DNA from: Candidatus Methanomethylicia archaeon
GTDB lineage: Archaea; Thermoproteota; Methanomethylicia; CALHIW01
Assembly (NCBI GenBank): GCA_038845975.1
Contig: JAWBQF010000029.1
Location: 1 to 35,889, forward strand
Reading direction: 5' to 3'
DNA: 35,889 nt
The notes under the pieces were generated by a model that did no database searches, had not been told where the DNA came from, and was given only the letters and a program-made list of their open reading frames with translations. Position 1 is the stretch's first letter; every line of letters begins with the position of its first letter. The translations under genes were made by a program, and so were the position numbers. Positions 1 through 35,889 of this stretch are shown in pieces.

Positions 1-27
1 GGAGCTGGTCTGTAAGAAGGGTTAACC

Positions 28-168
28 ATGGATGAGCTTATAAACAAGCTCATAAACCCGGCTGGGAGGATGGGATGGTCAACATGCGGTCTATGCGGAG
101 CTAAGGTTAAATCTAAGAATCTATATGAACACATGCTCAAAATCCATCCAAAGATCAGCACTGACTAG
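28..168 (+). CDS. Small C2H2 zinc-finger protein (46 aa), not in the ORF track
   Basis: Hand translation MDELINKLINPAGRMGWSTCGLCGAKVKSKNLYEHMLKIHPKISTD* contains C-x2-C-x11-H-x4-H. An in-frame TAA lies upstream at 13-15. Confidence 0.7.
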   Translation: MDELINKLINPAGRMGWSTCGLCGAKVKSKNLYEHMLKIHPKISTD

Positions 169-179
169 TCAAATGCATA

Positions 180-198
180 AAAGTTTTCAGACGAGGTC
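180..198 (+). mobile_element. Solo terminal inverted repeat of the IS5-like/MITE family
   Basis: aaagttttcagacgaggtc matches the MITE right end ggagttttcagacgagttc (4849-4867) at 16/19 positions. No clear partner in the window. Confidence 0.55.
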
Positions 199-652
199 TT
201 ATAATATCCCCACCAACCACTCTGCTACATATAGTATTACCTGAAGGTGAACTTAAATCAGGTAGGCTAACATCCAAGAGTTCATTCCAAACAAGTCATC
301 AACATTCTATTATCAGCAGTTAGTAACTAACTAATTACTGGAGTTCTCAGTTAGCTTCTTACTAATTCATGTTCATCGGCTATTTGCATCCAATCCTTCT
401 CTAACCCCATAAATTTACCGATGATCATCTTCAGCACAATCTTAAAGCCATTATAACAAACACAATAAAACTTCAATGAAAAGATAACCTTACAACAATT
501 GATCTGGAGAATAAGAAGAAAAAGCTACTAGACAAAAAGGAATATGCAAACTCCAGTCTAATGCCCGAAAGATGTGGGCTAAGCATTGATCGTCTAGAGA
601 GCATCTTTATGAAATCATTCAGTCAGTTTAGCGACTACCAGTATATTCTATT

Positions 653-993
653 CCTCTAATCATATATTAGGTCCTAGAAATAACTCAAGACGGATAGATG
701 ATTTATTGAAGGGCTTGAGACAAGAGAGTTGTATGCTGACTCCATATACGATACCATAAGAGGTAAGCTATCATATAGAATATTAAGGCAAACATACCTT
801 AAATCCTAGGAATGTAGAAGCCTACAATACGATATCGAGATCTATAGAAGATGATATCAGCTGTTGAGAGATTCTATGGATGGCTTAAAGCTTCAGAAGA
901 ATAAGATATGAGGTGATAGCAATAATATACAAGCACTCATAACAATAGCATGCATAATAGTACATTTAAGATATGGAGTTTGGAGATGAGTTC
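653..993 (+). mobile_element. Degraded IS5-family DDE transposase (C-terminal half) with right TIR
   Basis: Frameshifted peptides ELYADSIYDTI (726-758), NIKANIP, NPRN, SAVERFYGWLK (857-889), FRRIRYE and ALITIACIIVHLRYGVWR* (stop 987-989) fit IS5 transposase motifs. It ends in ggagtttggagatgagttc (975-993), resembling the MITE TIR. A possible eroded left TIR lies near 278-292. Confidence 0.8.
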
Positions 994-1391
994 CCTAATA
1001 AGAGTTAAGGCCATAAACGGCGAAGTGAATATAGGCTTCATAAATCATCCCGAGAGCAATAGAGATCATTTAATAATCAAGCCTCCTAACAGGAGTTACT
1101 ATAGTATTGTAGTTGGGCCTTAGCTTAACATACCTATGATTATATGTCTACTAATCAAAATAGCATTGCTAAGTGTATACTGATATTAGCTCTCCATATA
1201 TTTCTAATCGCTGCTTATCTAGATGGTTCATGAAATAGATTATACACTAATCACTTCCTAAAATATTTAGAAATGAATGATAGGAACTTATAGAAACAGT
1301 ATTAAAGAGTAATAAACACGATTAAGTCTGTAAAGCTTTCAGATTGAGCAAAAACTTAAATTGTTGGAGCTATTTAATATGTGTGGGTTCA

Positions 1392-1799
1392 ATGTTGATT
1401 AAGGACATATTATCAAAACCACCAGTTACAGTTAAATATGGAACATCTCTACATGAAGCTGCTCAAATAATGGTTAGGGAGAATATTGGAATACTGCCAA
1501 TAGTCAACCCTGAGAATCAGCGAAATGTATTGGGGGTGGTTTCTGAAAGAGATTTTGTTAAGGCATTTAGCATACATAAAGAACCTCAGAAAATAAAGGT
1601 TGAGGATGTGGGGACAATGGGAAATATTGTTACTGTAAAGCAGTCAGATACAATATCGAAGGCAGCTCTACTCATGATCCAGCATAACATAAGACATCTC
1701 ATTGTAGTTAATGATGAAAACTTGTTGGTAGGTGTGGTTTCAATAAGGGATATTATAGAAACACAGAAAATACTGGAAATGATTGCGAAAGCATACTAG
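1392..1799 (+). CDS. CBS domain pair protein
   Basis: Two CBS repeats (PPVTV...MVRENIGILPIV...GVVSERD; IVTV...MIQHNIRHLIVV...GVVSIRD). The track's TTG start at 1344 overlaps a BRE/TATA-like aaaaacttaaat, so the start is more likely ATG 1392 or GTG 1383. Confidence 0.9.
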   Translation: MLIKDILSKPPVTVKYGTSLHEAAQIMVRENIGILPIVNPENQRNVLGVVSERDFVKAFSIHKEPQKIKVEDVGTMGNIVTVKQSDTISKAALLMIQHNIRHLIVVNDENLLVGVVSIRDIIETQKILEMIAKAY

Positions 1800-2010
1800 T
1801 ATTTAAGCCCTAGTCAAGGTTAGAGTACTTCAAAGTATTCAGCTCATATAGATAATTTTAAGGCATAATTTAAATGTAAACATAAGATGACCAAGTAATA
1901 ATTTAAAAGTTAAACCATAAGCTAGCATAGAAATAAGGATTAATTGTAAATATATAGTAGACATAACCTAAAAACTTATAAGTTTATAGGTTATTTCTAT
2001 TAGACTCCAG

Positions 2011-2613
2011 ATGGATTTGTATGAGGTTTTCAGTGTAGTAGCGGTAATAGTATCAGTAGCCTCCTCAACATTTAGTCTTGGATATTGGCTAGCGAAAAGA
2101 CTTGGCAATATTGAGCTTGAAATAGGCAGTATTGAATCGAGAATAGGCAGCTTAGAATCGAGAATAAACAGCTTAGAATTGAGAATAAACAGCCTAGAAT
2201 CGAGGATTGGTAGTCTTGAGTCGAGGTTTAGTAGTCTTGAAAGGGCTTTTTATGATTATAATGAGCTTCTTCTTAAGATTCTTGGGTTTAAGGGTATACT
2301 TACATCTACTGAAATAGCTTCACTAATTACTGTTTTAAGAACTGCTCTTCCACATATATCATCAAGATACTATACAAGAGAGGTTATGGAGAGGCTTAAA
2401 CAACTGCTAAGTAAGAATCCTGATGAATATACAATGGATGATGTTAAGGAGATGTGGGAAATATCTGAGATCATGCTTAAAGAATACAGTATCTCAGGAA
2501 GGAAGGATCTCCTAGACTATTCATCAAAACTGAAAATAGCATCCCAACTAATCAAAATATTCTTCGTAGAGCCTAAAATGAAGAAGATGGAGGAATGGCT
2601 ACATAAACTGTAA
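2011..2613 (+). CDS. Membrane-anchored heptad-repeat coiled-coil protein
   Basis: N-terminal hydrophobic helix ending LGYWLAKR, then SLESRI(G/N) heptads and a helical C-terminal domain. TATA-like cttataag lies about 30 nt upstream. Confidence 0.8.
   Translation: MDLYEVFSVVAVIVSVASSTFSLGYWLAKRLGNIELEIGSIESRIGSLESRINSLELRINSLESRIGSLESRFSSLERAFYDYNELLLKILGFKGILTSTEIASLITVLRTALPHISSRYYTREVMERLKQLLSKNPDEYTMDDVKEMWEISEIMLKEYSISGRKDLLDYSSKLKIASQLIKIFFVEPKMKKMEEWLHKL
2122..2247 (+). repeat. Six in-frame 21-bp tandem repeats encoding heptads
   Basis: ataggcagtattgaatcgaga / ataggcagcttagaatcgaga / ataaacagcttagaattgaga / ataaacagcctagaatcgagg / attggtagtcttgagtcgagg / tttagtagtcttgaaagggct. Confidence 0.9.
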
Positions 2614-2700
2614 ACTAATCTTACAATGAAACCCGACAAGAAAGCCTACGGTTTTAACTCTAGGATAAATGGCCATATAAACTTAGGCATTTCTGAATCT

Positions 2701-2842
2701 CCATTTATTCATTTAGTGTATGCTATTGACTTTAGTGGTTATCATGAATCCATCACATTCATCCTAACATGGTATGTAGTTATCAACATCCTAGTTTAAC
2801 ATACGCAACTCTCCATCAATCTTAACTCTACAATTATATAGC
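2701..2842 (+). repeat. Degenerate dispersed repeat, copy 1 (partial)
   Basis: Colinear with the reverse complement of 4878-5040: exact tgtatgctattgactt (2717-2732 = rc 5009-5024), plus catt(c/t)atcct, ggtat(g/a)tagttatc and ctctccat blocks. Confidence 0.7.
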
Positions 2843-2921
2843 TTTTAGTATCTTATAGCTTTTAACATTCAGCTCATCAGTAAGTATTATTACGTATTTC
2901 TCCAATTATCATACTCATATA

Positions 2922-3578
2922 TTAAGCTCCATACCATGTAAGTCCTACTTTCTCTTTTATCCTTTCAATTTCCCTTCAATCTTCTTAAACCTCTCATCAA
3001 TAAGAGCCTTCAAATCCCTCTAAGCTTTCTTATCTCAATCAAGATCATATCTTGCCTTTCAAGCATTAAATCTGCTTCTCAATAATCTTTCCCTGCCCCT
3101 TGTTAAGCCTAATCCTGCATCCACTATTTTTGCTAGTTACTCTACTGCTAGGCTTCTATGGTATCCATCCATATCCATAACTTTATCGTTATAGTCGTAG
3201 ACATCCATTCCCTCAACTATAGCATGTTTTGGATAGTTTTCCTTTATGAACTCTAGGGCGTGTCTAAAAATTCCTTTAGCCCCATCAAACCTGAGGCCCC
3301 ACATTTCAGTCCTAAGTCCTCTAATCCATCCTAAGGCATGGAAGAAGATGTGGCTTTCCATGGAGGTAGGCAATTTTTGGACACGCCCATGAACTCTATA
3401 AATCTTTTAACTATCCTCCCCCTTAACAAGAACTTTAACATCTTTACCTAGATTCCTAGCTTGAAATCCAATCAATCTTAAAGCCTCATAGTATGGAAAT
3501 AGTCAGTAACAACTTCCTGAACCTTAGGACCCTTAACCGAAATCTTCTTCCTAACTACAAAGCTTTAGCTACTCCCAT
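2922..3578 (-). pseudogene. Acylphosphatase-domain plus C-terminal coiled-coil pseudogene, interrupted by a MITE
   Basis: Broken frames read VRKKISVKGPKVQEV...IGFQARNLGKDVKVLVKGE...RFIEFIKENYPKHAIVE...YHRSLAVE*LAKIVDAGL...DLKALIDERFKKIE. Several stops and frameshifts. The track ORF 3137-3373 is a MITE/pseudogene chimera. Confidence 0.75.
3256..3388. mobile_element. 133-bp MITE with 17-bp TIRs and a 10-bp target-site duplication
   Basis: Left TIR gggcgtgtctaaaaatt; right TIR aatttttggacacgccc (1 mismatch). Exact direct repeat atgaactcta at 3246-3255 and 3389-3398. Confidence 0.95.
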
Positions 3579-3975
3579 AATATAAAGTTTTCAATCAATA
3601 TGACTTGTAGAAACACTATAAATTAATAATCAATTCTGATGTAATCTTAAAATATTAAGCTTTCATAACCTATCCTTTATTAACACGTGGCTATATGGTT
3701 TAACATTACTTCTATCCTTCACACATTATATTGCTTTCTGAATGTCGAGCAATGCATTAAATCCTCTATTGCCGACTCCATTCTTTATAGCTTTTACATT
3801 GTATGGTGTATGCTTCCCCTATTCCTAGAGTTTACGGTTAGTTATCTTCTAAACCAGCTTAGTTAAAATAGTATAATCCATACGGCTAACATGCTCTAAT
3901 TATGGTAGACTATGGAATTTCAATATATAAGCTTAAGATATGTATACATGCGAGCTGGAATGGATTGGTATGGTT

Positions 3976-4344
3976 TTAGAATGCTCCTGTAAGCTTTAGA
4001 AGTATAGTTATTAGGGTAGCCATAACCGTCGCCCACATACCAACTATTAATCCAATAATCCATTTAAGCACGCCATCAATTCTCCTATCCACCTCGTTAA
4101 GCATATAATCAATCCTTCTATTTACCTCATCAATCCTCTTACTTACCTCGCCAATCCTCTTATCGATATATTCTTTCAGCTCCTTTACATCATCTTTCGT
4201 CACCATCTCCCTAGATAAAGCTATTAGTATTATTCTTCTTAAGTTCCTATCCCTAATAATTTCGGGAATAAGCTCTCTTGAAAGCTCTACACGAATCCCC
4301 TCATCCCTCTTCAACTCTTCAAGAAGCTGCCTACCAATAGACAT
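3976..4344 (-). CDS. Coiled-coil protein with C-terminal transmembrane helix (paREP15/DUF1640-like architecture)
   Basis: VTKDDVKEL motif, RI(G/D)EV heptads and a hydrophobic tail WIIGLIVGMWATVMATLITILL. Confidence 0.75.
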   Translation of the reverse strand: MSIGRQLLEELKRDEGIRVELSRELIPEIIRDRNLRRIILIALSREMVTKDDVKELKEYIDKRIGEVSKRIDEVNRRIDYMLNEVDRRIDGVLKWIIGLIVGMWATVMATLITILLKLTGAF

Positions 4345-4776
4345 AATAAACCAATACAGAACATCTTAAAAGCTTTACTATTCTAAGACCTTCTTGAAAT
4401 CCAACCTTATTTAAGAGTTGCTCTTATTATAGTTAAGTTTATTGAGGAATATTTATATTGATTATCTATGGTCTTATATATTTCCATCATTCAGGATGCT
4501 GTTACTCTATATGCTAAGTTATGTATATTCTTAACTTTATGATAAGAATTATTTAGACTCTACGGAAACTTAACAATAATGTTTATCCTCATCCTAATGG
4601 CTTACTTAATGGAAAGTTTAGAGAGATAGATACTTAGTTTAAATATATAAAAGATAGATTTTGGTTAAGTATTAGTAATTTATATAACTTCTACTTTACG
4701 GTTTAATTATGGGTATTCATCAAGCCGCATCAACCCATCTACTACATGTTAAGCTATAAACGTTAAATTTTATTAT

Positions 4777-4867
4777 GAACTCATCTGAAAATTCTCAATA
4801 CTCAATCGACTAGTCGTCTTAACCTACTAAAGCCTCAAGAGCGACTAAGGAGTTTTCAGACGAGTTC
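4777..4867. mobile_element. 91-bp MITE, IS5-like TIR family (diverged copy)
   Basis: TIRs gaactcatctgaaaattc and gagttttcagacgagttc. The internal ttaaccta..aag.ct.aa...taagg aligns with the copies at 20322 and 24097. Confidence 0.9.
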
Positions 4868-4877
4868 AAAATTAAAA

Positions 4878-5121
4878 CATGAATTGTATAGTTTAGAGGT
4901 TAGAATTAATGGAGAGAATAATACAGTTAAGGATAGAACTAAACTATTCGATAACTATATACCGTGCATGAGGATAAATGCGGTAATGAGCATGCATTAA
5001 TGCTTATGAAGTCAATAGCATACATACTAAACAAACATGGATTAACAGGAAAATAAAAGCTAAGAATTCATAGAAGATACAATACCAAAATAGAGGTGAT
5101 AAAACATGCTTAAGTTAACAA
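4878..5121 (-). repeat. Degenerate dispersed repeat, copy 2 (probably an eroded small gene read on the + strand)
   Basis: The reverse complement aligns colinearly with 28457-28660 and 2701-2842. Residual + strand peptides include LMERIIQLRIELNYSITIYRA and ALMLMKSIAYILNKHGLTGK. Confidence 0.7.
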
Positions 5122-5948
5122 AGCCTTTGAATATGTCCTGTCAACTTTAGATTTTCTCAGGGCTTCTTAATAGGGAAGCTACCGTTAGATCGCGAAGAAG
5201 GGAAGTTCTCAAGAGGGTGAAGGGCAAATGACGTTTATTATAGGAATAGTGTAATTATTGCAAGTGATAGAAAGCTATACTGGAATCTTAACCTCTAACG
5301 GAACCTTATTCCTCTCAAAACTCCAAAATCCCACCAACCCCTAATACTAGCATAAACAGTAATAACAGAATTTATATAACTTCTTAAGTTGCCACGTCCC
5401 ATCCTAATTCAGTTTACTACTTTAAACTTCAATATTCTACATCTCCGCAACCATAAGAGTTACATAGTTAGTATTAGTAATGGATTTACTTTAAAGTTTT
5501 ACACTTCATATTATTATGAATCTCAATATTTTATCCTCTAATAATCTATAATGACTATAGTTGCGTTGAAGGATCAACACATAAACGGTCAGCTATAGGG
5601 CCTGGAACTCCTGAGGCTATTAATTGTGTTTTAAACCATTTCCTTAATACATGTGGATGTAAACTATAATATTTACCGTTTTCCTAGAAAACGTTTTAAA
5701 AGCATTTCTAAGTAGGAAGTTTAGGTTTTGAAGTGTCATTGATGATCCATTACTACATGCTATTACAGGCGAATCATCACTTATCATTTCCCCTCCCCTA
5801 ACTTCTTAATGGAAGTAATAACTTATTTTCCATAAGTTATTTCTCCGAGCATAAATTTAAACTAAAAATTAAAAGAAAACTTTTAGTTAGTTAGTCTTAC
5901 TGTTAGAAGCAGTGATGGATTGAATGGTAGAAATCTTGATATAGGTAA

Positions 5949-5962
5949 TAAAGTATTTAAGA
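5949..5962 (+). promoter_or_regulatory. BRE/TATA promoter of moeA
   Basis: taaagtatttaaga starts 34 nt before the ATG. The identical 14-mer lies 33 nt before the ATG at 9573. Confidence 0.7.
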
Positions 5963-5982
5963 CTAGAAAATCATAGCAACAT

Positions 5983-7974
5983 ATGTTAAATTCATCTAGT
6001 GAAAGAAAGCTCTTCCATGTATTAACAAGTATTGGGGAAGTTGAGGGGGAATTAGTAAAACATTTATGCTTGAAGCCTCTAGGTATTGAGGATGTTGATC
6101 TTGAAAATGCTTTAGGTAGAATTTTAGCTGAGGATATTTACGCTCCTATAGATTATCCCTCATTTGATAGAGCTGAAGTTGATGGTTATGCTGTTAGAGC
6201 TGAGGATACTTATGGAGTTGATGAGGAGCATCCGGTAAGATTAAGAGTTACTGGAGTGATAGGTGTAGGGGAAGCTGCAGGAGGGGAAGTGAATAGTGGA
6301 GAGGCAATAGAAGTAGCTACAGGAGCTATTATTCCTAGGGGAGCAAACTCAGTAGTTATGGAGGAGTATACTCAGAGAATTGATGGAGAAATTCTAGTAT
6401 ATAGAGCAGTATATCCGGGAGAGAATATTGCAACTACAGCTTCGGATATCTCTATGGGTGACTTAATTCTTAGAAAAGGAATTCTCCTTAAGCCTCATGA
6501 TATAGGTTTAATTGCTTCTCTAGGTATTGGTAGTATTAAGGTTTACCGTAAAGTTAAGGTAGCTATATTCTCTACAGGTAGTGAAGTTGTAAAGCCTGGA
6601 TTAAAAACATCTTTAGGCCAAGTATATGACGTTAACAGTTATATCCTCCTATCCTCTCTTAAAGAACTTGGAGTAGAAGTAAGGTATGCTGGCCATCTGC
6701 CAGATAACTATGGGGAAGTAAGAAGGAAGATAGAGGAAATCCTGAAGTATAGTGATGTAGTAATAACTTCAGGAGGAACATCAGCTGGCTTAGGGGATTT
6801 AATATATAGAGTATTTGACGATATTGGAGAGCCCGGAGTTATCATTCACGGTCTTAAAGTTAAGCCTGGAAAACCTACAGTTATAGCAGTGGCTAAAGGG
6901 AAGCTATTAATAGGTATGCCCGGATTTCCCATGTCATGTACAATGGTATTCCATAAAGTGGTTAAGCCAATAATAGCTAAGCTTCAAGGATTAAGACTAG
7001 CTAGTGAGGAAACAGTTAAGGCTAAGATACCATATAGACTTAGAGTTGGAGGTGGGAAAGCATGGCTAATACCGGTAAGTATTATTAAATCCACGCAGGA
7101 ATTACTCTGCTACCCATTATCTTTAAGTTCAGGATCCGTCTCAGCTCTAAGCTATGCTGACGGCTATTTACATGTACCTGAGAATAAGGAGATACTGGAA
7201 GAGTATGAGCTTGTTGATATCCACTTATTTAGTAGTAAGCTAAGAATTGCTCAACTGGTCTTCATAGGTAGTCACGATATAGCTTTAAGTAGAATTCTAG
7301 GATATTGGGGGTTAATAGATGAATGTAAAATAATACCTACAGGCTCTCTTAGAGGATGGTATGCAGTAATCAATGGGGAAGCAGATATAGCTCCAACCCA
7401 TTTACTACATGAGGAAACAGGAGAATATAATACACCATACCTAGAAAAACTTAAAGCCAAAGATGTAGCTGTCCTTGTAAGAGGATATGCTAGAAGAATA
7501 GGATTCATAGTTCCTAGAGGAAACCCTAAAGGAATAGTAGAATTTAGGGATCTAGCTAGAAATGATGTATCAATAGTTAATAGAGTTAAAGGATCCGGAA
7601 TAAGAACCTATATAGATATTGAACTTAAAAAATTAGCTAGCAATATAAATGTAAACTTTAAAGAGTTAACAAGCAGAATTAGAGGATACACATACGAGGT
7701 TAAAACTCATACAGCAGTTGCAGCAGCAGTAGCTCAAGGTAGAGCAGATACAGGTATTACTGTTGAAATAGCTGCTGAAATGTACAATCTAGATTTCATA
7801 CCGTTAACAGAGGAAATAGTTGACTTCCTAATTAGGAAAGATAGACTTAGAAAAGAAACAGTTAATAAATTCATAAACCTACTTAAAACTGAAGAAACCT
7901 ATAAGTTAATAAAAGAAATAAAGGGCTATAAACCACTACCTGAAACTGGAGAAATCATACATGAAAAACAATAA
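5983..7974 (+). CDS. moeA: Molybdopterin molybdenumtransferase MoeA fused to a C-terminal PBP/LysR-type substrate-binding domain
   Basis: PSFDRAEVDGYAV, STGSE, DVNS, TSGGTSAG, KPGKP and GMPGFP motifs, then the PBP domain (GSHD, GSLRG, THLL, NRVKGSGIR, THTAVAAAV). Confidence 0.95.
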   Translation: MLNSSSERKLFHVLTSIGEVEGELVKHLCLKPLGIEDVDLENALGRILAEDIYAPIDYPSFDRAEVDGYAVRAEDTYGVDEEHPVRLRVTGVIGVGEAAGGEVNSGEAIEVATGAIIPRGANSVVMEEYTQRIDGEILVYRAVYPGENIATTASDISMGDLILRKGILLKPHDIGLIASLGIGSIKVYRKVKVAIFSTGSEVVKPGLKTSLGQVYDVNSYILLSSLKELGVEVRYAGHLPDNYGEVRRKIEEILKYSDVVITSGGTSAGLGDLIYRVFDDIGEPGVIIHGLKVKPGKPTVIAVAKGKLLIGMPGFPMSCTMVFHKVVKPIIAKLQGLRLASEETVKAKIPYRLRVGGGKAWLIPVSIIKSTQELLCYPLSLSSGSVSALSYADGYLHVPENKEILEEYELVDIHLFSSKLRIAQLVFIGSHDIALSRILGYWGLIDECKIIPTGSLRGWYAVINGEADIAPTHLLHEETGEYNTPYLEKLKAKDVAVLVRGYARRIGFIVPRGNPKGIVEFRDLARNDVSIVNRVKGSGIRTYIDIELKKLASNINVNFKELTSRIRGYTYEVKTHTAVAAAVAQGRADTGITVEIAAEMYNLDFIPLTEEIVDFLIRKDRLRKETVNKFINLLKTEETYKLIKEIKGYKPLPETGEIIHEKQ

Positions 7975-8492
7975 TCTCAATACTACATAATCACTAGAAA
8001 ATACTTTAAAATATCTAGAATAGTTCCCAGCAATCTTGACGATATACTAGGATCACATAGTCTTACAGTAATTCATCTCAATAAGCTTAAGAATATAACT
8101 AGGAATCTACTTACTTCTAAGCATTCAAAACCATCAACACCAACATTCTAACAGTAGGAGAATAATCTATACAAATACTAGTGATGGGGAAAATGGAGTA
8201 TTAGTCTTAAAAATAAACTGAAGCCACAACTCTACTTAATACAGTTTAACTATATGCTACTTATTAAGTTCTTCCATACCTTTCCTTATAACTTCATTGT
8301 TAAATGTTCTTAAATTAATTTAAATACGGAACATATATAAATTCTAGGTTACTCATCACCAAGTAGCATGAAGACTACATCAATAACTCAAACAATATTA
8401 GAACGCAGTAACTTAGCATATTGTAGCTTTCTTCTTAAGCTAGGGTCTCAGCATCATACATAAATATTTATTTTTAGATGATTAGTATAGCT

Positions 8493-9326
8493 ATGGGTAG
8501 ATTTTGTGTTGAATGCGGTGTTGAGGAATCTGTAAATACACCATTATTTAATAATCTATGTTTAAAATGCTTATTAGAAACTCATGATTTATTTGAAGTT
8601 AGAAAGAAAATAGTAGTACATGTATGCCGTAAATGTAGCTCTATTAAAGCTGGTAATAAATGGGTTAAAGCTGATAACATAGTGGAGATTCATAATCTAA
8701 TGAATAATATTTTAACTAAAAACATTAAGTCAATGTTAGGAATTGAAATAGTAGATATATCTTTAAAACCACTAGAAACATATAGTTCAGTATTAGAAGT
8801 TGAAGTTAGAGCATTAATTAGCAATAATTTAATTAGTAAAATATTAAGAGTGAATATAGAATGGATAAAGGATATTTGCTCTTCATGTTTAAAGCGAAGT
8901 TCTAGAAGCTATGAAGCAGTAGTTCAAGTCAGAGCCTTCAATTACGATGACGAAATTAAAGAATTTAAGAATACATTAATACATGCATTTCAAGATAATA
9001 TACTTGAAATCAATGAGCTTAATAAAGGATACGATATAAAAGTACTTAATGTACATACAGCCCAACAAATAGTTGATGAAATACGTAAAAAATGGATAGT
9101 TAAAACAGTTAGATCATATGAGAAGCAGTACAGAAATAGAGAAGGACGTAGAAGAGGAAAACCATACATATCAGTAAGAATTATAAATTTAAAATCTGGA
9201 AATCGCTTAATAATCAATAGTAAGGCATATATAGTAAGCTCAATAATGAATAACTCCATAACGTTAAGAAATAGTTCAGGTGAAGAGAAAACATTAAAGA
9301 TAAGGGAACTAGTAAAACTATTATAA
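8493..9326 (+). CDS. nmd3: NMD3-family ribosome biogenesis protein
   Basis: Four CxxC motifs (CVEC, CLKC, CRKC, CSSC), YEAVVQVR and ISVRI. The TATA position favours ATG 8493 over the track start at 8478. Confidence 0.85.
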   Translation: MGRFCVECGVEESVNTPLFNNLCLKCLLETHDLFEVRKKIVVHVCRKCSSIKAGNKWVKADNIVEIHNLMNNILTKNIKSMLGIEIVDISLKPLETYSSVLEVEVRALISNNLISKILRVNIEWIKDICSSCLKRSSRSYEAVVQVRAFNYDDEIKEFKNTLIHAFQDNILEINELNKGYDIKVLNVHTAQQIVDEIRKKWIVKTVRSYEKQYRNREGRRRGKPYISVRIINLKSGNRLIINSKAYIVSSIMNNSITLRNSSGEEKTLKIRELVKLL

Positions 9327-9539
9327 CTCATAGAGTAGCATACCGAACCAAGATTTTAAGTATTCATGTTCTAATTGTAGATTTGTATTCTATGATTACT
9401 TAATGCTTAGAAACTCATTGCATTTACCTCAGAATGAGGATTAAAACCACTATGGTATTTTGAATAATTTAGTAGGCAATAATCTAAAATTATGTTAATC
9501 TAAGATTTAACTTGGCAAGCTATCTAAAGCGTTATAGCA

Positions 9540-9553
9540 TAAAGTATTTAAGA
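9540..9553 (+). promoter_or_regulatory. BRE/TATA promoter of the M24-family gene
   Basis: taaagtatttaaga, identical to the moeA promoter core. Confidence 0.7.
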
Positions 9554-9572
9554 TGAGGTTAAGCTAAATCTT

Positions 9573-10655
9573 ATGCTTAGAGATGTTTTAGTTAGAAGAA
9601 CTAAGTTGTTTCAGGAGGGTTTACGTAAAGAGGGTATTGATATTGCTGTTATTAGAGCATTATCAACATTTACCTATTTTACCGGTGTAAGATGGCTTAG
9701 ACCTGCATTGATTATTCCAGCTGAAGGAGATGTAAGAGTATTTGTGGTTAGGGGTGAATCTGAACTCTTCATGGAGAAATCGTGGATTAGAGATGTTAGA
9801 GAGTTTGACGAGGTTAGTAGATTAATGGCTATGATTTCATCCTCAATTAAGGAGTTTAAAGCTAAAACTGTTGGCTTAGAGTTTACGGTTGAGAGAGATG
9901 CATACATTCTTTTCTATGAAATGTTTAAAAAGATAAATCCAAATGTTCAGATTAAAGATGTACATCCACTCACTATGAAGCTTAGAATGATTAAAGACAA
10001 CTATGAAATTGAGAATATTAAGCAAGCAGGGAAAAAAGCTGCCAAGGGTTTAAAAGCTGGTTTAGACATTGTAAAGAATGGAGCTTCCGAAACTGAAATT
10101 GCATCCACAATACTAACTGAGCTTATAAGAATTGGATGTGAGGAGCCTAAAGTATATGTTAATATAGGTCCTCATCCGAGAGTTCATGCAGAGCCGTTTA
10201 AGGACATTATAGTTAAAGATAATGTATTTGTAACCATCGTTGTTGCTGCTGACTATAATAACTACTATGCAAATACTTCACGTAGCATATTTAATGGAAA
10301 ACCTAATGAACTAGCTGAAAAAGCTATTAAATGCATTGATGAAGCATATAGTGTAGCTGTAGAAATGTCAAAAATAAACACTACATTCATAAATGTCCAG
10401 AAATCTCTTGATAAAATATATGAGAAATATGGCTTAATAAACTATAGACTTATAGGATACACTCACGGTATAGGATTACTGGTTGAGGAAGACCCAATAA
10501 CAACCATAATTCCACAGCACAGAGGATTAATCATCATGGAAAACATGGCCTTAGCAATGGTTCACACTCCACTCATGATTAAAGGCCTAGGAACTGTAAA
10601 ACGAGAGGATACATTCATAGTTGGAAGCAATAAATTAGAGAGTACTACTCAATAG
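9573..10655 (+). CDS. M24 (Xaa-Pro aminopeptidase/creatinase) family protein with atypical metal ligands
   Basis: Creatinase-N domain (YFTG), LRMIKDNYEIE linker, HGIGL and KREDT. Several metal-ligand positions are substituted. Confidence 0.88.
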   Translation: MLRDVLVRRTKLFQEGLRKEGIDIAVIRALSTFTYFTGVRWLRPALIIPAEGDVRVFVVRGESELFMEKSWIRDVREFDEVSRLMAMISSSIKEFKAKTVGLEFTVERDAYILFYEMFKKINPNVQIKDVHPLTMKLRMIKDNYEIENIKQAGKKAAKGLKAGLDIVKNGASETEIASTILTELIRIGCEEPKVYVNIGPHPRVHAEPFKDIIVKDNVFVTIVVAADYNNYYANTSRSIFNGKPNELAEKAIKCIDEAYSVAVEMSKINTTFINVQKSLDKIYEKYGLINYRLIGYTHGIGLLVEEDPITTIIPQHRGLIIMENMALAMVHTPLMIKGLGTVKREDTFIVGSNKLESTTQ

Positions 10656-11583
10656 TAACAGCAATTATTAGCCTAATAGAGAATAATACAGCTAATACAA
10701 TACTATCATAACAATAAACTAAATCTAAAGTAGAATTAGTATTTCTTGCCTCTTCAGTAAATAATACAGCCCCACTTAAACTTTAGTTACCAACATTATT
10801 AAATTATGAAATCCATGAGGTAGATTCAGAATGTTAAGCCTTATTTTCTAATGGTTTATGGAGCTTCATGAGCTTAGTGATTTTGAGTGAAGTTAATTAG
10901 GTTTCCGCTTCCTCTAAGATCTGCTAGGAATAGGAAGCTTATGTTAGTGATAGGTTAAGAATTAACTTATTTTACACGTTGTTAATATTGACTGTAATTG
11001 GAGGAGTATGTCTTATAAGTGTAGCTCTTATATAGCTGCGGAGAAGGCTTAGGAGAGTAAAGTAATGAAATGATAATTATGATGTATTCAAGCATAAGAA
11101 TGGTGTAAAGGCCTATGTAATCGTTAATAGAAATTCACTACAATCCAACTATAAGCCTTAGGAAACATTCATAACTCAAATATCTTTAATGAGTTTATGA
11201 TAGACTTAATTATAAGCCTAAAACATGGATACCTCAAAACAGATTAAGGAGTGATTATGGAAGCAAACATATCGATAAACCCTATGGGGAGAATATATGA
11301 TGTGAAAAGCTATGGAGAATGATGGTGATAAAAGATTTTAGGATATGAAGGTTGAAGGCAATAATAACATTTACATGCATAATAATGCATATGAAATATG
11401 AAACTTAAATATTTTAAAATAATTTCTCTAAATAAATTAGACCTCAAACATACTCTAGATTCTGGATAGGTATAACCTAAGAAAACAGAAGGAGGCAAGC
11501 CATATTAAATCTACATAGCTACCTATAAATAGCAAATCAGCTAGGTAGCTATGAGATATTAGTACTGATTCTTTACGGTTTAA

Positions 11584-12633
11584 TTATGCTTTATATAGCT
11601 TCCTCCTTAACCAAAAAGCTAGATTTACCAGGCTTATCATTACTGGAACTTCTATTAATGGTCCTATAACCGTAGCGAATGCCTCCTTAGATGCTAATCC
11701 AAATATTGAAACAGCAACAGCTATAGCTAGTTCAAAGTTATTACTTGCAGCTGTAAATGCAAGCGTTGCAGTTCTTTGATAGTCAAGTTTGAAGCAATAT
11801 CCTAAAATGAATGATACTAAGAACATTATAACGAAGTATAGTAGTAATGGAGTAGCAACCCTAACCACATCAAGAGGTAGTGTAACTATATATTCACCTT
11901 TAAGAGAAAACATTATTATTATTGTAAATAAAAGAGCAAAGAGGGAAGTTGGGCTTAGCTTAAGCATAAACTTCTCATCATACCATACTCTCCCCATCCT
12001 TCTAATAAGATAGAATCTAGTTAACATCCCTCCGAAAAACGGTACTCCTAAGTAAATAGCTACTGATTGAGCTACATTCAATACTGAAACTTGAATAACA
12101 AACTCTTCACCTGAAAGCTGTGAGCTAAGTATGGTTATAAAGAAGTAGGCTAAAACAGAATATGTAGCTATCTGGAAAATAGAGTTTAAAGCTACAAGTA
12201 TTGCTGCCCATTCATTATCTCCATCAGCAAGACTATTCCATACAATCACCATAGCTATACACCTAGCTAAACCTATAAGTATCACCCCAGTCCTAAAGCC
12301 TGGATAATCAGCTAGAAACATCCAAGCAAGTAAAAACATTAGAAAAGGTCCAATTACCCAGTTTTGAACAATAGATAGGGAAATCATTGCTCTAGATCCA
12401 CCTGCAGTAATAATCTTTCTAAGCTCTTCATACCTAACCTTTGCAAGAGGTGGATACATCATCCATATAAGACCAATAGCTATAGGAATGGATGTTGTAC
12501 CAATACTTAAAGAGCCAATAATACTAGCAACCTCAGGGAAAACATATCCTAAACCAATACCGAGCATCATAGCTAAGAAAATCCAGAGGGTAAGAAACCT
12601 AGTTAATACCGGTAATTTTTCCTCCTTATCCAT
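11584..12633 (-). CDS. acr3: ACR3-family arsenite efflux transporter
   Basis: [49 protein letters not shown] and GPLIEVP motifs. Confidence 0.97.
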
Positions 12634-12665
12634 GAAGGTCTCTAATTCTTAAAGAAACCTACTAA

Positions 12666-12690
12666 TAAACATTATGTTACAAACTGCAAC
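12666..12690 (-). promoter_or_regulatory. acr3 promoter: TATA edge plus palindromic site GTTACA-N3-TGCAAC
   Basis: The + strand reads taaac-attat-gttacaaactgcaac. Same layout at 14635 and 16485. Confidence 0.8.
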
Positions 12691-13228
12691 TTCATCTAAC
12701 ATGGATAAAGTAAAGTTAGTAAACATAGCGATTTAATTGAGCTTATTAAAAAGACTCTTCATTTTCCTGATTGTAAAATCTTCTGAAAGATCCTGTAAAA
12801 ATACTGGAATTGACTGCTTGAGGGATGCCAATAATAGCTATAGAGGAGGATTATCTAATTTCATATTCATCATGTATAGTTAAAACCATTAAGAAAGCTT
12901 ACAACCAAACAGATTCTCTTGAAAAGCTAAAGCCAGTAGAAAGCATATTATAGAGAATGAAAGTTCAAAGCAATTCATACATTATTTGCTTCATTATCAT
13001 TCTAATAAGTATTAACTCTCTAAATCCTATTATTACACATAAACCATTATGCTAATCAATGGAAGTATATGCAGCTTCAAGAATTGAATAGATACTCCGG
13101 AGGTAATTATGAAGGAAACAAGTAGGGATAGTATTTTGGATGAGGCTATAATCCTTTCTGGAATGCTCAATACCTCTGCCATAGAAGAATCTACGCTAGT
13201 TACAACATTAAATAAAAATTTATTTAAT

Positions 13229-14323
13229 TTATCTCCAAATAGTGTTTCCAGCTATGTATGCAGTTGCTGTTGAGATAGCTATTGTTACTAATACGTATAC
13301 TGTAGCCCTTCTTAACCCAAATACTTTAACTATTGCAAGCCAGTTTGGTAGGCTTTCTCCAGGTCCTGCTAATAGTAGACCTAGAGCTGGACCCCTCCCC
13401 ATACCTAAACTTGTAAGCATCTTTACAAATGGAGCTTCAGTCATAGTGGCGAAGTAGGATAATGCACCGATCAACGTAGCTAGGAAACATGAAAGTATTG
13501 ATGAGCCACCTAAATAAGACTCAATAACCTCTCTAGGCAGTAGCTTACCTATAACACCAACTATAAATACACCTACTAGTAATAGTGGAAATATCATTTT
13601 TACAAACCATAGACTCTCATGAAGCCAGGAATATATTTCATCCCTACTAAACAACTTATATGCATAGATTAGTGTAGCTATAAGTAGGATTAGGAATACT
13701 TCAATCTTGAAGATGTACGGATTACCTAAATAAATGCTTTCTGGAAGAAGTTTATGTATGGATAATCCCCCAAGATAGTTTGGAGCCAAAAGAGTTATTG
13801 CTAGTAGAATTATGAGGATGAGACTTCTAGACTCTATTACTTTACTCTTAACTACCAGTGAGGATGTCTTACTGCTTCTAGTTAACTCTTCTCTTCTAAA
13901 TATTGAAACCATAGTTAATCCAACTATGGCTGCTGTTAAGATTGCAGATATGAATCGCATAATAGCCATATCTAAACCTAGAATTGCACCAGTATATGTT
14001 AATGCTAGTATATTTGCTGCTGGTGTAACCCATAGGATAATGAATGCTGGACCAATACTGCTTCCCTTCTTATAAAGTCCTGAAACAATAGGTATAACAG
14101 TACATGAACATGCAGCTATGAATGTACCTGTAACTGAGGCTAATGGAAAAGATATATATTTCCTACTCTCAACACCGAGATATCTTATAATAACATCTCT
14201 TGAAAGGAAGCTTACAATAGCACCTGCTAAAAGAAATGCAGGTATTAGACACGTTAATACATGGTATGCAATATAGTCTATAAGAGCTTCTAAGCCTCCA
14301 AGCACTACTTCAACTAAATCCAT
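13229..14323 (-). CDS. DUF318/ArsP-family permease
   Basis: HVLTCLIPAFLLAGAI, ACSCTVIP, GPAFIILW..PAAN, YFATMTE and GPALGLLLAGP motifs; multi-TM. Confidence 0.9.
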   Translation of the reverse strand: MDLVEVVLGGLEALIDYIAYHVLTCLIPAFLLAGAIVSFLSRDVIIRYLGVESRKYISFPLASVTGTFIAACSCTVIPIVSGLYKKGSSIGPAFIILWVTPAANILALTYTGAILGLDMAIMRFISAILTAAIVGLTMVSIFRREELTRSSKTSSLVVKSKVIESRSLILIILLAITLLAPNYLGGLSIHKLLPESIYLGNPYIFKIEVFLILLIATLIYAYKLFSRDEIYSWLHESLWFVKMIFPLLLVGVFIVGVIGKLLPREVIESYLGGSSILSCFLATLIGALSYFATMTEAPFVKMLTSLGMGRGPALGLLLAGPGESLPNWLAIVKVFGLRRATVYVLVTIAISTATAYIAGNTIWR

Positions 14324-14330
14324 TCTATAA

Positions 14331-14600
14331 TCATCCTAAAATAGACTTTAATAGGCTTTCAACTTCACTTGGAGATGGAACCTTACCCTTAATTTTCACA
14401 TCTCCATTTACAGCTATAGATGGAGATATTAAAACACCATACTTATCTACAATTTCATCAGACATTATATTCTTTTTAATAACTTCAACTCTATCCTTCA
14501 AGCCAAGCTTCTCCACAACATCATTTACAGTTTTTAATACTGTCTTACACTTCATACAGGGCGGCTCAACACCTATAACTTCAATTAATACCTTAGACAT
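14331..14600 (-). CDS. Small thioredoxin-like redox-active disulfide protein
   Basis: PPCMKC CxxC and YGVLISPSIAVNG...GKVP. Ends 7 nt before the permease start. Confidence 0.9.
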   Translation of the reverse strand: MSKVLIEVIGVEPPCMKCKTVLKTVNDVVEKLGLKDRVEVIKKNIMSDEIVDKYGVLISPSIAVNGDVKIKGKVPSPSEVESLLKSILG

Positions 14601-14634
14601 ATTGTCACCACAAGTTACAAAAGCTACCTATAAA

Positions 14635-14659
14635 TAAACTTTTTGTTACAGTTTGAAAC
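14635..14659 (-). promoter_or_regulatory. Thioredoxin-permease promoter: TATA edge plus palindromic site GTTACA-N3-TGAAAC
   Basis: taaac-ttttt-gttacagtttgaaac, with an extra half-site gttaca at 14613-14618. Confidence 0.8.
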
Positions 14660-14831
14660 CATACCATTCAATATTTTACCAGTTAATCAAGCTAAACTCC
14701 ATCAGGGTTCCTGCTTAACAATTCCATGAGTCTGTTGAGAACTGTAGAATTAAGCTAAATAAGATGCTTCATCTATATCATGTATTTTAGCGGTTAATAA
14801 ATACATTAACAAGAAATAAAGAGTGTTTATA

Positions 14832-14943
14832 GAAGTCATTGCAAAACTCTACTACCAAGGTTTAACTGGTTTAATTCTACATGAGAATAGTATTGTAAAA
14901 AGATTGTTAACATACTTAAATTCTGAAGTTTTGCAATGAGTTC
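14832..14943. mobile_element. 112-bp MITE with 17-bp TIRs and a TA/TATA target duplication
   Basis: tata|gaagtcattgcaaaact ... agttttgcaatgagttc|tata (1 mismatch). The TIR is related to gaactcatctgaaaactc. Confidence 0.85.
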
Positions 14944-14949
14944 TATAGG

Positions 14950-15285
14950 TTAAATATTGATTATTACCTCTGAGCTTCTAATAAGTTTTAAGGCTTCATC
15001 CTCATCTATAGTCTTAACTATCTCCACTATTTCAATCGGTTCTACACCTCTACTTACTAATGATGATTTATAAGCGTAAACTCTAGCTTCAGGATATAGA
15101 CTGTAAATACAGTCCTCAACTGAAGGCATATTTAATCCTTTCTGACCTCTAATAGCACAATACACTCCATCATCGATTAAAATTATGTTTACCTCCACCT
15201 CACCTACGATTCCAAGTGTAATATAGAATCCATCTACTACCCTACTTGATGGTGGTTTAGAAATAACTATAAGTATTTTAACCAA
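14950..15285 (-). CDS. DsrF/TusC-like sulfur-relay protein
   Basis: ILIVISKPP, IILIDDGVY..IRGQ and SLVSRG. Overlaps the stop of the DsrE-like gene. Confidence 0.75.
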   Translation of the reverse strand: MVKILIVISKPPSSRVVDGFYITLGIVGEVEVNIILIDDGVYCAIRGQKGLNMPSVEDCIYSLYPEARVYAYKSSLVSRGVEPIEIVEIVKTIDEDEALKLIRSSEVIINI

Positions 15286-15643
15286 TACTTAACACCTTAT
15301 TTGAAGATTTCAACCATGCAGCTAAGTCACTAAATCCAATTATAGCTACCTTCTCGTTAATCTCTCTAGCTCTAAGATTACTATCTATGTATCCTCTAGC
15401 AATAGCACATTGAGCACAAACCCCTACTTCAACTCCTCTACTAATAAGCTTCTCTAGAAGATCTTTAAATCTAGGATCATTTACTCTAGAAATACCTACA
15501 GCCTCGCTGTAAAGGAAAATTCTCACTAGGTATCCCTTATCTACAACTTTATTAGCTAATTTAAGAGCAATAGAGGCATTTTGGCTTTCAGGGGAGGCTG
15601 AAAGTAGTATTATTAGCTGTCTAGATAAAGACAACTTTATCAC
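15278..15643 (-). CDS. DsrE/TusD-like sulfurtransferase
   Basis: IFLYSEAV, and VCAQCAIARG carrying the Cys at the TusD/DsrE persulfide position. Confidence 0.85.
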   Translation of the reverse strand: MIKLSLSRQLIILLSASPESQNASIALKLANKVVDKGYLVRIFLYSEAVGISRVNDPRFKDLLEKLISRGVEVGVCAQCAIARGYIDSNLRAREINEKVAIIGFSDLAAWLKSSNKVLSIG

Positions 15644-15887
15644 ACCACTCCATTAAGTCCCAAACTAACCTATCGTAGAACTCCTCACTTGACAATCCAT
15701 CAGCCTTAACTCCTCTCATCTCTAAATCATTTCTACACGCAGTGAAGAAGGGTATTCTAACCATCTTAATATTGTATACTCCATCCCCTACAAGATATAT
15801 TTTAAGCTCACATTCATTAATCAATTTTAAAATAAGCTTTGAAAAATCTCCATTCAGTATTCTTGAAACTATGAGTAGATACTTCAC
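15621..15887 (-). CDS. DsrH/TusB-like sulfur-relay protein
   Basis: YLVGDGVY and DLEMRG motifs. Likely start is the GTG at 15887 overlapping the upstream TAG (track start 15899). Confidence 0.75.
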   Translation of the reverse strand: MKYLLIVSRILNGDFSKLILKLINECELKIYLVGDGVYNIKMVRIPFFTACRNDLEMRGVKADGLSSEEFYDRLVWDLMEWCDKVVFI

Positions 15888-16459
15888 TAGATTTCCCATC
15901 CAAGTGATTTAAGTACTCTATCACCAATCCATTCTTTAAGCTCATTAATCCTGCTTTTAAGCTCTCCCCTTAATGGTTTACATAGTGAAAGCTTTAATTC
16001 ACCATTAAGTACTTTAACAGCGAAAGCCATACATGTAGCTTCACCGCAAAGCTTACAGTTTGTTTTTGGAAGATACTTATAGAGTTGGAGAGCTGTAAGC
16101 CTCTTCCTAGCATTAATCTCGTTTTGGCTTGGCATACCAGATCTTCTAAAATCCATTTCAGCCTCAACAATAAGTTTCTTAACCCTATCAAGAATTTCTC
16201 TAGCCTCATTAATATCTAAAGTATATGTTACACCAACTTTACCTGAGGGGAATATTGTTGTTAATCTATCCCATAGCTTAAGTGTTAAGGCTCCACTACT
16301 CTCATCATAAACTACAAGTCCAGGTGGAAACTTGAAAGATAATACAATTATTAATTCACGTGAAAACTCCATATTTGCCTGAGCTACAAATCTTATCCTA
16401 CTAGGATCCTTAATACACGGCATAACCTCCTTAATCTCGAAGCTTAAATTTTCAAACAT
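15887..16459 (-). CDS. (Fe-S)-binding protein with a C-terminal AcsC/RnfB-type 4Fe-4S domain
   Basis: LPKTNCKLCGEATCMAFA...LCKPL and N-terminal PCIKDP. The track start at 16483 lies inside the TATA box, so ATG 16459 is preferred. Confidence 0.88.
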   Translation of the reverse strand: MFENLSFEIKEVMPCIKDPSRIRFVAQANMEFSRELIIVLSFKFPPGLVVYDESSGALTLKLWDRLTTIFPSGKVGVTYTLDINEAREILDRVKKLIVEAEMDFRRSGMPSQNEINARKRLTALQLYKYLPKTNCKLCGEATCMAFAVKVLNGELKLSLCKPLRGELKSRINELKEWIGDRVLKSLGWEI

Positions 16460-16484
16460 GAAAGCATTGAAGACCAAGATCATA

Positions 16485-16509
16485 TAAACTTAACGTTACA
16501 GTTTGTAAT
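16485..16509 (-). promoter_or_regulatory. Fe-S/dsrHEF-like operon promoter: TATA edge plus palindromic site GTTACA-N3-TGTAAT
   Basis: taaac-ttaac-gttacagtttgtaat. Confidence 0.8.
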
Positions 16510-16914
16510 CTAACATGTGGAAGTAGAGTTTAGAATTTATGACTGATTAAGCCTATAAGTAGAGACATTTAGCTATAGCTCTATAATATTCATCCCCAAT
16601 TAAATTCATTATGTTCTCCATTATACATTATTGACAATAATAATATTTAAGATTTGCCAATCATAACCTAGCTTAATAAGTTGGAAATTTTAATTTTTAC
16701 CTAGGTTTCATCAAGCTGAGTTCTAGCCGTATTAGTTCAGATTCACTATAATTATATAGCCTACTTGCTGAAACACTTACTTCAACTTGAAACTGTATTT
16801 CTTCAGACATGAAGACTACATATAAACGAAATGTCTAACGAAATATGGAAACAATATTAAACTTGCAATATTCCATAGTTTAAGCTTTATGTAAGTTTAT
16901 TAGATATTACAGTT

Positions 16915-17490
16915 CTATCTTTTAATTTCCTTATAGTATTTTGTTGATGGACATCCAATACATTTATCCTCAATGTAGGCTGAACATGTTTTACACTTCA
17001 TACCGCAGGGTGTATTTTCAAGATTTCTCTCTGTAATTATTCTGAATGGAATGTATTTAGGTATTTTAGGTGTACTTGTAATATATACTTCAGCTCTTCT
17101 AATCCCCTTAAAATTTCTAATAGCACATATTGAGATTACGTTTTCAAGTACATCCTGATTCTCAGCAACCATAATAGCTATGAAATTATATCCTGCAACC
17201 ATTGGTGCTAGAAAAACTATTCTTGGACATTTCTCAAATGTTTTAAGAAGAAGTTGAAGAGAATCGTAATCCTGAACATCTCCGAAAATAGTTGCAAACT
17301 TTAACTCTAAAACTTTAGGATTAATTAAAGCTGAAAACTTCAAGATGTTTTCCCTCTCAATCTTCTTCAACCTCTTCAATACTGCAACATGACTTACGTT
17401 AAGCATCCTACCGATACTACTAATAGAAACTCTACCATCATCTTGAAGTATCTTTATAATTTTAATATCTACATCGTCAAGTCTAACCAT
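16915..17490 (-). CDS. Lrp/AsnC-family transcriptional regulator with a Cys-rich C-terminal tail
   Basis: LDDVDIKIIKILQDDGR HTH, a RAM-like domain, and the tail CGMKCKTC-x7-CIGCP. Confidence 0.92.
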   Translation of the reverse strand: MVRLDDVDIKIIKILQDDGRVSISSIGRMLNVSHVAVLKRLKKIERENILKFSALINPKVLELKFATIFGDVQDYDSLQLLLKTFEKCPRIVFLAPMVAGYNFIAIMVAENQDVLENVISICAIRNFKGIRRAEVYITSTPKIPKYIPFRIITERNLENTPCGMKCKTCSAYIEDKCIGCPSTKYYKEIKR

Positions 17491-17738
17491 AAAATGTAAC
17501 TTAAAAAGCAGTATATAAATCTAATATGTAACAATATAGGCTTAGCCTAATATGAAATCAGTATACTAAAATACATATTGGAATCCACATCATAGCTTAA
17601 CTCTTAATTGCTTGAAGCTGGAATTGATGAGTTTCTTAGATTAGTAAGTATAGAATAGGAAGTTTACGTGAGAACACATCTAGGTGTATATATCATAGTA
17701 ATAGTTAACTTGGGAAGCAGGCATGGATCATGTAAGTG

Positions 17739-18761
17739 TTAGATGGTAATACTATTGTTTAATAGTAGTTTTAAACTGTAACTGTTTAGTCTTCCTGTAA
17801 TTATGGTTTTAACTTCACCTGGATTTATTAATGGTTTTTCATATTGATCAATATTATCGAAAGCTAATCTAGGACATCCAGTATTTATGAATACATCTAT
17901 ATTGGGATATAGTGAAATCAGATTATTACTTACTTCATCAGTACATACAATTATACTTTTAAAATTGTTTTCTTGAAGTAGTTTTTTCACATCTCTAGCA
18001 AGCTTTAAATTGTATTGTCCAGGCTTATTAACTAGTATGATTGCGAAGCTTTTTGCATTTAGACACTTCCTTATGGAGTCTACTTTTAAGGCATAAATCC
18101 TTCTAAAATAGTTCTCCACATCGTATAGTTTACCTCTATGTGGATCATAGTTTAATACTTTAAGATTTGAATTCAGTATCTTGAATGTTAATGCATGAAA
18201 AAATCCTCCAGCAACAACTAAAATCTGATCATACATATCTAGCTTATCCATAGCATTAATATAGCATCCAGTCATAACATTAGCTTCATAACTAACATCT
18301 CTAGGAAGATGTTTAAGTATCTGTAGAGCAGTAATCTCATAGTTTACGGGATAAGCTACATAGACATACTTACTTAAAACCCTACAAACATCAGTAATAG
18401 CATCTTCAGGAGCTTCTATATTGTAGTAGAAGGGCATATAGATAACTGGGATACTGGAAATATTTTCAATATGAACTCCACGGCCACTACAATACCTTAA
18501 GGGATTTACATGACCTACATGTAGAATAGCATCAACACCTAATAGCTTAGCATCATTTATACCTACATCACAGAAACCCCATGTAAACCTACCGGAGTGA
18601 TAAATAGAAACATCAACATTATCCTCGATTAGGGAGCTAAGCATAAAGGCTAAATCCCTAACTCCGGGAGGAGCTTCTAGAAAAATACTTTTAGCTTTAA
18701 GCCTACTAAGTATTGATAATACTTCATCTAGAGGTATAAGGTAACTATCAATTTTATACAT
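17739..18761 (-). CDS. dph2: Diphthamide biosynthesis enzyme Dph2 (2-(3-amino-3-carboxypropyl)histidine synthase)
   Basis: Three Fe-S Cys motifs (WGFCD, MTGC, TGCPRL), plus HVGH, GGFFH and KPGQ. Confidence 0.9.
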   Translation of the reverse strand: MYKIDSYLIPLDEVLSILSRLKAKSIFLEAPPGVRDLAFMLSSLIEDNVDVSIYHSGRFTWGFCDVGINDAKLLGVDAILHVGHVNPLRYCSGRGVHIENISSIPVIYMPFYYNIEAPEDAITDVCRVLSKYVYVAYPVNYEITALQILKHLPRDVSYEANVMTGCYINAMDKLDMYDQILVVAGGFFHALTFKILNSNLKVLNYDPHRGKLYDVENYFRRIYALKVDSIRKCLNAKSFAIILVNKPGQYNLKLARDVKKLLQENNFKSIIVCTDEVSNNLISLYPNIDVFINTGCPRLAFDNIDQYEKPLINPGEVKTIITGRLNSYSLKLLLNNSITI

Positions 18762-18861
18762 GATAACCTAATTAGCTATATGTATTTTAGCTTTACGGAA
18801 ACTGTTAGTATTATAGTACTGCCTTAAAGATTCTTCTAGTAGTATTACAGGATAATTAATA

Positions 18862-20163
18862 TTAAACCTTTATTTTCCTAAATACTTCTAAAACATTATC
18901 TCTTAGAATCATTCTTGCAATTTTCTTCGCTTCATTCTCGCTAATTCTTCCATCATCAATCTTACTTCTTAAAACCTTTGAAATATTTCTTCTTGCCATT
19001 ACTGCATGGCTGTAAGCTCCTTCAACAAACTTGTAGTCTCCACCAAATCCAAGTATCTTATTTGCTGGAACTAAATCTAGCCAATCGCTTAAAGCTTCTC
19101 TTGCAGTATGAGGGGAAACTATATGTAGCCAACACATATCTATATAGACGTTAGGAAAGTTTTTAGCAAGAGCTGCAGCCTCTCTTACATATGGATATGA
19201 GCCATGGAAAACATCAAATACAACATCGTAGTATTCCATAAATAGATTTGCAAGCAGTAGTGGATTTGAGTTACTAATCAAGTTAAGATTACCTTCCTGT
19301 AGCCCAGTATGGATTTGAACTGGTAGTGAATACTTGGCAGCAAGCTGGAGAATCTTATGAACCATGTAGTCCTGCAAATCTTTACCATCCTCCATTGAAA
19401 TCTGATCAGGTACAGTAACTCTAATACCGTCTGGTCTAGTGTATCTTATAAATGTATTTTTTAGAGACATTACCTTATTAAACACCTTTTCAGCATCATT
19501 AAACGTAACTCTCTCAAAAAATATACTTCTCCCATAGGCTAATGCAATCTTAAACCCTACAATTCTATCTAGTAGGTTTTTAACCTTTAACTCTATTGCT
19601 ACTTCAAGTTCTTTTAGGGAATGTATTGGCATATTTAGCATCCTACTTATTTTCTTAATATCCTCCCTGCTTCTAATCAATATAAAGTCTTCAAGCCTAA
19701 CTACCGGTGCAAAAAACTCCCTATCAACATCAACGTGATCAATTATTGAGTCATGAATTGCCAGCTCAATCTTTGCCTTATCTTTTAAAACCCACTTATA
19801 CAATCCCTTCCTATTTAAACTACGCATCTTATCTGTAAGATTTTGAATAGTATCCTCATTGATTTCATCAATACCGTAAAGATCCCTAACTGCAATCTTA
19901 ACAGATTCAAAATATGCTGTATTACAGACTTTACTCCAGTATGGCTCAACAATCTTCCACTTATCTAAAACTGCTACTCTTGGATCCATTAGCTTTACAT
20001 AGTCTTCAAAGCTTAAACCAGCCGAGATTAGATCTGATGAAAGATAATGAACTAGAAATACTTGGAATGGATCTACTTCTTGCTTTACTCTTTCATCTTC
20101 AGGTACAATATGTTCATGAGTATCCATTATTGAAATACTATTAATATATTCTTCTAATTTCAC
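18862..20163 (-). CDS. Amidohydrolase-superfamily protein (uronate isomerase-like)
   Basis: DTHEH, QIHTG, VFHGSYPY, NVYIDMCW and FGGD motifs; GTG start. Confidence 0.88.
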   Translation of the reverse strand: MKLEEYINSISIMDTHEHIVPEDERVKQEVDPFQVFLVHYLSSDLISAGLSFEDYVKLMDPRVAVLDKWKIVEPYWSKVCNTAYFESVKIAVRDLYGIDEINEDTIQNLTDKMRSLNRKGLYKWVLKDKAKIELAIHDSIIDHVDVDREFFAPVVRLEDFILIRSREDIKKISRMLNMPIHSLKELEVAIELKVKNLLDRIVGFKIALAYGRSIFFERVTFNDAEKVFNKVMSLKNTFIRYTRPDGIRVTVPDQISMEDGKDLQDYMVHKILQLAAKYSLPVQIHTGLQEGNLNLISNSNPLLLANLFMEYYDVVFDVFHGSYPYVREAAALAKNFPNVYIDMCWLHIVSPHTAREALSDWLDLVPANKILGFGGDYKFVEGAYSHAVMARRNISKVLRSKIDDGRISENEAKKIARMILRDNVLEVFRKIKV

Positions 20164-20321
20164 ATCGCAAACTATAGGCTTTTAAATAAAAATTTTACGG
20201 TGAACTAGTGACTATGCAAACTTGGGTTAGTGGTTTCTCCAGTTTGCTAGACTATAATATATTCAAGTTTAAAGAATATTTAATTGATAACTCTTAGTGT
20301 TAAGGTTTTCACTTTAACAGT

Positions 20322-20406
20322 GAACTTATCTGAAAACTCCTTAAATGTTGTTAAGACTTGATTAGGTTAATAAGTTAACTAAAATTATAGAGTTTTCAGA
20401 TAGACC
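20322..20406. mobile_element. ~85-bp MITE, IS5-like TIR family
   Basis: gaacttatctgaaaactcc...gagttttcagatagacc. Positions 20328-20405 are the exact reverse complement of 24099-24176. Confidence 0.92.
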
Positions 20407-20569
20407 AATATTAAACCTACAAAACTAAACATTACCAATATACAGTAGATTCCTAAAATCTGCATTTAAACAAAAATTCTTAGAGATTAGTAGTTGTATT
20501 AAGTTAAGATTTCTACATATTACTATGTTTAAGCTTAACCGTTCAGCAAGTATTGTAGTGTTAAATTGA

Positions 20570-21691
20570 TTAGATAACTTTAATCATTTTATACTCCCAG
20601 TAATCTACAGCTACCTTTATATATTTTCTCAGCATGTTATCAATTTCCTCATCACCAGTATCAACTCTTAAAAATTTTAAATTGGCTATTTTCGTTTTTG
20701 TAGATATGACTATTATGTTTTCAACTCCAACCCTCCTTATTACTTTAGGGCTTATTTGCTGGTTTCCTCTACCAAATATGAATCCTTGGTTTCCTATTGG
20801 AGTAACTATGATTTTGGCTTTAGGGAATCTATTAAGCTCATTAAGGATTCTATTTTCATCAACATCTAAAGCTAGGATTCTTTTATTATGTAGTAAATCT
20901 ACTCCTAGTAGTGTTTTAGGTAGATTTAAAATGTCAGTAATAGCTTTTACGGTTGATCCTGGTCCTAGAATGTATAAGGAATCATCCATTTCCTCAACAA
21001 TAAATCTTGCTATAGCCTTCTGGTTTTCAATTTCACTATCGGTTAGTACTGTAAATGTTTTTAGTCCTTGAATTAGTATAGGCTCATATGGGCTTAAAGC
21101 ATAGCCGTAAAGCTTAGCTGAAAGTATTCCTTTACGGAAGAGTTCCTCGTCAATATCTATAACTTCACATTCCCTTAGAGAAATCTCCCCCTGGAGGAAT
21201 TTCATAGTGATTGCGCCAGCAGCTTGAGGATTTGAAGCAAATACTGAACTATACATTTTAACACCTGAAGGAACGCCTAGAATTGGTACATGCATATTAA
21301 TAGATTCAACTATATCCCTAGCAGTTCCATCCCCTCCAACAAAGAGAATTAAGTTAACTCCACGTTTAGCCATTTCCTTAGCGCACTTCTTAGTATCTTC
21401 AGCTGTAGTTTCCAATTTATTTACTTCTAAAACCTCAACATATGGGAAACTAAACTCCTTAACGTAGTATTCACCCATTTCGCCTGAGCAAGTAATAATT
21501 TTAATGGAGTCCTTAATCAACATTAAAGTAGATAATACCTTTCTAGCTTTTAAGGGTGAAATCTTGACAGCCCCTCTTCTTAAAGCCTCCCTATAAATCT
21601 CAACTGTATCGGTACCTTTTAAGCCTACACTTCCACCCATACCAGCAATAGGATTAACTAGAAAACCCAGCAATTTACTATCCATACACAT
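20570..21691 (-). CDS. ATP-NAD kinase family protein
   Basis: VNPIAGMGG, GGDGTARD, GVKMYSSVF and GRGNQQ motifs. Confidence 0.9.
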   Translation of the reverse strand: MCMDSKLLGFLVNPIAGMGGSVGLKGTDTVEIYREALRRGAVKISPLKARKVLSTLMLIKDSIKIITCSGEMGEYYVKEFSFPYVEVLEVNKLETTAEDTKKCAKEMAKRGVNLILFVGGDGTARDIVESINMHVPILGVPSGVKMYSSVFASNPQAAGAITMKFLQGEISLRECEVIDIDEELFRKGILSAKLYGYALSPYEPILIQGLKTFTVLTDSEIENQKAIARFIVEEMDDSLYILGPGSTVKAITDILNLPKTLLGVDLLHNKRILALDVDENRILNELNRFPKAKIIVTPIGNQGFIFGRGNQQISPKVIRRVGVENIIVISTKTKIANLKFLRVDTGDEEIDNMLRKYIKVAVDYWEYKMIKVI

Positions 21692-21848
21692 ACTTAAAAC
21701 CCATAATAAATAAATCTTACCAAGCAGCTAACTTATCATTATCCAAGTCTAAAACAGCATCTATAAGACGTTTATTTAATGCTTACTTCATTATTCATAC
21801 TCCTTCTCTTAATTCCAGCTAAAATACAATAGTTGTTGAATAAGTTAT

Positions 21849-22143
21849 TTATAAAGTATTTAGGATTGACTGTAGCCATTGCTTTATTGATTTGCTCTCT
21901 TGACTGTTTCTGATATATCTTCTTATAGTTCCAGCTAATAAATTTATTCTTAGAACTCTTTGCATATAGTTTTTATATACATGACCAAACTTTTCTATAT
22001 TTCTTTCCTCCTCTTCCACCATTGCAAGATATAGCAATATCTTTAAGCCAGGCTCAATTATAAAAAAATGCAATTAATAATCCAAATAGTAAAATATGTA
22101 CGATATGGCTAACCGTGTAAATCATGTCTTTTCCATGCAGCAT
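21849..22143 (-). pseudogene. Internally deleted isoprenylcysteine carboxylmethyltransferase (ICMT/PEMT)-family remnant
   Basis: C-terminal motif EEEERNIEKFGHVYKNYMQRV is fused directly to a hydrophobic N-terminal piece (MLHGKDMIYTVSHIVHILLFGLLIAFFYN*, frameshifted). The central catalytic part is absent. Confidence 0.65.
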
Positions 22144-22707
22144 ACGTCTTTCCTCTAATATTTATTTTAATTACTTTAATAAACTTATGGGAAATAAAGT
22201 TTAAGCCTTCTGAGTTTTATGGAATTTGATTAGGAATCTAGCTGATTGGTTACATTACTATATTTAGTTGTATCTACTATCTATAGTATGTTTTGATTGG
22301 TAGCTTAATATTTTATGTATGTGAGGTATAGAGTCTTCCCGTTACTCTCTAGATAAATAGAGGACTCTATATTATGCCCATTAAGCAGAAAACCTAACAT
22401 AAACCTACGGGAACCTCATACTAGACTTAATGAAACTCTAAACCAAGGGAGATGCTGATCTACAAAGCATCTCAACTATAAGCCAGTATAGCCACATATA
22501 ACATTGGATTAATGTAGAAAGTTAGTTAAGTCTTAGATTTTTAACTTAAATATTCATATAGTAAAGAATATTTTTAATACGTTTATTTGATATTAAAATT
22601 CGAATAGACTTTGAGCTTAGTTCCTTATTGGATTTTTAGCCTAGTGTATTGTGTAGTAAATCTAACTGTTTTAAACTGTGGAATAGGATGTTATACATAA
22701 GTTAGCA

Positions 22708-23715
22708 TTACAGGTCATAAACTAGTCCAGGTATTCTTGGGAATGGTTGTGTTTCCCCTACATGTTTAGCTCCTACTATCCATGCTGTAAGTCTTTCTAT
22801 ACCTATTCCTGCACCAGCTGATGGTTTTAATCTACCGTTTTTTGCTAACTGTAATAGGATCTTATAGTTCTCCTTTCTAACACCGTCTCTCTCCATCTTT
22901 TTAACTATTTTATCGTACTCCCATTCTCTCCGCGAGCCTGATAATACTTCACCATATTTTGGTAGTAGCAAGTCATAGTTATCCCATGAGCCTCTTTCAA
23001 AATCTTCAAAATCGTAGAACTCTCTAGGAATGTTTACTATCCATATAGGATTGTCATTTTCACTTAGCAGCTTCTTCTCCCACATCACTCCATACTTGTT
23101 TTCAACTTTCTCCCTATCATATATTTTAAAGGGCTTTTCAGGTACCTTTAAGCTATCATATCTTCCAAGTTCTACTAATTCCTCACACATATGTCTTCTT
23201 AAGCTTTGTATTAATCCGACAAGTATGTTTTCAACAAGACTTCTAACATCTTCAGATGTAGCGTTTCTAATTTCAAAGTCAAGCTGTGTAAACTCATATA
23301 CATGTAATCCACTTCTTGCTCTTTCTCTACGTTCAATCCTCACGTTTGGAGATAGTGTGAATAGTTTTGGGTAGAGTAGGGAGCAGGCAACCATTTTATG
23401 AACTATCATACTCAATGTTGCTCTAACAGGTCTTCCATAAATCTCCACTTCAATACGTTTCTCAATGGAAGCTCCTGGATCAGGCCATAGTGGATCAGTT
23501 GATGTGGAGAATATTACAGGTAGAAGCCACTCGAAACCATTACGTACAAATTCCTCAGTAAGATACTTTAAAGTATACGTCATTACCCTACCAATATAAA
23601 ACTTCCTTTTAATCTCATCCTCAGACAATTGCTCTAACGACTTTGGCAAATCAGCAAATTCACTAACAATAGCTAAGCTTTCTCTAACGGTTTCCTCTTT
23701 CTCTTCCATAAACAT
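22708..23715 (-). CDS. asnA: Archaeal asparagine synthetase A (AsnRS catalytic-core paralogue)
   Basis: STDPLWPD, SMIVHK, SPNVRIE, H.YEFTQLDFE, EVLSG.RE and SAGAGIGIERL, with no anticodon-binding domain. The start may be ATG 23709. Confidence 0.93.
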   Translation of the reverse strand: MFMEEKEETVRESLAIVSEFADLPKSLEQLSEDEIKRKFYIGRVMTYTLKYLTEEFVRNGFEWLLPVIFSTSTDPLWPDPGASIEKRIEVEIYGRPVRATLSMIVHKMVACSLLYPKLFTLSPNVRIERRERARSGLHVYEFTQLDFEIRNATSEDVRSLVENILVGLIQSLRRHMCEELVELGRYDSLKVPEKPFKIYDREKVENKYGVMWEKKLLSENDNPIWIVNIPREFYDFEDFERGSWDNYDLLLPKYGEVLSGSRREWEYDKIVKKMERDGVRKENYKILLQLAKNGRLKPSAGAGIGIERLTAWIVGAKHVGETQPFPRIPGLVYDL

Positions 23716-23773
23716 ACCTCATAACCACATTTATGATGTTCAGAATAACTACTAATTTATAAATTTTTTACAA

Positions 23774-23790
23774 AAAATATTGAATATTTT
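23774..23790. promoter_or_regulatory. 17-bp palindrome just upstream of the asnA TATA box
   Basis: AAAATATTGAATATTTT, with a related site aaaatattcaata at 23856-23868. Confidence 0.45.
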
Positions 23791-24096
23791 CCAGGAAATT
23801 AAAGTTTATACATGGATAAATGTAATAACTACATCATATAGCCAAAAAATAATGAAAAATATTCAATAACCATCTACAACGATATCAAATTTCCTACTCT
23901 AAGCTTCACAACTTACTTTTAACCTATTAATCTTCATTTCAAATTTCAACTAGCTCCTAAAGATTATGGCTTAAAACATTTACAATTTCATTCTTTACTT
24001 ATTCTACACATAATCGTTTTAATAGATACTTGGAGAAATAGCTTATTAAGCCCCATAATTAATTTCAAAACAAAACCTATATAAACACTAGTTATT

Positions 24097-24182
24097 GAGT
24101 CTATCTGAAAACTCTATAATTTTAGTTAACTTATTAACCTAATCAAGTCTTAACAACATTTAAGGAGTTTTCAGATGAATTC
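24097..24182. mobile_element. 86-bp MITE, IS5-like TIR family, inverted relative to the 20322 copy
   Basis: att|gagtctatctgaaaactc...gagttttcagatgaattc|att, with a possible 3-bp ATT duplication. Confidence 0.92.
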
Positions 24183-24606
24183 ATTGTAGACTTCATGTTC
24201 ATTTTCATATAGGCGTTGATGAAGTAGTAATGAAAATATGGGAACATTATTAATTTAGTTGAAATAATTTAGGAATTCTATATATGCGGTAAGCGTTTAG
24301 CAACTGAAAATTATTAGAGGAGTGATGAAGACTCTGTTTTCATAGTGAGTATTTGAGTTTATAGAGCTTATTTAGAATTGTGAAGGTAGAGTTAAAGGAG
24401 TGGATATGTTCTTGAATAGAATTATGAATGATGTTAGGCTACATTAGTTTAATGTCTTTCTAATAGTAACTAGATGAAACCTATTTAGGAATGTTTCTTA
24501 ACTAGTTTTAATATTTCATCTACATCTATGTTTTAGATTCTTCTTAAGCTTCCAATACTTGGTATTATCAGTATTCTTTTCTATGGGTTTTATAATGGTA
24601 GTCGAT

Positions 24607-27579
24607 TTATTTAGATTTCTCTATACCTATTTTTACCCTTTTATCTTCAATATCCCACTCCATAGTGTACATTTCCTCTATAATATTGGTTATGATTGTT
24701 TTTGCTCTTACTTCACTTTTAATGTAGTTTTCAAATAGCTTTAAGGCTTCTTTAACTTCAATATCTACTGTATCTATAGCTACATTTATTTGTTCATCAA
24801 CGTTTAGATTCATCTTATTCCTCATAACCTGTATTCTCCTAATAAGTTCACGTGCTAGTGATTCATAGTAGAGTTCTCTACTTAATGTTTTGTTAAGGCT
24901 AATTATACACCAGTCAATAGCTATAGTTTCAAAATCTGGAGTTAAGCATACTTCAGGAGTTTCAGAAGTGATTTCAACATGTTTTATGTTTCCTATAAAT
25001 TCGATAAGTTGCTTGGCTTCTTTAAGCCTATTAGCTATGTCATGATCTTTAACTATTATATATGCTTTACTGAGAGGCCAACGTAGCTTTACACCTATTT
25101 TATTTCTAATACTGCTTATCTCAGATGATATTTCGAAAAGTTTATTAAATGTATCCTCCAGTTTAGGGTTTATGTATTTCTCCTCGATTTTAGGCCATAA
25201 TGATAGATGTACGCTTAAAGATTCGTTTGGCTCATATTTTTTAATAAATGCTTGATATAGGTATTCAGCTATATGCGGTATGAAGGGGGATAAAGCTATT
25301 AAAACCCCCTTTAACACATGATATAGTACTGCATATGCAGCATATCTATCCTCCTCTTCTTCACGCCAGACTCTTCGTCTAATTAGCCTAATATATCTAT
25401 GGCTTAAATACTCAACAGTAAAGTCTAATAGATTTCTTACAGCTACGTGAAGTTCAAATCTACTCATAGCTTCCTCAATAGTTTTTATTCTACTATAGAA
25501 GGATGAAAGTATCCATAAATCTTCAAGTAATGCTTTATTAATAAGCTTATCAAGGCTATGCTGTGTAGGGTTGAATCTATCAAGCTCCATGTATGTATCT
25601 GCAAACTTTAATATGTTTAGTAGAATTGTAAGATATGTTTTAACGTTGTTTACTTCATCTGGATTGAATGCTATATCATCCCATGGAGCTGTTTTAGTAA
25701 GTATGTAGAGCCTAATAGGGTCTACACCATACCTATTAAATAGGTCTTCAGCCCATAAAACATTACCTTTAGACTTAGACATTTTCTGCCCATATTTATC
25801 TAGAACTAAACCTTGAATCAATACGTTTTTGTAAGGTGCTTTGTTAATCCATAGAATTGATGATGCAAGTAGACTGTAAAACCATCCTCTCGTTTGATCT
25901 ATAGCTTCAGTTACAAAGTCGAATGGAAATATTTTACTCCAAAGCTCCTTATTTCTTAATCCATCAACACCAGCTATCCATGAAACACCACTATCAAGCC
26001 ATACATCTACAACGTATGGTTCTCTAACCCATTCATTTGATTTGAATATTTTAATTTCATCAATCCATGGTCTATGTACAAGCTTACCATTAGGTATTGA
26101 AATACCGTTAGATAGAGATTTCAATTCATCTATTGAACCTATAGCTATTATTTTACCATTCTTAATATTCCTCCATAACGGTAGTGGAGTACCCCAAATC
26201 CTACTTCTAGATAGACACCAATCCCTACTACCAGCAACCCAGTTATCAAAACGATCTCTAAGCTTTTCAGGATATACATTAACACGCTTTAACTCCTCAA
26301 TCATTCTATCTCTAACAGCAGTTATACGTAGAAAGTATTGCTTATCAGCCCTATATATTAATGGTGTACCGCAACGCCAGCAGTGTGGATAACTATGAAT
26401 TAATGTTTCAGCATGGAGGAGGAGGTTCTTATTCTTTAAAACCTCTAAAACCTTTCTATTAGCATCCTCAATATATAACCCCTTAAAAACTCCACCAAGA
26501 TCATTGAATACGCCGTTAACTTCAACACTATTTATAAACTCTATTCCTTTAGATTTTGAGAGTTCATAGTCTTCTGGACCGTGAGCAGGAGCTATATGAA
26601 CTAAACCTGAACCCTCAGAAACAGTTACAAAATCTGCTGTTACAATACGGTGAATATGCTTTCTATGGGCTTCAACTTCGTCTATGAGGGGGTGAATATA
26701 TTTTAATCCTTCAAGACTGGAACCCTTAAACCTTTCAATAACATTAAAACTCTTAATATTCGCTTTGGAAATAACCATTGGAAGTAAAGCTTCAGCAATA
26801 ATCCAATACTCTGCATGACCATTAAAGCTAACCTTAATCTTAACATAGTCGTAAAATGGATGAACAGCTACAGCTTCATCATCTATCAATGTCCAAGGTG
26901 TTGTAGTCCATATTACTATGTAAGTATCATCATTATCCTCAACCTTAAACTTAACATATACTGATGGACTTGTCTTCTCCTCATATCCTAAATCAACTTC
27001 AGCATCGCTTAAAGCGGTTTCACATCTTGGACAGAAAGCTAAAACTCTATAATCCTCGAAAAGTAGTCCCCTCTCCCATGCATACTTTATAAATGTCCAT
27101 GTATGCTCAATATATTTAGGATTTCTTGTTTCATAGGCGTTTTCAAGATCAAGCCATAATCCAAGCCGTTCAGTTCCAATATCCCTCCAATACTTTAAAT
27201 AGTAGTCAACAAGATTACTACATTCCTCAGAAAACCTTTCAAAACCTATAGATTCAATATCTCTTTTAGTTTTAAGCTTAAGCTTCTTCTCAACTTCAAG
27301 CTCAACTGGAAGACCCTGCTCATCCCATCCACCCTGAGCCCATAAAGTATATCCCTTAAGCCTATAATATCTTAGAACAACATCCTTATACGTTCTACCA
27401 CGAATATGGCCTACATGGGGAAAACCGTTAACAGTAGGCGGCCCCTCAAGAAATGAATATATAGGCTTATCCTCCTCAAATTTCCGCCAAAGCCTTGGAA
27501 TATCATGTAGCCTCCAAAACTCTCTTGAAGTATCCTCAATCTCCTTAATGTTTAGGCCAGTAAGCTTAAATCTTTGCAA
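24607..27579 (-). CDS. ileS: Isoleucine--tRNA ligase (archaeal/eukaryote type)
   Basis: EGPP, HVGH, GWDEQGLP, WTTTPWTL, GSGLVHIAPAHG, DQTRGWF and KMSKS motifs; TTG start. Confidence 0.97.
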   Translation of the reverse strand: MQRFKLTGLNIKEIEDTSREFWRLHDIPRLWRKFEEDKPIYSFLEGPPTVNGFPHVGHIRGRTYKDVVLRYYRLKGYTLWAQGGWDEQGLPVELEVEKKLKLKTKRDIESIGFERFSEECSNLVDYYLKYWRDIGTERLGLWLDLENAYETRNPKYIEHTWTFIKYAWERGLLFEDYRVLAFCPRCETALSDAEVDLGYEEKTSPSVYVKFKVEDNDDTYIVIWTTTPWTLIDDEAVAVHPFYDYVKIKVSFNGHAEYWIIAEALLPMVISKANIKSFNVIERFKGSSLEGLKYIHPLIDEVEAHRKHIHRIVTADFVTVSEGSGLVHIAPAHGPEDYELSKSKGIEFINSVEVNGVFNDLGGVFKGLYIEDANRKVLEVLKNKNLLLHAETLIHSYPHCWRCGTPLIYRADKQYFLRITAVRDRMIEELKRVNVYPEKLRDRFDNWVAGSRDWCLSRSRIWGTPLPLWRNIKNGKIIAIGSIDELKSLSNGISIPNGKLVHRPWIDEIKIFKSNEWVREPYVVDVWLDSGVSWIAGVDGLRNKELWSKIFPFDFVTEAIDQTRGWFYSLLASSILWINKAPYKNVLIQGLVLDKYGQKMSKSKGNVLWAEDLFNRYGVDPIRLYILTKTAPWDDIAFNPDEVNNVKTYLTILLNILKFADTYMELDRFNPTQHSLDKLINKALLEDLWILSSFYSRIKTIEEAMSRFELHVAVRNLLDFTVEYLSHRYIRLIRRRVWREEEEDRYAAYAVLYHVLKGVLIALSPFIPHIAEYLYQAFIKKYEPNESLSVHLSLWPKIEEKYINPKLEDTFNKLFEISSEISSIRNKIGVKLRWPLSKAYIIVKDHDIANRLKEAKQLIEFIGNIKHVEITSETPEVCLTPDFETIAIDWCIISLNKTLSRELYYESLARELIRRIQVMRNKMNLNVDEQINVAIDTVDIEVKEALKLFENYIKSEVRAKTIITNIIEEMYTMEWDIEDKRVKIGIEKSK

Positions 27580-27624
27580 ATCAATAATTAACCACCTTTA
27601 ATAGCGCATATACAGTTAAATCTC

Positions 27625-28230
27625 TTATAAGTTTTTCGATAGATATTCATCAACAATCCTCTTAATTCCACTATGTACCTGATCAATGCTTTCCTCACCG
27701 TTTACTACATGTATATTCTTGAAGTCCTTTACTATAAGCTCAACATATACTTTCCTAACATTTTCAAGCCTACCTAAATCCTCAAACAATTCATATCCAA
27801 CTCTTGAGCTTCGAATCCTCATAATAGAGGTTTCAGGCTTTACATCAATGATTACCGTTAAGTCCGGTACTGGAAATTTAGAGTTTAACTGCTTAAGCCA
27901 TTCATATTCAAGCTCAAGAGAGCCGTAAGCAATAGTTGAAAACATGTATCGATCACAAATAACAATTCTACCACTATTTAAAGCTGGAATTATCTCATAA
28001 TCTAAATGATGAGCACGATCAGCTGTGAAGAGTAGTTGTAATACTCTATTAGAGGTACGCCATTCACCTCTTAAACAAGCCCTCACTAAACCGCCAATTA
28101 AGCCATTTGTAGGCTCCTTAGTTAAAAACGTATTATATCCCCTCAATTTAAGATATTGTTCAAGAAGATTAGCTTGAGTTGTAAGACCCGCTCCATCAAT
28201 ACCCTCAAGAGCAATAAATACTCCGCTCAC
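27625..28230 (-). CDS. tmk: Thymidylate kinase family protein
   Basis: FIALEGIDGAG(L)TTQ, TKEP, LLFTADR..H, CDRY..S..AYG and PDL motifs; GTG start. Confidence 0.9.
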   Translation of the reverse strand: MSGVFIALEGIDGAGLTTQANLLEQYLKLRGYNTFLTKEPTNGLIGGLVRACLRGEWRTSNRVLQLLFTADRAHHLDYEIIPALNSGRIVICDRYMFSTIAYGSLELEYEWLKQLNSKFPVPDLTVIIDVKPETSIMRIRSSRVGYELFEDLGRLENVRKVYVELIVKDFKNIHVVNGEESIDQVHSGIKRIVDEYLSKNL

Positions 28231-28456
28231 AATAAATCATTCAATATTAGCAATATATATTTTATGTTAGCTAGGGCCCTATCCACTTCTATTAAAGCGA
28301 AATCATGAATAATTGCTGTAGAGAAATTGCTTTGACTATTTAACATAATAATTTATTTACTCTTGCTATGGACCACGTTAATGTTTAGATTTCCTAATTG
28401 ATGAAAGCCATGCCTTACCATAGTCTGGTTTAAACCTTCCGTTTAGTAATAGCATC

Positions 28457-28660
28457 TTGTTAACTTAAGCATCTTTATTTTAGTATTGTGTTTATATGAA
28501 TTCTTTAGCTTTTACCTATTATCAATCCATGTTTCGCTTAACATGTATGCATGCTTACCATCAGGTTACTATTTATGCATAGCATATAGTTATTGAAGAA
28601 TCTAGCTCTATACTAACTGTATGATCCCTATCAAATTCCTAACTTCAAAATATATCATGT
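28457..28660 (+). repeat. Degenerate dispersed repeat, copy 3
   Basis: Colinear with rc of 4878-5121: exact ttgttaacttaagcat, then tatgaattctt(t)agctttta, aatccatgttt, atatagttat and taactgtat blocks. Confidence 0.8.
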
Positions 28661-29127
28661 TTAAATTCAAGTATTTTACATGTTTCTCCATAATGGTGTA
28701 TCATAACTTAATAAAATTATCTAGCTATGCATTGCCTTAATCTCTTAAGGAATAATAAGATGTAAAGCATTTACAACATCACAAATCCATACGTAGTAAT
28801 CTTCTTAATAATAGCTTAAAACAACATACGTAATCCCCCATCAAACTCAAACAGAAACTTAAAGACTAAATTATAATGTAGATGAGTAAACCTACAATAG
28901 TAATCTTAGAATGTCCGAAGCCATTCTAGATGAATGAAATATATAAACAACTAAAGTAAATAGAGTTATCTTATACAGACTTGATAACCTTAGCTATACT
29001 ATCACCACAAATAAGGAATAACTCAAAGTAAAGCTAAAGTTTACAAGGTGAGTAATAGAAGCATTAGTAGGAATGTTAAACTATATATTGGCACACTAGA
29101 TTTATATTTGTTACTATTACTATAACA

Positions 29128-29153
29128 TTTACACCCCTGAAATCGGGTGTAAA
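29128..29153. other. Perfect 9-bp inverted repeat with 8-nt spacer
   Basis: tttacaccc-ctgaaatc-gggtgtaaa. The repeat is certain; its function is unknown. Confidence 0.55.
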
Positions 29154-29300
29154 GAATAATATATACATGTCTCATTCTCATTATAATAATTCTGATATTT
29201 ACATATTCTTCAAAGTTTAAGGGATATAATGTCATCACTAACTAGTTAAATACTATATAGCTAAAACTGATTAGACATTACTAGATTAATATAATGTAAA

Positions 29301-29331
29301 TATTGAATGGAAAATAATTAATACATATAGT
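29301..29331 (+). repeat. 31-bp direct repeat, second copy at 29590-29620
   Basis: tattgaatggaaaataattaatacatatagt vs tattgaataagaaatgattaatacacatagt (26/31, all differences are transitions). Confidence 0.75.
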
Positions 29332-29533
29332 AAATGTAGAAACAATTAGAACACTTAATGGGATAATGAGCACTACATAACATATTACAACTGAATAAGC
29401 ATATCACTAAATGGTAAATGCTATATAGAAATGGAAAATTAAAGATGAATAGGATGATGTAAGAAATAACTACATTAGAGCTAGCAAACGAATTGATTAT
29501 GAATAACTCTACTGAATATATTCGATGGCTTTA

Positions 29534-29593
29534 TTTAATAAATGTTTGATATAGGTATTCAGCTATGTGCGGTATGAAGGGGTTAGAGCTATT
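29534..29593 (+). repeat. 60-bp copy of an internal ileS segment (25240-25300), antisense to ileS when read on +
   Basis: tttaataaatg(t/c)ttgatataggtattcagctat(g/a)tgcggtatgaagggg..ta(g/a)agctatt; about 4 substitutions and 1 indel. Confidence 0.95.
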
Positions 29594-29627
29594 GAATAAG
29601 AAATGATTAATACACATAGTGTATTGT

Positions 29628-29707
29628 GTATTGTAGATGTAAATTCAATTCTACTCCTGTATATGGAATATGTATTGCAGCACCTGTAAGCCCCGCTTCT
29701 TTAAGTA
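29628..29707 (+). repeat. Inverted copy of internal tctC segments, antisense to tctC when read on +
   Basis: 29654-29707 is the exact 54-bp reverse complement of 30484-30537. 29628-29650 matches rc of 30572-30594 at 20/23. Confidence 0.97.
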
Positions 29708-29708
29708 T

Positions 29709-29742
29709 GTATAGTAGTAAGTTGATGAAACTACCACTATAC
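29709..29742 (+). other. Imperfect stem-loop directly 3' of the tctC-derived copy
   Basis: gtatagtagtaagtt-gatga-aactaccactatac: 13 pairs, 1 mismatch, 1 bulge. Confidence 0.6.
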
Positions 29743-29840
29743 TCATTAAATCGAGAAATCCTAAGTAAGTTTAAGTTGCTAGGTTAAACACTAGAACGCT
29801 AGATTTATAAGAGAGTTATAAGAGTTACTTACGAGTACTT

Positions 29841-31079
29841 ATGTACTCACGTGCAGTATCTAAAACTATAGCTATAATAATTGCTGTTATTGTTGTTATA
29901 GCTATAATTGCGGCTGCAGCAATGGTTATGACTCCTCCTACGCCATCTCCAACATCCCCCTCCCCTAAACCAACTCCAACCACCCCCACAACACCAACCA
30001 CACCTCCTACTCCAACCCCTACAACTCCAACCACACCTACAACTCCTACTGTAATAGCGTGGCCAATTAAAGCTATTACTTTACATTGTGGATGGGCTGC
30101 TGGTGGAGCTTCTGACTTTGTGTGTAGAGCTTTAGCTTTAGAAATGAGTGAATATTTTAAACAGCCTATCAATGTGATTAATACTGTTGGAGCTTCAGGA
30201 GCTGTTGGAGCTGTAGAAACTATTAAGGCTCCAGCTGATGGATATACATGGTTTGGTGGAGCAAGTGTCCATGGTACATGGCCTGTACTTGGATATGCAA
30301 ATATAAGTTGGACTGATTTCTATGCATTCTTAGCTATATCAGAGCCTACAGCAATTTATGTTAATTGGGATGCGCCTTGGAAGGATTTAATAGACTTGCT
30401 TAATGCAATAAAAGCAAATCCAGGTAAGTTTAGGTATGGTACTCCAGGTGCTGGAAGTAATGGACATATATTTGCAGAATTAGTACTTAAAGAAGCGGGG
30501 CTTACAGGTGCTGCAATACATATTCCATATACAGGAGGTAGAGAGGCTGGAGCTAAATTGCTCGCAGGAGAAATTGAATTTGCATCCACAACACTTGGTG
30601 ATTTATCAGATTACGCCATAGCTGGGAAAATGAGAGTTCTCGCGATTCTTTCTAGAAAAGATTTAGAGATAAAGGGATATCCTCTAGGCATAGCACCATC
30701 CGTATTGAAATATTTTCCAAATTTAGAAGCTTGGATTCCTATAAATCCAAGTTTTGGAATTTATATTCCTAGAACAGTACCAAAAGAGATTCTATTAAGG
30801 ATTTTTGAAGCATTTAAGTATGCAATTAATCAGGAACGATTCAGAAAATCCCTGGAAGAAAGAAACATGATGCTAGAGCTGCATGTAGGTATTGACTCGG
30901 ATCAAGTAATGTCAAAAGTTGAATCAGCCCGTTGCTGGGCTCTTTGGGAGCTTAAAATTGCAAAACGTAATCCTGCAGATTTTGGAATACCGAGACCGGA
31001 GGAATGGAAATGGCCTCCACATTCTAGAGCTGAGAAGACTCAGCTTTTATATCCTTGGCCTACTGAAATAAAATTGTAG
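29841..31079 (+). CDS. tctC: Tripartite tricarboxylate transporter substrate-binding protein with N-terminal membrane anchor and Pro/Thr linker
   Basis: WPIKAITL...WAAGGASD...R, VINTVGASGAVG, APADGYT, GAGSNGH and HIPYTGG are Bug/TctC motifs. TATA tttataa lies about 30 nt upstream. Confidence 0.92.
   Translation: MYSRAVSKTIAIIIAVIVVIAIIAAAAMVMTPPTPSPTSPSPKPTPTTPTTPTTPPTPTPTTPTTPTTPTVIAWPIKAITLHCGWAAGGASDFVCRALALEMSEYFKQPINVINTVGASGAVGAVETIKAPADGYTWFGGASVHGTWPVLGYANISWTDFYAFLAISEPTAIYVNWDAPWKDLIDLLNAIKANPGKFRYGTPGAGSNGHIFAELVLKEAGLTGAAIHIPYTGGREAGAKLLAGEIEFASTTLGDLSDYAIAGKMRVLAILSRKDLEIKGYPLGIAPSVLKYFPNLEAWIPINPSFGIYIPRTVPKEILLRIFEAFKYAINQERFRKSLEERNMMLELHVGIDSDQVMSKVESARCWALWELKIAKRNPADFGIPRPEEWKWPPHSRAEKTQLLYPWPTEIKL
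29931..30050 (+). repeat. Low-complexity Pro/Thr (PTT/PT) linker inside tctC
   Basis: Encodes TPPTPSPTSPSPKPTPTTPTTPTTPPTPTPTTPTTPTTPT. Confidence 0.85.
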
Positions 31080-31087
31080 GTGAAGAA

Positions 31088-31558
31088 ATGTTAAGACTCA
31101 TAAATACTTTCCCCTCCATTTTTTTAATGATTTTCAGCATCTTTATTCTTAAAGAATCTATCGATATGCCGAAACCAATAATAGGATTAGTTGGAGTATT
31201 TGTATCTCCAGGATTCTTTCCGGTTTTACTATCTATTAGTTTACTCTTATTAAGTGTAAGACTTTTTTTAAGAGAACTAAAGTTAAGTAATCCTAAAGGT
31301 TTAAACATGAAAAGTATTTTAAAAAGTATAGAGTTGAAAAGATGGATGATTTTAGCTTTAGCTACAGCTCTCTATATATATCTTTTTGATAAATTTTATT
31401 TTTCCATATTAACCTTCATTTATCTTATTTTCCTATTTCTTTTTCTAAAAACTGAATCATTAAGTATTTTAAAGATAATAATATCTGCACTTATAGCAAC
31501 ATTCGTAATTAGCTACATTATACCATTAGTATTTGAAATGCCCTTACCATTTGGCTGA
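31088..31558 (+). CDS. tctB: Tripartite tricarboxylate transporter small membrane subunit
   Basis: Multi-TM, SPGFFP and C-terminal F.MPLP.G; lies between tctC and tctA. Confidence 0.85.
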   Translation: MLRLINTFPSIFLMIFSIFILKESIDMPKPIIGLVGVFVSPGFFPVLLSISLLLLSVRLFLRELKLSNPKGLNMKSILKSIELKRWMILALATALYIYLFDKFYFSILTFIYLIFLFLFLKTESLSILKIIISALIATFVISYIIPLVFEMPLPFG

Positions 31559-31562
31559 TAAC

Positions 31563-33056
31563 ATGATGGAAGAATTAATTACTCAATGGTATTATTTTTT
31601 TAGTGAAATTGTAAGATTGATTTTATCCCCATCCATTATAGGTGGAATGCTTGCTGGAGCTCTTATAGGATATACTGTTGGTATACTACCTGGATTAACG
31701 GCGGTTATGGGTATGTCGCTATTGTTAGGTTTCTGTTTTAAATTACCCTATGATGTTGGTTTCGCCTTACTAATAGGTATATATACTGGTGCAATGCATA
31801 CCGGCGGTATAACTTCAATATTGATAAATATACCGGGAACACCTGCGGCAGCCGCTACAACGTTGGATGGTTTTCCATTAGCTAAGAAAGGTAAAGCTAG
31901 AGAGGCGGTAGGTGCAGTTATTATGGCTTCTGCGGTTGGAGAGATATTAAGTGTATTTATTTTATTAGTTGCATTACCATTATTTGCAATGGTTGCGCTT
32001 AAATTTGGAGATTGGGAGATTTTTCTATTTTGCGTTATGGGGATACTTGTAGTAGGTGCTTTATCGGGAAGAGATCCAGTAAAGGGCTGGATTGCTGGTG
32101 TATTAGGTTTATTTATTGCTACTATTGGTTTAGAGAATATATATGCTTATTCAAGATTTACATTTGGAATACTTGAATTAGAGAAAGGTATAGGTTTTGT
32201 TCCAGCTCTCATAGGGCTTTTCGGACTTACAGAAATATTCATGGTTTTAAAGGAGAGAATACCATATAAAATTATTGGTGAGAGAGGTTTTGCTCGTATA
32301 GACTTATCTATAGTTAAAAAGTATTTTGTAACGATCTTAAGGTCAACTTTAATTGGATTATGGATAGGCTTTATTCCAGGTGTAGGTGAATCCGTATCTC
32401 CCTGGATTGCATATGACATGGCGAAACGTTCCTCTAAGAATAGGGAAGAGTTTGGAAAGGGGTGTATAGAGGGGGTAGTAGCAGCAGAGGTAGCTGATAA
32501 TACAACTTTAGCAGGAGCACTTATCCCAACACTTATATTCGGAGTTCCAGGTAGTGGGCCGACTGCTGTTATTCTAGCAGCACTTTTTATCTATGGAATA
32601 AGACCTGGGCCATTACTACTTATTGAGAAGCCAACATTCCTAGCAACTATTGCTGCATTAATTTTCCTATCAAGCATTGTATGTTTTATTGTGGCAAGTC
32701 TTCTCTCGAGATATGCAATTACTATTCTTACTTTACCAAGGGAGATAATTCTCCCTATAGCTGCTGCATTATGTGTACTTGGAACTTGGGGTTCCCAATT
32801 TACAGTATTTGATATATGGATTATGTTTATCTTTGGAATTATAGGTTGCTTAATGAGGATAGGTGGTTTTCCAATTCCACCAATGGTTTTAGGCATATTA
32901 ATAGGGGGAATAACAGATTTACATTTAAGAAGAGCATTAGTTCAACATTCAACAGACCTATTTGGACTTATTACCCGTCCAGCAGGACTAGCCATAATAG
33001 TTCTGCTTCTTCTTATGCTATATTATGGTAGAAAAGTAGGTAGGGGAAAAGACTAA
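31563..33056 (+). CDS. tctA: Tripartite tricarboxylate transporter large permease
   Basis: VGILPGL, SILINIPGTP, TLDGFPLAKKG, IGFIPGVG, EGVVAAE and PTLIFGVPGS motifs. Start is likely ATG 31563 or 31566 (track 31533). Confidence 0.95.
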   Translation: MMEELITQWYYFFSEIVRLILSPSIIGGMLAGALIGYTVGILPGLTAVMGMSLLLGFCFKLPYDVGFALLIGIYTGAMHTGGITSILINIPGTPAAAATTLDGFPLAKKGKAREAVGAVIMASAVGEILSVFILLVALPLFAMVALKFGDWEIFLFCVMGILVVGALSGRDPVKGWIAGVLGLFIATIGLENIYAYSRFTFGILELEKGIGFVPALIGLFGLTEIFMVLKERIPYKIIGERGFARIDLSIVKKYFVTILRSTLIGLWIGFIPGVGESVSPWIAYDMAKRSSKNREEFGKGCIEGVVAAEVADNTTLAGALIPTLIFGVPGSGPTAVILAALFIYGIRPGPLLLIEKPTFLATIAALIFLSSIVCFIVASLLSRYAITILTLPREIILPIAAALCVLGTWGSQFTVFDIWIMFIFGIIGCLMRIGGFPIPPMVLGILIGGITDLHLRRALVQHSTDLFGLITRPAGLAIIVLLLLMLYYGRKVGRGKD

Positions 33057-33429
33057 TGCTCAATGATGTTATAGATTACTAGACATCATCAACATCTACT
33101 CTCAGCAATACTTTATTGTTTAACGCTTAGCATATACTATATAAGCCTAATTAACTCCACTTAAAGCTGTAGCTCTTCACAAACTCCTTGAATTTGCATT
33201 AATTTCTTTAGACTTACTAATTAACCTCATAAGCTCATGTAATACTCTAGCAACTTCTTAACTATCAGATTATCAATGTTCAAGTTTAAGATTTATGGAT
33301 TTTACCCTCTTAAAACCTAAACTAGGCCTTAAACCATATAAGCATGTTAAGCAGCGAAGCTTATATAACTTCTAAACTGTTACATTCAAATAGCGATAGT
33401 GTTATATATCTGTTTCTAAATAGATTTTT

Positions 33430-33717
33430 ATGGGTAAAAAGGAGGAGTTTCTAAGAGAGATTCCTAAGGAGGCTGCTGATCTATTAAGTATTGTCTATAG
33501 TGAAGTTGACAAGGGGTGGAAGCTTACACCACGAAGATATCTAGGTAAACAGTTTACAGTAATTCTAAATGCTGTTAAGAAATTTGGAGGGAGAAGTATA
33601 GGGCAGGGAAGAGAGCTTTACTTTGTAATACCTGATGAAAAGCCTACTAGACGTTCTGCAAGGGATATTATTCAGGATATTAGAAAGCTTATTGATGAAC
33701 TTGAGTCACAGCTTTAA
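33430..33717 (+). CDS. Hypothetical protein (95 aa)
   Basis: Natural-looking charged composition, TATA-like ttatata about 28 nt upstream, C-terminal amphipathic helix; convergent 12-nt overlap with the MBL gene. Confidence 0.75.
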   Translation: MGKKEEFLREIPKEAADLLSIVYSEVDKGWKLTPRRYLGKQFTVILNAVKKFGGRSIGQGRELYFVIPDEKPTRRSARDIIQDIRKLIDELESQL

Positions 33718-34641
33718 ATTCCTCCATTTTAAGAGTTCATCAGGATATCTCTTGAAGTAATCTATGAAACCTTGAATACATCTTGGAATCTCTTCAATTA
33801 TTAGGCTTCCCTTAAGATACTGATCCATAATTCTCATATCCTCATCAACTTCAATTATTCTACTATATATTTCATCTATAGATAAATTTCTCTCTAATCC
33901 CTTAGCTGTAATTACCCCCCACTTTATAAGCTGCTCCCTATGTCTCTTCAGCTTCTCTACAGCCTTATCTGCAGGACCGAAATGCGAGTAGAATAGCTTA
34001 CTGGGATTTAGAGATATTAGCTTATCAAGTGTTTCAATAGCTTTCCTAAGATGAAATATTGGAGGTGTAGTTGGCCTAATAGCATTAAGCTTCTCAACAT
34101 AGGTTCCGGCAGCATCACCTGTAAACAATCCATTCTCCTCAATATAGTGGAGGCATAACTCATGTGATGCATGTCCTACAGCATCAATAACTCTTAATGT
34201 TAACCCATCAAGACTAATCGTTAATCCATCAATACCCTCAATAATTCTATCTCTAGGTATAGGTTCAACCTCACCAAACATTTCAGCAATAGCGCCAAGA
34301 ACCTTTAAGCTGCTTTCCCAAAGCTTAAATGTATCAACCATATACTGTACAGCTTTAGGATGCATGATAACCTTAGCGTTAGGTAAATACTTAAGTAGGG
34401 TTCCACATCCACCAGCATGATCAACATGTATATGTGTTAAAAATACGTATTTCACCTTATCTAAAGGTATAGAGGCTGCATTAAGTCCTTGAATAAGATA
34501 TTTAATAGATGATTTAGGACCTGTTTCAACCAGTACATATCCATCACCGCCCTTAATAACGTACACAGAGAGGAAGCTCTCACAACCAAGAGGCTTCACA
34601 TCAATAAAGTAGAAGCCATCTCTAACCCTATAAATACACAT
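33706..34641 (-). CDS. MBL-fold metallo-hydrolase
   Basis: THIHVDHAGG, GHASHE, FTGDAAG and SHFG motifs. ATG 34641 follows an SD-like ggtgag (track start 34671). Confidence 0.93.
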   Translation of the reverse strand: MCIYRVRDGFYFIDVKPLGCESFLSVYVIKGGDGYVLVETGPKSSIKYLIQGLNAASIPLDKVKYVFLTHIHVDHAGGCGTLLKYLPNAKVIMHPKAVQYMVDTFKLWESSLKVLGAIAEMFGEVEPIPRDRIIEGIDGLTISLDGLTLRVIDAVGHASHELCLHYIEENGLFTGDAAGTYVEKLNAIRPTTPPIFHLRKAIETLDKLISLNPSKLFYSHFGPADKAVEKLKRHREQLIKWGVITAKGLERNLSIDEIYSRIIEVDEDMRIMDQYLKGSLIIEEIPRCIQGFIDYFKRYPDELLKWRNLKL

Positions 34642-35009
34642 ATAGCTCACCCTAAAACTCAACATCAACACTAATATAAAGCTTTATAAGTTTAATATAT
34701 AGCTGAAACTTAAATTTACAGAGACTGAAAGTAACAAGTATTGCTAACGATACAATTATACAGGGTAGGAATAGTAAAGATATGTATGTACATCCAATTA
34801 TTAAAAGAAGCAGTAATCGAAGTTGAAGTGGAAACATCTTATAGATAGGAAGTCTTCCTACATATGGAGATAGGGGTAACTGAGGAATAATAGTAGAACC
34901 GTAAGTATTGGTATTACATACTCAATTATTCCTCCATCTCCAATGGTATTTAAAATAAAAAGCAAGTTAAGAGAAATATATAATATATATCTTAAACGTG
35001 ATAGTGATT

Positions 35010-35402
35010 TCATTCTATGGACCTGGAGAGAGTAGAATGTTTTCTCCTCTCATAGATATATCTAACTAATCTTATACAGTAAAGGAGGGTGATAAGAGGA
35101 AATACGTTATTCATCCATGGTTCATACCCTATGATTAGGATACTAAGTAGAAAGAATGTAAGTAGGGAGATGATAACTGTTCCTATCATAGTAGGAATAC
35201 CTACAGGATGAAGTTTAAAGTAAGGATCCAGAAAGAAACCGAAAAGAATGATTGGGGAGAAAATTATCATGTACAATATCCATGACCAGATAGCCTCCTC
35301 TACATCCCACCTATAATAAAAGATGAAGAAAAGAAATGTGAGGAATATAAAAAGTAAGAAAGATATAATTCTCTTTCTGAGGATATATCTAAATCTACTC
35401 AT
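35010..35402 (-). CDS. 130-aa membrane protein (about 4 TM), candidate immunity protein
   Basis: Four hydrophobic segments. ATG 35402 overlaps (ATGA) the stop of the frameshift-corrected upstream Cys-rich gene. The immunity role is inference. Confidence 0.7.
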   Translation of the reverse strand: MSRFRYILRKRIISFLLFIFLTFLFFIFYYRWDVEEAIWSWILYMIIFSPIILFGFFLDPYFKLHPVGIPTMIGTVIISLLTFFLLSILIIGYEPWMNNVFPLITLLYCIRLVRYIYERRKHSTLSRSIE

Positions 35403-35889
35403 GGCCCCGGATACTGAACACATTGACTACCATGTTCATAACAATAATAGACTTCCAAACACCATGGACAAAACTATTGATACACATACAATACACTCCA
35501 CTAAATCCCCATAAACACATAAAATTGCACATGCTCCACAACATATTCCTAAACATGTATCATTTCCATTGCAGCAGTAGGTTGCACATGCATTAGGGGG
35601 ACCGCCACAATCCCAGTCATTATTGCACTCCTCTATACATGGTCCTTCACTATAATCTGGATTTATAGATTCTCCATTATTATTTGTTTTACCTATCCTT
35701 CCATTAATGCTTACTGCTTTCACAAAATACTTACTGGCTTTCTTACTGTAGGTTATGAGTATAGCTTCTGTTTTTAGCCATTCTATTGGTTTTTCAAGTT
35801 CGTAGTATATTATGGCTTCACTTCCATTTGTTAGCGTTCCTATCGCTAATAGTGTGTTTTCCTCATTACTGAATTCTATTATGTGCTTT
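35399..35889 (-). CDS. 5'-truncated protein with a Cys-rich C-terminal domain (halocin C8-like architecture), apparent 1-nt frameshift at 35470-35473
   Basis: The frame is open from the window edge (35888) to 35436. Removing one base of the A4 run extends it to ...CIVCVSIVCPWCLEVYYCYEHGSQCVQYPGP* at 35399. Confidence 0.7.

Follow-up and report, generated by a model that had tools for sequence, protein, structure and literature searches.

Organization and gene content of the cluster

The window analysed here, a 35,889-nt sequence of a Candidatus Methanomethylicia archaeon (contig JAWBQF010000029.1), contains an arsenic cluster of eight genes, all on the minus strand (11584–17490). The genes form four units in the order Lrp/AsnC regulator, Fe-S protein with DsrH/DsrE/DsrF-like subunits, ArsE-like thioredoxin with ArsP_1 permease, and Acr3 (Table 1). 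Neighbouring genes of the four-gene Fe-S/Dsr unit overlap or are contiguous, and only 7 nt separate the thioredoxin and permease genes. The spacers between the units are AT-rich and 349–595 nt long (455 nt if measured to ATG 16459, the likely start of the Fe-S gene, which gives the 190-aa form found in the protein database). A long hairpin follows the dsrF-like gene; the minus strand of 14822–14953 folds at −30.6 kcal/mol, better than all 200 shuffled sequences (z −4.88).

Table 1. Positions of genes and sequence elements of the cluster in the window
Feature	Position	Strand	Match or context
lrp promoter region, two CATATTAG(R) boxes upstream of TTTATATA	17520–17554	-	boxes at 17546–17554 and 17520–17528
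Lrp/AsnC-type regulator, Cys-rich C-terminal tail	16915–17490	-	PF13404, E 3.5e-12; PF13412, E 8.6e-9
CATGTTAGA box abutting operator copy 1	16509–16517		
Operator copy 1, TTACAAACTGTAAC	16495–16508	-	6 nt upstream of TTTATATG, Fe-S/Dsr operon; D2 at 16484–16508
PF04060 Fe-S protein	ORF 15887–16483, likely 15887–16459	-	PF04060, E 3.5e-14
DsrH/TusB-like subunit	15621–15899	-	no Pfam match; TIGR03011, E 0.0074, below cut-off
DsrE-family subunit	15278–15643	-	PF02635, E 1.6e-15
DsrF/TusC-like subunit	14950–15285	-	TIGR03010 (TusC), E 3.9e-5, below cut-off
Long hairpin just 3' of dsrF-like stop codon	14828–14947	-	21-nt arms, 95% complementary; 78-nt loop
Operator copy 2, TTTCAAACTGTAAC	14645–14658	-	6 nt upstream of TTTATTTATA, thioredoxin-permease unit; D2 at 14634–14658
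ArsE-like thioredoxin-fold protein (Thioredoxin_3), CMKC	14331–14600	-	PF13192, E 1.3e-14
ArsP_1 (DUF318) permease, C-S-C motif	13229–14323	-	PF03773, E 1.1e-72
CATGTTAGA box near operator copy 3	12695–12703		
Operator copy 3, TTACAAACTGCAAC	12677–12690	+	in register 6 nt upstream of acr3 TTTATTAG; D2 at 12665–12689
Acr3 arsenite efflux permease	11584–12633	-	TIGR00832 equivalog, 424.5 bits vs. cut-off 282.8

The layout of eight same-strand genes in four units and the gene identities had been proposed in a sequence-only reading of this DNA, and both were confirmed, the latter by profile matches and alignments. The reported absence of arsR, arsC and arsM also stood: a Pfam scan of 29 of the 48 ORFs of at least 70 aa and of two shorter ORFs (the other 19 being nested in or antisense to longer ORFs) detected no HTH_5, LMWPc/ArsC or methyltransferase match. 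Neither TauE, SQR and persulfide dioxygenase nor TusA, TusE/DsrC and MnmA-type genes were found among the scanned ORFs, and the window contains no ArsA or ArsD. The cluster resembles the classical ars operons (ArsR–Acr3/ArsB–ArsC) in encoding an Acr3 that passes the equivalog model but differs from them in the absence of ArsR, ArsC, ArsA and ArsD, in having a member of the Lrp/AsnC family as its candidate regulator, and in containing a sulfur-relay-like operon under a common operator.

The Cys residue of the R-C-I-A-M-V motif of Acr3 is present in 90% of 21 aligned rows. The cysteines of the CSC motif of the ArsP_1 permease occur in 82% of 17 rows, and this protein scores far below the cut-offs of the SaoE and SO_0444 models. 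The ArsE-like protein scores 55 bits against TIGR00412 ('MTH895/ArsE family'), below the cut-off of 62, and in 25 aligned rows the conservation of its two CxxC cysteines is 100% and 88%. A preprint (bioRxiv 10.1101/2022.10.17.512643) reports an operon, up-regulated with arsenic, that encodes a PF13192 ArsE together with ArsP; the thioredoxin-like protein and ArsP_1 permease of the window match the ArsP–ArsE operon of P. mercurii ND132 described there.

A common operator and a candidate regulator

A 14-nt palindrome (TTRCA-N3-TGTAA) occurs at three sites in the window when up to one mismatch is allowed, as compared with 0.03 expected, and none of 100 shuffled sequences contained three sites, the pattern having been derived from the same window in which it was counted. 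The three sites lie in the promoters of three units, namely the Fe-S and DsrH/DsrE/DsrF genes, the ArsE-like thioredoxin and ArsP_1 permease genes, and acr3. Each is located upstream of the TATA box (TTTAT) at an identical distance of 6 nt, inside a 25-nt common block (repeat family D2). Copy 3 is inverted, because its TTACAAACTGCAAC reads on the plus strand. The shared operator that the sequence-only reading had inferred is thus borne out. Four of the five matches to CATRTTAGR in the window fall in promoters of the arsenic cluster, but the number of matches does not exceed chance expectation (5 vs. 2.65 expected; at least 5 in 14 of 100 shuffled sequences). The full palindrome is absent from the lrp promoter, which counts against one shared regulon. 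Judged from the sequence, it is nonetheless fairly probable that the four units represent one arsenic-related regulon.

The Lrp/AsnC protein is a candidate regulator in place of ArsR. It shares with the Lrp/AsnC (FFRP) regulators an AsnC-type HTH and a modelled beta-alpha-beta-beta-alpha-beta domain, and PF01037 is detected in its homologues. Unlike these regulators, it contains a conserved five-Cys C-terminal tail and two more invariant Cys; all seven (C88, C122, C162, C166, C169, C177 and C180) are invariant in 11 homologues. The tail matched no Pfam family, and its AF2 model is poor (pLDDT 41–54). Homologues with the same tail adjoin the gene for a short Fe-S protein in six loci (L007, L021, L025, L030, L040 and L053). 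Its position and the site architecture of the Lrp family suggest that this protein may bind the palindrome, since the 5-N3-5 arrangement resembles the sites of archaeal members such as FL11 and Ss-LrpB. No arsenic-responsive Lrp/AsnC member was found in the literature.

The Dsr-type subunits and the Fe-S protein

The label 'DsrEFH/TusBCD' in the sequence-only reading proved partly appropriate. As in DsrEFH of A. vinosum (2hy5) and TusBCD of E. coli (2d1p), the genes for three small DsrE-fold paralogues lie together, but the DsrE-like subunit is nearest to YchN, not to DsrE or TusD. Among solved structures, its best match is YchN of E. coli (1jx7, E 1.6e-12), with which a C-x-x-C-x-x-x-R-G stretch is aligned, including the CKTC of YchN. 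The CxxC (C76 and C79) and the following A-x-A-R-G are invariant in 21 sequences. The next solved relatives, DsrE (2hy5) and TusD (2d1p), contain C-V-A-A at this position, and their one Cys, the persulfide-carrying active site, aligns with the first Cys of the CxxC. YchN is encoded by one gene and forms a homohexamer of unknown function, in contrast to the three distinct subunits and Fe-S partner of the window, and no paper pairing YchN with DsrE was found in the literature. A DsrE-like selenoprotein with UxxC is among those listed in PMC13188914. The DsrF-like subunit contains no invariant Cys (alignment A5, 19 sequences), and the name of the DsrH-like subunit rests on an alignment (A6) with 18 neighbours of Fe-S genes, several of which match PF04077. 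The set further differs from DsrEFH and TusBCD in that its subunits score below every Tus/Dsr equivalog cut-off, that no DsrC/TusE or TusA is found in the window, that ars genes, and not dsr or tRNA-modification genes, form its context, and that sets of this type are always co-encoded with the TBP-like/[4Fe-4S] protein in a survey seeded with the latter.

In the Fe-S protein (AF2 pLDDT 95.5), a TBP-like domain at the N-terminus is joined to a CFeSP-type [4Fe-4S] domain at the C-terminus. Foldseek matched its model to CFeSP (2ycl_A) over 53 columns and to TBPs over approximately 85 columns (rmsd 2.6–3.1), with probabilities mostly of 1.0 (0.89–1.00) but E-values of only 0.01–0.3; the Pfam TBP match is marginal (E 0.049). 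The closest known counterparts are the N-terminal [4Fe-4S] domain of the corrinoid iron-sulfur protein (CFeSP) and RnfB (PF04060); the 53 C-terminal columns match at 43% identity, and all four cluster cysteines (C135, C138, C143 and C160) are invariant among 74 sequences, with C15 nearly so. In contrast to CFeSP and RnfB, the domain here follows a single TBP-like domain and has no corrinoid or Rnf context.

The JGI name for this family is 'ArsR family metal-binding transcriptional regulator'. The protein in the window is an HTH-less form, whereas longer members carry an HTH: an ArsR-type HTH was detected in 10 of 10 long forms tested from Methanothrix and Methanosarcinales (E 1.7e-7 to 4.1e-3; seven at or above the 22-bit cut-off). 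This fusion points to a sensor role at least as much as to the redox supply proposed in the sequence-only reading. The Fe-S module is also fused to a class-V aminotransferase of the cysteine-desulfurase type (P0096) and immediately follows such a gene in Acetoanaerobium; both arrangements suggest persulfide trafficking. The module adjoins DsrC in L037 and L064. Structure prediction provides a weak indication that the Fe-S protein may bind DsrE+F+H, with a score of 0.46 (best control, 0.19), agreement between runs in at least 60% of contacts, and a partner pLDDT of 86. Of 157 solved complexes, 116 attained the mark for this score, as did 2 of 215 mismatched pairs; those that attained it with scores up to 0.60 were only 18 of the 157 solved complexes and both passing mismatched pairs.

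Conservation in relatives and possible roles

Gene neighbourhoods were surveyed with the Fe-S protein as a seed, and the best 80 of 452 relatives' loci were examined; DsrE/F/H sets without the Fe-S protein lie outside this survey. An adjacent DsrE/F/H triad is present in 22 of the 80 loci, with 66 of 68 matches within 1.5 kb. Genes for Acr3, ArsP, ArsC or ArsM-like proteins lie within 4.5 kb in 14 of these 22 loci and in 35 of all 80. Acr3 is found in 19 loci, ArsP in 15, thioredoxin_3 in 18 and the ArsR-type HTH in 24, and all four become rarer with increasing distance to the Fe-S gene (Acr3 matches in successive bins out to 8 kb: 10, 5, 4, 0 and 1). Two distant methanogen lineages also have the Fe-S and DsrE/F/H set next to acr3, arsP/arsE, arsC, arsM and arsR. 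Locus L014 encodes ArsM-ArsR-DGC-ArsC-DUF166-DsrE-DsrF-FeS-DsrH on one strand, the methyltransferase of L015 passes the arsenite methyltransferase model NF008823 (317 bits vs. cut-off 263), and the Acr3 of L070 scores 446 bits. DsrE/F/H-linked Fe-S proteins fall into three clades of the Fe-S protein tree, the label requiring 3 changes (at least 2 forced) as compared with a mean of 13.7 over shuffles, none of 500 of which was as low. The linkage of dsrEFH to ars genes in relatives, a test set in the sequence-only reading, was recovered in 14 of 22 Fe-S-linked loci from three clades. This outcome favours that reading and indicates that the link between sulfur relay and ars genes is real and conserved.

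Counting against an arsenic role, 23 of the 80 loci contain none of the listed families, including L050 and L055 (Sulfolobales and Desulfurococcaceae), where the Fe-S gene lies amid housekeeping genes. The 8 of 22 DsrE/F/H loci without Acr3, ArsP, ArsC or ArsM-like genes within 4.5 kb include two on contigs of approximately 3 kb and four that show nothing but DUF166, alone or together with DGC. Further links of the Fe-S family, to TauE/SafE exporters (14 of 80 loci), DsbD, DsrC and cysteine desulfurase, fit general sulfur/thiol stress as well as arsenic. The neighbouring ArsR-family proteins could be persulfide rather than arsenic sensors; their scores against BigR-type models are below the cut-offs.

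These links, together with rhodanese accompanied by glutaredoxin and ferredoxin-thioredoxin reductase, the desulfurase fusion, and the 45 of 80 loci without Acr3, ArsP, ArsC or ArsM-like genes within 4.5 kb, favour an alternative in which the Fe-S/DsrHEF module serves the homeostasis of reactive sulfur (sulfide, persulfide and sulfite), sharing its genomic neighbourhood and a thiol-stress regulator with the arsenic exporters and never handling arsenic. In S. aureus, a persulfide-sensing repressor and TauE are encoded with a DsrE-domain sulfurtransferase in the cst operon. We regard this alternative as unlikely, though worth serious consideration, as the operator in the window is also found in front of a full-score acr3 and of the ArsE/ArsP-like pair, the methanogen modules are embedded in one-strand operons with ArsM, ArsC and Acr3, and TauE, SQR and persulfide dioxygenase are absent from the scanned ORFs of the window.

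Another possibility involves no sulfur chemistry: the DsrE(CxxC)/F/H hexamer may act as a dithiol chaperone for As(III), or else reduce arsenate, and pass As(III) on to Acr3 or ArsP, with the Fe-S protein being only the sensor half of a split ArsR-like regulator. The invariant CxxC with a conserved Arg after it, the lack of ArsC in the window, the HTH on all long forms tested, and the location of the fused gene between acr3 and dsrE in Methanothrix/Methanosarcinales genomes are consistent with this idea. However, L014 and L031 contain both ArsC and the module, which is thus not simply a substitute for ArsC, and the association with cysteine desulfurase and DsrC points to sulfur transfer. In Methanobacteriaceae, moreover, the HTH-less Fe-S gene lies between dsrF and dsrH, an arrangement that would be expected for a subunit gene more than for a regulatory one, though it is not decisive. 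This role appears quite improbable. A housekeeping TusBCD-type relay (tRNA thiolation or cofactor sulfur) beside the ars genes by accident, suggested by weak matches to the TusB, TusC and TusD models and by the JGI name 'TusD component' on a 69%-identical protein, is hardly credible given equivalog scores far below the cut-offs, the CxxC in place of a single Cys, the lack of TusA, TusE/DsrC and MnmA-type genes among the scanned ORFs, the operator common to the Dsr unit and acr3, and the recurrence of ars linkage in three clades.

On balance, we favour the explanation that this low-GC archaeon carries here a single co-regulated regulon for arsenic detoxification, to which a sulfur-relay-like thiol module has been recruited alongside two arsenical exporters, and we lean towards a role of the Dsr/Fe-S module in arsenic handling. 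In such a regulon, the Lrp/AsnC protein would bind the palindrome and sense As(III) or As-S species via its seven invariant Cys, replacing ArsR. DsrE(CxxC)/F/H would form a TusBCD-like hexamer that uses its CxxC site to carry or resolve sulfane sulfur or an As-S adduct, and the TBP-like/[4Fe-4S] protein may dock on it, either to conduct electrons or to act as a sensor through its cluster. Acr3 and the ArsE/ArsP-like pair would be the exit routes for the products, arsenite and a thiol-reactive or thiolated arsenical. Thioarsenic chemistry of the relay, whether by addition of sulfur to arsenic or by its removal, is conjectural, and it is rather doubtful that the substrate is specifically a thio-arsenic species. 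No description of an arsenic module composed of this Fe-S protein and DsrE/F/H was found in the literature. The common operator and the occurrence of the same pairing in distant methanogens suggest that sulfur trafficking probably plays a role in arsenic detoxification.

Gene content and organization of the cluster

The ORF list of the window and the family scans identified eight ORFs in the interval 11584-17490, all on the minus strand (see the table below), confirming the gene identities and the layout of eight same-strand genes in four units described in the sequence-only reading. The four Fe-S/Dsr ORFs abut or overlap each other, and the thioredoxin and permease genes are separated by 7 nt. 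These overlaps and the short gap indicate four transcription units: lrp; the Fe-S protein, DsrH-like, DsrE and DsrF-like genes; the thioredoxin-permease pair; and acr3. AT-rich spacers of unusual length (349-595 nt; GC content of ~29-30%) lie between the units. We searched these spacers for remnants of arsR or arsC pseudogenes, but none of the 31 stop-to-stop frames of >=30 aa gave a phmmer match to the ORFs of the 80 related loci described below. The cluster is flanked by housekeeping genes encoding Dph2, an amidohydrolase, an M24 peptidase and tRNA synthetases.

Features of the cluster and of its surroundings in the window
Feature	Coordinates	Strand	Family or sequence evidence
MoeA molybdopterin molybdenumtransferase fused to a PBP-like solute-binding domain	5983-7974	+	
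Acr3	11584-12633	-	TIGR00832, 424.5 bits (cut-off 282.8)
Spacer	12634-13228		
Block D2, acr3 promoter	12665-12689		
ArsP_1 permease	13229-14323	-	PF03773, E 1.1e-72
Thioredoxin_3 ('MTH895/ArsE family')	14331-14600	-	PF13192, E 1.3e-14
Spacer	14601-14949		
Block D2, thioredoxin-permease promoter	14634-14658		
Hairpin	14828-14947	-	21-nt inverted repeat, 95% complementary, 78-nt loop
DsrF-like	14950-15285	-	TusC, E 3.9e-5
DsrE	15278-15643	-	PF02635, E 1.6e-15
DsrH-like	15621-15899	-	No Pfam match; TIGR03011, E 0.0074
Fe-S protein, C-terminal 'putative Fe-S cluster' domain	15887-16483	-	PF04060, E 3.5e-14
Spacer	16460-16914		
TATA-like box, Fe-S promoter	16481-16488		
Block D2, Fe-S promoter	16484-16508		
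Lrp/AsnC-type HTH protein	16915-17490	-	PF13404, E 3.5e-12

The window contains 48 ORFs of >=70 aa. The Pfam scan covered 29 of these and two shorter ORFs; the other 19 are nested in longer ORFs or lie antisense within them. Among the 31 ORFs scanned, no match was detected to HTH_5, LMWPc/ArsC or an ArsM-type methyltransferase, so the earlier statement that arsR, arsC and arsM are lacking is borne out for this set. Neither Rfam families at the gathering score nor tRNAs were found in the window. The hairpin listed in the table begins 3 nt past the stop codon of the dsrF-like gene and has a folding energy of -30.6 kcal/mol (z -4.88); it may act as a terminator, encode a small RNA or be left over from a mobile element. 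Outside the cluster, a MoeA gene fused to a solute-binding domain was also observed.

Both exporters belong to known families. The protein encoded by acr3 passes the TIGR00832 cut-off and retains the cysteine of the R-C-I-A-M-V motif, which we take to be essential; this column is 90% conserved among 21 rows. The ArsP_1 permease, which contains a vicinal C-S-C pair, adjoins the CxxC-containing PF13192 protein, and this gene pair recurs in the survey loci. The thioredoxin-like protein scored 55 bits against TIGR00412 (cut-off 62). According to a report on P. mercurii ND132 (bioRxiv 10.1101/2022.10.17.512643), a PF13192 protein named ArsE is encoded beside ArsP in an operon up-regulated with arsenic. 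The window pair shares this arrangement of a PF13192 protein next to an ArsP-type permease and thus represents a known kind of pair.

The Dsr-like subunits and the Fe-S protein

The three overlapping Dsr-like ORFs weakly match DsrE-, TusC- and TusB-type models, and such triads are conserved in 22 of the related loci. None of them passes the equivalog cut-offs (29.3 versus 89.25 bits for TIGR03012, 23.6 versus 94.15 for TIGR03010 and 16.4 versus 49.2 for TIGR03011). A word-indexed search yielded three matches for the window DsrE, and only two other clusters, at 69% identity, were found in that collection. In an alignment of 21 DsrE-like sequences, the motif C-x-x-C-A-x-A-R-G (C76 and C79) is invariant, and the DsrF-like and DsrH-like alignments contain no invariant cysteines. 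The closest solved relative of the DsrE-like subunit is Escherichia coli YchN (1jx7, E 1.6e-12), whose residues at the position of the CxxC motif are C-K-T-C. In contrast, Allochromatium vinosum DsrE (2hy5, E 2.5e-10) and E. coli TusD (2d1p, E 1.6e-6) have C-V-A-A at this position: their cysteine, presumably the active site, aligns with C76, but neither has a counterpart of C79. A DsrE-like selenoprotein with a UxxC motif is listed in a 2026 review (PMC13188914), which is more consistent with a redox function of the paired CxxC cysteines than with mere persulfide carriage. DsrC/TusE (PF04358) and TusA (PF01206) gave no match among the 31 window ORFs scanned. In the relatives, DsrC adjoins the Fe-S gene only at two loci (L037 and L064), both of which lack DsrE/F/H.

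A word-indexed search identified 16 relatives of the Fe-S protein, three of which are named 'ArsR family metal-binding transcriptional regulator' by JGI. A profile search of 1.84 billion representatives yielded 2412 sequences at E<=1e-3, 873 at <=1e-10 and 84 at <=1e-30. The ESM Atlas returned only PF04060 clusters, most of which are archaeal. In the AF2 model built from 74 sequences (pLDDT 95.5), the C-terminal 53 columns resemble the [4Fe-4S] domain of a corrinoid iron-sulfur protein (2ycl_A, 43% identity) in a Foldseek search of the PDB. The N-terminal ~85 residues resemble single repeats of TATA-binding proteins (TBPs), with a probability of 1.0 for most hits (0.89-1.00), an rmsd of 2.6-3.1 A and E-values of only 0.01-0.3. 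The Pfam TBP match is marginal and below the cut-off in all cases (E 0.049 for the window protein and 8.6e-4 for its relative P0049). The four cluster cysteines are invariant in the 74 sequences, as is, almost without exception, C15 in the first strand of the TBP-like domain. A paper on TBP domains (PMC3597702) does not use the words iron or cysteine in its available text and appears to contain no Fe-S-linked TBP-domain family.

Most relatives consist of 170-210 aa. The ArsR/SmtB winged-helix DNA-binding domain HTH_5 is absent from the window protein according to the Pfam scan. The forms found in Methanothrix and Methanosarcinales (265-283 aa) carry an N-terminal ArsR-type HTH: HTH_5 was detected in all 10 N-termini tested (E 1.7e-7 to 4.1e-3), and seven of these reached the 22-bit cut-off. 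Other architectures were also identified. P0096 (582 aa) combines the Fe-S module with a class-V aminotransferase of the cysteine-desulfurase type (330.9 bits) in one polypeptide, and in Acetoanaerobium noterae (L081, 5717-7501), the Fe-S gene is located 25 nt downstream of a gene for an aminotransferase of this type. Five relatives of ~370 aa (P0049, P0051, P0052, P0061 and P0082; 369-384 aa) and P0050 (341 aa) have an N-terminal extension of ~160-205 residues that matched no Pfam family.

In a four-chain structure prediction with the Fe-S protein as the partner of DsrE, DsrF and DsrH, the complex scored 0.46 (best control, 0.19), within a range (<=0.60) that contains only 18 of 157 solved complexes and both passing mismatched pairs. 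Of these 157 complexes, 116 passed the mark used, as did 2 of 215 mismatched pairs. At least 60% of contacts were shared between the runs; the Fe-S partner had a pLDDT of 86. This prediction lends weak support to a possible binding of the Fe-S protein to DsrE/F/H.

A predicted shared operator and a candidate Lrp regulator

A 25-nt block, D2, is common to the promoters of the Fe-S, thioredoxin-permease and acr3 units. Its core is a 5-N3-5 palindrome, TTACAAACTGTAAC. The 14-mer was found at three sites in 35.9 kb at <=1 mismatch (0.03 expected), a number reached in none of 100 shuffles; because the pattern was derived from the window itself, this recurrence test is partly circular. A TTTAT TATA-like box starts exactly 6 nt past the end of each copy, and the 13-nt operator core is inverted in the acr3 promoter. 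Chance rarely places the 14-mer of one promoter at two further promoters in equal register. The operator that the sequence-only reading proposed to be shared among the units is therefore upheld at three promoters, with the pattern and its test coming from the same window. At up to three mismatches, the count (9 versus 5.97 expected) was uninformative. The lrp promoter contains only a half-site of the palindrome.

A second element, CATRTTAGR, occurs close upstream in the promoters of the Fe-S unit and acr3, and two copies of it precede lrp. Its five matches in the window are not significant (2.65 expected), and we do not regard it as a statistically supported motif; four of the five are in cluster promoters, and this placement alone is suggestive. 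In the Fe-S ORF, the TATA-like box contains the first ATG (16483). Starting at the following in-frame ATG, at 16459, gives the 190-aa form found in databases, and judging from the usual TATA-to-start distance in archaea, the transcript would then be leaderless.

The window Lrp protein matches PF13404 and PF13412, and PF01037 matches its homologues only. Its AF2 model shows the beta-alpha-beta-beta-alpha-beta order with moderate pLDDT (mean, 67.3; 41-54 in the tail). A word-indexed search gave seven matches. The database form has 181 aa (100% identity, 95% coverage) and is annotated with a start other than the ORF's first ATG. Seven cysteines are invariant in the window protein and ten homologues, two in the effector domain and five in a tail with the pattern P-C-G-x-x-C-x-x-C-x-x-Y-x4-C-x-G-C-P-x-T-x-x-Y. 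This tail is also present in six of the eight Lrp matches in the survey. DUF3795 was considered as its identity and rejected, as three tails scanned gave no Pfam match at E up to 10. The Lrp homologues adjoin Fe-S genes without an HTH, often together with TauE, and at locus L040 also with Acr3 and ArsC. Archaeal Lrp-family sites have a 5-N3-5 architecture. From this and from the position of lrp at the head of the cluster, we infer that the window Lrp may bind the palindrome.

Conservation in related loci and possible roles

Using the Fe-S alignment as the query for a scan of species-representative genomes, we obtained 452 relatives and examined the best 80 loci by calling ORFs and searching them with the window proteins and iterated profiles; in addition, 237 neighbour ORFs of 20 loci were compared with Pfam. 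No locus exceeded 47% identity, and the window's own lineage is therefore outside the survey set; relatives with 69-81% identity occur on metagenomic contigs. The families identified in the 80 loci were ArsR-type HTH (24), DsrE/F/H (22), Acr3 (19), Thioredoxin_3 (18), ArsP_1 (15), TauE/SafE (14), ArsM-like methyltransferase (9), DUF166 (8), window-type Lrp (8) and ArsC-like LMWPc (7). DsrE/F/H are always adjacent to the Fe-S gene (66 of 68 matches within 1.5 kb) in this survey, which by its seed covers only sets carrying that gene. All families thin out with distance from the Fe-S gene; Acr3, for example, was found 10, 5, 4, 0 and 1 times at 0-1.5, 1.5-3, 3-4.5, 4.5-6 and 6-8 kb, respectively. 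Some of the assignments are strong, such as the methyltransferase of L015 (317 bits versus a cut-off of 263 for arsenite methyltransferase) and Acr3 of L070 (446 bits).

Linkage of dsrEFH to ars genes in relatives had been set beforehand as a test of the arsenic connection, and it was found: Acr3, ArsP, ArsC or an ArsM-like gene is present within 4.5 kb in 14 of the 22 DsrE/F/H loci (35 of all 80). Several gene orders are typical. Methanothrix has Acr3, the Fe-S protein fused to an ArsR-type HTH, DsrE, DsrF and DsrH, and Methanobacteriaceae have ArsM, DGC, DUF166, DsrE, DsrF, Fe-S and DsrH. The order is ArsM, ArsR, DGC, ArsC, DUF166, DsrE, DsrF, Fe-S and DsrH in L014, and DsrH, DsrE, DsrF, Fe-S, ArsP and thioredoxin in L009 and L031. 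The remaining eight DsrE/F/H loci have none of the four ars-type genes nearby; two of these are contigs of ~3 kb, and four contain only DUF166 with or without DGC. In 23 of the 80 loci, none of the surveyed families was detected; these include L050 (a Sulfolobales MAG) and L055 (Desulfurococcaceae), in both of which the Fe-S gene lies among housekeeping genes.

In a quick maximum-likelihood tree of 74 Fe-S proteins, those linked to DsrE/F/H form three separate groups: the window protein with three metagenomic relatives (support 100), Methanobacteriaceae (99), and Methanothrix with Methanosarcinales (100). The DsrE/F/H label requires three changes, at least two of which are forced by well-supported branches, and a value as low was obtained in none of 500 shuffles (mean, 13.7). 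These results indicate that the linkage is not a single inherited block.

Several loci have additional features. In L031 (457-8904, a Methanobacteriaceae MAG), two Fe-S/Dsr modules flank a full ars operon (ArsP, thioredoxin, ArsR, DGC, ArsC, DUF166 and Acr3); the second module contains a 79-aa DsrE fragment and looks partly degraded. In Methanobacteriaceae-type loci (L008, L014, L015, L017, L018, L024, L026 and L031), DUF166 immediately precedes the DsrE-like gene, and in L031 it also sits between ArsC and Acr3. It weakly matches the DfsP '(seleno)protein' model and looks like a further uncharacterised ars-island gene. TauE/SafE-type exporters adjoin an HTH-less Fe-S gene in L007, L021, L022, L032 and L040, often with a Cys-rich Lrp homologue, representing a second recurrent context that lacks DsrE/F/H. 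In L037 (6001-7290), the ArsP_1 ORF extends to 429 aa and its tail matches a Cas12f1-like TNB domain (E 1e-6), possibly a relic of TnpB type or the result of run-through of the ORF.

The best-supported interpretation is a single arsenic-related regulon made up of the four units, with the Fe-S/DsrE/F/H set as a functional component of ars clusters in archaea. As for its role, sulfane-sulfur chemistry is suggested by the repeated association of the Fe-S module with the persulfide-handling proteins cysteine desulfurase, DsrC and DsrE/F/H, a redox function by the invariant CxxC together with the ferredoxin-type cluster domain, and sensing by the fusion to the ArsR HTH. All three clues would fit a relay in which As-S species are formed or resolved before export, which is one of several readings. 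Alternatively, the set may be a reactive-sulfur stress module that merely shares its regulon with the exporters. It may also be a sulfur-free As(III) chaperone or an arsenate reductase with a split regulator, or a housekeeping Tus-like relay. Returning to the As-S relay, its fullest form seems rather unlikely at present. In this form, a CxxC DsrE/F/H hexamer and its TBP-like/[4Fe-4S] partner would constitute a new kind of arsenic-transforming enzyme system, an iron-sulfur-driven thiol/persulfide relay making or breaking As-S bonds prior to export, with thioarsenate, thioarsenite or As-persulfide adducts as candidate substrates. It would be conserved in archaeal ars islands of lineages ranging from methanogens to thermophilic Thermoproteota-like archaea, and be placed here under a new Cys-rich Lrp-type arsenic sensor that replaces ArsR.

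Searches of mostly non-subscription literature, judged largely by titles and the beginnings of abstracts, turned up no account of this Fe-S protein family, of ars clusters that contain a DsrE/F/H-type module or of a Lrp regulator linked to arsenic. Likewise, no paper relating YchN to DsrE or a sulfur relay to Acr3 was found in this mostly non-subscription literature. [quoted passage not shown] In the available part of another report, the arsenite pump gene (arsB) is the only ars-operon enzyme gene given for Crenarchaeota genomes, with no ArsC, ArsA or ArsD (PMC5461723).

The candidate Cys-rich Lrp regulator comes with a predicted, directly testable operator, and the combination of a TBP-like and a [4Fe-4S] domain, either standing alone or joined to an ArsR HTH, may represent a new sensor architecture. 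The cluster also hints at what the CxxC-bearing, YchN-like members of the DsrE family may do. In sulfidic hot springs, paddy soils and aquifers, thioarsenic species are the dominant forms of arsenic. The conserved sulfur-relay-like module of archaeal ars clusters, consisting of four small soluble proteins with the DsrE CxxC as a mutational handle, provides a concrete, clonable target for thioarsenic handling, and its location next to arsM in methanogens may also make it relevant to how arsenic is methylated and thiolated in rice soils.
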